The translations under genes were made by a program, and so were the position numbers. This document shows, one piece after another, positions 1-64,000 of a stretch of DNA of 64,000 nt. The notes below the pieces were generated by a model. The model was not told where the DNA came from and did not search any database. It worked only from the letters and a program-made list of their open reading frames with translations. The first letter of the stretch is position 1; every line of letters begins with the position of its first letter. Source of the stretch: an uncultured delta proteobacterium (GTDB lineage Bacteria; Desulfobacterota; Binatia; Binatales; Binataceae); contig CAWCDG010000004.1 in the NCBI GenBank assembly GCA_963794325.1, positions 64,001 to 128,000 of the forward strand, written 5' to 3'.

Positions 1-130
1 TGAGTTGCCTACTGCTGATTCTCAAGAGCCACCTGCCCGAGGGTTCTCAGTCACCCAAATTGACTATTCGGGAACCGAAAGCCGCAAATGCGACCGGCTC
101 TTTTAGCGTAGAACTTTTCGGAAATCGGGA

Positions 131-1792
131 CTAGGCAGCCGCCGGAGCTCGCGCGAGTTCGAAGGCGCCCAGCTCGATGCCGTCATTCGAGCGCAGGACT
201 ATCTTGGTCTGAAGCCGCTGCTCGAGGGTCTCGAGGTCCTTTGCGCCGTGATCGTACAGGTAGCGCGCGACTTCCGGATTCAGCTTGACGATCAGCATAT
301 CGCCCGCCGACTTCGAGACTGCTTCGCGCTGAATCCCGCGCAGGACCTCGGCGGCGAGGGTCGGCACGGATTTCACGACGCGCCGTCCTTCGCATCGCGG
401 ACAGTTGTCGGTCAGCAATTTTTCCAGGCTCTCGCGGGTGCGCTTGCGCGTCATCTGCACCAGTCCCAGCTCGGAAATCTTGAGCGCCGAGGTCCGCGCC
501 TTGTCGCGCTTGAGCGCGGTCGCCAGCGCGTCGCTGACTTTTTTGCGATCGCCCTCGCGCGCCATATCGATAAAATCGACGATGATGATCCCGCCGATAT
601 TGCGCAGCCGCAGTTGCTTCACCACTTCTTCGACCGCTTCGAGATTGGTCTTGGCGATCGTGTCGTCCTGGCTGCGCTTGCCGACGAAGCGCCCAGTGTT
701 CACGTCGATCGCGGTGAGAGCCTCAGCCTGATCGAAAATCAGATAGCCGCCCGACTTGAGCCAGACCTTGCGGTCGAGCGCGCGCTCGATTTGCGGCTCG
801 ACATTGAAACGATCGAACAACGGCTGCGGCCCATCATGCAGCGTTACCCGCGCGCGCAACCGCGGCATGTAATTCTGCACGAACTGGACGACGCGGCTGT
901 AGGTCGTCGGATCGTCGCACCATAGCCGGTCAACTTCGCTGGAAAACATATCGCGCACGACACGCAACGCCACGTCGAGATCGCTGTACAGGATCGATGC
1001 CGGCGGCATGCTCTCGTTCTTGCGCAGAATCGAGCTCCACAACTTGGTCAAAAACGCGACGTCGCGCTGAATCTCGCGACGGCTGACACCCTCGCACGCC
1101 GTCCGCACGATAAACCCGCCCTGCGCGGGTCTAAGTTCTCCCACGTCCTGCCGCAGCCGCGCGCGTTCCTCCGCGCTCGCGATTCGCCGCGACACTCCGA
1201 TGTGATTGCTGGTCGGCGTAAAGACCAGATGGCGTCCCGGCAGCGAGATAGACGACGTCAGCCGCGCCCCCTTGGTGCCCATCGGTTCCTTGGCGATCTG
1301 CACGATGATGTCCTGGCCGCGACGCAGTTGCTGTTCGATCGGAAGTCGCGATCGATTCGGCGCCTGGCTGCGCCCCCGGCCTCGACCACCGCGACGACGC
1401 CCGCGCGACGGCCTCGGCTCGCTCCCGTCGCCGTTGCCATTGACGCTGTCGGCAGCCTCTTCCCCGGTGCTCGACTCCGCGTCGGCAAATTCATTCTCGC
1501 CGACCGGCTCGGTCTCGACGTCTTCCTCACCGAGCACTTCCGCAACCGTGTTGAGCGCGGAGACTCCGTCATGAAAATCCGAGACGTGGAGGAAGCCCGC
1601 CTTCTCGAGGCCGATATCGACGAACGCCGCCTGCATCCCGGGCAGCACGCGGGTGACCTTGCCCTTATAGATGTTCCCCGCCAGTCCGACCTGCCGATTG
1701 CGCTCGAGGAAAAATTCGGCGAGCTCGTTATCTTCAAGCAGCGCGACCCGCACTTCGAGTGCGGACGCGTTAATTGCAATTTCTCGTTTCAC
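131..1792 (-). CDS. rng: Ribonuclease E/G family (Rne/Rng) endoribonuclease
   Basis: GNIYKGKVTRVLPGMQAAFVDIG S1 motif, KEPMGTKGARLT, IDVNTG, LRLRNIGGIIIVDFIDM, CPRC zinc link; no long C-terminal scaffold. Confidence 0.93.
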   Translation of the reverse strand: MKREIAINASALEVRVALLEDNELAEFFLERNRQVGLAGNIYKGKVTRVLPGMQAAFVDIGLEKAGFLHVSDFHDGVSALNTVAEVLGEEDVETEPVGENEFADAESSTGEEAADSVNGNGDGSEPRPSRGRRRGGRGRGRSQAPNRSRLPIEQQLRRGQDIIVQIAKEPMGTKGARLTSSISLPGRHLVFTPTSNHIGVSRRIASAEERARLRQDVGELRPAQGGFIVRTACEGVSRREIQRDVAFLTKLWSSILRKNESMPPASILYSDLDVALRVVRDMFSSEVDRLWCDDPTTYSRVVQFVQNYMPRLRARVTLHDGPQPLFDRFNVEPQIERALDRKVWLKSGGYLIFDQAEALTAIDVNTGRFVGKRSQDDTIAKTNLEAVEEVVKQLRLRNIGGIIIVDFIDMAREGDRKKVSDALATALKRDKARTSALKISELGLVQMTRKRTRESLEKLLTDNCPRCEGRRVVKSVPTLAAEVLRGIQREAVSKSAGDMLIVKLNPEVARYLYDHGAKDLETLEQRLQTKIVLRSNDGIELGAFELARAPAAA

Positions 1793-1942
1793 AAATCGAC
1801 TCTCTATTCCGGCAAATCCGACAGACTTGCTTCAACAAAAATGATGCGCCGGGATTCGTCGCGAGGGCCGCGCGAGCTCCCGAAAAACCGCTCGCGTCCG
1901 ATGGGACATCGTTTTACCCTTTGCGTCGACAACTTGTGCAGG

Positions 1943-1971
1943 ATCATACGAGGCACGCTGGACCTCCGCAA
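1943..1971 (-). promoter_or_regulatory. Putative sigma70 promoter of rng (TTGCGG-N17-TATGAT)
   Basis: Minus-strand hexamers at 1966-1971 and 1943-1948 with 17-bp spacing, about 145 nt upstream of the start codon. Confidence 0.45.
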
Positions 1972-2050
1972 GCAAGCGCGCTTGGTGAATCAATAACGCG
2001 CTTTTAATCCACAGCTATCTTGACTTGGTATCTTGGGGCCGATAGTCGTC

Positions 2051-2704
2051 ATGGGGATGTCTGCTGCGGCCGACATGGTTGCGCCCAGTCTCCCGGGAGC
2101 GGGCCTGCTCAACAGCAAGGTCCTCGTTCTCAATCGCTCTTATCTCCCCGTTCATGTTACGTCGGTCAAACGTGCGTTTGCGCTGCTTTATCAGGGCGTT
2201 GCCAAGGCCGTCGATGAGCAGTATCACACCTTTGATTTCGAGAGCTGGCGCGATCTGTCAATTGAGGTTCAGCACGAGCGCCTCGGGATCGTGAACGGCT
2301 TCATCCGGGTCCCGCGCGTCCTGCTGCTGACGGCGTACGAGCGCGTGCCGAAGCGCCACGTGAGATTCTCGCGCTTCAACATCTTTGCCCGCGACGGCAA
2401 CACCTGCCAATACTGCCACAAGAAATTGCCGCGCACCGAGCTGAATCTCGACCACGTCATCCCGCGCTCACGCGGCGGAATGTCGACGTGGGAGAACATC
2501 GTATGCTCGTGCCATCACTGCAATCGCCGCAAGGGCGGCCGCACCCCCGAGGAAGCCGGGATGCATCTGTTCCGCCGCCCGCGCCGCCCCGAATGGACGC
2601 CATTTTCGTCGGAAATGTTCAGCCTGAAGCGCTACCGCGAGTGGATGCCCTACCTGTCGCAGGTAGATAGCGCGTATTGGAACACTGAGCTGATCCAGGA
2701 TTAA
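2051..2704 (+). CDS. HNH endonuclease (McrA-like, COG1403 type)
   Basis: VLVLNRSY N-terminus, RDGNTCQYC...LDHVIPRSRGG..TWENIVCSCHHCNRRKG; start could be ATG 2051, 2057 or 2075. Confidence 0.9.
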   Translation: MGMSAAADMVAPSLPGAGLLNSKVLVLNRSYLPVHVTSVKRAFALLYQGVAKAVDEQYHTFDFESWRDLSIEVQHERLGIVNGFIRVPRVLLLTAYERVPKRHVRFSRFNIFARDGNTCQYCHKKLPRTELNLDHVIPRSRGGMSTWENIVCSCHHCNRRKGGRTPEEAGMHLFRRPRRPEWTPFSSEMFSLKRYREWMPYLSQVDSAYWNTELIQD

Positions 2705-2709
2705 CTTGC

Positions 2710-2982
2710 CTAGAGCTTGCTGAGCAGCTTGCCGCATTCTTCGCGCGAACCAATCCAGAACCAAACGATCTGATCCGCATACGGTTTAATGCCGAGGGCT
2801 CGATAGTGAATACCGACCCTGACTGACCAAATTGGTCGCTTGGGGTGGACAGACTTGAAGCGCAGACTGGGATGAAACGGGTCTTGGACGAACTGCTTAT
2901 AGGCGTCTTTGGCCAGCCGCTGGATAGGCTTCGGGATGGCGTAGTAGCAGGCCCAAAAATCTCTTGTAGTCCGGGAGGTCAG
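2710..2982 (-). CDS. RelE/ParE-like toxin (90 aa, CTG start; missing from the ORF track, possibly attenuated)
   Basis: Manual translation: (M)TSRTTRDFWACYYAIPKPIQRLAKDAYKQFVQDPFHPSLRFKSVHPKRPIWSVRVGIHYRALGIKPYADQIVWFWIGSREECGKLLSKL; HPSLRFK/SVRVG/YRALG/WFWIGS motifs; directly downstream of a small acidic ORF. Confidence 0.8.
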   Translation of the reverse strand: MTSRTTRDFWACYYAIPKPIQRLAKDAYKQFVQDPFHPSLRFKSVHPKRPIWSVRVGIHYRALGIKPYADQIVWFWIGSREECGKLLSKL

Positions 2983-2985
2983 AGT

Positions 2986-3219
2986 TTAGAGCTTGGAAAG
3001 TTTGGCGAGATCGAGTATTTCGGTGCGCCCCTCGGAAAACTCCGCGAGCGCCCGATCAGCGAGTTTCTCAAGTTTGTCCGCTGACGCAGCAAAAAGAGCG
3101 TCCCACTCCCGCTCATCATTTTCGATAAGCTGGAGAAGCCACTCGGCGAACGCGTCCTGTTCGTACTCCGGCAGCTCTTCAGAAGCTCTCTTAAATGCCT
3201 TTGCAAGAAGCTCAGTCAT
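2986..3219 (-). CDS. Putative antitoxin (77 aa) of the ParE-like toxin
   Basis: MTELLAKAFKRASEELPEYEQDAFAEWLL..DEREWDALF..S.DKLEKLADRALAE pattern typical of partners of this toxin class. Confidence 0.75.
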   Translation of the reverse strand: MTELLAKAFKRASEELPEYEQDAFAEWLLQLIENDEREWDALFAASADKLEKLADRALAEFSEGRTEILDLAKLSKL

Positions 3220-3442
3220 ACATTCACTGTATCAGCAGAATTCAAGTAATTCCAACCAGAAGGCGCGAGCCCCCTGGCATAAACGCGATCTGAAGAGTTC
3301 GCGATCCAACAGCTCGATTCCACTACTAACTGTGGATACCCGTCCGCCAACCCACGATATGTTGCGTATCCTCTTGACCCTCTGAGGGTGGTTTAGGATA
3401 AACTTCTGACGAAGTGGTGGATGCGGTGGAGGCGGAGAAAGC

Positions 3443-6400
3443 ATGCGTCTTAAGAGCCTTGAATTACTGGGCTTCAAATCATTTCTCGACTCGACGACGA
3501 TAAGTTTCGCGCCGGGGATGACCGCCGTGGTCGGTCCCAACGGATGCGGCAAATCGAACGTCGTTGACGCGATCCGATGGGTGCTCGGCGAGCAGGCGCC
3601 GACCCGCCTGCGCGGCAAGAGCGTCGAGGACCTTATCTACGCCGGCAACGAGTCGAATCCCGCGGCCGGGATGGCCGAAGTTTCGCTCGTACTCGAGGCC
3701 GAAGAAGGCAGCCAGCTTCCGGAGCCGTACTCCGCACTCAGCGAGGTCGCGGTCACGCGTCGCGCGTATCGCTCGGGCGAGTCGGAATACCTGCTCAACA
3801 AGATTCCATGCCGCCTGAAGGACATCACCGAATTTTTTATGGCCGCGCAGATTCACAGCCGCGGCTACTCGCTCGTCGAGCAGGGGCGCATCGAGGAAAT
3901 CATCCAGGCCAAACCGCACGAGCTGCGCACTCTCGTCGAGGAAGCGGCGGGGCTGTCGCTGTTCAAGGGTCGGCGCGAGATGAGCGAGCGCAAGCTCGAG
4001 CGCGTCAAGGAAAATCTTTCGCGGGTCGACGACGTGCTCAGTGAGATCGAGCGCCAGCTAAGCTTTGCGCGCCGGCAAGCCAAAAAGGCCGAGACCTACA
4101 AAGTCGTCAAGGCAGAACTCGGTGAGCTGGAACGTTACTCGGCAGCGCGGCGTCTGATCGATCAGCGCGAAGAGCTGGCGACACAGAGCAATCGCGACGC
4201 GGAGTTGAAGAGCGCGCTCGATGGGGCGCGCGCCGGAGCGTCGGCGATACGGGAGCAAGTCGACAATGCATCGTCCGCTGCGCAATCGGCGCGGTCGGAA
4301 TTGGGCGGTGCCCAGCGCGAACTCGAGAATCTTCACACCGGCGCCAATGAACGCGCGCGTACGCGCACCTTCCTGCAGCGGCGCCTCGATGCGACCGCGC
4401 AGCTTGAAATCGATCTGAGCGCGCGGCTGGTCGAGCTCGAAGCAAAGGCCACGCTCGCGCGGGCAAATCGCGCCGAAGCTGGTGCGACGCTCGCGCGCGA
4501 AATCGCTGCCGGCGGCGGCGATGCTGACGCCGCGCTCAAAGAAATCACGCTCAAGCACGAAGTTGCGGTTAACGAACTAAAGCAGGCCGAGCGGCGCGGC
4601 GAAGAATGCAAAGACGACCTGTCCGACGTCGTGCGCGAAGCCGCGGTCATTCGCGGCCGTCTGGGCGATCTCGCCGGAGAGCGCGCCGATCTTGAAAAGC
4701 GCCTCGAAGCGACCACGCTTGAAGCGCCCGCCCTGGTCGCAGAGCTTGAAACCGCGCGAGAGCTGATAGGCGCGGCGGAGACGGATCTCGAACAATCGCG
4801 TGCCGCCGCGACCGATCTCGATGGAATACGGCGCACCGCCGCCGAGCACGAGATCGAAGCGCGCACCGCGCTCGACCATTTGACCGCGCGGGTCAATTCG
4901 CTGCGCGCTGTATTGGTCGCGCGCGGCGAGCTGCAATTAAATCCTTCGTCGAGCGGCGTTGACCTCCGGCTCCGTACGATTCTCGAATCGCTCAACGGCG
5001 ATCGTCCCGCGACCGACCCTTCGATTCTAAAACAAGTCGTGCGCGCGCCTCTCGCACTGGAACCGGCTCTCAAAGCCGTGCTCGGCGATCAGATGGACGC
5101 GGTGATAGTCGAATCGCCGCAGTTTGCTATTCGCGCGATCGAGATCCTCAAAGAAAATCGCGCGGGCCGGATGGATTTCGTGCAGGAGCCGGACACCGCA
5201 ATCGCGGCTCATCCGTCGATCAGTGCGCCCGGTATCGCGGGACGGCTGGTCGAGATGCTCGAAGTCGAATCGCGTTTTTCGCCGGTCGCCGAAGCGATGC
5301 TCGGTCATGTGATGCTCGCCGACGATCTCCATTCCGCGATCGCCGCGTCGAATCTCAACGGCCACGGAACAGTTTTCGTGACCCGCGATGGCGACCTCGT
5401 GATGCCTGGCCGAATGATCAGCGGCGGTAGCACTGAAGAAAATCATGCCGCAGTGGACCTCGCAGCAATTGAAGCGGAGACCCGCGAACTCACTCGCGCC
5501 GAAGAGGAGCATCGCGCCCGCGTCGGCCAATTCGCCTCGATTCGTGCCGAGCGCGAGCGCGCGGACGCCGATCTCGAGAATGGACGAGGCAAGGCGCGCG
5601 AGGCGGAGCGAATCGCTATCGAGCGTCGCGGCGCTTTGGCCCGCGCCGAGCAAGCGGTCGCGCTGGCAGAAGCGCACGGCGGCAACTCGCGCCGCCGTCT
5701 CGGCGAACTGGCCGAGCTTGTGATCACCTCGAACGCACGCTTGGAAGAGCTCGCGAAGATCGAACAGGAAGCGCGCGCCCGCTTGAGCGTGATCGCCGGC
5801 GAGATCGCGACGCTCCGCATGGCGGCCGAGGATATCGACGCAGTGATGCTCGAAGTCGCGTCAAAAGTCGAAGCGCGCAAGTCGCGCCTCGATGCGCTCG
5901 AAAGAGAACTGGAGCATGCGCGACGCGAGGCGGACTCGTTCGAAGCGCAAATCGATGAGCATCGCGCGACTCTGGAACGCTCGCACGCCGAACGCGCCGA
6001 GTTCGATCGCGAACTCGAAAATCTTTCCGCACAGGATGTCGGCGCGCGTTCCCGCGAGACCGACCTCGAAGCAGAACTCTCGCGCCTGCGCGCACAATGC
6101 GATTCGTCCGATCACGAATTGGAAGCCCGCCGCGCCGATTACAAGAGTGCGCAAGAAGCGCTGACCGCTCTGGAAGCCGAAGCGAACGAATGCGCCCTCA
6201 AGCGTGAACGCGCCCGTGCGCTCAGCGAAGAATTGGCGCGCGCCTTCATCGAAAAATTCGGCGCCGAGTTCGACGCCATGGCGGCCGAGATAATTCCCGC
6301 GCTCGACGGCAGAATCGCCGCCGATGACGACGCGCGAATTATCGAGCTGCGCGCCAAGATGGAACGAATCGGCGAGGTAAACCTCGCCGCCGACAGCGAA

Positions 6401-6970
6401 GTCAAAGAACTCGAAGAACGCGCGGGCGTCCTCGGCACCGAGCGCGCCGACTTGCAAAGCGCGCTCGACGACTTGACCAAAACGATCACGCATCTCAATC
6501 GCGAGGCGCGCAAACGGTTCGCCGAGACTTTCGAGGGCGCGGCGAAAAACTTTGCCGAGCTGTTCCCCAAGCTGCTCCGCGGCGGCAAGGGACGCCTCGA
6601 ACTGACTGACGCCGGCGACGTGCTCGAGGCGGGCGTCAACGTCCTCGTGCAGCCGCCCGGCAAGAAGGTCAAAGAGATCGGCCTGCTGTCAGGGGGCGAG
6701 AAGGCGCTGTCCGCGATGGCTCTGATCTTCTCGCTGTTCCTGCTCAACCCCAGCCCGTTCTGCGTGATGGACGAAGTCGATGCGCCGCTCGACGAGTTCA
6801 GCCTCGCCGCGTTCACGACGCTGATGGCCGAGCTGAAGACGCGCTCGCAGTTCATCGTGATCACGCACAACCAGCGCACGATGCAGCGCGCCGACCAGAT
6901 TCACGGCGTCACGATGGATCGCCCCGGCGTCTCGCGGATCATCTCACTGCGAATCCCGCAAGCCGCGTAA
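3443..6970 (+). CDS. smc: Chromosome segregation protein SMC
   Basis: GFKSF, Walker A GPNGCGKSN, long coiled coils with central hinge, LSGGEK signature, DEVDAPLD Walker B. Confidence 0.97.
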   Translation: MRLKSLELLGFKSFLDSTTISFAPGMTAVVGPNGCGKSNVVDAIRWVLGEQAPTRLRGKSVEDLIYAGNESNPAAGMAEVSLVLEAEEGSQLPEPYSALSEVAVTRRAYRSGESEYLLNKIPCRLKDITEFFMAAQIHSRGYSLVEQGRIEEIIQAKPHELRTLVEEAAGLSLFKGRREMSERKLERVKENLSRVDDVLSEIERQLSFARRQAKKAETYKVVKAELGELERYSAARRLIDQREELATQSNRDAELKSALDGARAGASAIREQVDNASSAAQSARSELGGAQRELENLHTGANERARTRTFLQRRLDATAQLEIDLSARLVELEAKATLARANRAEAGATLAREIAAGGGDADAALKEITLKHEVAVNELKQAERRGEECKDDLSDVVREAAVIRGRLGDLAGERADLEKRLEATTLEAPALVAELETARELIGAAETDLEQSRAAATDLDGIRRTAAEHEIEARTALDHLTARVNSLRAVLVARGELQLNPSSSGVDLRLRTILESLNGDRPATDPSILKQVVRAPLALEPALKAVLGDQMDAVIVESPQFAIRAIEILKENRAGRMDFVQEPDTAIAAHPSISAPGIAGRLVEMLEVESRFSPVAEAMLGHVMLADDLHSAIAASNLNGHGTVFVTRDGDLVMPGRMISGGSTEENHAAVDLAAIEAETRELTRAEEEHRARVGQFASIRAERERADADLENGRGKAREAERIAIERRGALARAEQAVALAEAHGGNSRRRLGELAELVITSNARLEELAKIEQEARARLSVIAGEIATLRMAAEDIDAVMLEVASKVEARKSRLDALERELEHARREADSFEAQIDEHRATLERSHAERAEFDRELENLSAQDVGARSRETDLEAELSRLRAQCDSSDHELEARRADYKSAQEALTALEAEANECALKRERARALSEELARAFIEKFGAEFDAMAAEIIPALDGRIAADDDARIIELRAKMERIGEVNLAADSEVKELEERAGVLGTERADLQSALDDLTKTITHLNREARKRFAETFEGAAKNFAELFPKLLRGGKGRLELTDAGDVLEAGVNVLVQPPGKKVKEIGLLSGGEKALSAMALIFSLFLLNPSPFCVMDEVDAPLDEFSLAAFTTLMAELKTRSQFIVITHNQRTMQRADQIHGVTMDRPGVSRIISLRIPQAA

Positions 6971-6985
6971 CAAGAATCAGAAACG

Positions 6986-7027
6986 AAGCGGCGCGACGAT
7001 CATCATGATTGTCGCGCCGCTTTTTTT
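6986..7027 (+). terminator. Rho-independent terminator between convergent smc and SDR genes
   Basis: AAGCGGCGCGACGATC/GATTGTCGCGCCGCTT stem followed by a T7 run. Confidence 0.8.
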
Positions 7028-7042
7028 CAAAATCGCGAGCGG

Positions 7043-7891
7043 CTAGATCAAACTGTATCCGCTGCCCTTGCGCTCGAATCCAATTCCGAGACTGTTCACT
7101 TTGATTCCGTACTGCTTCAGCAACGACTGACTGTATGTCACCAGGCCCGTCACCTTGTCGAGCGGCTCCGTTGCGAGAATAAGCGCCGACTGCGCCATCC
7201 ATTCGACTGGCTCGCCCGTCGGATCGTCGGGGCCTGTCACCAGATGATGATGCACCGTGCCGGGAGTCGCGACGACTTGCGACGGCGATACGCACGTCAC
7301 TGAGATTCCATCTTCATAAACTTCTTCGGCAAGTCCCTGCGTGAAGCGTTCGAGTGCCGCCTTCTCCGCGCCGTAGCATACGCCGCCGCGAAACGGAGTG
7401 TCGTTCTTGTACGGTCCGCGGCCCGGTCCGATCGCCGCGCCCGATGAAATATTGACGATCGATCCAGACTTGCGCGGGATCATGTCCTTGAGCACGAGGT
7501 GACTCAGCATAAACGGGCCGTGAAGATTGACAGCGAACGATCGCATCCATCGCTTCGGCGGGAAATCCTTGACCGGGATGAAATAGGTCAGCGCCGCGTT
7601 GTTCACCAGAACGTCAACTGGTCCGTACAGCTTGTGCGTTTCTGCGATAAGCTTCTCGCAGTCGGCTTCCGACGAGACATCGCAAGTGACCGCCTCGGCC
7701 TCGCCGCCCGCCTTTTTGATTCCGGCGACCGTCGTCTCGAGCGATCCTTCCAGCGGATGCTCTCCCTCTTTCAGCGTGCGCGCCGAGCACACAACCTTCG
7801 CACCTTCCTTGGCGAACAAGTCCGCGATCGCCTTCCCGATCCCGCGACTCGCACCGGTTACGATTGCAACCTTACCCTTGAGCTTGGCCAT
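7043..7891 (-). CDS. Short-chain dehydrogenase/reductase
   Basis: TGASRGIG, NNAA, YGAEK catalytic YxxxK. Confidence 0.92.
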   Translation of the reverse strand: MAKLKGKVAIVTGASRGIGKAIADLFAKEGAKVVCSARTLKEGEHPLEGSLETTVAGIKKAGGEAEAVTCDVSSEADCEKLIAETHKLYGPVDVLVNNAALTYFIPVKDFPPKRWMRSFAVNLHGPFMLSHLVLKDMIPRKSGSIVNISSGAAIGPGRGPYKNDTPFRGGVCYGAEKAALERFTQGLAEEVYEDGISVTCVSPSQVVATPGTVHHHLVTGPDDPTGEPVEWMAQSALILATEPLDKVTGLVTYSQSLLKQYGIKVNSLGIGFERKGSGYSLI

Positions 7892-7974
7892 CTAAAGATC
7901 TCCCTCGATGATGGGTCCGCGTGAATTGAGATCTCGTCGCGGCCCACATTTCTTATAGCGAGGAACGTAATCAA

Positions 7975-8034
7975 ATGTGAAACCCTTCGCGGGTTTCACG
8001 CTTCCGCGGCAGGGGTGACCCCTGCACCCGTATT
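7975..8034 (+). repeat. Two-hairpin intergenic repeat, family A copy 1
   Basis: GTGAAACCC/GGGTTTCAC hairpin + GGCAGGGGTGACCCCTGCAC..GTATT; related copies at 28776-28837 and 41645-41724. Confidence 0.75.
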
Positions 8035-8040
8035 CTTTGT

Positions 8041-8154
8041 GTCATTCTGAGCGAAAGCTGCTGTAGCGAAGAATCTCGACAGACGCTCTTGCGGCTGGCG
8101 TCGACGCGAGAGAGACGCGCTGCGCGCGAGATCCTTCGCTGCGCTCAGGATGAC
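8041..8154. repeat. REP/REPIN-like palindromic element, family B (GTCATTCTGAGCG...CGCTCAGGATGAC)
   Basis: Inverted arms; 8041-8080 is the exact reverse complement of 45011-45050; partial copies at 14114-14132, 20017-20041 and 41685-41710. Confidence 0.8.
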
Positions 8155-8252
8155 GCGAATCGCGGTGCGGTCCGGGTTTCCGATGACCACCGCGACTGTT
8201 ATTCTTTCCATCGAAGTTCCTCAGAATTTATTTCCCCCGGGACGATCAACCT

Positions 8253-9464
8253 GTGAGCCCTCTCGCTATCGTATTCATTCTGATTATCGCCGCGGGCGGC
8301 GGCGCGGGCCTCGTCTTCATCGGGGTCCTCATTCAGTGGAGCCTGCGCAAGGCGCTCCCGTCGCGTCCGGCTCAGCCGGAAATCGAGGCTGCGCCGCAAG
8401 TCGAGCCATTACCGCCGCCTGAGCTTGCGCCGGAACCGACGACCGAGCTCGCGCAGCCGGTCCCCACACCAGAACCCCAGCCTGAGCCAGAGCCGTATGT
8501 CGCGCCGCCTCCGCCGGTTCGCGAGCCGGTGCGAATCGGGCTCGGACTGCGCAAGACGCGCGAGAACTTTCTCGCGCGCATCAGGGCTGCGCTGACCGGC
8601 AGCGCGAAAATCGACGACATATATGAAGGCCTCGAGGAAGCGCTGATCGCCGCCGACGTTGGCGTCGATGCGAGCATGAAGATTTCAGCCGCAGTGCGCG
8701 CGAAGTTGGGCAACGACAATCGCCCCGACGCGATCCGCGACGCCCTCAAGGCCGAGATCGCCACAATCATGATGTCCGCGGATCGCGCGCCTGCCGACTC
8801 GGGCGATGCGCCGCTGGTTATCATGCTGGTCGGCGTCAACGGCGTCGGCAAAACGACGACCGTCGCGAAGCTCGCTGCGCGCTTCAAGAGCGAGCGCGGC
8901 AGCGTGATCGTCGCGGCGGCCGATACCTTCCGCGCGGCCGCAATCGAGCAGCTCGAAGTATGGTGCGATCGCGCCGGCGCCGACATTATCAAGCAATCGC
9001 AAGGATCCGATCCTGCCGCGGTCGCCTTCGACGCCGTAAAAGCCGCGATCGCGCGCAAAACGAGCACGGTGCTGATCGACACGGCCGGGCGCCTTCAAAC
9101 CAAAGTTAATTTGATGGAGGAGCTCAAGAAGATTGCCCGCGTTGTCGCGCGCGAGTTGCCCGGCGCGCCGCATGAGACCTGGCTGGTGCTCGACGCCAAC
9201 ACGGGTCAGAATGCGCTCAGTCAGGCTTCGATTTTTGGCGACGCGGTGCCGCTCACCGGAGTGGTGCTGGCCAAGCTCGACAGCACGGCGAAGGGCGGCG
9301 TGGTGGTTGCGGTGGCGGAGCGCCTCAAGATTCCGGTGCGGTTTGTGGGACTCGGCGAGGCGATCGAGGATTTGCGCGAGTTCGACGCGCGCGAATTTGT
9401 CGAAGCGCTGTTTGCAACTGACGGCGCAGGAGAGCAGAGTTCCAGCGGCTCTTATGCAGCTTGA
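8253..9464 (+). CDS. ftsY: Signal recognition particle receptor FtsY (N-terminal TM helix and Pro-rich linker)
   Basis: GVNGVGKTTT, DTFRAAAIEQL, DTAGRL, KLDSTAKGG motifs. Confidence 0.96.
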   Translation: MSPLAIVFILIIAAGGGAGLVFIGVLIQWSLRKALPSRPAQPEIEAAPQVEPLPPPELAPEPTTELAQPVPTPEPQPEPEPYVAPPPPVREPVRIGLGLRKTRENFLARIRAALTGSAKIDDIYEGLEEALIAADVGVDASMKISAAVRAKLGNDNRPDAIRDALKAEIATIMMSADRAPADSGDAPLVIMLVGVNGVGKTTTVAKLAARFKSERGSVIVAAADTFRAAAIEQLEVWCDRAGADIIKQSQGSDPAAVAFDAVKAAIARKTSTVLIDTAGRLQTKVNLMEELKKIARVVARELPGAPHETWLVLDANTGQNALSQASIFGDAVPLTGVVLAKLDSTAKGGVVVAVAERLKIPVRFVGLGEAIEDLREFDAREFVEALFATDGAGEQSSSGSYAA

Positions 9465-9490
9465 CAGCGTAGTTTATCGAAATTTAAACT
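9461..9490 (+). promoter_or_regulatory. Putative sigma70 promoter for zapB-zapA (TTGACA-N18-TAAACT)
   Basis: Consensus -35 overlapping the ftsY stop codon; -10 lies 21 nt before the zapB start. Confidence 0.55.
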
Positions 9491-9511
9491 AAAGGTAGAA
9501 GATTTTCTCTC

Positions 9512-9760
9512 ATGGCCACAGATGTCTTAAAGCAACTAGACGAACGAATTCAAGCTTCCGTTGCGCGTATCCAGCAATTGCGCAAGGAAAATGAGCAACT
9601 CGCGCAGAAGCTTGCGGAAATGGAAAAACGCTATGCCGACGCGTCCGGCATGGTTAAGCAGCTGAGCGCCGAACGCCAGCAGCATGAAAACGAGCGCAAC
9701 GACGTGCGCACCCGGATCGAGAAAATCCTCACCCGCTTCGACGGGATCGATCTTGGATAG
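9512..9760 (+). CDS. zapB: ZapB-like coiled-coil cell division protein
   Basis: 82-aa coiled coil (L..LDERIQ.SV..IQQLRKEN...VRTRIEKIL) directly upstream of zapA. Confidence 0.7.
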   Translation: MATDVLKQLDERIQASVARIQQLRKENEQLAQKLAEMEKRYADASGMVKQLSAERQQHENERNDVRTRIEKILTRFDGIDLG

Positions 9761-9763
9761 AAA

Positions 9764-10036
9764 ATGAAAGGCATCAGCGTCCAGATCATGGGACAAAACC
9801 TGACAGTCGCCAGCGAGGCAGGCGACGACTGGGTCAAGTCCCTGGCTGAGACGGTGGACGAGAAGATTAAGGATATCCGTGCCGGGAGCCAGACCATCAA
9901 TTCGGTGAACCTGGCAATCCTGGCTGCGTTAAATTTCGCCGAAGAACTCGAACACTTGCGCCGGGAGCATCAGGAGCTGGTGGATCGAATTGCGGCGATG
10001 AATAAACGGCTGTCCGCGGCTATCGACGGAGAATGA
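9764..10036 (+). CDS. zapA: Cell division protein ZapA
   Basis: VQIMGQ.LTV, LAE.VDEKI, LAILAALN.AEE motifs. Confidence 0.9.
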   Translation: MKGISVQIMGQNLTVASEAGDDWVKSLAETVDEKIKDIRAGSQTINSVNLAILAALNFAEELEHLRREHQELVDRIAAMNKRLSAAIDGE

Positions 10037-10089
10037 GCATGAACCGTCGAGACCTCGCGCGGCATCCGAGAGGTGAACGATTTCGGACG

Positions 10090-10315
10090 GGGGCGGGAAT
10101 GGAATTGTGGATCTCGAGAGCAGCCTAAACGCGGTGCTTACAGGAATGAGGACCGTGCGATATTTTTCGACCGCATCCAAGGCTTTCGCGATAAAACCTT
10201 TCGCGGATACAGGCCGGCTGTCAGCCGGTTCGAGAGTACAGCGACACGCGCACGTGACGGCAACGAAAACGAACAGCGACACGGCGCTATCGAGCAGTTG
10301 AACCCGCTCCCGCCA
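10090..10315 (+). ncRNA. ssrS: Probable 6S RNA
   Basis: About 280-nt gap between zapA and the 5-FCL gene, the conserved ssrS position; ends complementary (GGCGGGAATGG ... CCGCTCCCGCC); boundaries approximate. Confidence 0.55.
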
Positions 10316-11028
10316 TGGCAACCACTGTGGCGGATGAAAAGAAAAATCTTCGCGCAATCATGAGCGCATGCCGCGTCGCGCTGCCCGGCGACCGCGTTGC
10401 GGCATGGTCGGAAAGCGTGCAGCGCCAGGTGCTCGCGAGCGAGTCCTGGCGCGACGCATCCGCAATCGTTTTATACGCCGCAATCGGTAACGAGGTTTCA
10501 ACTGACCTCATCTTCGATGACGCGCTGCGATCCGGACGCGCTGTCTTCTATCCGCGCGTCGATACCTCGACGGCTACGATGGTCGGGCGACGCATTCGCA
10601 ATCGCGCAGATCTGATCCGCGGCGCGTATGGAATCCTCGAGCCGCCTGAGTCGTCTGAAATACTCGACAACAAAAGTTTCGCGAAAATTCTCGTGTGTGT
10701 TCCCGGCGTTGCCTTCGGACTCGAAGGACAGCGATTGGGCCGTGGTGGGGGTCACTATGATCGTTTCATCGCCCAGCTCGGTGGCGAAGCGATCACTGTG
10801 GGGCTCGCCTTTTCATTCCAGCTGCTCGATCGAATCCCCGAGTCGGGACTCGACCGGCGGCTTAACTTCATCGTGACCGAGTCCGCGATTCATCGTGCCT
10901 GCGAAGCGCCACTGCCAGCACGCCGAATGCGGACAAAGGAGGTAAACCCGGGTGCTCATAACCGCAATCCTGGGATTCATAGTTGGTGGCGCGGTCTTTT
11001 TCATTTGGGGAATAACGAAACAGCGTAA
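10315..11028 (+). CDS. ygfA: 5-formyltetrahydrofolate cyclo-ligase
   Basis: Y.AIGNEV.T, GAYGILEP, VPGVAF..GQRLGRGGGHYDR; C-terminal tail overlaps rny by 77 nt. Confidence 0.92.
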   Translation: MATTVADEKKNLRAIMSACRVALPGDRVAAWSESVQRQVLASESWRDASAIVLYAAIGNEVSTDLIFDDALRSGRAVFYPRVDTSTATMVGRRIRNRADLIRGAYGILEPPESSEILDNKSFAKILVCVPGVAFGLEGQRLGRGGGHYDRFIAQLGGEAITVGLAFSFQLLDRIPESGLDRRLNFIVTESAIHRACEAPLPARRMRTKEVNPGAHNRNPGIHSWWRGLFHLGNNETA

Positions 11029-12508
11029 GGACGCCGTTAACCTGGAGGCCGCGCGCGCTCAGGCCGAAGAAATAACCAAGGAGGCTCAAAAACGGAGCCA
11101 GTTAGTAGTTAAGGAGGCAGAGCTCAAGGCAAAGGACATGGTGGTCGGCGCGAAGGCCGACGCCGAACGCGAGATGCGCGATCGCAGGCGCGAGATTGCC
11201 GCGATCGAACAGAAACTCGAAGCACGCGAGGAGACTTTCGAAAAGCGCCAGGAAGCATTCGAACGGCGCGAAGCCGATCTGAATCGGCGCGATCAAAGTC
11301 TGCGCACGCGTGAGAAAAGTCTCACCGATAAGGAAGAAGTACTGCAGGCTCATATCGACGAGGCGCGCACCAAGCTCGAAGCGGTCGCCGGCCTGACCCG
11401 CGAAGAAGCCAAGCGCTCGCTGATGGACGAGATGATCGGGCAGGCGCGCACCGACGCCGCCAAGCACATCCGAATCGTCGAGGAAGAAGCGCGCGAGGAG
11501 GCCGACCGCCGCGCCAAGCGAGTCATCGCGATTGCGATCGAGCGGCTGGCGGGCGAGTTCGTCGCCGAGCGCACGGTCTCGGTGATTCCGCTGCCCAACG
11601 ACGAGATGAAGGGCCGCATCATCGGCCGCGAAGGACGCAACATCCGCGCGATCGAGGCGGCCACCGGCGTCGATATCATCATCGACGATACTCCCGAGGC
11701 GGTCGTAATTTCGTGTCACAACCCGATTCGCCGGGAGATCGCGCGCGTCGCACTCATGCAGCTCATCTCGGACGGCCGCATTCATCCGGGCCGGATCGAG
11801 GAAGTCGTACGCAAGGCCGAGCAGCAGGTCGAGGAATCGATTCGCGAGGCCGGTCAGCGCGCGATCATCGAAGTCGGAGTGCACGGAATCCATCCCGAAC
11901 TGGTCAAGCTGCTCGGGATGCTCAAGTTCCGCTACAGCTACGCGCAGAACGTGCTGATGCATTCGATCGAAGCGGCGTTCATCGCCGGCGCGATGGCGGC
12001 CGAGCTGGGACTCAACGAAAAGCAGGCGCGCCGCGCCGCCCTGCTGCACGACATCGGCAAAGCGCTGACCCATGAGGTCGAAGGATCGCACGCGTTGATC
12101 GGCGGCGAGATCGCACGCAAGTACGGCGAGTCGGCGAAGATCGTAAATGCGATCGCGGCGCATCATGAGGAAGTCAAAGCCGAGACAATCCTCGCGCCGA
12201 TCGTCGATGCGGCCGACGCGCTCTCAGGCGCGCGTCCGGGAGCCCGGCGCGAAGTGCTCGAGAGCTACGTCAAGCGCCTCGAAGATCTCGAGACAATCGC
12301 GAAGTCGTTCAAGGGCGTCGAGAAATGTTTCGCCGTGCAGGCCGGACGCGAGATGCGCGTGATCGTCGAGCCGAGCCAGATCTCCGACGAGGACACCTCG
12401 ATGCTGGCGCGCGACGTCGCGCGCAAAATCGAAACCGATATGACGTATCCCGGACAGATTCGGGTCACCGTCATCCGCGAGACCCGCGCCACCGAGCTCG
12501 CGAAATAA
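10952..12508 (+). CDS. rny: Ribonuclease Y
   Basis: N-terminal TM, coiled coil, KH motif MKGRIIGREGRNIR, HD domain LLHDIGK, QAGRE.RV, YPGQI.VTVIRETR; GGAGGT RBS before GTG. Confidence 0.97.
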   Translation: MLITAILGFIVGGAVFFIWGITKQRKDAVNLEAARAQAEEITKEAQKRSQLVVKEAELKAKDMVVGAKADAEREMRDRRREIAAIEQKLEAREETFEKRQEAFERREADLNRRDQSLRTREKSLTDKEEVLQAHIDEARTKLEAVAGLTREEAKRSLMDEMIGQARTDAAKHIRIVEEEAREEADRRAKRVIAIAIERLAGEFVAERTVSVIPLPNDEMKGRIIGREGRNIRAIEAATGVDIIIDDTPEAVVISCHNPIRREIARVALMQLISDGRIHPGRIEEVVRKAEQQVEESIREAGQRAIIEVGVHGIHPELVKLLGMLKFRYSYAQNVLMHSIEAAFIAGAMAAELGLNEKQARRAALLHDIGKALTHEVEGSHALIGGEIARKYGESAKIVNAIAAHHEEVKAETILAPIVDAADALSGARPGARREVLESYVKRLEDLETIAKSFKGVEKCFAVQAGREMRVIVEPSQISDEDTSMLARDVARKIETDMTYPGQIRVTVIRETRATELAK

Positions 12509-12527
12509 CAGCTACGCAATTTCAATT

Positions 12528-12568
12528 CGGAGGCCCGATCGCACAACGCGATCGGGCCTCCGTGCTTT
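12528..12568 (+). terminator. Terminator-like hairpin after rny
   Basis: CGGAGGCCCGATCGC-ACAAC-GCGATCGGGCCTCCG perfect 15-bp stem; weak T tail. Confidence 0.65.
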
Positions 12569-12631
12569 AGCAGTATGCTTCCCTTACGAGATGTTGTCCC
12601 GCAGTTACACACCTGCCAACCTGAAGCGTAA

Positions 12632-12925
12632 ATGCGAATCCTGATTCTGTCTCTCGCGCTATGCTGTTTGATGGGGTGCAGCACCTGGGAGGGAGTTCAG
12701 GACGATCCTGCCAACCATCAGAAGATCGTGACAGCTGCCGCCCGGGGTCTCGACGCATGCCAATCCCGCATGGATGAGCTCGCGCGGGCGAACGTCACGA
12801 TGCTGGACCACAGCCGGCAACTCATGCTGACTCTCTTCAGCTTCGGTTATGTGCCGTCCTATGTATGCGTCGGCAAAGTCCCGTACGACGGCTCCAATGC
12901 GCCGGCAGACTCGAGCAACCATTAG
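12632..12925 (+). CDS. Small hypothetical lipoprotein
   Basis: Signal peptide with lipobox LMGC. Confidence 0.6.
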   Translation: MRILILSLALCCLMGCSTWEGVQDDPANHQKIVTAAARGLDACQSRMDELARANVTMLDHSRQLMLTLFSFGYVPSYVCVGKVPYDGSNAPADSSNH

Positions 12926-12942
12926 AAAAGGGGTTCCCGGAT

Positions 12943-13530
12943 ATGTCTCTACGTCTCAGGCACATACTCTTCGTCCTGTGCTTTGTCTCCGGCTGCTCCA
13001 TATACATGGAAGCGACGCGTCCAACGCCGGTCGATCTGGGGAAGTTCCATCCCGGTGACAGCCGCTCCTCCGTCACCCAGGAGCTAGGATCGCCGGTCAC
13101 TACGAGCAAAGGCAGTGGCGGCACGAGCTGCGATTTATACTTGCTTTACACCAAGGGCTACGGCGTCGCGGGTAAGGCACCGATAGCGGTCGGCGAACTC
13201 GCAGCCGATTTCTTCACCCTAGGCCTGGCAGAGATCGTCCTGTCGCCCACCGAGGCTGCCACCAGAAACGAAAAGAGGACGGTGTGGTTTTGCTACCAGA
13301 ATGACGCGCTCTCAAGCGTGACCGTGAAGAGTGCGGGGGCCGAGACGTCGACGCCCACGACGCCGACCCCGTCCCCAGCGTCCACCAGTTCGTCTCCGGT
13401 CCCTTCTCTCGCGTCCACGCCTGTTCCAGCCGAAACTGCCACTCCGACTGATCTCGCCACACCTGTGCCGTCAAATCCCGCGACTGCGACACCGAGCGCG
13501 ACTCCGTCGACCGGCCAACAGTCTCAGTGA
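12943..13530 (+). CDS. Hypothetical lipoprotein with Pro/Thr/Ser-rich tail
   Basis: ATG 12943, MSLRLRHILFVLCFVSGC lipobox, low-complexity C-terminus. Confidence 0.7.
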   Translation: MSLRLRHILFVLCFVSGCSIYMEATRPTPVDLGKFHPGDSRSSVTQELGSPVTTSKGSGGTSCDLYLLYTKGYGVAGKAPIAVGELAADFFTLGLAEIVLSPTEAATRNEKRTVWFCYQNDALSSVTVKSAGAETSTPTTPTPSPASTSSSPVPSLASTPVPAETATPTDLATPVPSNPATATPSATPSTGQQSQ

Positions 13531-13571
13531 CCTTCGTGCGTTAGCGCGACGCTTCGGTTACCTTCGACGGA

Positions 13572-14123
13572 ATGTTCGAAGCCGAACGAATTGCCGGGAC
13601 TGATCTGGAACCAGGCCGGCTGCGCGAATATCTCCGCCCGCCGTTTCGCAAATTCGAATTCTCGACGCCGATGAGCCCCGCGCATGCCTCAAGAATCCTC
13701 CAGGAGATCGTCGAGCCGCCGCGAAAATGGGGATGGCCGACTTCCAGCAAGCGCGGATATTTCGAAGGCAGGGTGGCGGGTAGCCGTTTCAAAATCCATC
13801 GCGTCATCGGCTACCAGAACTCGTTCATCCCGATAATCGAAGGGAGCTTCCGCCGCGACGGGCTGGCGACGACGGTCGCGGTGAACATGCGATTGGTGTG
13901 GCCGGTCATTCCCGTCTGGGTCGGCATAATAATTTTCCTGGGGTGGAGTTCAGTGAGCGTCGATTCACCGGTGGCCGGACCCTTCGCCGTTCGAATGGTA
14001 GTAATCGCAATGACGCTGTTCATCTACCTGGTCGCGACCGTCCCCTTCGCAATCGAATCGCGAATCGCATTGAAACGCCTGCTGGAACTCCTGCGGTCGG
14101 GCCCCGCTCTTTCGTCACCCTGA
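13572..14123 (+). CDS. Hypothetical membrane protein (two C-terminal TM helices)
   Basis: 183-aa ORF with a hydrophobic hairpin near the C-terminus. Confidence 0.6.
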   Translation: MFEAERIAGTDLEPGRLREYLRPPFRKFEFSTPMSPAHASRILQEIVEPPRKWGWPTSSKRGYFEGRVAGSRFKIHRVIGYQNSFIPIIEGSFRRDGLATTVAVNMRLVWPVIPVWVGIIIFLGWSSVSVDSPVAGPFAVRMVVIAMTLFIYLVATVPFAIESRIALKRLLELLRSGPALSSP

Positions 14124-14150
14124 GCGAAGCGTAAGCCCAAAATTCCGGTT

Positions 14151-14188
14151 CCCCTTCCCGCTCGGGAAGGGGTTAGGGGTTAGGTTGC
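14151..14188. repeat. Palindromic repeat, family C (CCCCTTCCC-GCTC-GGGAAGGGG-TTAGGGGTTAGG)
   Basis: 38 nt, exact reverse complement of 46273-46310; variants at 28916-28955 and 28981-29010. Confidence 0.8.
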
Positions 14189-14266
14189 ACGGATCCATCG
14201 CAACACCTGCCGCTCGCTTCGATCGTCCTTTACCGCCGCGAAGCCAAACGCTATCATCCATCCACG

Positions 14267-14806
14267 ATGCCCACCACGCGCGAAGTCCTCGATGCGACCA
14301 TCGCATTGGAAAAACAGAGCATGGCGCTGTACGCCCGCTTCGCGAAAATCTTTGCGAACGATCACGCCCTGCAGGATTTCTGGTTCGGGATGGCGCGTGA
14401 CGAGGCCCGCCATGTCGGCGCACTCGACCTCGTCACGACCGTGCTCGATCAGGAATCGATGCTCGACAAGCCGAGTCCCATCTCGCTCGAAGATGCGACT
14501 ATCGTGCGGCTTCGCGCGTTGCTCCAGAAATCGCAGGCCGACGCGACGCCGAACATCAAGCTCGATCGCGCACTCGAAATTGCGCTCGAAGTCGAGGAGA
14601 CCGAGCTTGAAGATCTCGTCTCCGATCTCCTCAAAGCTCTGCAAGCGCCCGACGAGTACGAGCGATGCCTCCGCCTGCTGGTTCACGACCTCGGCGAGCT
14701 CAGCTACATGATCGAGCGCCACTCCGCCGATCCCGCGCTGCTCTCGCGATGCGACGCGCTCGTCAATCGTCACGCCGAGACGCTCCGCCACACCGCGCTC
14801 AGGTAA
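14267..14806 (+). CDS. Ferritin-like/rubrerythrin-fold protein
   Basis: IALEKQSMALY...MARDEARH first di-iron half-site; second half degenerate. Confidence 0.7.
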   Translation: MPTTREVLDATIALEKQSMALYARFAKIFANDHALQDFWFGMARDEARHVGALDLVTTVLDQESMLDKPSPISLEDATIVRLRALLQKSQADATPNIKLDRALEIALEVEETELEDLVSDLLKALQAPDEYERCLRLLVHDLGELSYMIERHSADPALLSRCDALVNRHAETLRHTALR

Positions 14807-14863
14807 CGTCGCGCCGATGCGGTGGCGCGCGCGATGGCCGTTGGTTATATTTCAGGGCTGCGC

Positions 14864-14939
14864 TGAGGAGTGGCCAAATTGGTAAGGCACCTGACTCTGG
14901 ATCAGGCGATTGTAGGTTCGAGTCCTACCTCCTCAGCCA
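14864..14939 (+). tRNA. tRNA-Gln(CTG)
   Basis: Acceptor TGAGGAG/CTCCTCA, anticodon arm CCTGA-CT CTG GA-TCAGG, TTCGAGT T-loop, encoded CCA. Confidence 0.96.
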
Positions 14940-14979
14940 AGTAAATTGAACGCGCGCCGGCCTCGAAGCGCGCGACGAT

Positions 14980-15054
14980 GGTCCCATCGTCTAGTGGTTA
15001 GGACACCGGCCTCTCACGTCGGGAACGCGGGTTCGACTCCCGCTGGGATCACCA
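14980..15054 (+). tRNA. tRNA-Glu(CTC)
   Basis: Acceptor GGTCCCA/TGGGATC, anticodon arm CCGGC-CT CTC AC-GTCGG, TTCGACT T-loop, encoded CCA. Confidence 0.96.
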
Positions 15055-15099
15055 GGAAGATTTGGTTATTTTTGATGTTCAGGGCCCTCCTGCAGGCAT

Positions 15100-16305
15100 T
15101 TGACACCCACATTTTACAACCACGCTGTGCGAATATCCCGATGTAGCGTTGCGGCGAGTATCGCGATTGCGATCTCGCTTGCTGCGTGGGGATGTAAAAA
15201 AGCTGCGATGCCGGTCGCTGCGCCGGTGCCGGAAGTTGTGGTCACCGAGGTCGTTCAGCGCAACGTGCCGGTTTACTCGGATTGGGTTGGCACGACTGAG
15301 GGTTTCGTAAACGCGGACATCTATCCGAAAATTTCCGGCTACCTGCTGAAGCAGAACTACCGGGACGGCGACAAGGTGCATACCGGCCAGTTGCTGTTTC
15401 AAATCGACGATCGCGAGTATAAGGCTGCGCTCGACCAGGCGATCGGCGACCTCGGCCAGAAACAGGCCGACTACAAAAGGAACGCGCAGGACCTTTCCCG
15501 CTACAAGCCGCTCTACGATCAACAGGTAATCAGCAAGCAGGATTTCGATCACGTCGATCAGAACACTCGCGCTAGTAAGGCTGCGGTAGCGGCGGCCCAG
15601 GCTGCGGTCGAGACCGCGAAGCTCAACGAGGATTGGACGCAGGTAAATTCTCCAATCGACGGTATTGCGGGGATCGCGAAGACGCAGGTCGGAAATCTGG
15701 TCAGCCCGACCTCGTTGCTGACGACCGTCTCGCAGCTCGATCCGATCAAGGTCGAATTTCCAATCAGCGAGCGCGAGTATTTGCATTTCGCCGACAAAAT
15801 TAATCGCCACGAGAGAGACGGTGACTCCAAGCAGGATCCCGACCTGGAAATGATTCTCGCCGACGGCAGTACCTACAAGTATCGCGGCCGTTTCTACGTC
15901 GCGAATCGGCAGGTTAATATCCAGACCGGCACAATCAAGATCCAGGGGATCTTTCCGAATCCTGAAAATATTCTCCGCCCCGGTCTCTATGCGAAGATCC
16001 GCTCGGCGACCGACGTGCGCAAGGACGCGCTGCTCGTGCCGCAAGCCGCGGTGCTCGAGACCCAGGGCCAATACCAGGTCGGCGTGGTCGGCGCCGACAA
16101 CAAGGTCACGCTGCGGATGGTCAAGACCGGCAAGCAGGTCGGCGACCTCCGGATTATCGACGAAGGAGTCTCACCGGGCGAACGCGTCATCACCGAAGGA
16201 TTGCAAAAAGTTTCGGACGGCATGGAAGTGAATCCGCGAGTGGTTCCCCCCGAGCCCGCGCCGGCCGTGTCCCCAGCGTCATCGGACCAGGCGCCCCAGA
16301 CTTAA
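15100..16305 (+). CDS. RND efflux periplasmic adaptor (MFP) lipoprotein
   Basis: Lipobox AWGC, GQLLFQID, SPIDGIAG, LRPGLY, GERVITEG; true start may be GTG 15127. Confidence 0.93.
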   Translation: MTPTFYNHAVRISRCSVAASIAIAISLAAWGCKKAAMPVAAPVPEVVVTEVVQRNVPVYSDWVGTTEGFVNADIYPKISGYLLKQNYRDGDKVHTGQLLFQIDDREYKAALDQAIGDLGQKQADYKRNAQDLSRYKPLYDQQVISKQDFDHVDQNTRASKAAVAAAQAAVETAKLNEDWTQVNSPIDGIAGIAKTQVGNLVSPTSLLTTVSQLDPIKVEFPISEREYLHFADKINRHERDGDSKQDPDLEMILADGSTYKYRGRFYVANRQVNIQTGTIKIQGIFPNPENILRPGLYAKIRSATDVRKDALLVPQAAVLETQGQYQVGVVGADNKVTLRMVKTGKQVGDLRIIDEGVSPGERVITEGLQKVSDGMEVNPRVVPPEPAPAVSPASSDQAPQT

Positions 16306-16311
16306 GTCGCG

Positions 16312-19300
16312 ATGTCGAAATTCTTCATCAACCGGCCCATCGTCGCGATGGTCATCGCAATTTTTTTCGTGATCACCGGCGCCGTGATGGTCCTTCGGCT
16401 CCCCGTCTCGCAGTTCCCCGATATCGTTCCGCCTCAGATTCAGACGACGGCAATCTACACCGGCGCCGACGCGCTCACCGTCGAGCAGTCGGTCGCCACT
16501 CCGATCGAAGAGCAGGTGAACGGCGCCAAGAACATGCTCTACATGCAGTCGATCAACGGCGACGACGGCACGATGACCCTGCAAGTCAGTTTCGCAGTCG
16601 GCACCGACGTTGACCTCGATCAGGTGCAGGTGCAGAACCGGCTGGCGCAGGCCACTTCGAGCCTGCCGAACGCGGTCAGCAACTACGGCCTCACCACTCA
16701 GCAGACGGTCGGAATTCCGCTGCTGGTATTTTCGATCACGTCGCCCAACCGGACCTGGGATCAGACCTTCCTCGCGAACTACGTCGCGATCAATATCGAG
16801 GACGAGCTCGCACGAATTCCGGGAATCGGCCAGGTCAAGGTTTTCGGCGCGTCGAATTATGCGATGCGGATATGGGTCGCTCCCGATACGCTCGCCAAAC
16901 TCCAGCTGACCGTCGCCGACATCACCAACGCGATCACCGCGCAGAACGTCGTGAATCCCGCCGGCACCATCGGCGGTGAGCCGGCGCCGCCCGGCCAGCA
17001 AGTCACGTATTCGGTGCGCGCGCAGGGACGCTTGATGAACGCCGACGAGTTCGGCGACATTATCCTGCGCGCCAATCCCGACGGCTCTCTCGTCCGGCTC
17101 AAAGACGTCGCGCGCATCTCGCTCGGCTCCGAAAATTACACCCAGCAGTCCTACACCAACGGTCTGCCGTCTTCGATTGTCGGCCTCTATCAGAATCCCG
17201 GATCCAACGCGCTCGAAGCCGCCACCCGCGCGAAGAAAAAGATGGCCGAGCTCGCGAAGCACTTCCCGCCCGACATGAAGCTGAGCCTGACGCTCGACAC
17301 CACAGTCGCGGTGACCGAGGGCGCCAAAGAGATCGTAAAAACGCTGCTCGAGGCGATCGCCCTCGTCACGCTGGTCGTGTTCATCTTCCTGCAGAGCTGG
17401 CGCGCGACATTGATTCCGCTGCTCACCATCCCGGTCTCGCTGGTGGGCGCGTTCATGTTCTTCCCGGCCGTCGGATTTTCAGTCAACACGCTCTCGCTGC
17501 TGGGACTGGTGCTCGCCGTGGGCCTGGTGGTCGACGACGCGATCGTCGTGGTCGAAGCGATCCAGGCGAAGATCGAAGAGGGTCGTTCGCCGCATGATGC
17601 GGCGCTCGAAGCGATGGACGAGGTCGGCGGCGCGCTGGTCGGAATCGCGCTGGTCCTGTCAGCGGTCTTCATCCCGGCGGGATTCCTCGCCGGCATCACT
17701 GGATCGCTCTATCGCCAATTCGCGCTGACGATCGCATTCTCGGTTATTCTCTCGGCCTTCAACGCGCTCACGCTGAGTCCCGCCCTGGGAGCACTGTTGC
17801 TCCGGCCGCGAAGCACTAGCCCGTCACGCGGCCCGCTTGCCCGGCTCTTCGCGCGATTCAACTCGGGCTTCGCGCGCGTGCAGAAAGGCTACGTCAGTAT
17901 TTCCGGATTGCTCATCAGAAGGTTCGTGCTCGCGCTGATTATCCTGGTTGGATTCGCGTTGCTGGCGGGCGGAATCGGGAAGATCCTGCCGTCGTCATTT
18001 CTGCCCGACGAAGACCAGGGATACTTCCTGATGAACGTCGAATTGCCGGAAGCCTCGTCGCTCCAGCGCACCAACCTCGTGATGCGCAAGATCGACGAGA
18101 TCCTCAAACACGAGCCCGGCGTGCGCTTCTACAATGCGGTCTCCGGCTACAGCATCCTCTCGCAAAGTTCGAGCACCCGCAGCGGTCTCTACTTCTGCCT
18201 GCTCTCGCCCTATGAGCAACGGCGCTCCGCGGCCCTGCAAGCCGGACCGGTCGTCGCGTCGATCAATCGAAAGCTCGCTGGATTGCCCGACGCGCAAGCG
18301 TTCGCTTTTCTGCCCCCGGCGATTCCCGGAATCGGCCAGGCCTCGGGCGTCGATTTCTTCGTTCAGGATCGATCGGGCGGCACCGTCGATTATCTTTGGC
18401 AGAATACTCAGAAGTTCCTCGCCGCCGCGCGCAAGCGCCCCGAGATTGCGGGGATGAATCTCACCTTCAGTCCGGCGGTCCCGCAAATGTACGCCGCCGT
18501 GGACAAGGACAAGGTCTTCAAACTCGGGGTCACGATCCAAAGCGTTTACGCCGCGTTGCAGACTCTGCTCGGCGGCTACTACGTGAACCAGTTCAATCGC
18601 TTCGGACGCGTGTGGAAGGTCTTCGTCGAGGCGGAGCCGCAGTACCGCGCCAGGGCCAAGGACGTCGGCCAGTTCTACGTGACTAACAATCAGGGCGCGA
18701 AGGTCCCGCTCTCGACGCTGGTCGATATGCAGCGCGTCTTCGGCCCCGAATATACGACGCGGTTCAACGAGTATCGCAGCATCGAGATCTTCGCCGCCCC
18801 CGCTCCCGGCTACAGCACCGGCGACGCGATGAACGCGGTGACGCAGGTCGCCAATCAGGTTCTGCCGCGCGACATGGGAACCGCCTGGAACGGCATCTCG
18901 TATCAGCAGTCGGTCGCGGGCGGCGGTGCCGGAGTCTTTGGATTGTCGCTGCTGATGGTCTTCCTGATCCTCGCCGCTCTCTACGAGAGTTGGTCGCTGC
19001 CGTTCAGCGTATTGCTAAGCGTGCCGGTCGCAGTATGCGGCGCGTTCTTCGGCCTATGGTCGCGTCATTTCGACAACGACGTTTACGCGCAAATCGGGCT
19101 CATCATGTTGATCGGTTTGTCGGCCAAGAACGCGATCCTCATCGTCGAGTTCGCCAAGGCCGAGCTCGAGAAGGGCGAGGCGCTCGTCGATGCCGCATTG
19201 AACGGCGCGCGACAGCGACTGCGGCCTATCCTGATGACGTCGTTCGCCTTCATCTTCGGCCTGATGCCGCTGTGGACTGCTCTGGGAGCGGGCGCCGTCG

Positions 19301-19503
19301 CGCGCCGCCTGATCGGCACCGTCACCATCGTCGGCATGGCGTTCTCGACCGCCTTTGCGATTTTCCTGGTACCAGTCCTCTTCGTCATCGTCGAGCGAAT
19401 CTCGCGATGGTGGAGCGAGGAGAAACCGGAAGCCACCCCCACGGCGACCCCGGAAGATACCACCTCGTCCGCCCCCGAGCGCGCCGCCGGCGGCGGCGTC
19501 TGA
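16312..19503 (+). CDS. RND efflux permease, AcrB/HAE1 family
   Basis: [38 protein letters not shown] proton-relay motifs. Confidence 0.96.
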
Positions 19504-19674
19504 AAAATCGCTGAGAACGCTGGCCGCTGACTCCCCGCTCATGCTGATTCGGTGCGGCTTTGAACAACTTCAAAAAACAACTGCAGAGCACGCAATTCTA
19601 ACTAAATAGTAAGCAACGAAACGGCGCCTCGTTCGTATTCTATAGTGAATACGTTTTCGAGGTTTTTTGTGAAA

Positions 19675-19995
19675 ATGAATTCCACCCATCCGGCCGTTTC
19701 TCGCGCCGCGCGTATCTCACGAGCCGCCACCATCGCACTCGCAGGCGCATTCAGTCTGGTTACGATGACCGGCTGCTTCGGCAGTCCTCGCGCGAACGAC
19801 ACCTTCGCCGGTGCGGCTATCGGCGCCGGCGGCGGAGCGCTGATTGGCGGCGCTGAAGGCTCGCCGGGAACTGGTGCGCTAATCGGCGGCCTCGGCGGCG
19901 GCGCCCTCGGCTATATCGTCGGCACCGAGACGGAAAATCAGTACGGCTACCGCAGCTACGGCTACAACCCGTACGGCTACTACGGCGGCTACTGA
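19675..19995 (+). CDS. Glycine-zipper lipoprotein
   Basis: Lipobox MTGC, GAAIGAGGGALIGG..GALIGGLGGGALG, Tyr/Gly-rich tail. Confidence 0.75.
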   Translation: MNSTHPAVSRAARISRAATIALAGAFSLVTMTGCFGSPRANDTFAGAAIGAGGGALIGGAEGSPGTGALIGGLGGGALGYIVGTETENQYGYRSYGYNPYGYYGGY

Positions 19996-20046
19996 TCCCT
20001 TGTGATCGTCCTCGCGTCATTCTGAGCGCAGCGAAGAATCCAAATG

Positions 20047-20274
20047 ACCTCCCCTTGTCCGAGGGGAGGTCGGCGCGCGCCGAAGGAGTGCGACGGGAGG
20101 GGTGCAACGCTGGCTGTCGCAACAACGCCCGTTGTGCTGCTGTCGAGCAGCGAACTCGCGCCTATGCATTGAGATTAAACGAGTCGGCGTTAGTGGGTGT
20201 CGCACGTTGCACCACTCCCGGCGACACCGCTTTTCAAGCGGCTTACGCCGACCTCTCCTCGGACAAGGAGAGGT
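20047..20274. mobile_element. MITE/REPIN-like element with 29-bp terminal inverted repeats
   Basis: 20047-20075 vs 20246-20274 inverted (2 mismatches); inner inverted pair 20093-20108 / 20205-20220. Confidence 0.6.
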
Positions 20275-20576
20275 TAGGATCGAATCCCGGATCTTTTTGA
20301 ACGCCGGGCCGACTAGCCCAAACCATAGATCAGGCGATCTTCCCGACACTCTACTGCTTATCTGGGGATGTCCTTGTAGCCTGACGCCGGCGAATCGGGA
20401 TGCTATAATAGTCCAATGGGTCAACCTCACGGCACCAAGATGACCCCACTATCTTCACGCCCGCAATCGGCGTATATTCATTGTCCAACGCTCGGATTGT
20501 TCCTTTCTCTAAGCCCGGGAATTAGCCCGGGTTTTCTGTACGAGAGCTTCCCGGCAAATACTTACGGAGGGCAAAA

Positions 20577-20912
20577 ATGCCCAGCAAATTGTACGTAGGC
20601 AATCTCGCCTACTCGGTGTCGAACAGCGATCTGGAAGAACTGTTTTCACAAGCAGGCCAGGTTCAAAGCGTGGCAGTAATCACGGATAAATTCTCCGGCC
20701 AATCGAAGGGCTTCGGCTTCGTCGAGATGGCGACCTCGGAGGAAGCATCCAAGGCAATCCAGACCCTGAATGACACGGATCTCAAGGGAAGGAACATCAA
20801 GGTGAGCGAGGCCAAACCCCGCGAATCGAGCTTCGGTGGCGGCGGCGGTGGCGGTGGCAACCGTCGCGGCGGTGGCGACAATCGCGGCGGCGGAGGCGGC
20901 GGCCGCTGGTAA
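20577..20912 (+). CDS. RRM RNA-binding protein with Gly-rich tail
   Basis: RNP2 LYVGNL, RNP1 KGFGFVEM, GGGG/RGG tail; GGAGG RBS. Confidence 0.95.
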   Translation: MPSKLYVGNLAYSVSNSDLEELFSQAGQVQSVAVITDKFSGQSKGFGFVEMATSEEASKAIQTLNDTDLKGRNIKVSEAKPRESSFGGGGGGGGNRRGGGDNRGGGGGGRW

Positions 20913-20926
20913 ACTAAACCTGAGGC

Positions 20927-20953
20927 TGAGCGGGCACCCGATGCCCGCTCAGT
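20927..20953 (+). terminator. Hairpin between the two RRM genes
   Basis: CTGAGCGGGCA...TGCCCGCTCAG stem. Confidence 0.5.
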
Positions 20954-21065
20954 CATTTCAGAAGACGCGCGACCTCCGAAGCCCCCGCGTCTTTGCACTT
21001 CTCAAAATTGGCTTCGAGCTCCCGGTTTGGGAGCCCACGCAAGTTTCGCAAATTCAGGAGGCCCG

Positions 21066-21386
21066 GTGCCGAGAGTATATGTAGGAAATCTCGCTGAGTC
21101 GGTTACCCGCGATGAACTGCGGGCGCTCTTCTCGAAAATCGGCCGGGTCGCCGGCGCGCTGGTTATCACCGACAAGCTCACCGGCAAATCTCGTGGATTC
21201 GGCTTCGTCGAAATGGTCGAAGTCGAAGACGCGATCAACGCCGCCGTCTACTTCAGCGGCACCGAACTCGAAGGCCGCAAAATTCACGTCGATCCATTCC
21301 GTCCGCAGGAGCCCGGCGCTCAGAAATTTCGCGGCGAGCGCAAACGTCGCGCGCCCGCCAAGCGCAGCAGCAACGGCACTGCGTAA
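21066..21386 (+). CDS. Second RRM RNA-binding protein (basic tail)
   Basis: GTG 21066 after AGGAGG; VYVGNL, RGFGFVEM. Confidence 0.92.
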   Translation: MPRVYVGNLAESVTRDELRALFSKIGRVAGALVITDKLTGKSRGFGFVEMVEVEDAINAAVYFSGTELEGRKIHVDPFRPQEPGAQKFRGERKRRAPAKRSSNGTA

Positions 21387-21436
21387 CTGCCGGAATTGAA
21401 TAAGTCAGAGATCGAGAAGTCTAATCAGGAGTTGCT

Positions 21437-21721
21437 ATGCGCGATGAAGGGTTGACGCCGTGGAGAACGCACGACTGGAAAGTCCGCACCATCGAATCGA
21501 TCGCACCCGGAGGCGGCTCGCGGCTGGCCTTCACCTGCCGGAGTTGCGGCAGGATATTCAATCAAACTACGATCAACAGCCGGACTTGGGCGGTCGACGC
21601 CGGCGGAGTCGCGCTGTCGGATACGGTAACCAATCGATGGCTCGCGGAAAGTTGCACGCGCAAACCCTCGGACGGCGACGAGGACGATCGCAAGCTCTTC
21701 AAGAACGGACCCGCGCTGTAA
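21437..21721 (+). CDS. Small hypothetical protein, possible Zn-binding (H..CxxC..C)
   Basis: AGGAG RBS; THDW...FTCRSCG...ESC. Confidence 0.6.
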   Translation: MRDEGLTPWRTHDWKVRTIESIAPGGGSRLAFTCRSCGRIFNQTTINSRTWAVDAGGVALSDTVTNRWLAESCTRKPSDGDEDDRKLFKNGPAL

Positions 21722-21753
21722 AACTAAAAACCCCTTTCATTATTTTTCAAAGG

Positions 21754-22431
21754 ATGGCGCGCTTGAAAATGAATTTACGGACAGTCGCGCTTGGCGCCCT
21801 GCTCTTCTTTTCGTTCGCTGTTTCCGCTTCCGCGCAAACACTGGTGGTTCCGCCGACCTCGCCCAATGACGCGATGGGTTCGGTGAAGACCATCATCGAC
21901 CAGTCAATCGTCGTCTTTAAAGACAAGCAGATCTCCCCGCCCGACCGCGAGCATAAACTTCGCGGAATCGCCGAGAGCCATTTCGATTTCCGCGAGATGG
22001 CGAAATCAGCGATCGGATACCATTGGAAAACTCTGACCCCCGCGCAGCAGACCGAGTTCGTACCGCTCTTCACGACCTTTATCGAGGATGCGTACCTGTC
22101 GCGAATCGAATCCTATTCCGTCGAGAAAGTGAATCAGCAGCTCCAGTCCTCGATGATTCAATTCATCAAACAGACTACCGACGGCCCCGAGTACGCCGAG
22201 GTCTTCAGCACGGTAGTGTTACAGGATCGCAAAGATCCGATCGCCGTGAACTACCTGATGCGTAACGACGGCGGCGAGTGGAAAATCTACGACATCACGA
22301 TTGACGCGATCAGCGTAATCGCCAACTACCGCAACCAGTTCAATCGCGTCCTCAACAACGACGGCTACGACAAGCTCGTCTCCATAATCCGCGAGAAGAT
22401 CCAGGGCCTCCAGCAGCAAGCGACCAACTAA
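21754..22431 (+). CDS. mlaC: MlaC/Ttg2D family periplasmic lipid-binding protein
   Basis: Signal peptide; HFDFREMAKSAIG..W, WKIYDITID.ISVIANYRNQF; start ATG 21754 or 21769. Confidence 0.88.
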   Translation: MARLKMNLRTVALGALLFFSFAVSASAQTLVVPPTSPNDAMGSVKTIIDQSIVVFKDKQISPPDREHKLRGIAESHFDFREMAKSAIGYHWKTLTPAQQTEFVPLFTTFIEDAYLSRIESYSVEKVNQQLQSSMIQFIKQTTDGPEYAEVFSTVVLQDRKDPIAVNYLMRNDGGEWKIYDITIDAISVIANYRNQFNRVLNNDGYDKLVSIIREKIQGLQQQATN

Positions 22432-22487
22432 CTCGATCGCTTAGCGCCAGTGCTCGTCCGTTTGCGCTTCAGGCATAATCTGGAGAT

Positions 22488-24297
22488 ATGCAAACGGCCA
22501 CCGATCGTCGCCTGCCACTTCTGATCTATGACGGTGATTGCGGGTTCTGCAAATACTGGCTGCGCTATTGGAATCGACTCACCGGCGATCGCGTCGCATA
22601 CGCGCCGTATCAGGAAGTCGCCGCGCAGTTCCCCGAAATTCCTGTGGCCGAGTTCAAGCGCGCCGTCCAATACATCGCGCCCGATGGAAAAGTCGCGAGC
22701 GGCGCCGAAGCTGCTCTCCTTACTCTAAGTCACGGCGGCAAAGGCTTCTGGCTCGCGCTTTATCGGCACGTTCCCGGTTTTGCCGCGATCGCCGAGGGCC
22801 TGTACGCGTTGGTCGCGTCGCATCGGGCGGAGCTTTACCGCCCGACGCTATGGTTATGGGGGCGCGACTATGAGCCGCCGCGCTTCGAGCTGATCTCATG
22901 GCTGTTTCTTCGCGCGATGGGGCTGATCTATCTCGCAGCCTTTGTTTCATTTGGCGTGCAGGCGCTGGGATTGATCGGCAGCCACGGCATCCTGCCGCTA
23001 TCCGAATTCGCGGTCGCCGTCCGCAGCCAGATCGGATCATCAGGCTACTGGCGAGTTCCGATGGTGTTCTGGATCGCACAGAGCGACTTCGCGATTCAGG
23101 CCGCGTGCTGGGCGGGAGCGGCGCTGTCGATTCTGGTGATCGTCGATCTCATCCCAAGTGTGAGCCTGTTCTTCCTGTACGTGCTGTATCTCTCGCTCTT
23201 TTACGCCGGCCAGGAGTTCATGGGCTTTCAATGGGATCTGCTTTTGCTCGAAGCCGGTTTCCTGGCGCTCATCCTGAGCGTCGCGACCAGGCCCGGCATA
23301 TGGTTGCTGCGATGGCTGCTCTTCCGTCTGATGCTCCTTTCGGGCGCGGTCAAGCTCCTGAGCGGCGATCCGACATGGGCCAACCTGTCCGCGCTCTCTT
23401 ACTATTTTCAGACCGAACCGCTACCGACACCGTTGGCCTGGTACGTCCATCACCTGCCGCACGCGGTCCTCATGGCAGCGACGGTCGCGACCTTCTTCAT
23501 CGAATTGGTCCTGCCATTTCTAATCTTCTTTCCGCGGCGTCTTAGATTCATCGGCGCCTTCGGCATCTTGTTGCTGCAAGTCGTGATCTTCGTGACCGGC
23601 AACTACGCATTCTTCAATCTGCTGACGATGGCGTTGTGCCTGGTGGCGTTCGACGATGCCGCGTTGCGCAGAACGTTCCCGAATCGCGTGACCCGAGTTT
23701 GTGCAAAGCTATGCCCGCGAGATCAGACCGCGGAGAATCGTTTCAGTCGCGGTCGGAGCGTTGACGCTGCTGATCGTATTCACCGGTCTGGTGCAGCTCA
23801 ATGCGATTCTCAACAGCCGGATGTCCCCGCTGGGCGCGTGGGTCGAAGGTGAAATTGAGCCGCTGCATATCGTCAATACTTACGGCCTGTTCGCGGTGAT
23901 GACGACCACGCTGCCGGAAATTATCGTCGAGGGCTCGGATGACGGCGTTAACTGGCGCGAATACGAGTTCAAATACAAACCGGGCGACGTGATGCGCCGT
24001 CCGCGATGGAACGCGCCGCATCAACCGCGGCTCGACTGGCAGATGTGGTTTGCCGCATTGGGGTCGGCGTCGGAGAATCCATGGTTCCCGCGGTTCCTTC
24101 AGCGCTTGCTCGAAAATTCGCCCGACGTGATCGCGCTCCTCGGCAGCAATCCGTTTCCCCGCAAGCCGCCTCTCTACGTGAGGGCAGTCCTCTACGACTA
24201 TCGCTATTCGACACCAGAAGAAAAAAAAGCCACCGGCGCATGGTGGGTACGCCAGCCCGAAGGAATCTACTTTCCCGCAGTATCTCTCAGATCATGA
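22488..24297 (+). CDS. Lipase maturation factor family protein with N-terminal DCC1-like thioredoxin domain (frameshifted near 23697)
   Basis: YDGDCGFC; FQWDLLLLEAG, SGAVKLLSGD.TW, TGNYAFFN, NTYGLFAVMT, EFKYKPG, PHQPRLDWQMWFAAL; removing one G at about 23697 joins the two ORFs into 602 aa. Confidence 0.88.
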
Positions 24298-24312
24298 TTC
24301 AAGCCACCGGTT

Positions 24313-25155
24313 TTATTCCTTGCCTTCCTGGCCCATCTTCATTGTGCCGACTATCGGCACGCCCATCGGACCCACCGGAATATATACTTCCGTGTGATTG
24401 GGTGAGTTGATCATTTTCTGCTGCGCCTGGATCGCTTCGTACTGGACGTAAATCGGCGTCAGCTTCTGGTTGATCGTTTCCATCGCTTTGGCAATGCCGT
24501 CGGCCTCGGCCTCCCGAATTTGAGCCTTGGCTTTGGCGGTCTGGATTTCGATCGTCGTCTGCTCGAGAACCTGGGTGGCCGCAAGCTTGTTGGCGACCGA
24601 GTCCGCGACGGTTTGCGGATACTGAATGTTGCCGATGACGACGCTGATGATTGTGAAGGGGGTGCCCTGCGTCAGCTTCAAAATTCGGTCCTGCACGGCA
24701 GAGCCGATCGTGTCGATGTTGTCCTTGATATCCAGCCCGTTGTACTTCTGAACCTCGTCGCGCGTGTAGGTTCTGAACGGCTCCTTGATAAAATTGTTGT
24801 AGGCGGAGGCGAGTGGATTCTCGCCGGTTTCGCCGTACTTCTCGACGAATATTTTCACGTTCTCAGGTTCTACCTTCCACAGCAGATGCGCCTGAAACTC
24901 GATATGCAGATTGTCCTTGGCCAGCACCGCGGTCGGGCCGACAAACTGTTCAGTGCTGGTGTTCGGTGTCACCGAAATGTTGGTCACCTCGAGCATCCAT
25001 CCAAGGCCGGTGGAAGTCGGTCCCGTTTGAAGTTCGTAGAATCGCTCGGGCATCGTGTACGGATGCTTCGTGACGTATCCGACGTAGCCCGCCGGCGTCG
25101 ATGGATTCGAGCATCCGATGACACCAAGTGCCAGCACTGCAAAGAGTCGTCGCAT
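24313..25155 (-). CDS. SPFH/prohibitin-domain lipoprotein
   Basis: ATG 25155 MRRLFAVLALGVIGC lipobox; band-7-like LAKDNLHIEF, IGNIQYP, AQIREAEADGIAKA. Confidence 0.85.
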   Translation of the reverse strand: MRRLFAVLALGVIGCSNPSTPAGYVGYVTKHPYTMPERFYELQTGPTSTGLGWMLEVTNISVTPNTSTEQFVGPTAVLAKDNLHIEFQAHLLWKVEPENVKIFVEKYGETGENPLASAYNNFIKEPFRTYTRDEVQKYNGLDIKDNIDTIGSAVQDRILKLTQGTPFTIISVVIGNIQYPQTVADSVANKLAATQVLEQTTIEIQTAKAKAQIREAEADGIAKAMETINQKLTPIYVQYEAIQAQQKMINSPNHTEVYIPVGPMGVPIVGTMKMGQEGKE

Positions 25156-25388
25156 TCTTCCTCTCCTTTTTTTAAACATCCAGCCGCGCGCCGGATCAGA
25201 CCGAGCTTTCGCGTTTTTACGAGAACGAGTATTCCAGCGGGCGATGCGGATAGAAACTGAGTGTCGTCAATCCAGCTGTCGTTTGTTCACAGATCGCCAT
25301 GTTGTCGCACGGCTCGCCCGCGGGTAGGATTGCGGCATTCAAAAGGGGAGGAGCCGCGCCACTCGATTCATGGGGCAGACTTAATTGC

Positions 25389-25616
25389 ATGCCACAATCG
25401 CTATGCCTGAGAGTCAGTGCGCTATTAATTCTCTGTGTCGCATTTGCCGGATGTGCGACGCACGACGCCAGCGATCCCGCATATGGCGCGATGTTCAAAC
25501 AGACCACGCGTGATCGCGTCAACGGCACCGAGTTCTGGGGCACCAGAACCCAAAAGGACTGCACCTCCGGCGGCGTGATGGAGGTATGCACCCCCGTCGG
25601 CCAAAACGGAATCTGA
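25389..25616 (+). CDS. Small hypothetical lipoprotein
   Basis: LLILCVAFAGC lipobox, 75 aa, C-terminal Cys pair. Confidence 0.55.
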   Translation: MPQSLCLRVSALLILCVAFAGCATHDASDPAYGAMFKQTTRDRVNGTEFWGTRTQKDCTSGGVMEVCTPVGQNGI

Positions 25617-25653
25617 GTCTTTGGTCTAACGAATAGCTGGCCTCTCGCTCCTA

Positions 25654-25810
25654 GCAGGGTGTTGAGAAACCCCGACGATGAATCCTTTCACAAATTTGGG
25701 GCTTCCAACACCCTGCGTAAAAGCTGGCTGCTTTCCTTTATCTTCTCTCCCGCTTTTTTGCGGGGGAGATAAGAGAGGGGGAACAGGCCGTGATTTATCA
25801 ACGGCCTGTT
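25654..25810. repeat. Cluster of hairpins including two IS-end-like mini inverted repeats
   Basis: GCAGGGTGTTG...CAACACCCTGC (25654-25716), TCTCCCGC/GCGGGGGAGA hairpin, AACAGGCCGT...ACGGCCTGTT (25782-25810). Confidence 0.5.
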
Positions 25811-25835
25811 AGGCGTAGAGGAATGACCGCGACAA

Positions 25836-28115
25836 CTACTTGCCGGAGCCGGAGGCGGTAAGGTTGTGGGACAGATGATTGGGGTCGTTGCTCGTGATGG
25901 TCAAATTCTGTGGAGCGGTGGCACCTTTGGTGGTCGGTTTGAATTTGACGGTTACGCTCTTGGTCTTACCTTTGGTCAGGTTGAAGGCACTGCCATTGAA
26001 GGCGAACGGTGAAGCCAGGGTTCCGATCGTTACCTCCAGATTACCCTTGCCCTTATTTTTGATCTTGAGCTTTTTGCTCTTGGTCGAGTTGACCTTCACC
26101 GTGCCGAAACTCAGGTTGCCGGAGACGCTAAGTGTTCCGAACGGCGGCGTTGGAGTTGCGGTTGGTGTCGCGGTTTGAGTTGCAGTGGCCGTCGCCGTCG
26201 CAGTGGTTGTCGCAGTTGCGGTATCTGTCGCGGTCGGCGTCGGGCTGGGAGTAGCCAGAGATGTATCCGTCGCAGTCGGAGTCGCCGAGGTGGTTGGCGT
26301 TGCTGACCCGGTCGGTGTTGGGCTGTCCGATCCTGTTGACGTCGGCGATGCGGTAGCGGTTGCCGTGTCGGTGGCGGTCGCGGTGAGCGTGGCCGTCGCG
26401 GTCGCAGTTGGCGTCGCAGTGGCAGTCGGAGTCGGCGTCGGGCTCGGCGCAGCGATCAGGCGCGCCTCGGCGATCCACGTACCCCAGTTAATGCTTGAGG
26501 TCGCGGACGTAGGGTATTCTGCCGCCACCCAAATCGCAGTCTGATCACTGGGATCGACGCCGGCCCCCGAATAGTCGCCCCATCGATATGGCAAGCCACT
26601 CGTGTCGTTGCTGGTGTAACTCTTGGCGCCCGCCTTAAAGAGCACCGGAGTTCCGAGCGTGTTGACCGCGTCGCCGGCGAGGCGCCCATCGACATACGCC
26701 GAGGGGAATTCCGTGGATGACGATTGAGTGAAGGACGTAACCAGGTCGTCAGAACTATCGAGATCGACCGAAGGATAGTAGTCGTAAAAATTCTTGGTGC
26801 CGAATGAGAAGTCCTGGTTCACGACCGGATTAGCGCCGCCGGTCAGCACCTCGAAGAATTGCAGGCAGCTGCGTTGGCTGGTGTCTCCTGACGGCTTGCA
26901 TGTGTCGGTTCCCGATCCCCACAGCTGACCGTCGCGGAAGACCACATCCACAATTCGCTCGTCTCCGGTATCGATATTGTGGGTTGAATTCTTCTGCGGC
27001 GCGCAACCCGATCCATCCGTGGCGCTAGGGCAGCTCGGCGGAGACGTGAAGGACGTGACCGAAGCAACAGTCTCGTCGGCCGCGCTGCCGGGGGGAACCC
27101 CCGTAACCGACCAGATATTCAGCGAGCTGCCGACTGCCGAGAGCATCCAGAGCGTCGCGGTTGACGAGCGGCTCTTAGCCGGAATCAGCGGAAAACCAGA
27201 GCCGTCGGCGTCCGGCGGAGTGAAATCCGTATCTATGGTAGCGTCGCCGGCCAGAAGCTCGCTCTTGTTCCAGACGAAGAATTCATTCCCCTGGTACGGA
27301 CCGGTGTCGCAGTTGGGATTGCACGAAAACGCATTGCCGCCGGTCGCGATTTTGTCGTCGTTAAATCCGAGCGACGGCTGATCCGGAAAGCTCCCCATGG
27401 TCTCGATCGAATAAGTGTTGAAGCCGTCGAGCGGATTCGAGTCATTCGAAACCGCAAGGTTGAAGAACCCATTGAGCGCGGGGTCCTTGACGGAATCGGT
27501 CGTGTCGAGACTCAGAAGCGAGATGTACCATCGGCCGGCGAGCGTGTCGTACTCGATTCTCGGATCGCTCGAAAAAATGTCGGTGTTAATGTTGAAAAGA
27601 GAATTGAGACTGTAAGGCGATAGCAGGACGGTTCCGCTCTTGTCGAAGACTTTAAAGACGACGTTGGTCACTGCGATAACATCGTTCGGTCCCGCCGCGA
27701 CTTGTGTGTCCGGAGGTTCGCAATCGGGACCGCAATCCGAATCAGCAAAGGCCAGGCCGGCGAAATTCGTGGAGAAGGTCGGCGTGGTGGTCAACGCGAG
27801 CGTCGCGATCGAGGGAACCGCGGGAAGCGTCGCGTCGCTGTCGAGAGCAGCTTTGCGCCGTCGATAAGCGATTGGATCGGCGACCCGCAACGGTCGCCGG
27901 TGTGAGCCGGTGTTGATCGTCGCCGGTGGCAATTCCTGGAGATATACGGTCCCGGTTCGCATCGCGAGAAGATGTCGCGGCGGCGTTGCGGCACCGCTGC
28001 CTGCGCGTGCGGGAAGAGAGGTCCATGATGCGACGAAGGCAAAAAAGAGCACTACGGCGAACGCCGCGACGACGCGTCGGGGCGTCCAGACAGAATTTCT
28101 ACGGTCACTCATCAA
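25836..28115 (-). CDS. Secreted protein: propeller-like domain, PT/TA linker, C-terminal ASH/choice-of-anchor D Ig-like domain
   Basis: Signal peptide, [25 protein letters not shown] motifs, (TPTATAT)n linker, [17 protein letters not shown] tail. Confidence 0.8.
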
Positions 28116-28206
28116 CTACCAGGAGCCGCTATAATGTACGTGAGAGCAGACCATCGCTACAATCGTTTTTTCTGCTCGAATGAACGGCGAGGTGAGAGAT
28201 TAATCG

Positions 28207-28752
28207 ATGATTCTGAAAGTTGCACGTCTCGGATTCCCGTCGCTCAGGACCTCGTCCAGCCCGGTCCCGGCCGATCGGATCAAGACCAAAGAATTTCAGC
28301 AGCTGATCGACGACATGATCGAGACGATGTACGAATACAGCGGCGTCGGACTCGCCGCCCCGCAGGTACATCTGCCGATTCAACTCGCCGTGCTCGAAGT
28401 GCATGACCATCCGCGATACCCCGACATGCCCGAGGTGCCGCTGACGGTCCTCGTCAATCCGGTCGTGACGATTCTCGACCGCACGATGGTCGAAGAATGG
28501 GAAGGATGCCTGAGCGTGCCTGACCTTCGCGGGCGCGTGCCCCGATTCAAGCAGCTACGGGTGACCGCGCTCGGGCGCAACGCGGAGCCGCTCGAAATAG
28601 TCGCGTCGGATTTTCACGCGCGCGTGATCCAGCACGAGACCGATCATCTGAAAGGCGAAGTTTACCTGGACCGAATGCCAGACATGCGCGCGCTGGGATT
28701 TTTGCAGGAATGGCAGCGCTACCTGCTGAAGCCGGAGCCGGAGAAAAAATGA
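28207..28752 (+). CDS. def: Peptide deformylase
   Basis: GVGLAAPQV, EGCLSVP, QHETDHL motifs. Confidence 0.97.
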   Translation: MILKVARLGFPSLRTSSSPVPADRIKTKEFQQLIDDMIETMYEYSGVGLAAPQVHLPIQLAVLEVHDHPRYPDMPEVPLTVLVNPVVTILDRTMVEEWEGCLSVPDLRGRVPRFKQLRVTALGRNAEPLEIVASDFHARVIQHETDHLKGEVYLDRMPDMRALGFLQEWQRYLLKPEPEKK

Positions 28753-28775
28753 GGAACGGGAAATCACTTTATTGA

Positions 28776-29010
28776 ATGCGGAACCCACCGTGGGTTCCGC
28801 ACCTCCTTGGGCAGGGGTGACCCCTGCACTCAGTATTAAAAGGAGAAGATGATGCGGGACTGCGTCCCTATTCGAACCTTCCCCGGTAGGAACCCGCGCC
28901 TCCTCTCTGCCTCTGTTCCCCCTTTCCGCGTCGGAAAGGGGGTGAGGGGGATAGGACGGGCCGGAATAGTTGCCTCAAATCCGGTTCCCCTTCCCTCGAG
29001 GGAAGGGGAA
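28776..29010. repeat. Intergenic repeat cluster (family A copy 28776-28837, family C variants)
   Basis: GCGGAACCC/GGGTTCCGC + GGCAGGGGTGACCCCTGCAC; CCCCCTTTCCG/CGGAAAGGGGG; CCCCTTCCCTCGAGGGAAGGGG. Confidence 0.7.
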
Positions 29011-29100
29011 CAATCGCGAGATTCGAATTCGCAAGTTTCAATCGCGCGCGCAGATGTCTAAACTTGTCGCGACGCCTGCCGTCGCCGGCCGGCATCCCAC

Positions 29101-30291
29101 ATGAGACTGGCGATTCCAGGGTTTGCGATTATCGACCGCTACGTTGCGCGCGAAGTGCTCGCGCCGTTCGCGGTGGACGTCGGCCTGCTGACCTTCGCGC
29201 TGGTCACCGGCAAGTTGCTCAAGCTGATGGACATGGTCGTCAATCACGGCGTCAGCCTGGGCGAGGTCTGCGGAATTATCGGCTATATCATGCCGGCATT
29301 TCTCGAGCTCACGTTTCCGATGGCGGTGCTGCTCGGCGTGTTGATGGGATTTGGTAGGATGTCGAGCGACCAGGAGATGACCGCGGCGCGCGCATGCGGC
29401 ATCAGTCTGTACCGGCTCGCGGTGCCTGTGATGATAGTCGCATTGGGCGTGTACGCGCTTTCCAGCTACTTCGCGTTCTCGCTGCGGCCGTGGGCGAATT
29501 CCAATCTGCGCAACAAGTTGTACGAGCTCAGCCAAACTCGCACCAGCGCCGGATTGAAGGAAAAAATTTTCAACAGTAATTTTCCCGGGCTGGTCGTTTA
29601 CGTCGACGAGATGTCCGACACCGATTCGAGTTTGAAGGGCGTCATGATTTCCGACGCGCGCGATCCGCACAATCAGAACACGATAATCGCCAAGCATGGA
29701 GCGATGCTTCCCGACCCGAAGACCAAGACCATCACGCTGCGGCTGTACGACGGTTCGATCTTCGGCGTGGAACCGCAGAACGACGCGACTCACGTGACCA
29801 GCTTCAAGACTTACGACCTCAGCATCAGTCCGGAGGAGGCGCTCGGCGTCACCGACGTCGAGCCGGACGAGATGACCTACTCGGCTCTTCGCGCCGACAT
29901 CAAGGCCGCGCGCGCCAAGGGCAAACCCGACTACGATTCCGAGACCGAGATGGCGAGTAAGTTTACGGTGCCATTTGCCACGATGCTGTTCGCGCTGCTG
30001 GGTATCTCGCTCGGACTTAAGCCGGCGCGCGGCGGGCATTCGGAGCGCTTTGGGGTCAGCGTCGCGCTGTTCTTCCTCTATTACTCGCTGATGCGGGTGG
30101 GCGAGACGCTGGCGCAACGCGGCAAGCTGAACGCGTGGGCCGCGATGAGTATCCCGGACCTGGTGTTCATGGCGCTGGCGTTCTGGTTCTTCTATCGCGC
30201 GGCGTCGGACCGGGCCGACCAGGGCCGCGGTCCCGGCGACATCATCTGGGATCTGGTCGAGCGTTACGAACGCAGCAGGCAGGCCGCATGA
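29101..30291 (+). CDS. lptF: LPS export ABC permease LptF
   Basis: IDRYVAREVL.PF, GRMSSDQEMTAARACGIS, periplasmic beta-jellyroll region, AAMSIPD. Confidence 0.9.
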   Translation: MRLAIPGFAIIDRYVAREVLAPFAVDVGLLTFALVTGKLLKLMDMVVNHGVSLGEVCGIIGYIMPAFLELTFPMAVLLGVLMGFGRMSSDQEMTAARACGISLYRLAVPVMIVALGVYALSSYFAFSLRPWANSNLRNKLYELSQTRTSAGLKEKIFNSNFPGLVVYVDEMSDTDSSLKGVMISDARDPHNQNTIIAKHGAMLPDPKTKTITLRLYDGSIFGVEPQNDATHVTSFKTYDLSISPEEALGVTDVEPDEMTYSALRADIKAARAKGKPDYDSETEMASKFTVPFATMLFALLGISLGLKPARGGHSERFGVSVALFFLYYSLMRVGETLAQRGKLNAWAAMSIPDLVFMALAFWFFYRAASDRADQGRGPGDIIWDLVERYERSRQAA

Positions 30292-31388
30292 GACTTCGCC
30301 CGCGCCTTTCGCCGGTGATCGATCGCTTTATCGCGATGCAGTTCTTCGGCCCATTCATGGTGTGCCTGGCGGCCTTCACGGCGGCATACCTGCTCGGCGA
30401 CATGTTCGACCGATTCGACGATTTGATCCGATACGGCGGGTTGGGATTGTTAGGCCTCGAGTACTTCGCGCTGAAGCTGCCGCTGATCATCTCGCAGGTT
30501 CTGCCGGTGGCGTGCCTGGCCGGCGTGCTGCTCGGCTTCGCGCTGCTGAATCGGTCGGGCGAGGTGCTCGCATGCCAGCAACTCGGCATCAGCCGGCTCG
30601 AGATGGCGGTGCCGGTATTGTTGGTCGCGGTTTTGATCTCGGGCTTCGATTTTCTGATCAGCGAGACTGTCGTTCCCGCCGCGACGCGCGAGGCGAAATA
30701 TATCTATTCGGTGGAACTCAAGAAGCGGTCGCTCAAGGCGGTATTCGCTAATCGGCGTATCTGGGTGCGGGTGCGCGATGGATTCGTGTCAGTCGACAAT
30801 CTCGACAAAAAAGATTCGCAGCTGAAGAACGTCACGCATTATCAACTCGATGACGATTTCGGGCTCAAGGACTTGCGGCGTGCGAAGACCGCGAAATGGA
30901 ATGGTAGCTCCTGGGATGAGAGCGGGGTGAATTCGTATCAGATCGCCGAGGGCGGCACGGTGACCAAGACCGATGAAACGCGACTCGACCTCGGACTGAC
31001 GCCCGCCGATTTCGGCCTGCTGCGCTTCGACCCCGAGGAGTTCAGCCTGTGGGAACTCGACCGCTATATCGCGGACCTGCGCAGCAAGGGACTCGATCCG
31101 GGCGGTTACGTCGTCGATCGCGATTTGAAGTACGCGATGCCGCTGGCGTGCGTGATAATGGTCGCGCTCGGGATGGCGCTGAGCCTCGATCCGCTGCCGC
31201 GCAACCTGAGCCTCGGCCGCAGCTTTGGCCTCGCGATCGTCATCGGCTTCGCCTACTGGACCGCGCTCGGAATCACGTCGGCGCTGGGCCGTTCAGGCCT
31301 GCTGCCGTCGGTCATCGCAGCCTGGATCCCAAACTTCATGTTCGCGATGATCGCAATCGCAATCTTCCTGTTCGGCGAAGAACGCTGA
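30288..31388 (+). CDS. lptG: LPS export ABC permease LptG
   Basis: ATG overlaps the lptF stop (ATGA); IDRFI, LNRSGEVLA..GIS, LGRSGLLP.VIAAWIPN. Confidence 0.9.
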   Translation: MRLRPRLSPVIDRFIAMQFFGPFMVCLAAFTAAYLLGDMFDRFDDLIRYGGLGLLGLEYFALKLPLIISQVLPVACLAGVLLGFALLNRSGEVLACQQLGISRLEMAVPVLLVAVLISGFDFLISETVVPAATREAKYIYSVELKKRSLKAVFANRRIWVRVRDGFVSVDNLDKKDSQLKNVTHYQLDDDFGLKDLRRAKTAKWNGSSWDESGVNSYQIAEGGTVTKTDETRLDLGLTPADFGLLRFDPEEFSLWELDRYIADLRSKGLDPGGYVVDRDLKYAMPLACVIMVALGMALSLDPLPRNLSLGRSFGLAIVIGFAYWTALGITSALGRSGLLPSVIAAWIPNFMFAMIAIAIFLFGEER

Positions 31389-31486
31389 CCAAATCGAAGC
31401 TCCTTTAGCGCCGCCGCACCCGCCGGACGCCGTGGCCCGGTATCGGAATCTGATTGCCGACGATCGCGTTGGTGATGTCGAAGCAT
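31353..31486. repeat. 134-bp perfect direct repeat, copy 1 (copy 2 at 33213-33346)
   Basis: Identical sequence covering the lptG 3' end, the spacer and the 3' end of the convergent gene. Confidence 0.92.
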
Positions 31487-33072
31487 CCCGTGTCGCCGTC
31501 GGGGTTGCTCAGCACCAGCGCGAAGGGTCCGTTGCCCAAACCGGACGAATCGATCCCCGCCACTTCGATGTTCACGGTCCATTCACCGCACGCGGGTGAG
31601 GCGGGCGTCGGCAGCGCGACCATCCGGGCCGAGACGGTCTCCGGCGGAATCGACTGGAAGATGGTTCCGTAGCTCTGGTGGTTGACGGTGTGCACTACCC
31701 ATGGCTCGAGCATCAGCTCCAGTGACGCGTCGTCGAGAGCGACGCATCTGCCCGACCTCAGAAGGACGGTGAAGCCGTTGAACGCATTGTCGGCCGCATC
31801 GCACTCCGGCGGACTGTTCCCGACCGGGATACCGTTCTCGATGAAGGTAAACGCCATGTTGACCTGATCTGAATGAGTGGTCGAACGCGCTATCTGCAAG
31901 CGTTCGCTATTGGGCGCGAGCACGAAGGGCGTCGTCTGTAATTCGAATGCGCCAGCGTCGCAGAATAAAGGGTTGCCGGGGTCGGGACGCGGGAAGCCGC
32001 GCTGATCGGTGGTCACCGGCAGCGGCGTCGGCGACGACTGGTCGGTGCAACTCGACACCGGGATGAAATCTACGGCTTGGCTATTCGGCTCGAGTGCGAT
32101 GGTCTGCGTCGGACCGCCGTTGTTCTGCAAGCCCGCCGGGTCCAGATTCAGCGTCGTGCTGTTGTTGATGCTGGTGCCCGTCGGCGCCATCGTGAATCCG
32201 CAGCTATCATCATCCGAGATGTTGTAACCATCGTCGGTAACGGTTCCAAAGAACGTATCGCAATTACCGCCGCCCCCCTTGCTGTTGGCAAGCAGGGTGC
32301 TGCGCATGCTGGTGATCGCCGGATTCATGAACACACTAAGTGAGGAGAGCACTGCGCCCTCGCCCGCGTCGTTCCCGGAGAAGGTAGTGTTGGTGGTAGT
32401 CAGGGTTCCGGTGTCGTTGAAGATGGCGCCGCCCTCACCAGCCGAGGGTATGCCCATAATGAGGGGCGGGCCGGACTGGGCAGTATTGTCTGCGAACGTG
32501 CTGTTAATGATCGTAACTGTCCCGCCATTCATAAAAATCGCGCCGCCAGCGCCAGCGCCTGCACTCGCTCCTCCGGCGGTGTTATCGATGAAAGTGCAAT
32601 TCTCGATCTCCAGATTCGTCAGGTCCTCATATATCGCGCCGCCGTAGGCCATCGGGGCTCCTACGATTCCGTCGGCAAGCGTCAGGTTCTCAAGCGTGAG
32701 ATTCGTGGCGCCGACCGTTACAATCTGGGTCGCGTTGCCGCCACTGATTGTGATTCCCGGTGAACCAGCAGATCCCATGATTGCCAGTTGCGTGTCGGTG
32801 ATGTTCAGCGTGGCGGCGATGGCGATCGTGCCGGTCACGCTGAATTCTATCGTATCGTTGTTAGAGCTCCCCGCGGTGCACGAGCTCCCGCTGGGCGCAG
32901 CTTGGTTGTTGGCCGATTTGACCGCATCCTCCAGCGTGCACTCGCCAGCAACGTGTCCCGCAGACGTCGTATCGACGGTGATAGTGGCCGCTCGCGCCAT
33001 CGCCGACATCAGCAGGAAGAAGAGTGGAAACGTAACTGCCGCGAGCGTGTAGCGCCGATTTCGAGCTGCCAT
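31405..33072 (-). CDS. Secreted CSLREA-like/choice-of-anchor Q beta-helix protein, paralog 1
   Basis: Signal peptide, CTLEDAV, GGAI/FxxN repeats, LQNNGGPTQTIAL, TDQRGFPRP..CDAGAFE; extra C-terminal domain ending RRVRRR. Confidence 0.85.
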   Translation of the reverse strand: MAARNRRYTLAAVTFPLFFLLMSAMARAATITVDTTSAGHVAGECTLEDAVKSANNQAAPSGSSCTAGSSNNDTIEFSVTGTIAIAATLNITDTQLAIMGSAGSPGITISGGNATQIVTVGATNLTLENLTLADGIVGAPMAYGGAIYEDLTNLEIENCTFIDNTAGGASAGAGAGGAIFMNGGTVTIINSTFADNTAQSGPPLIMGIPSAGEGGAIFNDTGTLTTTNTTFSGNDAGEGAVLSSLSVFMNPAITSMRSTLLANSKGGGGNCDTFFGTVTDDGYNISDDDSCGFTMAPTGTSINNSTTLNLDPAGLQNNGGPTQTIALEPNSQAVDFIPVSSCTDQSSPTPLPVTTDQRGFPRPDPGNPLFCDAGAFELQTTPFVLAPNSERLQIARSTTHSDQVNMAFTFIENGIPVGNSPPECDAADNAFNGFTVLLRSGRCVALDDASLELMLEPWVVHTVNHQSYGTIFQSIPPETVSARMVALPTPASPACGEWTVNIEVAGIDSSGLGNGPFALVLSNPDGDTGCFDITNAIVGNQIPIPGHGVRRVRRR

Positions 33073-33212
33073 GGACCCCTCCCACGGCGCTTGGCGCCGC
33101 GTTAGCAACCGATCATCTGAACCTACTAGGCGGACAGCCTCTCAGAACAACTATCGACCGTCAACCAACCGCAGACGGAACCGCTCGTCCGTCGATTTGT
33201 TCGCGGCGATCG

Positions 33213-33346
33213 GCAATCGCAATCTTCCTGTTCGGCGAAGAACGCTGACCAAATCGAAGCTCCTTTAGCGCCGCCGCACCCGCCGGACGCCGTGGCCCGG
33301 TATCGGAATCTGATTGCCGACGATCGCGTTGGTGATGTCGAAGCAT
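33213..33346. repeat. 134-bp perfect direct repeat, copy 2, including a remnant of the lptG 3' end (AIAIFLFGEER*)
   Basis: Identical to 31353-31486 at a 1860-bp offset. Confidence 0.92.
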
Positions 33347-34815
33347 TGCTGACCGCCGTCGCCATTAAACAGAACCAGCGAAAACGGGCCATCGCCTAAA
33401 AGCATGGAATCGATGCCTGCGATCTCCAGGTTGAGAGTCCACTCACCGCACGCCGGAGGCGCTGGCTTCGGCAGTTCGACCATTCGGGCAGATACGGTTC
33501 CCGCCGGGGGAAACGAACCGAAAAGAGTTCCGTAGCTCTCTTTGTTGACCGTGTGCACTACCCAGGAACGCAGAAAGAATGCGATAGACCCATTCTCGAC
33601 CGCACAGGTTCCTGATACAAAAACCACAAAGAAGCCGTTGAATGCATCGGTGCCCTCGTCGCACGTCGGGAAACCATTCTCGATGAAGGTAAACGCGGTG
33701 TTGATCTGATCTAAACCTGGTGGATTCGTAGAGCGCGCTATCTGCAACCTTTCGCTGTTCGGCGCGATTGCGAAAGGCATCGTCGTCAATTCGAATGCGC
33801 CGGCGTCGCAGAAGTTGGGATTGCCCGGATCGGGCCGTGGCAGCCCGCGCTGATCGGTGGTCAGCGGTTGCGGCATTGCCGATTGGTCGGTGCAACTCGC
33901 CACCGGAATGAAATCCACCGCCCCGCTGTCGGATTCGAGCGCGATTGTCTTCGTCGGCCCGCCGTTGTTCTGCAATCCCGTAGGATCCAGATTCAGGTTG
34001 GAGAAATTATTTTTGCTCGTAGCTGCGCTGAAGCAGCCACTCGTGTCATCGGAAAGGTTATAGCCCTCATCGTTGGTAACGGCTGAGGTCCCACAATTTC
34101 CGCCGGTACTGGCCGCGAAGATCGTGCTCTTGACGTCGGTGGTTCCGCTGAACGTGTAAAGTGCTCCGCCCTTCACCGCTTCGTTCCCGGAGAAGGTGCT
34201 GTTGGTGATCTTCAGGAGGGAACCGGCGTTACCGACGCCGCCACCCTCCAAAGTGCCATCATTGCTGGCAAAAGTGCTGTTCGTGATTGTGACGGTACCG
34301 GCTGACGCCTCGACTGCCCCACCAATCTCACCTGCGTCGTTGTTGTTGAAGGTGCAATTGTCAATCTCGAGCGCGGTCCCATCGCCATCAATGGCGCCAC
34401 CGCCGCCTGAGGTGGACCCGTGGGCGAACGTCAGGTTTGTCAGAGTGACCGTGGTGCCCGTGTCAGCTTTCACTATCTCGTGAGAGCTGCTGCCGTCGAT
34501 CGTGATGCCGCCAGCCGGACCCGTGATAGTCAGTTGTGTGTCGGTTATGTCGAGCAGGGCAGCGGTCGAGATCGTACCGGTCACGCTGAAGGTTATCGCG
34601 TTAGCACCGCTCCCCGCGATGCAGTTCTTGACCGTCCCACCTGCGTTTGCCGCTGCGACCGCGTCAGTCAGGCTGCACGGGCCTGGAACACTCTCGGTAC
34701 CGCCGTCGAGCGTATTAACCACGATAGAGGCAGCGCGCGCGAACCCCGACATCGCGAGGAACAAAACCGGCAGCACGATTGCTGCAATCGCAACGCTTCG
34801 AATTCGATCTGCCAT
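33265..34815 (-). CDS. Secreted CSLREA-like/choice-of-anchor Q beta-helix protein, paralog 2
   Basis: ATG 34815 after GGGGAGGGG; CSLTDAV, GGAI repeats, NNGGPTKTIAL, TDQRGLPRP..CDAGAFE; same C-terminal domain as paralog 1. Confidence 0.85.
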   Translation of the reverse strand: MADRIRSVAIAAIVLPVLFLAMSGFARAASIVVNTLDGGTESVPGPCSLTDAVAAANAGGTVKNCIAGSGANAITFSVTGTISTAALLDITDTQLTITGPAGGITIDGSSSHEIVKADTGTTVTLTNLTFAHGSTSGGGGAIDGDGTALEIDNCTFNNNDAGEIGGAVEASAGTVTITNSTFASNDGTLEGGGVGNAGSLLKITNSTFSGNEAVKGGALYTFSGTTDVKSTIFAASTGGNCGTSAVTNDEGYNLSDDTSGCFSAATSKNNFSNLNLDPTGLQNNGGPTKTIALESDSGAVDFIPVASCTDQSAMPQPLTTDQRGLPRPDPGNPNFCDAGAFELTTMPFAIAPNSERLQIARSTNPPGLDQINTAFTFIENGFPTCDEGTDAFNGFFVVFVSGTCAVENGSIAFFLRSWVVHTVNKESYGTLFGSFPPAGTVSARMVELPKPAPPACGEWTLNLEIAGIDSMLLGDGPFSLVLFNGDGGQQCFDITNAIVGNQIPIPGHGVRRVRRR

Positions 34816-34972
34816 GGACCCCTCCCCGCGGCGCGTATAGCCGCGTTGGCAAATTTCGGCCGGTAAGCTGCCCTTAGAGCGTTCGGCACAATCTCGCATC
34901 GCGTCAAGCTACTGTCAATTTACAATGTACAGAGGAAGACAAACCGGCACGAAACTGCACTGGGGAAGAGTG

Positions 34973-35539
34973 TCAGCCGCGGCTGCGTGAGGCGCGGGCG
35001 CGGGCGACGATTTCCTCGACGACTGCGGTCTTGGCGTCGGCGTAGTTCTGCACGTATTTCCAGGTACGTTGCGCCAGCTCGCGCTTGGCACGCTCGTAGA
35101 GTTTCCGGTCCGCATCGTTGACGCGCAGCCAGTCGCGGAACATCAGCATCTTGTCCATCTCGGGGCATCCGAACGAATAGACGTGCAGATTGATGTTGGT
35201 GTCGGGGCCTTTGAAAAGCCGATGCTGATGCCATTCGGGCTCGCGGATGCGGAGCACGTAGCCCGCTGACTCCATCGCAGGCACGTATGCCGGTTCGTCG
35301 GCAGAATCCGCGACCGCGAGAATCATATCGATGATGGGCTTGGCGGCGAGCCCTGGCACCGAGGTCGATCCGACATGCTCGAGCATCAGGACGCGGTCGC
35401 CGAGCGTCCCGCGGATGCGATCCGCCTCGCGAATGAAGAGCGCAGGCCATTCAGCGCTGTACTCGACCAGCTGAATCGGCGCGTTATGCTCCCGCATCTC
35501 GCCGATGTGCGCCGCCCGCATCTCTTCTTCAGTAGCCAC
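34973..35539 (-). CDS. GrpB/UPF0157 family nucleotidyltransferase-like protein
   Basis: EHVGSTSVPGLAAKPIID, NLHV, FRDWLR..DRKLYERAK, YADAK. Confidence 0.92.
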   Translation of the reverse strand: MATEEEMRAAHIGEMREHNAPIQLVEYSAEWPALFIREADRIRGTLGDRVLMLEHVGSTSVPGLAAKPIIDMILAVADSADEPAYVPAMESAGYVLRIREPEWHQHRLFKGPDTNINLHVYSFGCPEMDKMLMFRDWLRVNDADRKLYERAKRELAQRTWKYVQNYADAKTAVVEEIVARARASRSRG

Positions 35540-35723
35540 GTTTGGTTAACCTCGACTCATCGCCTGACAGCGATCAGCAAGACTCTAAACTCAGATCGTG
35601 CGGATTTAAACGCCACCTCCCGGGTGAACCTTGCTTGAGGAGTGCTGGGCCTGTAAAACAGTCGGCGCTGACGAATTTTTTCTTCTGCTCTGGGTCGGCT
35701 CATGGCTTCTGAGGAGGGATCGG

Positions 35724-36482
35724 ATGCGACGGTTGGTTCTCGTGCTCGTGATCGTTTCGATCGCCAGCGCGGCGTCCGGTTACGAATATCCTCTGCAGTT
35801 CAGTACGCCTGCGGGCGGTCGTAATACCTTCGTTGCTGGATACTACTTCGTAAACAACACCGTTGTCGGCGATTGCAGCTACTACACGCAGGGCGGATGT
35901 TCCGGGCGCGGCTGCCATCCACCGCCGCCCACCTACTACTACAACACCTGCACCTGGGATCTGTACGGCAACCTGCTGAGCACGGTCAGCGGCGCGCCAC
36001 CACAACCTGCTCCGCTGTATACGGTGAACACTGAGACCGTTTATGCCAGCGGCTTCAGCACCACGGGGCGCGACAGCAGAAATTTCGGATTCGTCGCAAC
36101 GCCGTCGTCTCACTACACCTGGCAGACCAACAACGTGTATGCCGACATTCCCGACGCGCCTTACATGGTCCAGGCCACTCTCACTATTGACGGCGACTAC
36201 GCGCTCAACCTGAGCAACGCCACAGTGACGCCGCAAATTTACGGGACGGTAACGCCTAGCGCAGGCAGCGCGAGTGTCACCGGGAACACGTGCCAACAGG
36301 TATTTCCGGGTGCGACGTGCACGATCACGGTCACCTACGATCCAACCGCGATTATGTGCACGGCATCGCCGTACGGCTACGCCTACACCGGGATCGATCT
36401 TTCATTGACTACGGATTCGGGCGCGACCACGGATTTCATCGAGCGCTTCACGGTGACGGGCGTACCGATCTGCAACGATTGA
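35724..36482 (+). CDS. Secreted Cys/Tyr-rich protein with C-terminal ASH-like Ig domain
   Basis: ATG 35724 after GAGGAGG, signal peptide, NTCQQVFPGATCTITVTYDPT. Confidence 0.75.
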   Translation: MRRLVLVLVIVSIASAASGYEYPLQFSTPAGGRNTFVAGYYFVNNTVVGDCSYYTQGGCSGRGCHPPPPTYYYNTCTWDLYGNLLSTVSGAPPQPAPLYTVNTETVYASGFSTTGRDSRNFGFVATPSSHYTWQTNNVYADIPDAPYMVQATLTIDGDYALNLSNATVTPQIYGTVTPSAGSASVTGNTCQQVFPGATCTITVTYDPTAIMCTASPYGYAYTGIDLSLTTDSGATTDFIERFTVTGVPICND

Positions 36483-36485
36483 GCT

Positions 36486-38805
36486 ATGAATCGGCATAAG
36501 AATAGATTCGCTGCCCTCTTGCTCGTTGTGATTTTGCCGATCGCAATCGTTGGAGCGGACCGGGGTTGTATTTGCCAGGACTGCTGTGGAATTCCAGCCG
36601 CGGAAGATACTCAGCTTCGGGAACGTCAATGTGGGCGCCACGAGTTCTCAGCAGACAGAGACCATGACCAATCTGTCCGCCACGACCGCGATCGTTATAA
36701 AGGGCATTGCGGTGGCGCCGCCGTTCATCGAGGTTGGTACTACCTGTGGCAGCTCGATCCCGGCCAAAGGCAAATGCTCCGTGAGCATCGTTTTCAAGCC
36801 AGCCAGCGCCGGAATGATAAAGAAGAAGAAAGGACTGAGCCTCAGCTATTCCGCGCAAAGGGGCACGCAATACATCGAACTCGAAGGTCGCGGAGTAATC
36901 GGGCCGACCTCGACACCAACGGCAACTCCGACAGCAACTCCGACGGCTACGCCGACTCCTACTGCGACTTCGACCGCGACCCCAACGGCAACGCCGACCG
37001 ATACCGAAGACGGCACTCCGAAACCAACCCCGACGGCAACCGCGACTGCAACCGCTACCACCACTGCGACTGCAACGGCCACGTCGACGGCGCCAACCGC
37101 GACGCCCACCCCTTCACTGACCGGCCTGTTGATCGGGGGCGGCGATCAGGGCGGCCAGCTTGGTGGATTGAGCCTTGCGAATTCGGCGATATCGAGCGGC
37201 GGCGCGCAAGTCTTCGACGCCGGCCTCGGCAGCTTCGAGTCCGTGGGCAGCATGACCGCTGCGCGGGAATCGGCGGCGATAGTTGAGCTGCCGAACAATA
37301 CCAGCCTGATCGTCGGCGGTCAGAAATGCATCCCCGCCACTATCAGCAGCGTCTCCGGCTTTGAATGCACGGCGCTGCAGACCGCTGAGCTCTACAACCG
37401 GAACACGAAGACATTCACGCTCGCCGGCAGCGGCAGCGGCGGATTGATGACATTGGCGCGCGCCGGCGCGAGCGCGACTCTGATTCAGGGCAGCGGTACG
37501 TTGCTGGACGGGCAAGTGCTGATCGTTGGCGGATCGACCGGGCAATCGTTCATCGGTACCTCGTCGCCCGCAAACGCGCCCGCGGGGCAGGTCGCCGTGG
37601 ACACCGCTGAGTTGTACAACCCGGCGACCGACGCTTTCACTGCGACCGGCTCGATTCCGGGATGCGCGCCGGGCGTGGCGGTATGCGCGGGCCTGCCTTC
37701 GGTATGCGCGGGGGCTTCGAGCGCGATCTCGTCGACGTCGGAGAGCGGAACGACGGTAACCGTCACCATGACAACGGCTAATCCGGCCGGACTAAGCGTC
37801 GGCAACAGCGTGACGATCGCCGGCGTCGGTGTCGCTGGATACAACGGGACCTTCACCGCAACTGCGATCGGAAGCGCAAGCAGCTTCCAATACGTGGCGG
37901 CGGCGTCTGGATTGGGAGGAAGCTCCGGCGGAACGGCGGCCGCGGACACGGCGCAGTGCGGTTTGATGAATCATGCGGCGGTGCTTATCCCGAATGATGG
38001 CGGCAAGGTGTTGGTGGCGGGCGGCGATTTGATTGCGTCGCTTGGCCAGGCATCGAACCTGTCGTTCATCTTCGACCCGGCAACGCAGAAGTTCTCGGCC
38101 ACGACAGGCTCGATGGGAACACCGCGCGAACAGTTCGCGCTGGTCGCGATGGATCCGGCAGTGGTGACGGGAGCGCTGTCAGGACAGGTAGTGGCGTTCG
38201 GCGGAATCGAGGCGAACAGCGCGACCTGCATCAGCGGCGATATAGCAGCGACCACGCTTGATACTGCCGAAGTATTCGACCCGGCGACGCAGACGTGGAG
38301 CGGAACTTCGAATGTGATGGGCATCAGGCGCGCGACGGCGGCAACTCTGCTCGAGGTCGGCAGTCTTGCGGGCGAGGTTATCCTGCCCGGCGGCCTCGAT
38401 ATCGAAGCGGGCACGTTGCCGTCGAGCTGTGTCGCGACAGGATCGCTAACGCAGGCCGCGCAGAATGCGACCGACCTTTACGATCCGGGCAGTGGGACAG
38501 GCGGCACTTTCAGTGCGACGGGTTCGCTCAATCAGCCACGAGGGGGTCAAAGCCAGGGCATGATCGGAGCGGGCCCCGACGCGACCGACGTACTGGCAGT
38601 CGGCGGTGCCTGCACGACCGCAACGCCGGGTATGCAGTCGGCGGTCATTGGCACGTCGCAGGCGACGCTAACCTGCGGCACCGCAAACGCACAAAACGAT
38701 TACTCGGAGTTCTACAGCCAGTCGACCAAGCTATGGACAGTAGGCCCCGGCCCCGCCGCCGCCTTCACCCCCACCAACGGCGCAGCCACAGCAGCGTTGC
38801 CGTAA
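36486..38805 (+). CDS. Secreted Kelch-repeat protein with N-terminal ASH domain and PT linker (frameshifted near 36558)
   Basis: Signal peptide in the 36486 frame joins the 36550 ORF if one G at about 36558 is removed; LSFGNVNVG, (TPTAT)n, VLIVGG..AELYNP Kelch repeats. Confidence 0.82.
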
Positions 38806-38927
38806 TCAAATCCCCGCCGCGCTCCAGGAGTCCGCAGAACTGATGCTCGCCGACAGGCTCGATGTCGTCCTCCTCGGTCCCGTTGCCATTTGTCGCAACC
38901 CGCAGCGAAGCCGATTTGATCCGACTT

Positions 38928-39713
38928 TCATCGCAGAAGAATGCCGCCCGGTCGAAGCAGCTTGAACCGCTCGATCATCCTCTTTTCTCGCGACGCGAGC
39001 CCGCCGACAAGCAGAGCCATTATCAAATATTCGAGGTCAAGGAGTTCGTGCATCAGCTTTTCGAGGCTCGGCTGGATCTTAACTCCATAACTGGCAAAAA
39101 AGTCGAGCCCAGCGAGTAGCTGAACTTGAATCCATCGAAAGAATGCCCACTGCTCATCGATCAGCTCTGGTTCAGGCCAAGGAGGAACTCGGTGATTTCT
39201 ATAGAATCCTCGGATGTCTTCGCGATCGTCGCGAATTTGCAGTGACAGTTCGCGCACTCTGTTGGACATTTCGGTCTGGGGTGCATCGTTGAACGCTGGG
39301 AGAGTTTTGAAGTCGCGCCAAATCGCGATCATGTCATCGAGTCTCTTCTCAAACTCCACCGTCCTTCCACTAGCGATCTCTTTGGTCTAACTGTCTAGCT
39401 CAAAAAAACGTCCGCCTTCACGGAGTTTCGGATTGAGAGTGACCCTCTTCCCCACGAGAACCTGCGACGCGGGCCTAAGTTTCTGTGCTTCCGCTCGGAA
39501 CATCTCACCGATTCCGGGAAGTAGTATCAGACTCTTTTCGATGCTTTTGAGCTTAACGAGGTTCGCAAGCCTCCACTCGTCCCACTTTCGAAAATGCTCG
39601 TACCAAAAAGCATCGACGATACCGAATATCCATCCGTTCTGGACGTAATAGCGCAACTGCGCCGGGCTCACGCCTTGTAGGAAACTCTTATCCAGCACCA
39701 CGAAGGACCGCAT
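38928..39713 (-). pseudogene. PIN-like domain protein interrupted by an in-frame TAG (39387-39389)
   Basis: ORFs 39387-39749 and 38928-39359 share a frame; VVLDKSFL N-terminal and HELLDLEY..A..GGLASREK C-terminal PIN-like motifs; visibly lower GC. Confidence 0.55.
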
Positions 39714-39857
39714 GGGTCCACTGGTTGCCTCAATGTTGAAAAAAATCACGGCTCGCGAGCGAAACGATGACTCAATCAGACGAATTCCAAATCTGAGACA
39801 ATCCTAGGCTCGCCCACAGCAAGAGCGGACGGCTGCTTGGTTTAATCAAATCGGGGA

Positions 39858-40937
39858 TCAGCCGCCGATTTGGTACATCGAGCGGTCTTGGGTTGAGCGG
39901 CCTTCCAGGAGGTGGTGGCCGGTGGGCTTTAGTTCGACGGCGCGTTTCAGGATTCGTGCGACGTCGGCGATCACATCAGCCGAATTCGAGCGCAGCGCTT
40001 TGCGGACGTCGAGCTCGTCGTCGTTGAGCAGGCACAGGTGGAATTTTCCGTCGGCCGTCAGGCGCATCCGGTTGCAGGTGCCGCAGTACGGCTCGCTGAC
40101 CGGGCTGATGAAACCGATCACGCCGCGCGCGCCCTCGAGATGATAGTTGCGCGATTCGTCGGCGAGGTTTTCGGTGGGGAGTTCAGTCAGCGGGCCGAGT
40201 GCCGACTCGATTCTGCGCCGCGTTTCGATGTTCGAGACGTAACGCTTCATCGACAACGTCGCGCATTCGCCGCCGCCCAGCGGCATCAGCTCGATAAATC
40301 GGACGTGCCAGTCGCGCTCGACGGTCAGCCGTGCGAGTTCGACGACATCGGATTCGTTGTAGCCGGCAGTCACCACCGAGTTGAGCTTAATCGGCGTGAG
40401 TCCCGCCTCTTCCGCCGCGACGATTCCGCGCCAGATTTTCTCGAAGCTGCCCCATCGCATCTGCCGCTCGACGGTCGCGGGATCCAGGCTGTCGAGATGC
40501 ACATTGATACGATTCAGGCCTGCGCGTTTAAGCGCGGGCGCAAGCTCGGTGAGCAGCAGCGCGTTGGTGGTCAGCGCCAGGCCGTGAACGCCGTCCACCC
40601 GCGCGAGGCGCTCGACGATCTCTACCAGGTCAAGCCGCAGCGTCGGCTCGCCGCCGGTCAGCCGAAATTTCCGAAAGCCAACGCTGACTGCGGCGCGCGC
40701 GACGGTCTCGAACTCCGCCGGCGTCAACAGCTCGTCCTTCGGCAGGAAGCGCAAGCCTTCGAGCGGCATGCAGTAGACGCATCGCAGATTGCATGCGTCG
40801 ATCACCGACAGCCGGAGGTAATCTATCTCACGATTGAACGAGTCGCGGGGCACAAGAACATAGTTATCGGACGCGCCTGCGCGAAACAACGTGGCGCCGG
40901 CGAAGCGCTCAATCTTGCCAATTTGCTCGCGGCGCAT
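39858..40937 (-). CDS. moaA: GTP 3',8-cyclase (molybdenum cofactor biosynthesis)
   Basis: YLRLSV..CNLRCVYC radical-SAM motif, RLTGGEP, CGTCNR.RLTADG..LC, C-terminal IGG. Confidence 0.96.
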   Translation of the reverse strand: MRREQIGKIERFAGATLFRAGASDNYVLVPRDSFNREIDYLRLSVIDACNLRCVYCMPLEGLRFLPKDELLTPAEFETVARAAVSVGFRKFRLTGGEPTLRLDLVEIVERLARVDGVHGLALTTNALLLTELAPALKRAGLNRINVHLDSLDPATVERQMRWGSFEKIWRGIVAAEEAGLTPIKLNSVVTAGYNESDVVELARLTVERDWHVRFIELMPLGGGECATLSMKRYVSNIETRRRIESALGPLTELPTENLADESRNYHLEGARGVIGFISPVSEPYCGTCNRMRLTADGKFHLCLLNDDELDVRKALRSNSADVIADVARILKRAVELKPTGHHLLEGRSTQDRSMYQIGG

Positions 40938-40973
40938 ATTATCATTGGTACCGTGGTGAACAGTGGTGGGAAC

Positions 40974-41630
40974 ATGATTTGTAGATTGGTCGGGAAGTCG
41001 CGATTGAGCCTGGCGCTCGCGATCGCGATCGTTTCATTGAGCGTTCTGGCGATGGAACCGTTGAGCTACGCCGCCGAATCCAATCGCGCGGAGTCTGACG
41101 CAGTCGTAACCGAGGCGGAAAAGCTGGTGATGCAAGCCGGCAAAGCCGATCCGGTCGACTCGAAATTGATTCACCAGGCGATTGACAAGCTGCATGTCGC
41201 GCTGAAAATCGATCCACGCAACGACGCGGCATACGTGGACCTCGGCTTCTGCTACGGGGTGCTGCGCGACGGCGAAACCGCGGTCGATATGTATCGTACC
41301 GCGACCGAGCTGAATCCGTCGGGCAACAATTTCATCGAACTGGCGGACATTTATATGCGCGTCGGCGACACCGAAGACGCGCTGCTCGCGGCCAATGCCG
41401 GACTGATCAAGGATCCTTCCAACGCGCGGCTCTACAACGCCAAAGGCATGGCGCTGAACGACTTGCAGCGTTTCGGCGAAGCCGAAGAAGCGTGGGAGGA
41501 GGCTCTCAAGCTGAACCCCAACCTGAAAGTCGCACAGGCAAATCTGGAAGCATTAAACGCCGGACCCAGCGGCCGCGGCAGCATCAGCAAGCATTCGGCC
41601 AAAGCGCCGGCATCCAGCACGACGCAGTAG
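40974..41630 (+). CDS. Secreted tetratricopeptide-repeat protein
   Basis: ATG 40974, signal peptide, TPR units (AYVDLGFCY, LYNAKGMAL, ALKLNPN). Confidence 0.85.
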   Translation: MICRLVGKSRLSLALAIAIVSLSVLAMEPLSYAAESNRAESDAVVTEAEKLVMQAGKADPVDSKLIHQAIDKLHVALKIDPRNDAAYVDLGFCYGVLRDGETAVDMYRTATELNPSGNNFIELADIYMRVGDTEDALLAANAGLIKDPSNARLYNAKGMALNDLQRFGEAEEAWEEALKLNPNLKVAQANLEALNAGPSGRGSISKHSAKAPASSTTQ

Positions 41631-41644
41631 AAAGCCTCAACCAA

Positions 41645-41724
41645 ATGCGGGGCTGCTCGCCCCGCACCCTCGGCAGGGGTGACCTCCTTCGGCTTCGCTC
41701 AGGACAGGCTCTGCACCCAGTATT
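41645..41724 (+). repeat. Family A repeat copy 3 carrying a nested family B half-REP (41685-41710)
   Basis: GGCAGGGGTGACC[TCCTTCGGCTTCGCTCAGGACAGGCT]CTGCACCCAGTATT. Confidence 0.7.
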
Positions 41725-41738
41725 CGGAAACGAGGGAT

Positions 41739-42074
41739 TTAGCCGCCGGTGATCGGACGCTCGGGCTCCGCGACGCAATATGCGCATCGGCAGAGACTCC
41801 TCAGTTGCGGCATCGTGTAGATAGTCTCGTGACCGTCAACCCATCCGATGAAAACCGCCGCTTCGCCCAGCCGCGAAAGCTGGCGCATCCGCATCGACGC
41901 GGGCGGCACGTCGCCGCTCACGTTGCCCTTGCATGCGTCGCACATACATCCGCGGCGCAAATTTTCCAGCGGGAAGATGCTGTCGTGACCGTCGACCCAT
42001 TGCACGCCGACGGCATAACGCCCCACTTCGTGCAGCCCTTTGATCTTCGGAGACTTTGACTTGATTAGCGCCAT
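41739..42074 (-). CDS. Tandem DUF971 (GBBH N-terminal-like) metal-binding protein
   Basis: Two repeats of W.DGH..I....LR..C.C..C. Confidence 0.85.
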   Translation of the reverse strand: MALIKSKSPKIKGLHEVGRYAVGVQWVDGHDSIFPLENLRRGCMCDACKGNVSGDVPPASMRMRQLSRLGEAAVFIGWVDGHETIYTMPQLRSLCRCAYCVAEPERPITGG

Positions 42075-42178
42075 CGGTGCAGTCTTTCGTTAAGTATATC
42101 TGCCGCGCCTCCGGGTGTGGAGATGTTATTTTCGGCTACTGCTTTTATAAACCTCGTTCAGGAAAGGAGACTCGAACC

Positions 42179-42655
42179 ATGGATGAAAAAGCAAAAAAAC
42201 AAGCGCTGTTGATGATCCCGTACGGGTTGTTCGTGCTCGGCGCAGCTCACGGCGGCAAGGCGACTGCCGCGACGGTCAACTGGGTCACGCAAGCCAGCTT
42301 CAATCCGCCGTTGGTCGTAGTCGGGATCAAGAAGGATTCGGGCTCGCATGCGATGGTGAAAGATTCGAAAAAGTTCGCGCTCTCGATGCTCGCATCCGGG
42401 CAGAAGGGAATCGCGGGCGCGTTCTTTCGTCATGTCGAGCCCAAGGACGGAAAGTTCGGTGACTTCGCGTTCGAGAACGGCAGCAACGGCGCACCGATCA
42501 TCAGCGACGCGCCGGCTTCGGTCGAATGCGAAGTGGTCGGCTTCTACGAGCTCGGCGATCACAGCGTCGTCGTCGGCAAAGTCAGCGAGGCACACGTCAA
42601 GCGCGACGCGGAGGCGCTGACGATGAAAGAAACCGGATGGAACTACGGCGGCTGA
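42179..42655 (+). CDS. Flavin reductase family protein
   Basis: IPYGLFVL, WVTQASFNPPLV, GDHSVVVG, GWNYGG. Confidence 0.92.
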   Translation: MDEKAKKQALLMIPYGLFVLGAAHGGKATAATVNWVTQASFNPPLVVVGIKKDSGSHAMVKDSKKFALSMLASGQKGIAGAFFRHVEPKDGKFGDFAFENGSNGAPIISDAPASVECEVVGFYELGDHSVVVGKVSEAHVKRDAEALTMKETGWNYGG

Positions 42656-42662
42656 TGGAAGG

Positions 42663-43728
42663 GTGGCGGATTCCTCTGAAATTAAAGACGCGCTGGAGAG
42701 GCTGACTGCGAATGCCAGCCGCGAGTTGCTCGTCAAGCAGCCGCATTGGGGCGACGCTATCCTGTGCGACGGCCTCCTCTATGCGGCGCTTGCCCTGAAA
42801 ACGGACGCGCCGGTCGAGGCGGCGCAGCGATGGTTCGAGCCGAAGCTCGCGGCGGGTCCGCGCACCAATGGATGGTTCTGGTTCTGGGCGGCCGAAGCGC
42901 TGCCGGCGCTCGACCTGTATGAGAAGACCGGTGACGCGCGTTATCTCGAATATGCGCGCACGATCATAGATTTCATGGAACACACGGCGGCGCGCACCCT
43001 CGATGGCGCTCTCGTGCCGCACCCCCCAGCGATGGAAATCTGGATCGACGTGTCCTACTTCACGGCACCCGCAATGACGCTGCTCGGACGAATCTTGCAC
43101 GACGTCGCGATGCAGGATCGTGCGCTCGATCAGATGATCCTTCATGCGGATCATCTCGATCGATCCCCTCACCGGTCTTTTCTGGCACGTCGCCTACGTC
43201 GAAAAGAAGTCGCATTCGCGGTGCTTATGGGCTCGGGGCAATAGTTGGTTTTCGATCGCGGCGCCGCAAGTGATCGCGGAAATAGAAGCAGCCGGAGCGA
43301 CTCCACGGCTTGCCGCAAAGGTTGAGAAGATACAGACGGCGCTGGCGCGACAGCTCAACAAAATCGCCACGCTGCAGGACGAGTCGGGCTTGTGGCATAC
43401 CGTGATCGATCGCGACGATTCGTATCTCGAAGCGTCGTCGGCGGCTGGATTCGCGCTTGCGCTCGGACGCGCTCTTCGCGCGAGCCTGCCGGGCCTCGAC
43501 GACGCTCGCGCGCACAATGCGTACTTGCGCGCTCTCCGCGCCATTTGTTCGAAGATAGATGCGCACGGCGCGTTCAACGACGTGTCGCAACAGACACCGC
43601 CGGGCGACTTTGCGTTTTACAATTCGATCGAGGTCGGGACCGCGCCGTTTGCAACCGGCGTGTGCATGATGGCGCTCAGTGAGGCACTTGGAAACGAGAC
43701 ATGGCTGATAAAAATAAAAAAGTCGTAG
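42663..43728 (+). CDS. Glycoside hydrolase family 88/105-like protein (frameshifted near 43158)
   Basis: WID..YF, TGLFWH, WARGNSW, QDESGLW, YLEASS; removing one G at 43158 restores HLIDPLTG. Confidence 0.82.
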
Positions 43729-44762
43729 TTCTGCCGGGGGACGATGCGGCGCCGGAGGCGATGGCGGCGACGATGGACGCGCTGCGCGCCCTGAAACTTC
43801 CGATCGATTACGTCGAGTTCCCGGTCGGCGAGAAATGGGTGCGCGGCGAGACTGAGGCACTCGCGCGAAAGGCAATCGATGCGTCCGACACGACGCTGTT
43901 CGGGTCCACCTCGGGCAAGACTACCGCAATCACCTACCTCCGATGGGGCAAGCAGACCTTCGCGAACGTCCGGCCAGTGCGGTACTCGAAGGGTTTTGCG
44001 AGTCCGCTCGCCAAGCCTGAGGGAATCGACTTCGTGATCGTGCGCGAAAATCTCGAGGACCTGTATCTAGGGCTCGAAGGCCCGCTCGAAGCGCTCGCGC
44101 CGCTCAAGCTGATGAGCAAAATTCTGCGCGCGCCGCTCGATACGTCCGAGCGCGGCATCTATGCGATCAAAGTGATCACCGAGCGCGCGACGCGCCGCGT
44201 CGCCGAGTTCGCCTGCCAGCTCGCGATGAAGCGCAAGCGCGCCGGCGGCAAGGGCAAGCTCACCTGCACCTCGAAGTACAACATGCTGCGCGAGTCGGAT
44301 GGGCTGTTCCGCAGAATCGTCGAAGAAACCGCGGCCAAGTATCCTGAAATAAAATACGAACAGTTTATCGTTGACGACTTTGCGCGACGCCTCGTGCAAT
44401 CGCCGCACGATCTGGATGTAGTCGTCGCGCCGAATCTCTACGGCGACATTCTGTCTGACGCTGCCGCCGGGACGATCGGTGGTCTAGGTCTCGCGCCCAG
44501 CGGATGCTACGGCGACGACTACGCATACTTCGAGTCAGTGCATGGCACCGCGCCCGATATCATGGGGATGAACATCATAAATCCGTCCGCGACGATGCTC
44601 TCTGCCGCCTTGATGCTCGACTACCTCGGCTTCAGCGCCGACGCATCGCGACTGGACGCCGCAGTGCGCAAGGTTTACGCCGACGGCCGCGTCCTAACCC
44701 CCGACCAGGGCGGCACCGCGAAGACCTCGGAGTTCACCCGCGCCGTGATCGCGAATTTGTAG
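43701..44762 (+). CDS. Isocitrate/isopropylmalate dehydrogenase family protein
   Basis: VRENLEDLY, NLYGDILSD, FESVHGTAPDI, LTPDQGG. Confidence 0.93.
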   Translation: MADKNKKVVVLPGDDAAPEAMAATMDALRALKLPIDYVEFPVGEKWVRGETEALARKAIDASDTTLFGSTSGKTTAITYLRWGKQTFANVRPVRYSKGFASPLAKPEGIDFVIVRENLEDLYLGLEGPLEALAPLKLMSKILRAPLDTSERGIYAIKVITERATRRVAEFACQLAMKRKRAGGKGKLTCTSKYNMLRESDGLFRRIVEETAAKYPEIKYEQFIVDDFARRLVQSPHDLDVVVAPNLYGDILSDAAAGTIGGLGLAPSGCYGDDYAYFESVHGTAPDIMGMNIINPSATMLSAALMLDYLGFSADASRLDAAVRKVYADGRVLTPDQGGTAKTSEFTRAVIANL

Positions 44763-44989
44763 TTACTCTATCTAACGTGAACCCCACCGTGGCGGATCGG
44801 ACGGCGTCTTTGCGAATGGAATATCCCGATGCTGATAGACGGCAAGTCGATTGCGGTGCGAGGAGAAACGCGGTGGATCGAAATTGGTCCGAGGCTCGCT
44901 GGCCAGCCGACCCTCGCGAACTCGCGGCTCAACTAGCGAATCTGATGCTGATTGAATAGCCTCTCCCTGATGGGAGCTTTGCGCAAATA

Positions 44990-45118
44990 ACGCCGGCCGC
45001 AGGAGCGTTCGTCGAGATTCTTCGCTACAGCAGCTTTCGCTCAGAATGACTCAAGGAATCGTCCTGTTCTTTGTGTCTTCCTGAGCGCAGCGAAGGATCT
45101 CGCGCGCAGCGCGTCTCG
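44990..45118. repeat. Family B REP element, arms rearranged relative to 8041-8154
   Basis: 45011-45050 is the reverse complement of 8041-8080; about 45074-45116 matches the reverse complement of about 8112-8154. Confidence 0.8.
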
Positions 45119-45226
45119 CTTCGCGCCGGCGTGAGGTTATACAAAGGTCTCCTGATAGCGAAAGGCCAGGATAGGACTCGGTCATAGAGTAGGTCTCAAA
45201 AAACTCATATAGTGAGGCGGAAATAG

Positions 45227-46213
45227 ATGTCGACTTTGAATTGGCCATCGGGCCGCTCAGTTAAGATTGCGGCGCGCGCTAATCAGCATTCGATCCATCT
45301 TACGGTTCATGAAACTGGCGACGGGCCCGCAGTGGTTTTCTGTCATGGGTTTCCTGAGCTGGCGTATTCGTGGCGGCATCAGGTGCCCGTCGTCGCGGCG
45401 GCGGGCTTTCGTGCGATCGCTCCCGATCAGCGCGGGTATGCGGACTCGAGCGCGCCGCCTGCAGTCACTGACTACGGCCTTACCGAGCTGACGGGAGATA
45501 TGGCTGGGATGCTCGACGCGCTGAAGATCGATCGCGCGATCTTCGTCGGTCACGACTGGGGCGGCTTCGTCGCGTGGGCGATGCCGCTGCTGTATCCGGA
45601 TCGGACGGCGGGGGTCATCGGAGTATGCACGCCTTACATGGCAATCCCGCCGATTTCGGTCTTGCGCGCGATGGTCAATGGCAAAGACGAGCGCATGTAC
45701 ATCGTATGGTTCCAGGAACCGGGGCGTGCGGAGAGCGTGATGGATTCGAAGGCGCGACTGATCTTCGATCGCTTGATGCGGGCGCCGCTCTCGCCGGAGG
45801 AGTCAGCTAAGCGCTCGATGGCGAGCGGCGAGCTGGACATGAATCCGTTCCGGCGTATCGAAGAGTTGAAGCCGGAGACTGCGACGATAGTTACTCGTGA
45901 AGAGCTCGACACTTATGTGCACGCATACGAGAAGAGCGGGTTTCGCGGTGGAATCAACTGGTATCGGAACATCGATCGCAACCTGCGCGAGCATCCTGAG
46001 ATTGGGGCGAAGAAGCTCGACCTGCCGTGCTTGATGATCACCGCCGAGTGGGACGGCGCGCTGCCGCCGCGAATGGCGGCTGGGATGCCGGCGCTATGCT
46101 CGGATCTCGAGATGCATAATATCGAGCGCGCGGGGCATTGGGTGCAGCAGGAGTTTCCGGATGAGGTGAATAAGACGATCGTGGGCTGGTTGAAGCGCCG
46201 GTTCAAGAAGTAG
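45227..46213 (+). CDS. Epoxide hydrolase (alpha/beta hydrolase)
   Basis: HGFPE oxyanion motif, GHDWGG Asp nucleophile, INWYRN lid Tyr, GHWVQQE. Confidence 0.92.
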   Translation: MSTLNWPSGRSVKIAARANQHSIHLTVHETGDGPAVVFCHGFPELAYSWRHQVPVVAAAGFRAIAPDQRGYADSSAPPAVTDYGLTELTGDMAGMLDALKIDRAIFVGHDWGGFVAWAMPLLYPDRTAGVIGVCTPYMAIPPISVLRAMVNGKDERMYIVWFQEPGRAESVMDSKARLIFDRLMRAPLSPEESAKRSMASGELDMNPFRRIEELKPETATIVTREELDTYVHAYEKSGFRGGINWYRNIDRNLREHPEIGAKKLDLPCLMITAEWDGALPPRMAAGMPALCSDLEMHNIERAGHWVQQEFPDEVNKTIVGWLKRRFKK

Positions 46214-46272
46214 TGGACGCGCTCAAGCAGCCGCTGGATCTTGCGAGGTGTTAGCGCCGTCGCGATTGACAG

Positions 46273-46310
46273 GCAACCTAACCCCTAACCCCTTCCCGAG
46301 CGGGAAGGGG
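46273..46310. repeat. Family C palindromic repeat
   Basis: Exact reverse complement of 14151-14188. Confidence 0.8.
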
Positions 46311-46331
46311 GACCAGATTAAGAGGGAGCGA

Positions 46332-46712
46332 CTACTTAGTGTAGTCGAAGATTTCGTGCTCCTCGGTCAGGAAGATCGATGAGTGCTCGAAGTCGATGAA
46401 CTTCGATTCGTCTTCGAGCAGGGCGCGGGCTGCCTCGGCGCTGTCTTGCACCGCGCCGCCTCCGCTGAAGTCCTCGAGACTGTCCCACCATACTTCGGTA
46501 ATGCCGTCGTAGGTCTCTTTCATCTTTGGGCGGGTGTTGCGGATTCCCTTGCCCGCATCTTCGTGCACCGTATGACTCTGCACGTACTTCTTCGCGCGCA
46601 TCGACTTCGCGAAGCCGCGCACCAGCGGTCCGTGCTTCTTCAGCCAGTACTCGTGGAAATCTTTTTCCGAGATATCAGCGCGCTTTTTGACTATGTAAAC
46701 GAGTTTGATCAT
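46332..46712 (-). CDS. EthD-domain protein
   Basis: FHEYWLKKHGPLV, YVQSH, YDGITEVWW, LLEDESKFID. Confidence 0.9.
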   Translation of the reverse strand: MIKLVYIVKKRADISEKDFHEYWLKKHGPLVRGFAKSMRAKKYVQSHTVHEDAGKGIRNTRPKMKETYDGITEVWWDSLEDFSGGGAVQDSAEAARALLEDESKFIDFEHSSIFLTEEHEIFDYTK

Positions 46713-46721
46713 TGCAACACC

Positions 46722-47963
46722 TCACATCGCACGTAATCGATTGAGTATCGTCTCGTCAAACACCTCAGCCGGCAGGACTTCGGGTCCGATGAATGCGGCC
46801 GGCGAGGCGTCGGGGAAATTACCGCGGAGACGTTCGTCGCGAACTTTCGCGCGGCGCTCGCGGGCGCGGTCGCTGAATTCGACGCTCAGTATCGAAAATG
46901 TCGAAGCGGTGAGCCTGAGCCGGCGCATCCGCTCGCGCCGTTCCTCCGCGTAAGGTCGAAACAGGTCGGGCGTCCAGTTGCGATCCTCGAGCATCAGGTC
47001 GCGGACGATGCGCACGTCACGGTAAGCGATCGACAATCCTTGCCCGATGATCGGATCGTTGTGGCCGGCGGCGTCGCCTATCAGCACGACGCCCGCGACG
47101 TATGGCACATCAGTCCAGGTGTCCTCGTTGCCGTACGAGTTGCAGGGCCCCGACGGAGTACCGTTCGCGAGGCACTCGCTGCGGGGGACACTCGCGAGGC
47201 GGAACGCGTCGAGGAAGCGCGCCTGGTTGTCGCCGCCGGCGAAGCGGCGCTTCTCGTCGAGCGCGTAACATATATAGAGACGCACGCGCTCGGCCGATTG
47301 CGGGAACGCGAGAAAGTTGATGCGCGCCTCGGTGCCGAAGATCTGCAAATCCGCTGGCCATCCCGTGGTGCCATCGACCAGCATCCCGGCCATCAGGTGA
47401 TGCGTCGGATCGCGATGCTGCTCGATGCCGGCCTGCGAGCGCACGACGGAGTTGCGGCCGTCGGCGCCGATGACGATACGCGGATTGAACTTGCGCTCGA
47501 CGCCGTTGTGCCTGAATCGCACGCCGGGCGCGGCTCCCGCGGTCAGCTGTACGTCGGTGACGCCGCGAAGCAGTTCGGCGCCTGCTTTGAGCGCCTCGGC
47601 GTTCAGCAGGTCGCACATGTCGGGATGTCGCATGCATAGCGGCGGCTTGAAGCCGGCGTTCTCGAAGGCTTTGAGGTCGAGCAGCTGAGACTCCGCGGTG
47701 GCGGCCTCGATGTCGTCGCCGTAAGCGATGTGCCGCCCGAGATGATGTCCTCCGGCCGCAAGCAACGTTTCGTACAGGCCGAGGCGCTGGGTTTCCGCGA
47801 CGCCCCACGGCGCGAGCCATTCGCCGCGCACATGATCGATATGCACCAGCGTCTTCTCGAGGATCGTCACAGTGATGCCGGCTTGGGCGAGCGCTGTCGC
47901 GAGCGCGCTCCCGCCGATTCCAGCGCCAACGATCACGACCTCGGGGTTGGCGTGTTTTTCCAT
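46722..47963 (-). CDS. FAD-dependent monooxygenase (UbiH/PHBH-like)
   Basis: GAGIGG, IGADGRNS, LIGDAAG..DP..GQG fingerprints. Confidence 0.92.
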   Translation of the reverse strand: MEKHANPEVVIVGAGIGGSALATALAQAGITVTILEKTLVHIDHVRGEWLAPWGVAETQRLGLYETLLAAGGHHLGRHIAYGDDIEAATAESQLLDLKAFENAGFKPPLCMRHPDMCDLLNAEALKAGAELLRGVTDVQLTAGAAPGVRFRHNGVERKFNPRIVIGADGRNSVVRSQAGIEQHRDPTHHLMAGMLVDGTTGWPADLQIFGTEARINFLAFPQSAERVRLYICYALDEKRRFAGGDNQARFLDAFRLASVPRSECLANGTPSGPCNSYGNEDTWTDVPYVAGVVLIGDAAGHNDPIIGQGLSIAYRDVRIVRDLMLEDRNWTPDLFRPYAEERRERMRRLRLTASTFSILSVEFSDRARERRAKVRDERLRGNFPDASPAAFIGPEVLPAEVFDETILNRLRAM

Positions 47964-47968
47964 GCGGC

Positions 47969-49481
47969 TCAGTTCACCACTATATCGAAGTGCGCGGTTT
48001 CAATTTTGCCCGCGCGTTTGAACTGTAGAAAAATTCGATAGTGGCCGGACTTGGGAAACCCGTAAGGCACGGACAGCTCCGGCGAGATGCTCGCGCTCGC
48101 GTTCATGTTCATGCCGGACATGTTCATGCCCGGCATCGAGTTGGAGGTGGCGTCGGAGTTGGTGCTGGCCATCATCAGCGACGCCATTGGGACAGAGCCT
48201 GAAGGATGGATGTGCGCGAACACTTGCAGGTCGGAGCTTATGATTTCGGCGTGCGCGGCCATTCCCATGTACGGCTCGACGTCGGACGCCGGCTTGCCGT
48301 TTTGATCCTGTACTTCGAAGCGCAGGATCATCGGCGCGTTCGCGCGAATCGCGGCGCCGTCGCGATGCCATACGACGCGCGTGCCGTCGTCGAGCACATC
48401 GATCGCGGAATCCGTTGACGACGTGAGCGCGGGCGCATGGCCACCGCAGTCATCGCCCTTGAGCGGTGTGCCGCTTATCTGCGGCAAGTCGATCGAGCCG
48501 ACCAGCGTCCAGGGAAATCCGGTTTGGTCCACGATGTCGGCGAACACGGTGTAGTGGCCGGGCTCAATCCGCGGGAGCGCGTCAACGAACGCTCCATCGG
48601 ACTGGCGATCTGGATGCAAATGCCAGATGCGGTCGAGCGCGGGCGTGCGCAGGAGGAACAGATGCATCAGATGGCCGTGGTCGGGCAGGATGCCGTCCAT
48701 GACGTTGAACCGCAGCCAAAGCTTGTCGTCCGGCGATGGACGAATCGCGAGGCGGTTACCATCGACAACGGTCAGCGCAAGTTTCGGTGGCTTGAATATT
48801 TTCGTAATCGCCGCATAGTTCCGCGCGTCGGCATTCCACCATGCGAATGCGAGATAGAAGATCGCCGCGACGATGACTCCGGTTATCGCCATCGCGCGCC
48901 ATCCGCGACGCTTGAGCTCGGGCGTGACCGGAGCACCCGGAGCGAGGCGCGATTCGCGAGCCGCGCCGCCGACAATTGAAACCGCGCCGATGGCCAGGGC
49001 GATCGCGAGCGTCAGCAGCAATGCGCCCAGCGCCGGCGGCATCGAGAGCATCCGGCGCGCGGCAGATGGAACCGGCACCGACATTTGCGCGTTACCATGC
49101 GGGACCCGCGACGTTTATCAGCACCCGCATCGAGCCGTACTCCATCAGCCAGAGACTCGAAGTGAAGAGATGCGGATCGATTGGAGAACGCTGAGCGGCG
49201 TCCGGGACGGGAGCATACTGCGAGCCCGCGCCTGCGAGGCGAGTCACCGCAGTGGTAACCTTCTGCACGTCGTCGGAGTTGGCACGAATCTGCACATCGG
49301 CGACACCGGGGATTACCGCGGGAACGTTGACCGTCACGAACAAGTGATACGGGCCGGCGTCGCCTTCGTAATAAACGTTGGGACTGCCGACATGCGCGTC
49401 GGCGGGGATCGCGAAGAGCAGGACCGCGACCGCGAGCATCGCGACACGGCTTGCCGATAGCGTCGGGCGGGAGCGGCGCAC
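47969..49481 (-). CDS. His/Met-rich membrane-anchored periplasmic protein with PmoB-like topology (frameshifted near 49102)
   Basis: Signal ADA|HVGS, N-terminal domain, two TM helices, C-terminal domain with DHGHLMH, WHLHP, MGMAAH, AHIHP, MPGMNMSGMNM; removing one base at about 49102 fuses the two ORFs into 503 aa. Confidence 0.75.
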
Positions 49482-49482
49482 G

Positions 49483-50682
49483 TCAGCGGCGGACGGTGCG
49501 CATCCAGTTGCCCAGCGCCATTCCGATCGAGCAGAAGATTATCGACATCGCGAGCGCGATCATCATTCCTTCACTGAATGCGGCCCAAGTCTTATCCAAA
49601 TCGGCGAAATGATATGGGTTGTAGAGCAAATTGGCGGCGTCGAAAAACCCGAAATAGTTGGCGCCGAAAATTGGATTGCGCGCATAAGGCGAGATGAGGA
49701 ACTCCGCGAATGGCCACTGCGCCGCGACGAACGCCGCGATGAAAACAAATCCGGCTGCAAGCGCGGATTTCCAGCCGCCCCACTTCTCGCCCATCCGCGC
49801 GCGCAGCAGATCGAGCGCGAATGCGGGCACGATCACCAGTACCGGGAACCATAGCGGCACCATGTGCGTGACGTGCTGATACACCGGGCCGAGTTTGGGC
49901 GCGGCAGGGAATAGCGGGAAGATCCACAAGGCAGCGAGAAAGAGTCCGGTGTAAATTGCGGCCATCGTGGTCGCCGGCCAGCGATTTCTGGAGACGACTC
50001 GAGATCGCGATCAGCGCACAGCGGAAATGAAGTCGCCGACCGCGCGATAGAACTCCGAGCTGTGCATGAATTCCATCGGCGTCGATTCAAGGATGAACAA
50101 CGCCGAGCCTGCGACGACGATGCCGCCGATGGTGAGCAGCAGCCAGTCGAGGCGGCGCTGATAGCTGCCGGTCGCGCGGTTGAGATGCGCGCATACCAGC
50201 AGCATCGCGCCAAGTTCGATCATCAACTCGCCCATTCCGAGCATCGAATGCGGCAGGCTGACGATTTTGACATCGAGTCCGTAGGCGTTATGCCACCAGT
50301 TGTCGAAGGGCGCCGAAGTCAGCATCGCAAATCCGCCCCAGGCTGCCATGAAACATCCGAGCGGCCCGCGAAAGCCCCAGACCGAGATGCTTGAGTCCCT
50401 GGCTTCCTGCGAGTTGCCGAAGGTGGTCGATAGAATCGCGTAGCCGCTGGCAATCCCGGCCAGCACGCCCGCGAGATAGATCATCATGTGCGCGGGGGTC
50501 CAGAAGGTGTCGCGGCCGATCGAGATATGCCACGAGATGTCCCAGTAACCGCCGAACACGTCGGCGGCAGTCGCAGCGGCGAGGCACCACACGTACCACG
50601 GAATCGACGCGGTGCGCTCGGCCGCGACGCTACGAACGTCAGCGCGCGGGCGAAGGTCGAAGGTTGCGGCGGCATTTCCCAT
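49483..50682 (-). CDS. Polytopic membrane protein with PmoC-like copper motifs and PmoA-like C-terminal half (garbled at about 49995-50040)
   Basis: ATG 50682 after GAGGAG; WDISWHISIGRDTFWTPAH and FDNWWHNAYGLDVKIVSLPH; the two ORFs share a frame separated by one TGA, best explained by three 1-nt insertions. Confidence 0.75.
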
Positions 50683-50947
50683 GGCTGGTCTCCTCGACAA
50701 TTGTAGCGTTATGCCGCGCGTCCGCCCACAGGTGGAGACAATCGAAATCCTGCGCATGACTCCCGCTCACGTGCCATCGAGTGTTCCGTTCTGAAGCCTA
50801 AGCGCGCTGATGATGTTTGCTCGAATGACCTTTGATCGGCTGGCGCGGGCTATCGGCAGGATTCAGCGAATTCCAGTTAACCAACGATGACTGGCATCCC
50901 GCTTGCAGTTCATCGCTGTGGGGGCCTTTCCTACAAAAGGGGCGGGA

Positions 50948-51862
50948 ATGGCCGCGATGGTCGTCGCGCTGATACTGGTTGCGGGCGTTTTGCACGCGTC
51001 TGAGTACGGAGTTGGCACCTATCGTCCGGGCCAGGTCGATCTGTTCGCGGGCACGCTTCCGGCGCCGGGCGGACTGTTGGTGAAGAACTACTTCCTGTTT
51101 CAGGACGCGAGCCTTACCGCGCAACCCAACCACGTACCGGTGCGATTCCATACTCATACGATTACTTACACGGACGCGACGTTTATGACTTACACGACGC
51201 CATGGCGGATTTTCGGCGCGAACTGGGGAGTGGCGGCATTGGCGCAGACGCGAATCGCCGATCAGACGTTGCGGGTCACGGTGATTGGCGGACCTACCTC
51301 GAAGCAACATTCGACGGTTGGCGGATTTGGCGATCTGATCTTTTCGCCGTTGATGTTGAACTGGAACTTTTCGAAATTTCACCTGGTCAGCGCGCTGATG
51401 CTCTATGCTCCGACCGGCAGCTATGATCGCCGCCGCATTATCGACGTTGGGCTGAATCGATGGTCGATAGAGCCCGACCTCGGCGTGACCTGGCTGGATC
51501 CGGAAACGGGACGTCACGCATCGCTGTTCGTCGGCTATACCTTGAACGCTGAAAATCCTTCGACCCACTATGTGAGCGGCCAGGAATTCCACGCGGACTT
51601 CGTCTTCGCGCAGCACCTTCCGCACGGATTAGTTGCGGGGATAGCCGGCTACGCGGTGCAACAGACCACCGCGGACTCAGGCAGCGGGGCGACGCTGGGC
51701 GCATTCAAGGGGCGGGTGATTGCGTTGGGCCCGCTGGCCGGCATTACCGTTCCAATCCTGAAAGTACCGATCAATTTTTCCTTCAAGTACGAATTCGAAT
51801 TCGCCGTGCAAAACCGATCGACGGGAAATGAACTCTGGCTGACCGCTGCGTTGCGGTTCTGA
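50948..51862 (+). CDS. SphA/MetA-pathway (COG4313-type) outer-membrane beta-barrel channel
   Basis: Signal peptide, GFGDL..P, YAPTGSYD, N.W..EP, SGQEFH.D, QQTT.DSG, terminal Phe. Confidence 0.85.
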   Translation: MAAMVVALILVAGVLHASEYGVGTYRPGQVDLFAGTLPAPGGLLVKNYFLFQDASLTAQPNHVPVRFHTHTITYTDATFMTYTTPWRIFGANWGVAALAQTRIADQTLRVTVIGGPTSKQHSTVGGFGDLIFSPLMLNWNFSKFHLVSALMLYAPTGSYDRRRIIDVGLNRWSIEPDLGVTWLDPETGRHASLFVGYTLNAENPSTHYVSGQEFHADFVFAQHLPHGLVAGIAGYAVQQTTADSGSGATLGAFKGRVIALGPLAGITVPILKVPINFSFKYEFEFAVQNRSTGNELWLTAALRF

Positions 51863-51865
51863 GTC

Positions 51866-54646
51866 ATGCGACAGAACGGCAAGGTCGTGCACGATGGTCA
51901 GGCGGGGCCCCGGCACGCGATGGAGCGCGAGGACGCGCTGCTGGCGGCGCTGGTCAGAACCTCGGACGACGCGATCATCAGCCTCTCGACGGAGTTCCGC
52001 ATAACGAGCTGGAATCGGGGAGCGCAAAAGCTACTCGGCTACACGGCGGAAGAGGCGATCGGCAAACGGCCGTTCGATCTTTATATTCGGCCGGGCGACC
52101 GCGCGATCGATCAGGCGAGGCTGGTGCGCGACCTCGCGATGATAAAAGAAAACCCCGAGGCCATGCGCCTGCTCGAATTGCCGCTGCAAAGGAAAGACGG
52201 CACCATCCTCGACGCGGCGATTGGTGGCAGCGGAATCTACGACGCCAGCGGAGAGCTGATCGGTTTGTCGGCGATTATGCGCGACGTTACCGAGCGCAGG
52301 CGCGTCGAGCGTGAAAGCGCGGCGCTCGCGGCAATCGTCGAGTCCTCCGACGACGCGATCACGACGATCGCACCAGACCTGTCCATCGCGTACTGGAACC
52401 GCGGCGCCGAGAAAATGTTCGGCTTCACCGCGGCGGAATCGATCGGACAGCCGTTCACGCGGAACATTGCGCCGGAGAACCATGCACAGGCGCGGGAAGT
52501 CATTGACCACCTGATGGCGCGACCGGATGAGGTGGTTCGCTTCGAAGGTCCCAACCATAGAAAAGACGGCACGTCGGTTGAGGCATCCACCGTTTGTTTT
52601 GCGATCCGCGATGCAGACGGAAAAGTGCTCGCCGTGTCGAGCATCCAGCGCGACATCAGCGAACGCATCCGCTCCGAGCGCCAGGCGGCACGACTTGCCG
52701 CGATCGTCAACGCCTCGCAGGACGCCATCATGATCGTGTCGTCTGAGTCCAAGATACTTTTTTGGAATCCGGCGGCAGAAAGTGTGTACGGTCACACGGC
52801 TGAGGAGGCGGTTGGAAAAGGCCTCGAGCTGTTCGTTCCACCCGACGAACTTGCGGAAACTATTGCCAGAACCCGGCGCGTGGTCGAGACCGGCCAGCCG
52901 GTATCCTGGGAACAGCATGGCATCGCAAACGGCACTACGTTCGTTTCCGCGGTCAATATTTTTCCGATGCGCGATACTGCCGGCAATGCGACCTGCGTAG
53001 CCGGCATAGGACGCGATATTACCGCGCTGAAGAATACCGAACGCGAGCTGGTCGCGGCGCGCGAAGCGGCGTTCGCGGCGTCGCAAGCCAAATCGGAATT
53101 CCTGTCCAGCATGTCGCACGAGATCCGCACGCCGATGACCGCGATCCTCGGGATGGCCGAGTTGCTGGCCGAGAGCGAGCTGAATACCGAGCAGCGCCGC
53201 TACATCGAAATTCTTGGCAATAACGGACGCGCGCTACTCGACCTGATCAATAGCATCCTGGATCTGGCCAAGGTCGAGAGCGGCCGGCTGACGCTCGAGC
53301 GCGTCGGCTTCGACCTGCGCGAGGTGGTGGAAAAGTCAGCGCAGACGCTCGCACTGCGCGCGCATGCGAAGGGTCTGGAGCTGAATGTCAGCATCGCGCC
53401 CGAGGTCCCGACCGCGTTGCTCGGCGATCCGCTGAGATTAAGGCAGGTGCTGATCAACCTGATCGGGAACGCGATCAAATTTACCGACCACGGCGAGGTA
53501 CTGATTTCTGTCGAACGCGATTACGCGCCGGACGATCCGATCCGATTGAAATTCAGCGTTCGCGACACCGGGATCGGAATTGCAAAGGACAAGGTCCCTG
53601 CTCTATTTGCCGCCTTCTCGCAGGCCGACTCCTCGACCGCGCGAAAGTACGGCGGCAGCGGCCTTGGACTTGCGATCGTCAAGCGCCTGGTCAACCTGAT
53701 GCAAGGCGAGGTTTCGGTGGAGAGCGAGCCGGGGATGGGCAGCGTTTTCAGCTTCACTTCGCTTTTCGAGATGAACCCGGACGCGCCCGTCGCGTCGCCC
53801 TGGCCGGACCTTGCCGAAGTGCAGGTTCTAATCGTCGACGACCAACCGGCCGGGCGCGCCGTGCTACGCGAGATGCTCGCCGGGCATGGGGCAAGCGTCG
53901 TCGAAGCCACGTCGTATCAAGAAAGCATGAAGGCAATCGCGCGGGCCGTCGCGGCGGGACGGCCGCCACGGATCGTGCTGCTCGACGATCGAATCGCTTC
54001 ACCGGGCACCGGTGGGATTGCGCGACTGATCGCGGCGGCATCGCACTGCGGGGCGTCGATCATAGCAACGATCCATTGCGATAACCTGGCCGCCGATATT
54101 TCGCGGCTCAAATCGTTGAAGGTCGAAACCTACCTGGTCAAGCCGATTGATATGAGCGAACTTGCCAAAGTGGTTCGCGGCGCGATCGCGGGCGAAACCG
54201 GTGAAGCGCCACAGAACCACCGCGCCGCGATCAATCCGCAGCCGCCGCCAGTCATCGACCAACCGCTCAAAATTCTGTTTGCCGACGATTCAGCCGACAA
54301 CCGGACGCTGATCCGCGCTTTTCTGAAGAAGACGCCCTACCATCTCGACGAAGTCGAAAACGGCCGGCAAGCGATCGACGCCTTCATCGCGGCCGGTGAC
54401 TACGACCTGGTGCTGATGGACATCCAGATGCCGGAAGTTGATGGGTACGCCGCGACGCGTGCGATTCGCGATTGGGAGCGCGAGCACAATCGCAAGCGTA
54501 CTCCGATAATCGCGCTGACCGCGTCGGTGTTCAACGAAGCGGTCCGCCTCACCCGCGCCGCGGGATGCGACGCGCACGTGGGCAAGCCGATCAGCAAGGT
54601 AACGCTGCTGCGCGCGATATACGATGCGGCGGACGCTCAGGCCTGA
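51866..54646 (+). CDS. Cytoplasmic hybrid histidine kinase (3 PAS, HisKA, HATPase, 2 REC)
   Basis: Three AIV.SS.DAI..WN.GAE PAS repeats, SHEIRTP, NAIKFT, GGSGLGL, VLMDIQMP. Confidence 0.95.
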   Translation: MRQNGKVVHDGQAGPRHAMEREDALLAALVRTSDDAIISLSTEFRITSWNRGAQKLLGYTAEEAIGKRPFDLYIRPGDRAIDQARLVRDLAMIKENPEAMRLLELPLQRKDGTILDAAIGGSGIYDASGELIGLSAIMRDVTERRRVERESAALAAIVESSDDAITTIAPDLSIAYWNRGAEKMFGFTAAESIGQPFTRNIAPENHAQAREVIDHLMARPDEVVRFEGPNHRKDGTSVEASTVCFAIRDADGKVLAVSSIQRDISERIRSERQAARLAAIVNASQDAIMIVSSESKILFWNPAAESVYGHTAEEAVGKGLELFVPPDELAETIARTRRVVETGQPVSWEQHGIANGTTFVSAVNIFPMRDTAGNATCVAGIGRDITALKNTERELVAAREAAFAASQAKSEFLSSMSHEIRTPMTAILGMAELLAESELNTEQRRYIEILGNNGRALLDLINSILDLAKVESGRLTLERVGFDLREVVEKSAQTLALRAHAKGLELNVSIAPEVPTALLGDPLRLRQVLINLIGNAIKFTDHGEVLISVERDYAPDDPIRLKFSVRDTGIGIAKDKVPALFAAFSQADSSTARKYGGSGLGLAIVKRLVNLMQGEVSVESEPGMGSVFSFTSLFEMNPDAPVASPWPDLAEVQVLIVDDQPAGRAVLREMLAGHGASVVEATSYQESMKAIARAVAAGRPPRIVLLDDRIASPGTGGIARLIAAASHCGASIIATIHCDNLAADISRLKSLKVETYLVKPIDMSELAKVVRGAIAGETGEAPQNHRAAINPQPPPVIDQPLKILFADDSADNRTLIRAFLKKTPYHLDEVENGRQAIDAFIAAGDYDLVLMDIQMPEVDGYAATRAIRDWEREHNRKRTPIIALTASVFNEAVRLTRAAGCDAHVGKPISKVTLLRAIYDAADAQA

Positions 54647-55188
54647 CTGTTGAGTTGACGGATATACTTGCCCACGCCGCTCATGTAATCGCGCTTGCCG
54701 ATATCGACACCGTTGTGGCGCAGGATGTCGTAGGCGGTGACGACGTGGAAATAGAAATGCGGCAGCGCCCAATCCCGCAAAAACTGGAGGCCGTTCATTT
54801 CGAACTCGATGTTGTTTTCAGGGATTGGAATCGTGATCTTGCGATTCTCTGCGCCCTCGAACGCACTCTCGCGCGCGCTATTTATGTACTCGATGGTTTT
54901 GGCGATGCGGGCATTCAGATCGTCGAGCGTCTTCTCGTTATTCTCGAACTGCGGCGGATTCTGACCCGCGAGGCGCGCGGTCGCATCCGTGGCCTGATCG
55001 CAGGCGAGCTGCACCTGTTGCGCGAGCGTATACATATCCGGCGCCAGGCGCGCATTCACCAGCGCATCGGGATCGGACTTTTTGGCGCGTGCGTGCTCGG
55101 CTCCCTTGTCCAGAACCTCGGAGAGCGAGCGCAGCATCGGCACAAATGTCTCCGCCCCAAATGTGTATAGAGAGATTTTCACGGTCAC
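54637..55188 (-). CDS. DUF1993 family protein
   Basis: ARLAPDMY.L..QVQ.ACD, LPHFYFHVVTAYDILRHNGV.IGKRDY. Confidence 0.9.
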   Translation of the reverse strand: MTVKISLYTFGAETFVPMLRSLSEVLDKGAEHARAKKSDPDALVNARLAPDMYTLAQQVQLACDQATDATARLAGQNPPQFENNEKTLDDLNARIAKTIEYINSARESAFEGAENRKITIPIPENNIEFEMNGLQFLRDWALPHFYFHVVTAYDILRHNGVDIGKRDYMSGVGKYIRQLNSQA

Positions 55189-55348
55189 TCCTTTTTCTTG
55201 TGGGTGATGCGCGTTGAACGCGCGCGATCGCTTCCATTACTTACAACGATGCTCGGCGTCCGGCAATTTCGATATTGCTGTTGAACGCCGGTTTGCCTCT
55301 GGGGGAAATCCCGGCTAATCAGGATGCCCTGAATTGGGGTGACGCATC

Positions 55349-56647
55349 TTGGGGGGAACCCGGTTTCGAAGGTTTGTCGCGACGATCGCACTAGCGTGCG
55401 TAGCCGCCGCTCTGTTCTGCAACCTGGCCTTTTCGCAGGATGATGAATTGAGCGGCGACGAGGTCGCAGTGGTGAAAGCTCGCGTTCAGAAGATTCGCGG
55501 GCTCAAAATCAAACACGATGTGCCGGTGACGTATCTCAGCGTCGCGGAAACCGAGGCCCGGTTCCGAACCCAGTTCGCCAAGCAGATAAGCCAGGAAGAG
55601 ATCGACACCGGTGTCGAAGAAAACAAGATGATCGGTCTGCTTCCGCCCGACTTGAAAATCGAGCGCAAAGACCTGGCCGACATGACGCTGGAGCTGGCCG
55701 GCTTCTACGACGACCATCACAAGGACATCGTCATTATCGATCGGCCGCTGGCGGTCGCCCTGCCCGAGCGATATCGAAATGTCGTCACGCAGATGAGAAA
55801 GCTGGACACCATGGGGACCCTCGGGCACGAACTTACTCATGCGCTCCAGGACCAATACTTCGACATCGGCGCGGCGCAAAAGAAATACAAGGACAACAGC
55901 GATCAAGAGCTGGCCTACAAGGCTATCGTCGAGGGCGACGCGACCCTGTCGGGATTTTCAGTAGTGACCGGACGCGTCGACGATCAGACCATCGACTACT
56001 TCGATTCGCATCTGCAGGAAATCGTGCCGATATTCATGGGACGCATGGAAGGCAAGCCGCGCGCGATGACCTACCCTTTTGTTTTTCAATACACCGAGGG
56101 CGCCCGCTTCGTCGCCGAAGCTTACCATCACAAGAAATGGGAGAGCGTCGATGCGCTGTTCAATGGGCCACCGCTCTCGACGCAGCAGATCATGCATCCC
56201 GAGCTCTACTTCGACCATCCGACTCCCGCCCTGACGGTCAAGCTCACCGGGTACGAAAAGGTTCTGCGCGATTGGAAAAAAGTTGACGAGGACACGCTGG
56301 GCGAGCTGATGCTCAAGATCATGCTGGAGCGGACGATGGGCGAAGATACGCCGTACGTGCAGGCGTCGGAGAAATGGGCGGGCGATCGGATCGTCGCGCT
56401 GCAAAAGGGGAAATCGCTGACCGTGCTCTGGATGATCGTGTTCCGCAACGCGGGCGCCGCCGACACCTTCGCCCAGCTCTATACGCAAATCCTCGACAAG
56501 GTCCTTGTCGGCACTACGGCCCGGAAGATCGAACAGCGCGGTCCGGCGGTGTTCGCAATGATCGGCGACGGCGCAATCCGCAATCGCGAATATCTGCCGG
56601 AAGTGTGGAAGCAAAGCAGCGTCGACGGCGCACAGATCGGACCTTAG
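55349..56647 (+). CDS. Secreted zincin-like metallopeptidase
   Basis: Signal peptide, AGFYD, HELTHALQDQ (HExxH), EGDAT, PPLSTQQIMHPE. Confidence 0.8.
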   Translation: MGGTRFRRFVATIALACVAAALFCNLAFSQDDELSGDEVAVVKARVQKIRGLKIKHDVPVTYLSVAETEARFRTQFAKQISQEEIDTGVEENKMIGLLPPDLKIERKDLADMTLELAGFYDDHHKDIVIIDRPLAVALPERYRNVVTQMRKLDTMGTLGHELTHALQDQYFDIGAAQKKYKDNSDQELAYKAIVEGDATLSGFSVVTGRVDDQTIDYFDSHLQEIVPIFMGRMEGKPRAMTYPFVFQYTEGARFVAEAYHHKKWESVDALFNGPPLSTQQIMHPELYFDHPTPALTVKLTGYEKVLRDWKKVDEDTLGELMLKIMLERTMGEDTPYVQASEKWAGDRIVALQKGKSLTVLWMIVFRNAGAADTFAQLYTQILDKVLVGTTARKIEQRGPAVFAMIGDGAIRNREYLPEVWKQSSVDGAQIGP

Positions 56648-56804
56648 GAATCGCCTACCAACCCCGACTAAGGCATCCTGGTCTCAGCTCGATCCGCCAC
56701 CTTGACGATCCCGGCTCCACGGCGTGTGGTGTAGGGCGACAGATCAGGCGCGGATAAATGCGAGCGCCTCGCTGTTGAAGCGAGGCGCTCATACTCGAGG
56801 ACTT

Positions 56805-57149
56805 TTAGTTTCGGTTGTAGCAGTTGGCTCGCGCCTGAGCAGCTTCCTCTTCTACATCTTGAGCCGCGGCAGGATGCCCCGTGCTCCGATCACGCCACAC
56901 CTGCGCCTGGAGGCTGCGAGCGCGGTCGCAGGCATATCGCTTACCGCCATATTCGTAGTATCCCTTGTGCCAACCATGATTGGCGTACCCGTCGCGGTCG
57001 TTCCTGTAGTGATCCCACCACCAATCGACCTTCTGGATGTGATTTGAATTCGCGCTGTAAGACGATTGCGCAAATGCCGGCGCGGTCATTGGCAGCGCCA
57101 GCATCGCACCGCCTAACAGACTCGTAATCAACGTTCTCTTCAGTTTCAT
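56805..57149 (-). CDS. Small secreted hypothetical protein
   Basis: ATG 57149 after GGAGG, signal peptide ending PAFA, two Cys. Confidence 0.7.
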   Translation of the reverse strand: MKLKRTLITSLLGGAMLALPMTAPAFAQSSYSANSNHIQKVDWWWDHYRNDRDGYANHGWHKGYYEYGGKRYACDRARSLQAQVWRDRSTGHPAAAQDVEEEAAQARANCYNRN

Positions 57150-57387
57150 GCGAGGTACCTCCAACTCCTGGCAAGCATCATCGGTGCCAGATTCGGATCG
57201 CACCAAAAACTTGAAAATCAAAGAGTTGTTCAAAGCGATCGCTGAATCCTCGTATGAAATACGGTCTGCCTGATCGGCAAAAAATACAAATTTCCGATCA
57301 GTCAAAGGCGCCTTCAAGCTGCCGATTGACTTGGGGCGGTCACGCGCGGATATTCTCATCAACTCCCTGACGGGGGGTGCACACGCA

Positions 57388-57517
57388 ATGAATAACCAAT
57401 TCAAAGATCTTGCCGAATCACGCATGAGTGCGCCCCCGCTGAGCAACAGTCGCCGGTAAGCAGCCGGAAATTCCCCGACATCGTGGCCACGGAGGCGAAA
57501 GCTCCCGTGGTTTTTTT
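57388..57517 (+). promoter_or_regulatory. Candidate leader peptide (57388-57459) plus intrinsic terminator, an attenuator upstream of the RIO kinase
   Basis: MNNQFKDLAESRMSAPPLSNSRR* followed by CCACGG-AGGCGAAAGCTC-CCGTGG-TTTTTTT. Confidence 0.55.
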
Positions 57518-57679
57518 ATTTCCGTTGTCCGCTGCGCGCGGAAGCCATGCGCATGCGCGATTCGAGCAATCAAATTTTCGAAACTCGCAAACGGAGGATG
57601 AAGCCATGAGGAAAGGTACCCAACAAAAAATGAAAGATGCGCGAACGCAACATCTAACTATTGAGGAACGAGAAAAGAG

Positions 57680-58423
57680 ATGACCACTGCTTTAGAGATC
57701 GATCAAGGATTACTCGATGCGTTTATCGGTGATGGATCGATAAGCGACGTCCTTTACGTGGTGCGGAGCGGGAAGGAGGCGACTGTCTATTGTTGCCGCG
57801 GCGCGGAGGCGTCCGGCGGCGGGCTGGTTGCGGCGAAAGTCTACCGTCCGCTCGAGCGGCGTAATTTTCACAACGATGCAATTTACCAGACCGGGCGTGA
57901 CGCGATACTGAGCAGCCGGACCAAACGCGCGCTCGCGAACAAGAGCCGTCACGGGCGCGACGTGCAGTACGGAACCTGGATCAACGCCGAATTTCAGACC
58001 ATGCGGTTGCTCCACGGCGCGGGCGCCGATGTGCCCGAGGTATTTTCACGATCCAACGGCGCGATCCTGATGCAATATTTCGGCGATGAGGAGGCGGCGG
58101 CGCCGATGATCAATCGCGTCACGCTGCCGCGCGAGAACGCGGACAAATTCCTGCGCCAGATTATCGACAACGTCACTCTGTGGCTCGCGAACGATCTGGT
58201 GCATGGCGACTTGTCGCCGTACAACCTGCTTTACTGGGAGAATCGAATCGTCGCGATCGATTTTCCGCAGGCGGTTGATGCGCGGGTTAATCCAGCGGCG
58301 AGGTCGCTGCTACTTCGCGATCTGGAAAACGTGTGCGGGCATTTCTCGAAATACGGCATTCGCGCGGATGCGACGAGAATCGCGAATGCAATGTGGGCCA
58401 ACTACCAAACCGGGAGACTATGA
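57680..58423 (+). CDS. RIO1-family protein kinase/ATPase
   Basis: SGKEATVY, AAKVY, VHGDLSPYN, IDFPQAV, RDLEN. Confidence 0.93.
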   Translation: MTTALEIDQGLLDAFIGDGSISDVLYVVRSGKEATVYCCRGAEASGGGLVAAKVYRPLERRNFHNDAIYQTGRDAILSSRTKRALANKSRHGRDVQYGTWINAEFQTMRLLHGAGADVPEVFSRSNGAILMQYFGDEEAAAPMINRVTLPRENADKFLRQIIDNVTLWLANDLVHGDLSPYNLLYWENRIVAIDFPQAVDARVNPAARSLLLRDLENVCGHFSKYGIRADATRIANAMWANYQTGRL

Positions 58424-58479
58424 GCTCGTCGTCTCGCATTCGTGAAGAGGTGGCGATTAAATGAAAACCGTGATCAGGC

Positions 58480-59400
58480 ATGGCAAGACAAATCGGTCCA
58501 GTTAAAGCGCGCATCGAATACACCGGCATTACCGCCGTCACGGCGGCGCTGCGTGCGATGCCGTTGGAACGCGCGGTGCGAGCGGGCGCGCGGCTGGGCG
58601 GATGGGCGATGAATTTCGATCGTCCCAACCGGCCGATCGCGCTCAAAAATCTCGCGATCGCTTTCCCTGAAATGACCGCGGCGGCGCGCCTCAATATCCT
58701 GCGCAAGATGTATCGGAGTTGGGGCCGCGTGCTTGCCGAGTGGACTCACTTGCCCGAGCTCAGCCGCGCCAACGTCGAGCAGGTCGCGACTTACGAGGGC
58801 AAGGAAAATTGGGACGAGGCCGAGCGCCGATCCAACGGCCGCGGCTTGTTCGTGCTGACCGGACATTTCGGAAATTTCGAGCTCATGCAGATTGCGCAAT
58901 CGGTGTACGGCTACCGGCTCGCGATAGTGCATCGCGCACTGCGCAATCCGCTGATCGACGCCGCAATCGCGACCCAGCGCGTCCGCTACGGCAACAAAAT
59001 TATCGAGCGCAAGGCCGGCGGGCGCGAGATGATGCGCATGCTGCGGCAGAACTGGATGATCGCGATCGCGCTCGATCTCGACGTGCGCAAAGGAGTGTTC
59101 GTCGATTTCTTCGGGCTGCCGGCCTCGACCAGCGACGGCATCGCACGGCTGTCGATAGTCACCGGCGCGCCGGTGTTGCCGGTGTTCATGGTGCGCCAAG
59201 GCGATTCGGTTCATCACAAGATCACGATTCTGCCCGCCTTCTATCCCGAGAAAACTCGCAACCGCGAGGCGCTGGTGCGCGAGTACACGCAGCAATACAC
59301 CACCACGCTCGAGCAGATGATCCGCGCGCATCCCGATCACTGGAACTGGATTCACCGGCGATGGAAAACGCGCCCGCCGGGGGAATCGCGCTTCTACTAG
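58480..59400 (+). CDS. lpxL: Lipid A acyltransferase (LpxL/HtrB family)
   Basis: TGHFGNFE (HxxxxE), VDFFG.PA, PDHWNWIHRRWKTRP. Confidence 0.88.
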   Translation: MARQIGPVKARIEYTGITAVTAALRAMPLERAVRAGARLGGWAMNFDRPNRPIALKNLAIAFPEMTAAARLNILRKMYRSWGRVLAEWTHLPELSRANVEQVATYEGKENWDEAERRSNGRGLFVLTGHFGNFELMQIAQSVYGYRLAIVHRALRNPLIDAAIATQRVRYGNKIIERKAGGREMMRMLRQNWMIAIALDLDVRKGVFVDFFGLPASTSDGIARLSIVTGAPVLPVFMVRQGDSVHHKITILPAFYPEKTRNREALVREYTQQYTTTLEQMIRAHPDHWNWIHRRWKTRPPGESRFY

Positions 59401-59431
59401 ATCGCACGCCGCAAGCCGGCTCGCTACAAAG

Positions 59432-59458
59432 TACAAGTTTCAATATTTGACTTCTGTA
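59432..59458. promoter_or_regulatory. Candidate TetR operator overlapping a TTGACT -35 box
   Basis: TACA-N4-TCAA-TAT-TTGA-N4-TGTA dyad upstream of the AKR-tetR pair. Confidence 0.55.
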
Positions 59459-59528
59459 ACTTAATCGAGCACACTCGCTCCTATCAGTACTCGACAGCAG
59501 CAACCCGACGCTGAAAGGAACAAACACT

Positions 59529-60407
59529 ATGATTGAAGCGAAGCTTGGCGGCCGGTTTACGTTCCCCGGCACCTCATTGACAGTCCATCGAATTGGCTAT
59601 GGCGCGATGCAGCTGGCCGGCCCCGGCGTGTGGGGACCGCCCCAGGATCCCGACGCCGCCATCGCCGTCCTGCGCGAGGCCGTCGCGGCCGGCGTGAACC
59701 ATATCGACACGTCCGACTACTATGGCCCGCACGTCACCAATCAGATCATCCGGAAGGCCCTCCATCCGTACCCGGCCGGACTGGTGATCGTCACCAAGCT
59801 CGGGGGCCGCCGCCCTCCCGACAAGTCGTGGCAGAAGGCCATCTCGCCCCAAGAGCTGACCGCCGGCGTGCACGACAACCTCCGCAACCTGGGCCTGGAC
59901 GCGCTCGACATCGTCAACTACCGCGTGATGGGCTCGGGCCATGGCATCGAGGAGGGGTCGATCGCCGAGCAGGTGACGGTGCTGGCCGACCTGCGGCGCG
60001 AAGGGCTGATCCGTCACATCGGCCTGAGCAACGTCACGGCCTCCCAGGTAGCCGAGGCGCAAGCGATCACCGAAGTCGTATGCGTGCAGAACCTCTACAA
60101 CCTGGCCTACCGCGACGACGACGCCCTGATCGACGACCTGGCTCGCCAGCGCATCGCGTATGTGCCGTTCTTCCCGCTCGGCGGGTTCTCGCGCCTGCAG
60201 TCGTCCACGCTGTCGTCCGTCGCGAGCCGGCTCGGGTGTACGCCGATGCAGGTCGCGCTGGCGTGGCTGCTGCACCGATCGCCCAACATTCTGCTGATCC
60301 CCGGCACGTCGTCGGTCGCGCACCTCCGCGAAAACCTGGCCGCCGGTGAGTTGACGCTGTCGCCGCAGACTTTGGCGGAACTGGATGGGATCGCCGCCGA
60401 GGCGTAA
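59529..60407 (+). CDS. Aldo/keto reductase
   Basis: IGYGAMQL, HIDTSDYYG, IGLSN, VQNLYNL, LIPGTSS. Confidence 0.94.
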   Translation: MIEAKLGGRFTFPGTSLTVHRIGYGAMQLAGPGVWGPPQDPDAAIAVLREAVAAGVNHIDTSDYYGPHVTNQIIRKALHPYPAGLVIVTKLGGRRPPDKSWQKAISPQELTAGVHDNLRNLGLDALDIVNYRVMGSGHGIEEGSIAEQVTVLADLRREGLIRHIGLSNVTASQVAEAQAITEVVCVQNLYNLAYRDDDALIDDLARQRIAYVPFFPLGGFSRLQSSTLSSVASRLGCTPMQVALAWLLHRSPNILLIPGTSSVAHLRENLAAGELTLSPQTLAELDGIAAEA

Positions 60408-60437
60408 CAGGCGGGACTTCAACATCACCGCTCAGCT

Positions 60438-61076
60438 ATGAAAAGAGAATCGACAGCGCGTGCACAGGTGCTCACACCCGGCGTTGATACCCCGCTCACT
60501 CGCGATCGGATCGTCGCTGCGGCCGAGGACGTCCTCCGCCGGTTCGGCCCGGCCAAGGCGACCGTTGTGGACGTGGCCCGGGCGCTGGGAGTGAGTCACG
60601 CGGCCGTTTACCGTCACGTGGCGACCAAGGCCGAGCTGCGCGACCTGGTCGTCGCCCGGTGGGTGGAGGCGACGATGCCCCCGCTGCGGGCCATCGCAAG
60701 TGGGCCCGGCCCGGCCCCGCAGCGGTTACGACGGCTGATCGACGCCCTGATCGGCGTCAAACGCCGGCGGGCCACTGACGATCCTGAGCTGTTCGCCGCC
60801 TATAGGACGCTGTCGGCCGATGCCCAGTCCATTGTCGCCGCCCACATCGCGGAGTTGGTCGGGCTGGCCGCGATGGTCATCCGCTCCGGCGTAAAGGAAC
60901 GCACGTTCCGCGCCGTCGATCCCGTGGCCGCCGGCCGGGCGGTGCTGTTTGCCACGTCCCGGTTCCATCACCCGGCCCACGCGGCCGAGTGGGTCGACCC
61001 TTCCATTGACGCGGCATACAACGACGTCTGGCAACTCTTGATGAACGGGCTGCGCGTCGCGAAGATCCGCAGTTAG
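60438..61076 (+). CDS. TetR-family transcriptional regulator
   Basis: ATVVDVARALGVSHAAVYRH HTH. Confidence 0.93.
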   Translation: MKRESTARAQVLTPGVDTPLTRDRIVAAAEDVLRRFGPAKATVVDVARALGVSHAAVYRHVATKAELRDLVVARWVEATMPPLRAIASGPGPAPQRLRRLIDALIGVKRRRATDDPELFAAYRTLSADAQSIVAAHIAELVGLAAMVIRSGVKERTFRAVDPVAAGRAVLFATSRFHHPAHAAEWVDPSIDAAYNDVWQLLMNGLRVAKIRS

Positions 61077-61095
61077 AGCGGCGCGCGGGTCCAAA

Positions 61096-61873
61096 TCATA
61101 ACGTCACTTTTGGCGGAGGCGATGACGCGAACTCGGATTTGAGGGCGTCGTAACTCTTTAGATCGTCCATCGTGCGGAAGTATCCGCTGTGAACGTAGCC
61201 GAAGACCGGTTGCGCACGGGATACCATCGGAGCGAACAGGCCCTCCATCAGGCTCCACGGGGTGGCGCGCGGAACGAGATCGAGGACCGCGGGCTCAGCG
61301 ACTATCACGCCGCAATACATGAAGGGCGAGAGCGTCGCGGCGATGGCGTCGTCGAGGTCAGAGGGAAAGTCGTCGTACTGAAGCGGGTCGCGGCGCGTCA
61401 GCAATCGCATCCGGCGAAGTCTTTTGTCGGCATCGATCTCGAGACGGCTGTAGTAGTCGAGATTCGCGGGATGGAACAGTGCGATGGTGGCGAGCGCCAG
61501 CGTGGCCGCGATGGAACGCGAGCATCGCGCGCAGATCCAGATCGAGGATGGTGTCGCTGTTGGCGATTACGAACGTGTCGTCGCCCAAAAAATCGCGCAG
61601 GCCGTTGAGCGGGCCGCCGGTGCCCAGCAGGACCGGCTCGGGCGCGTACCTGATGCGAAGACCGAGTTGCGAGCCGTCGCCGAGTCCGCGCTGAATCACC
61701 GGCGCGAGGTGATGAAGGTTGATCGCGACATCGGTAACGCCGGCGCGCCGGAGCATCGCGAGCGGATAATGGATCAGCGGATGCCCACCGAGCTCGAGCA
61801 TCGGCTTTGGCGTCACATCAGTCAGCGGGCGAAGCCGCTCACCCATCCCGGCTGCGAGTACCAACGCTCTCAT
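61096..61873 (-). CDS. murU: Nucleotidyltransferase, MurU-like (frameshifted near 61498)
   Basis: LAAGMGERLRPLT..TPKP, EPVLLGTGG, ANSD; removing one base joins the 61358-61873 and 61096-61410 ORFs; adjacent to an amgK-like gene. Confidence 0.75.
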
Positions 61874-62952
61874 GGCATCAACGCTTCGCAGAGTTTGGGA
61901 AAGTCGGGGCGCATTTCAGCGAGCATCCGGCGCGCCTGTCCGAGCACATGCGGAATGTAGCGGCGGTATCCGGTCTTGCCGTTGCGCTCGAACATTTCGA
62001 AGCGTCCGATCATTTTGAGCGCGTGCTGTAAAACGCACAGGCGATAGCTGGTTATGAATTCCGCAGCGTCGAGCGCCGGAGCGCCACGGCGCGCAAGTCC
62101 GGCGCAGTAGAAGTCGAGGATGCGGCGCTCGATCGCCGGCGTGATCACTTCATCGGTGTCGCGCGTGGTCAGCAGCACGGCGAGATCCTGCGCGGCGGGC
62201 GCCATGAGCGCATCCTGAAAATCTATGATACGAATTCGCGGCCCGTTTTGATCCGATAGATTCTGGATGTACAAGTTCTCGCGATGGTAGTCGCGATGCG
62301 AGAAGACGCGCGGAAATCGATCGAGTCGCGCGGCCAGACTCGCCAGTTCGGGTGCGATCAGCGAAAGCGAAAAGTCGGCGCCCGGTGAGACGGCGGCGAG
62401 GCCGACCTCGGCGAATTCCTTGAGCTCCCATTCGAACAGGCGGCCGGTGTAGGCAATTTCGTGCGCGACACACCGAGCGTCGATTTGCGCGGTTCCGTCC
62501 ACATGGAAGCGGAGCAGTTCGGCCGCGGCCAGCCGAAAGAGATCGGCAGCGTCGGCGCCCGGGCGGCGGACCGCATCGAGCAGTGAAAGTTGACCGACGT
62601 CTTCTACCAGCATCGCGCGGCGCGCGGGATCGGCGTCGTACAATGCGGGGACTGGCGAGCCGATCGACTCGAGGAAGCGATGCACATTGAGCCACGGAGG
62701 TTCGCTGATTGGCGACGGTAGAAGATTGAGGACGCGAACGTAGCGCGGCAGGTCGTCGGGGCCCAGATCGACGAGGATGGCGGTGGCGGGCGCGTCGGTT
62801 TCGCTTTCGTGGCGCGGCGCGATAGCGACGCGCCAGAAACGGCGGGTCGAGAGATCGCCGCGCAGCGCGGCGATCCGGTCGAGGCGCGCGCGCGGCCATC
62901 GCCGCGCGATGGCCTCTGCCGCCCATGCCTGGAACGCGCCGCTGTCATCCAT
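61870..62952 (-). CDS. amgK: APH-family phosphotransferase, AmgK-like anomeric MurNAc/GlcNAc kinase
   Basis: GDLSTRRFWR, HRDYHRENL, IIDFQDA, LK..GRF; ATGA overlap with the murU-like gene. Confidence 0.8.
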   Translation of the reverse strand: MDDSGAFQAWAAEAIARRWPRARLDRIAALRGDLSTRRFWRVAIAPRHESETDAPATAILVDLGPDDLPRYVRVLNLLPSPISEPPWLNVHRFLESIGSPVPALYDADPARRAMLVEDVGQLSLLDAVRRPGADAADLFRLAAAELLRFHVDGTAQIDARCVAHEIAYTGRLFEWELKEFAEVGLAAVSPGADFSLSLIAPELASLAARLDRFPRVFSHRDYHRENLYIQNLSDQNGPRIRIIDFQDALMAPAAQDLAVLLTTRDTDEVITPAIERRILDFYCAGLARRGAPALDAAEFITSYRLCVLQHALKMIGRFEMFERNGKTGYRRYIPHVLGQARRMLAEMRPDFPKLCEALMP

Positions 62953-63004
62953 CGGAGATGGATTCTAGCGGCGCGAGCCATGGTTGCGCGAGTACGACTC
63001 GCGC

Positions 63005-63039
63005 AACAGAAAACGGCGCGGCCATCGCTGGCCGCGCCG
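63005..63039 (-). terminator. Terminator of the DUF1329 gene
   Basis: CGGCGCGGCCA/TGGCCGCGCCG 11-bp stem followed by TTTTCTGTT on the minus strand. Confidence 0.7.
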
Positions 63040-63069
63040 GTTCATTTCGTAGCTCGATCGCGCTGAAGA

Positions 63070-63999
63070 TCAGTCGCCGCTTATTGCGTGTCCGCCCTCG
63101 GCCGCTCGCGCCATCTGCTCCGGCGTAAACCAGTCGCGATCAACCGATCCCATGTTGATGAACCATGAATCGCGTGACGGTGCGACCATCGACGGATGAT
63201 AACAGACGGTGGAGAAGCCGCTCTGCACGTTGGTGCTCGAAGAACCGACCTGGAACTCGCGCTTGAATGGATAGATCGCGATCTTGGCGTCGGGCTCCGA
63301 CCGATCTGCGTAATGCATCCACGAGGTATAGTTGACGAACAGCTCACCGCTCCGATCGTACATGTCGTTCGCCATCACAAAGTCCGCTTCGGAATCGATG
63401 TACATAATTTCGTGATCGTAGATTGAGTTGAAGCGGCTCGGACGCGGGCGCCCCTCGATGATGAATTCATGGCGCATCTGCCAGTTGTCGGGGCAATGGC
63501 TGGCGCCGCCGTCAGTCGGACACCGAACGTCAGGCGACTTTGCGACGTTGATCGCGGCGAGCATATTTTTCTCGCCAAGCAATTTCCAATTGTAGTTCTC
63601 GTTCTTGCCGCTGAAGCCTTCGTAGTGATTCGGATCGTAAGCCTGCGCCCCGGTTGCCGTGTCGAGAATGGCGTAATTGAGGCGGCGGACGCGGCGAGCG
63701 CCGGGCGTCCAGGTCCAGCTGGCGTCCTCGATATTCGGATCGGCGTAGCGGAACTTGATCAATCCGGTTCCGCGCGCATCCTGCGGCGCGAGCACTGGAT
63801 AGAGCAGTCCAAGGAAGTAGCGGCCGGTTTTCTTGAAGTCGGGATCGATCGGCATCGGATCCACTTCGGTGCGACCGACCTCGTTGTAGCCGGCATAGTG
63901 GCCGACTTCGATATCGGTGATTTCACGAAACGGCGCGTTCTTGCCCCAGTACACGCTGTCGCAGTCGAACCAGCGCAGATCGTACTCATCGCTGGAGAT
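63070..63999 (-). CDS. DUF1329 family protein (5' part beyond the window)
   Basis: Frame stays open to the window edge; LAPQDARG, DASWTWTPGARRVRRL, YNWKLLGE, YDRSGEL. Confidence 0.8.
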   Translation of the reverse strand: MSSDEYDLRWFDCDSVYWGKNAPFREITDIEVGHYAGYNEVGRTEVDPMPIDPDFKKTGRYFLGLLYPVLAPQDARGTGLIKFRYADPNIEDASWTWTPGARRVRRLNYAILDTATGAQAYDPNHYEGFSGKNENYNWKLLGEKNMLAAINVAKSPDVRCPTDGGASHCPDNWQMRHEFIIEGRPRPSRFNSIYDHEIMYIDSEADFVMANDMYDRSGELFVNYTSWMHYADRSEPDAKIAIYPFKREFQVGSSSTNVQSGFSTVCYHPSMVAPSRDSWFINMGSVDRDWFTPEQMARAAEGGHAISGD

Positions 64000-64000
64000 C

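Follow-up and report, generated by a model that had tools for sequence, protein, structure and literature searches.

A gene pair in a Binataceae genome that may encode a two-subunit membrane copper protein related to the copper membrane monooxygenases

Two adjacent genes on the minus strand

The window analysed here is a stretch of 64,000 nucleotides from a contig of an uncultured Binataceae bacterium (CAWCDG010000004.1). It carries two adjacent minus-strand genes, which an earlier note made from the sequence alone had read at 50682-49483 and 49481-47969, and which are present at those coordinates:

49483..50682, minus strand: gene 1, a polytopic membrane protein of ~398 aa (from ORF pieces, intact homologues and the restored frame)
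47969..49481, minus strand: gene 2, a bitopic protein of ~500 aa (from ORF pieces, model and family)

Gene 1 starts at the ATG at 50682 (MGNAAATFDL...), in agreement with the start of its intact relatives (MGTAATFDL...), and stops with the TGA at 49483. As assembled, it is split into a 248-aa ORF (50757-50011) and a 160-aa ORF (49965-49483), with three frame changes from ~50040 to 49995. Gene 2 starts with a GTG at 49481, just one base past the TGA of gene 1, as the earlier note had also read it, and is broken at ~49100, which leaves a 129-aa and a 371-aa ORF. Both genes are intact in same-genus relatives, where gene 1 is 396-401 aa long, which bears out the membrane protein of ~398 aa that had been read after repair, and gene 2 is ~507 aa long. 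The AlphaFold model of a relative 88% identical to gene 1 has a pLDDT of 90.7 and a pTM of 0.89, and the gene 2 model has a pLDDT of 90.4.

The frame breaks are probably assembly errors

The breaks in the two frames were traced to four positions by comparison with contigs from public sequencing runs:

49998, 50016 and 50033: three single surplus bases breaking gene 1 (289-nt contig and frame restoration)
49100..49104: one surplus base breaking gene 2 (contigs of runs X1 and X4)

For gene 2, a 487-nt contig of the public run X1 has one base fewer at 49100 and a single other difference, and a contig of the public run X4 has one base fewer at 49104; these gaps are alternative placements of one surplus base. 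For gene 1, a 289-nt contig of run X1 has one base fewer at each of the three positions and 17 other differences, and thus belongs to a close relative and not to the same strain. Repair from reads or homologues, as the earlier note had proposed, restores both genes: removing bases 49100, 49998, 50016 and 50033 leaves open frames of 426 codons (gene 1) and 522 codons (gene 2), and the restored products align with relatives' proteins over residues 4-396 for gene 1 (347/393 identical) and 1-506 for gene 2 (417/502 identical). Because the public-run contigs are without those bases and their removal opens both frames, the breaks in both genes are probably four single-base insertion errors of assembly. 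As the contig bearing on gene 1 comes from a relative, a true pseudogene in the Binataceae strain keeps some probability, but given the same contigs and the restoration of both frames by dropping just four bases, we judge this less likely than assembly error. The note's suggestion that the genes are invisible to annotation because they are broken does not hold, as relatives with unbroken genes lack annotation just the same, being named hypothetical protein and matching no Pfam or NCBIfam model.

The N-terminal half of gene 1 resembles PmoC and AmoC

The first half of gene 1 contains the following features, with residues in the numbering of the relative:

50179..50601, minus strand: PmoC/AmoC-like four-helix core with both putative copper sites (residues ~28-168; profile search, hhalign, HMM)
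50488..50541, minus strand: CuC-like motif W-D-ISW-H-ISIG-R-D-TFWTPA-H (D47, H51, R56, D57, H64; hhalign)
50248..50304, minus strand: CuD-like motif F-D-NWW-H-NAYGL-D-VKIVSLP-H (D126, H130, D136, H144; hhalign)

As read in gene 1 itself, the motifs are D-ISW-H-ISIGRDTFWTPA-H (50541-50488) and D-NWW-H-NAYGLDVKIVSLP-H (50304-50248), as the earlier note had located them. Conservation of their Asp and His residues in homologues, which that note had put forward as a check, is complete: both sets are invariant in 51/51 gene-1 members, which were collected without use of the motifs, and in 80/80 genome loci. Because the 80 loci were retrieved by the patterns PFD[ND]WWH and D[TS]FWTPAH, only D47, H51 and H144 count as independent there.

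Three sequence tests with controls support the likeness to PmoC that the note had proposed. When the gene-1 family profile (51 sequences) was searched against 177,635 PDB sequences, three matches were returned at E<=10, and all three were AmoC (E 0.0019, 0.0035 and 0.0078), aligned on D-SWH--I-RDT-(F)TP-H. The hhalign comparison of the gene-1 family with 65 canonical PmoC/AmoC sequences gave a probability of 71.9, an E of 3.4e-5 and a score of 44.7 over 108 columns, with every CuC and CuD ligand in register, whereas nine reversed or unrelated control alignments scored 14-29 (E 0.012-0.42). With an HMM built from these 65 PmoC/AmoC sequences, 54 of the 63 gene-1 ORFs were retrieved at E<=0.01, the best at 2.7e-8, compared with 0/56 gene-2 ORFs and 0/761 of the remaining ORFs of the 80 loci. 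Pfam AmoC (PF04896) is also the commonest sub-threshold family among the gene-1 members (7/51), with a best score of 17.9 bits (P0033, E 0.0021) against a gathering threshold of 26.7 bits; the gene 1 fragment of the window scores 11.4 bits, likewise below threshold.

In the residue alignment (A2), D47/H51/R56/D57/H64 fall column for column on PmoC D143/H147/R152/D153/H160, and D126/H130/D136/H144 on N219/H223/E229-E230/H237. Gene 1 has the CuC spacing (Asp, His at +4, His 13 past the first His, an Arg-Asp pair between) and the CuD spacing (Asn, His at +4, an acidic residue, His at +14), except that at the second site Asp takes the place of both the Asn and the Glu of CuMMOs. Judged from these alignments, the gene 1 core has counterparts of every residue that ligates CuC and CuD in pMMO and AMO. 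The ligand spacing equals that published for pMMO (Asp156/His160/His173 and Asn227/His231/His245, with Arg165 beside; from an excerpt of PMC12576850) and for AMO (D136/H140/D146/H153 and N207/H211/E218/H225; from an excerpt of PMC13058606).

At the level of structure, the wide search matched the N-terminal half of the gene-1 model to four-helix bundles of generic type only, and PmoC is absent from the listings. As the second-look listing shows one chain per entry, so that PmoC could not show beside the better-scoring PmoA chain, its absence there is no test of the PmoC fold.

The C-terminal half of gene 1 resembles PmoA and AmoA

The remainder of gene 1 forms a second unit:

49483..50172, minus strand: PmoA/AmoA-like half (relative's residues ~170-396; VIA-align, Foldseek, hhalign)

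In a VIA-align search with the gene-1 model, 11 PmoA/AmoA chains lead the list, with Z 13.7-14.8 and rmsd 3.8-4.3 A over 194-215 of ~240 residues, model residues 170-396 being laid onto PmoA 21-245. The next unrelated entry has a Z of 8.8, and values below ~13 are uninformative for helical bundles according to the tool's own caveat. The top Foldseek matches are also PmoA/AmoA (prob 0.99-1.00). The superposition of this half on PmoA, which the earlier note had set out as a check, is thus obtained. At the sequence level, hhalign of the gene-1 family against 25 PmoA sequences (E 2.6e-4, probability 42%) places D289 on the invariant Asp of PmoA and aligns the segments that the note had matched (FP..LL..PA.ALDLL and QWPF). 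This likeness is visible only by profile-profile alignment: our own PmoA HMM found no match among the gene-1 ORFs (best E 0.93), and none of the 51 members matched Pfam AMO (PF02461) at E<=1. ECF transporter S-components also match this half in the wide search (Z 8.5-10.1), but clearly more weakly than PmoA/AmoA, and neither a signal in the sequence nor neighbouring ECF genes accompany the match.

Sequence and model together portray gene 1 as one polypeptide, with a minimal PmoC-like four-helix core at the front and a PmoA-like helical bundle after it.

Gene 2 has the layout of PmoB without detectable homology to it

From its N-terminus, the gene 2 product has a signal peptide, the His that begins the mature chain, a beta-sandwich, two TM helices and two further beta domains, the latter with His clusters and a Met-rich loop that corresponds to a low-confidence loop (446-461) in the model:

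49392..49394, minus strand: codon of the first mature residue, His30 (ADA/HVGSP; homologue alignment)
48101..48136, minus strand: Met-rich loop MPGMNMSGMNMN in the last periplasmic domain (sequence)

Of 69 homologues, 66 have His at this position; the remaining three are one Thr and two gaps at miscalled starts. His30 is invariant in the 48-row gene-2 alignment (A3). The full set of invariant residues is H30, D102, W111, M113, D267, H268, H273, H287, H289, M407, H410, H423 and H425. The earlier note had described a PmoB-type gene, and of this the layout and the N-terminal His stand, but homology to PmoB does not: Pfam Monooxygenase_B (PF04744) matched 0/48 gene-2 members, the PDB profile search with the gene-2 family returned no match, hhalign against 24 PmoB sequences stayed inside the control range (E 0.017, score 27.5), and HMMs of gene 2 and PmoB, run in both directions, reached an E of ~1 at best (0.97). 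PmoB was not among the best 50 matches of either VIA search with gene 2, and the Foldseek matches of the gene 2 model were all generic Ig/FN3 proteins of several domains. The conserved HxH of CuB is also absent from the N-terminal domain, where H30 is the only invariant His, accompanied by D102, W111 and M113; the invariant His residues of PmoB in our alignment are H33, H137 and H139.

The structure search placed the N-terminal domain closest to CrdA of Helicobacter pylori (9ll2; Z 9.9, 101/108 residues) and to CopC (5icu; Z 8.2), values only 1-2 units above those of generic FN3/Ig matches. Neither protein has sequence similarity to gene 2, and the gene 2 sandwich, unlike either, is attached through its two TM helices to a membrane protein that is CuMMO-like. 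CopC likewise uses an N-terminal His. Elsewhere, the C-terminal module of gene 2 is fused to the Pfam heavy-metal-binding domain HMBD (4.9e-10) and also to YHYH domains. There is a weak YtkA lead (2/48 members; atlas score 0.76). A TctB match on the TM hairpin was set aside as spurious.

The pair is widespread, unnamed and predicted to form a complex

No Pfam or NCBIfam model reaches threshold for either gene, and the source names of the family proteins are all "hypothetical" or "predicted secreted protein". The 30 clusters nearest to gene 1 in the protein atlas are all named "hypothetical protein", gene 2 finds weak leads only, and the gene 2 family, with more than 4,652 proteins, is unnamed throughout. 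We found no description of the family in the full-text literature, a search that did not extend to subscription-only papers and supplements.

The gene pair occurs at no fewer than 576 loci in species-representative genomes and is frequent in heterotrophic soil bacteria. Co-occurrence, which the earlier note had suggested surveying, is strong: gene 2 lies directly downstream of gene 1 on the same strand in 70/80 loci, mostly of Acidobacteriota, and for 7 of the 10 other loci another gene 1-gene 2 pair is present elsewhere in the genome. The order that the note had likened to pmoC-A-B, with a C-like part, an A-like part and then a B-like gene, holds as well. Canonical AmoC was not found in some genomes with the pair, including the source genome. 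Among seven family members looked up there was no cultured carrier, and among the 20 runs listed there was no RNA carrying the locus.

The heteromer foreseen in the note is also predicted. Complex prediction for gene 1 with gene 2 scored 0.81 in three runs, with at least 92% of contacts in agreement and a partner pLDDT of at least 84, against 0.00 for the best control. This mark is reached by 58/80 solved complexes and 2/110 mismatched pairs, figures that are only roughly valid here because we used our own alignments. Gene 2 is a conserved neighbour and, by modelling, the predicted partner of gene 1.

Gene neighbourhood

The genes flanking the pair in the window include the following:

46722..47963, minus strand: FAD-dependent monooxygenase, starting 5 nt past gene 2 (Pfam FAD_binding_3, 2.1e-24)
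46332..46712, minus strand: EthD-domain protein (Pfam EthD, 7.6e-17)
50903..51862, plus strand: divergent outer-membrane channel of the MetA-pathway phenol-degradation family, upstream (Pfam Phenol_MetA_deg, 3.2e-47)

The FAD-dependent monooxygenase and EthD genes are likely co-transcribed with the gene pair. As these neighbours are common to only 2/83 related loci, they are lineage-specific; the outer-membrane channel is common to 1/83. In 15/77 loci the gene directly downstream of the pair encodes a short-chain dehydrogenase. A PAS histidine kinase lies upstream in the window and is not a conserved neighbour.

Interpretation and possible roles

We read the gene pair as a putative two-subunit membrane copper protein that forms a deep, undescribed branch of the CuMMOs (pMMO/AMO), and we put the probability of this at roughly 0.7. 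The earlier note had inferred a two-gene CuMMO-related complex outside the pmo/amo clades, which agrees with the PmoC and PmoA likeness of gene 1, the adjacency of the two genes in most loci and the predicted heteromer. The CuMMO superfamily is itself known, and what is most likely new is the two-subunit branch. As gene 1 resembles a PmoC/PmoA fusion with all the copper-binding residues, the pair may be an unrecognised copper enzyme. Copper is favoured by features of gene 2, namely the mature N-terminal His, the nearness of its N-terminal domain to CrdA and CopC, and the HMBD fusion of its C-terminal module. The short-chain dehydrogenase, the FAD-dependent monooxygenase, the EthD-domain protein and the outer-membrane channel, which is of a type for hydrophobic compounds, would suit an oxygenase, although this neighbourhood varies between loci.

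In the mechanism that we propose, helix pairs 1-2 and 3-4 would carry the two ligand sets at their periplasmic ends, where these would bind two neighbouring copper ions in the manner of PmoC, with the PmoA-like half providing a hydrophobic cavity beside them. The first TM helix of gene 2 would pack on gene 1 helix 107-133, and its CrdA/CopC-like beta-sandwich, bearing the N-terminal His, would sit on the loop in which the second site lies. Copper could be acquired and handed over (or electrons relayed) by the C-terminal domains of gene 2, which are rich in His and Met, and the complex would activate O2 and hydroxylate a small hydrophobic substrate. We advance tentatively, at somewhat below even odds, the stronger reading that the pair represents a third, two-subunit CuMMO architecture, whose O2-dependent hydroxylase activity would occur in abundant heterotrophs of the soil (Acidobacteriota, Binataceae and others). 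These heterotrophs are not regarded as oxidisers of hydrocarbons, methane or ammonia.

Copper trafficking seems to fit the Met-rich loop and the CopC/CrdA likeness as well as catalysis does. The pair could accordingly descend from CuMMOs without being an oxygenase, serving in periplasmic copper uptake, buffering or delivery (e.g., to cuproenzymes), with gene 2 as a CopC/CrdA-like chaperone and the Asp/His sites as transfer or storage sites. The features of gene 2 suit such a role, namely an N-terminal domain nearest to CrdA and CopC, an N-terminal His without the HxH of CuB, the Met-rich loop, the fusions of its C-terminal module to HMBD and YHYH domains, and the faint YtkA lead, as do the lack of a reductase or dehydrogenase fixed in the operon and the frequency of the pair in heterotrophic soil bacteria. 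Nevertheless, we regard this role as rather unlikely: a transfer site needs neither both CuC- and CuD-like sets with their second-shell Arg and Asp nor a PmoA-like half, let alone the invariant Asp of that half, and the surroundings do not point to copper homeostasis, as no copper ATPase, multicopper oxidase, CusF/CopZ or copper regulator (Pfam) turned up in the 77 genes first downstream, nor does a copper-homeostasis cluster recur in the flanks (the upstream side being judged by clustering).

We consider it improbable that a CuMMO-like fold here serves another metal (Zn, Fe) or another reaction (hydrolysis, desaturation), as a membrane enzyme or sensor. The ligand sets are of generic 2-His-1-carboxylate types, two CuMMO ligand positions of the second site are altered to Asp, the PmoC site holds zinc in some crystal structures, and the upstream kinase could hint at sensing; yet the kinase is not conserved as a neighbour, the gene 2 partner bears typical copper features, and it is precisely at the copper sites that the sequence resembles PmoC most. 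Least probable of all, and very much so, is that the PmoC and PmoA likeness is convergent or due to chance in an unrelated helical membrane protein with DxxxH...H spacing. Every Pfam score is sub-threshold, and helical bundles easily give middling Z values in the range that is uninformative. Against this, three separate sequence tests pick out PmoC among the PDB sequences and 880 local ORFs, two motifs with eight ligand positions and the accompanying Arg, Thr and Pro align without a register shift, PmoA leads the structure list by 5 Z units over the next fold, and the C-then-A order is that of the pmoCAB operon and of a canonical C-A fusion.

If the membrane copper protein that we favour is catalytic, the oxidation capacity of dominant soil phyla would include a part so far uncounted and invisible to pmoA/amoA marker surveys, and a system of two genes would possibly be easier to express for mechanistic and biocatalytic work. 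According to an excerpt of PMC13058606, CuMMOs initiate the oxidation of methane, ammonia and short alkanes, and the location of their active site, at CuB or at CuC/CuD, has long been disputed. Since the CuC/CuD ligands and the PmoA fold are kept with a non-homologous partner, the gene pair can be seen as a natural dissection of a CuMMO that shows which parts are indispensable. A two-subunit hydroxylase, if true, would provide natural evidence for the PmoC sites as the ancestral catalytic core, because CuC/CuD and the PmoA cavity would be kept while PmoB is swapped for an unrelated copper-binding partner, and it would offer a simpler system toward the CuMMO mechanism. Even if it handles copper only, the pair would still show what CuMMOs evolved from or into.

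Comparison with known systems

The gene pair shares with CuMMOs (PmoCAB/AmoCAB and hydrocarbon monooxygenases) the PmoA fold over ~200 residues, the order of C, A and a bitopic periplasmic subunit whose signal peptide is removed to leave an N-terminal His, and a predicted C/A-B-like complex. It differs in having two genes and a predicted heterodimer where CuMMOs have three subunits, and in a PmoC part reduced to the four ligand-bearing helices. Gene 2 further differs from PmoB in one extra C-terminal domain, the one with the His clusters and Met-rich loop.

The C-then-A order of gene 1 also occurs in P0322, an AmoC and AMO sequence in one 514-aa chain, which suggests that C-A fusions are tolerated; P0322 is a single cluster representative and possibly a gene-calling artefact. 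With 210 and 224 bits on the Pfam models, against at most 18 bits for the gene-1 family, P0322 is an ordinary CuMMO. PmoA-PmoB fusions are likewise present in databases.

Gene layout and repair of the reading frames

The two genes under study are arranged head to tail, with the GTG of the second one base past the TGA of the first, and a sensor kinase gene lies further upstream:

50682 (ATG) to 49483 (stop), reverse strand: gene 1, PmoC/PmoA-like fused membrane protein
49481 (GTG) to 47969, reverse strand: gene 2, PmoB-like layout
51866 to 54646, forward strand: hybrid sensor kinase of 926 aa with several PAS, HisKA/HATPase, and two receiver domains

In the source assembly (4.45 Mb, 10 contigs, 85% completeness; the window is C4:64001-128000), gene 1 is read as 50757-50011 and 49965-49483, the frame changing three times within about 45 bases, and a break near 49100 leaves gene 2 as ORFs of 129 and 371 aa. 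Genomes of the same genus contain both genes intact, gene 1 with 396 or 401 aa and gene 2 with about 507 aa. We compared the stretch with contigs from four public soil runs. A 487-nt contig that otherwise differs only once has one base fewer at 49100, and a contig from a second run has one base fewer at 49104; the two positions are different ways of placing a single surplus base. At each of 49998, 50016, and 50033, one base is absent from a 289-nt contig whose 17 other differences indicate a close relative. When bases 49100, 49998, 50016, and 50033 were removed by script, both frames opened (426 and 522 codons), and the translations matched relatives' proteins end to end, with 347 of 393 residues identical for gene 1 and 417 of 502 for gene 2. 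Insertion errors in the assembly most likely explain the breaks, a firm conclusion for gene 2 and a probable one for gene 1. The structural work therefore used the intact proteins of relatives, L003:1507-2697 for gene 1 and L013:6779-8302 for gene 2, with residues numbered as in those proteins (in the window's own gene 1, each number is the relative's + 1).

The three surplus bases at 49998-50033 fall inside 36 nt, a stretch that has GATC twice and CTCGAG, and they may stem from base calls that go wrong systematically at modified motifs. Similar artificial frame shifts may in that case affect other genes of the assembly, which would fit a completeness of 85% with only 10 contigs.

The N-terminal part of gene 1 and PmoC

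The two PmoC-like motifs that the earlier note had read in gene 1 were found exactly where it placed them, at 50541-50488 and 50304-50248. When the profile of 51 gene-1 family members (A1) was searched against 177,635 distinct PDB sequences, three matches were retrieved at E≤10, all of them ammonia monooxygenase subunit C (E 0.0019-0.0078) and aligned on the first motif. We then used a canonical set built from one PmoC, with 75 homologues gathered and 65 sequences aligned (A2). Aligning A1 to A2 with hhalign gave a probability of 71.9, E 3.4e-5, and a score of 44.7 over 108 columns, whereas nine controls consisting of reversed alignments and unrelated families scored 14-29 (E 0.012-0.42). At the first site, W46, D47, W50, H51, R56, D57, T61, P62, and H64 are matched in register to PmoC, the counterparts being (A)S-W, D143, H147, R152, D153, T157, P158, and H160; at the second, D126, H130, D136, and H144 fall on N219, H223, E229/E230, and H237, and both ligand sets lie in one nearly gap-free alignment. 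An HMM of the 65 canonical PmoC/AmoC sequences, run unfiltered on 880 ORFs from 80 loci, picked up 54 of the 63 that overlap gene 1 (E≤0.01, best 2.7e-8), and at that cutoff none of the 56 gene-2 ORFs or 761 other ORFs (best E 1.2).

One source assigns Asp156/His160/His173 to CuC and Asn227/His231/His245 to CuD of the Methylococcus capsulatus particulate methane monooxygenase (pMMO), with Arg165 in the second shell (PMC12576850), and another lists D136/H140/D146/H153 and N207/H211/E218/H225 as copper ligands of an ammonia monooxygenase (PMC13058606). The gene-1 residues aligned to PmoC coincide with these published copper ligands (PMC12576850, PMC13058606). All eight ligand counterparts are invariant in the 51 aligned members and in all 80 loci, although the loci were retrieved with motif patterns that leave only D47, H51, and H144 as independent positions there. 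In the model of the relative's protein, the PmoC-like part consists of four ligand-bearing helices (28-53, 62-87, 107-133, and 142-168), a minimal core lacking the N-terminal helices of PmoC. These profile comparisons show gene 1 to be a remote homologue of PmoC at its putative copper sites.

The C-terminal part of gene 1 and PmoA

The AlphaFold model of the relative's gene 1 protein is confident (pLDDT 90.7, pTM 0.89), and its best PDB matches by Foldseek are PmoA/AmoA chains, with E 0.03-0.4 and a probability of 0.99-1.00 (0.95 for the low-resolution 3chx_B). Structural alignment places 11 PmoA/AmoA chains on top (Z 13.7-14.8, rmsd 3.8-4.3 Å, 194-215 aligned residues), superposing model residues ~170-396 on PmoA 21-245; a twelfth, low-resolution PmoA follows at Z 9.6 and the next unrelated entry at Z 8.8. 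A search of representatives only returned ECF S-components on the C-terminal half (Z 8.5-10.1), its sole PmoA representative being the low-resolution one (Z 9.4).

Aligned to 25 PmoA sequences by hhalign, A1 gave E 2.6e-4 and a probability of 42 over 112 columns, pairing gene-1 FPvLLIaPAfALDLL with PmoA WPATTIPMALALDLTL, the family's invariant D289 with the invariant Asp of PmoA, and QWPF with NW. The PmoA-like segments named in the earlier note are the same ones. A plain PmoA HMM had no match to gene 1 ORFs, and the relation thus rests on fold and profile-profile evidence, by which gene 1 is a remote homologue of PmoA in its predicted fold.

A canonical protein, P0322, carries AmoC and AMO domains in a single 514-aa chain in the same order as gene 1, so a fusion in C-A order has precedent in the databases. 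Canonical fusions met in the comparison also include PmoA running into PmoB (ORFs of 684-720 aa); the examples (P0322, P0365, L106:2781-4943, L121:1896-3953, and L123:1550-3604) may be real fusions or else frame or gene-calling artefacts.

Gene 2 and its pairing with gene 1

The gene 2 model, again of a relative's protein (pLDDT 90.4), runs from a signal peptide through a beta-sandwich (36-139) and two TM helices (149-176 and 187-228) to two beta domains (233-506) that include a disordered Met-rich loop, and His30, the first mature residue, belongs to the N-terminal sandwich domain. This is the layout of PmoB plus one additional domain. As a homologue of PmoB, however, gene 2 went undetected in every test: Pfam Monooxygenase_B matched 0 of 48 members, the family profile had no match in the PDB, hhalign against 24 PmoB drawn from canonical operons in metagenomes stayed within the control range (E 0.017, score 27.5), and HMMs in either direction reached E ~1 at best (0.97). 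The invariant H137/H139 pair of PmoB has no counterpart.

The invariant residues of the N-domain are H30, D102, W111, and M113, and its closest structures are CrdA, a copper-resistance protein (Z 9.9 over 101 of 108 residues), and CopC (Z 8.2), scores that exceed those of generic Ig/FN3 folds by just one to two Z units. The C-terminal domains hold invariant His clusters (D267, H268, H273, H287, H289, M407, H410, H423, and H425). This His-rich two-domain module is also found in separate secreted proteins (L182:1009-2172 and L187:1261-3096), fused to the Pfam heavy-metal-binding domain HMBD (E 4.9e-10) or to a YHYH domain. The module has no name; it seems to be mobile and periplasmic and probably binds metal.

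In 70 of 80 loci, gene 2 comes directly downstream of gene 1 and on its strand. Ten genomes had a sampled gene 1 alone; eight of these have a full-length gene 2 elsewhere, in seven cases with another gene 1 immediately upstream. The solo gene-1 paralogues (L035, L036, L051, L052, L053, L070, L079, L083, L090, and L093) keep all ligand residues, and their genomes mostly also hold a complete pair.

The predicted complex of the two proteins scored 0.81 in three of three runs (best of three controls, 0.00), with at least 92% of contacts in common and partner pLDDT of at least 84. Of 80 solved complexes, 58 scored that high, as did 2 of 110 mismatched pairs; these counts are only approximate since custom alignments were used. 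The score seems unlikely to reflect the predictor's "memory" of pMMO because no likeness between gene 2 and PmoB could be detected. By the confident contacts, the first TM helix of gene 2 is predicted to touch gene 1 helix 107-133, and sandwich loops 56-59, 78-92, and 111-118, which include invariant W111 and M113, to contact gene 1 residues 124-142, the loop with the second ligand set, as well as 259-268 of the PmoA-like half. Gene 2 is a conserved companion of gene 1 that is predicted to bind it and has features of copper proteins.

Placement of the family

We put the probability that the family falls within the superfamily of copper membrane monooxygenases (CuMMOs) in the wide sense at about 0.8, and the family most likely shares both its descent and its way of working with the C and A subunits. 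Granted that membership, we lean tentatively, at slightly under even odds, toward the complex being an oxygenase; it is rather unlikely that it handles copper without catalysis, and some other chemistry takes the remaining share. An oxygenase would bind a pair of adjacent copper ions at the periplasmic leaflet, as CuMMOs do, the PmoA-like half would form the substrate cavity, gene 2 would supply copper (or electrons), and the reaction would be O2-dependent hydroxylation of some small hydrophobic compound. In contrast to known CuMMOs, the family scores under the curated threshold in each of the three CuMMO Pfam families and has two genes instead of three and a non-homologous B-like subunit. For these reasons it should not be classed with pmo/amo/hmo. 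Our literature search, which covered the main text of openly available articles, found no description of it.

Genomic neighbourhood and distribution

Beyond the pair there is no fixed neighbour gene. In 15 of 77 loci the first gene downstream encodes a short-chain dehydrogenase, which clustering detects in 18 of 80, and 8 of 80 have acetyl-CoA-synthetase-like genes upstream. None of the 77 first downstream genes was found to encode a copper ATPase, a multicopper oxidase, or a copper chaperone. In the window, an FAD-dependent monooxygenase begins 5 nt past gene 2 and is followed by an EthD protein, and a MetA-pathway outer-membrane channel lies upstream and divergent; these neighbours are common to only 1-2 of 83 related loci. 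The hybrid sensor kinase adjoins the channel gene, and its place near the pair is not conserved.

No Pfam or NCBIfam model matches either protein at its threshold, and family members are named solely "hypothetical protein" or "predicted secreted protein" at source. One search yielded 166 longer-form relatives of gene 1 among the candidates scored, and gene 2 has 4,652 relatives at E≤0.001 among 8,000 candidates, its close homologues being named Candidatus Binatus or Binataceae. With one genome per species, at least 598 stretches match the two gene-1 motif patterns and at least 576 are confirmed; the best 80 of these are mostly from Acidobacteriota (Bryobacterales, Terriglobia, Solibacter, and Acidiferrales), with Binataceae and a few others. 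Distribution in the window's own phylum is patchy: of 24 other genomes from the genus, 11 have the gene-1 family, against 0 of 400 other genomes in an even phylum sample. The Pfam AmoC model had no match in the window's genome and matched 1 of 401 genomes of the phylum sample, G031, which is of the same class, lacks the gene 1/gene 2 family, and carries two complete canonical pmoCAB-type operons (L016 and L017; AmoC 143-144 bits).

A same-genus genome, G004, has gene 1 twice on one strand about 4.7 kb apart (C15:177025-177678 and C15:181759-182412), both copies 92% identical to that of the window, an arrangement that points to the pair having been duplicated in tandem. Two contigs of one MAG labelled Candidatus Saccharimonadales, a small-genome episymbiont lineage, also carry the pair (L043 and L078); their identity to the query, about 50%, is like that of Acidobacteriota copies, and faulty binning or labelling is the probable cause.
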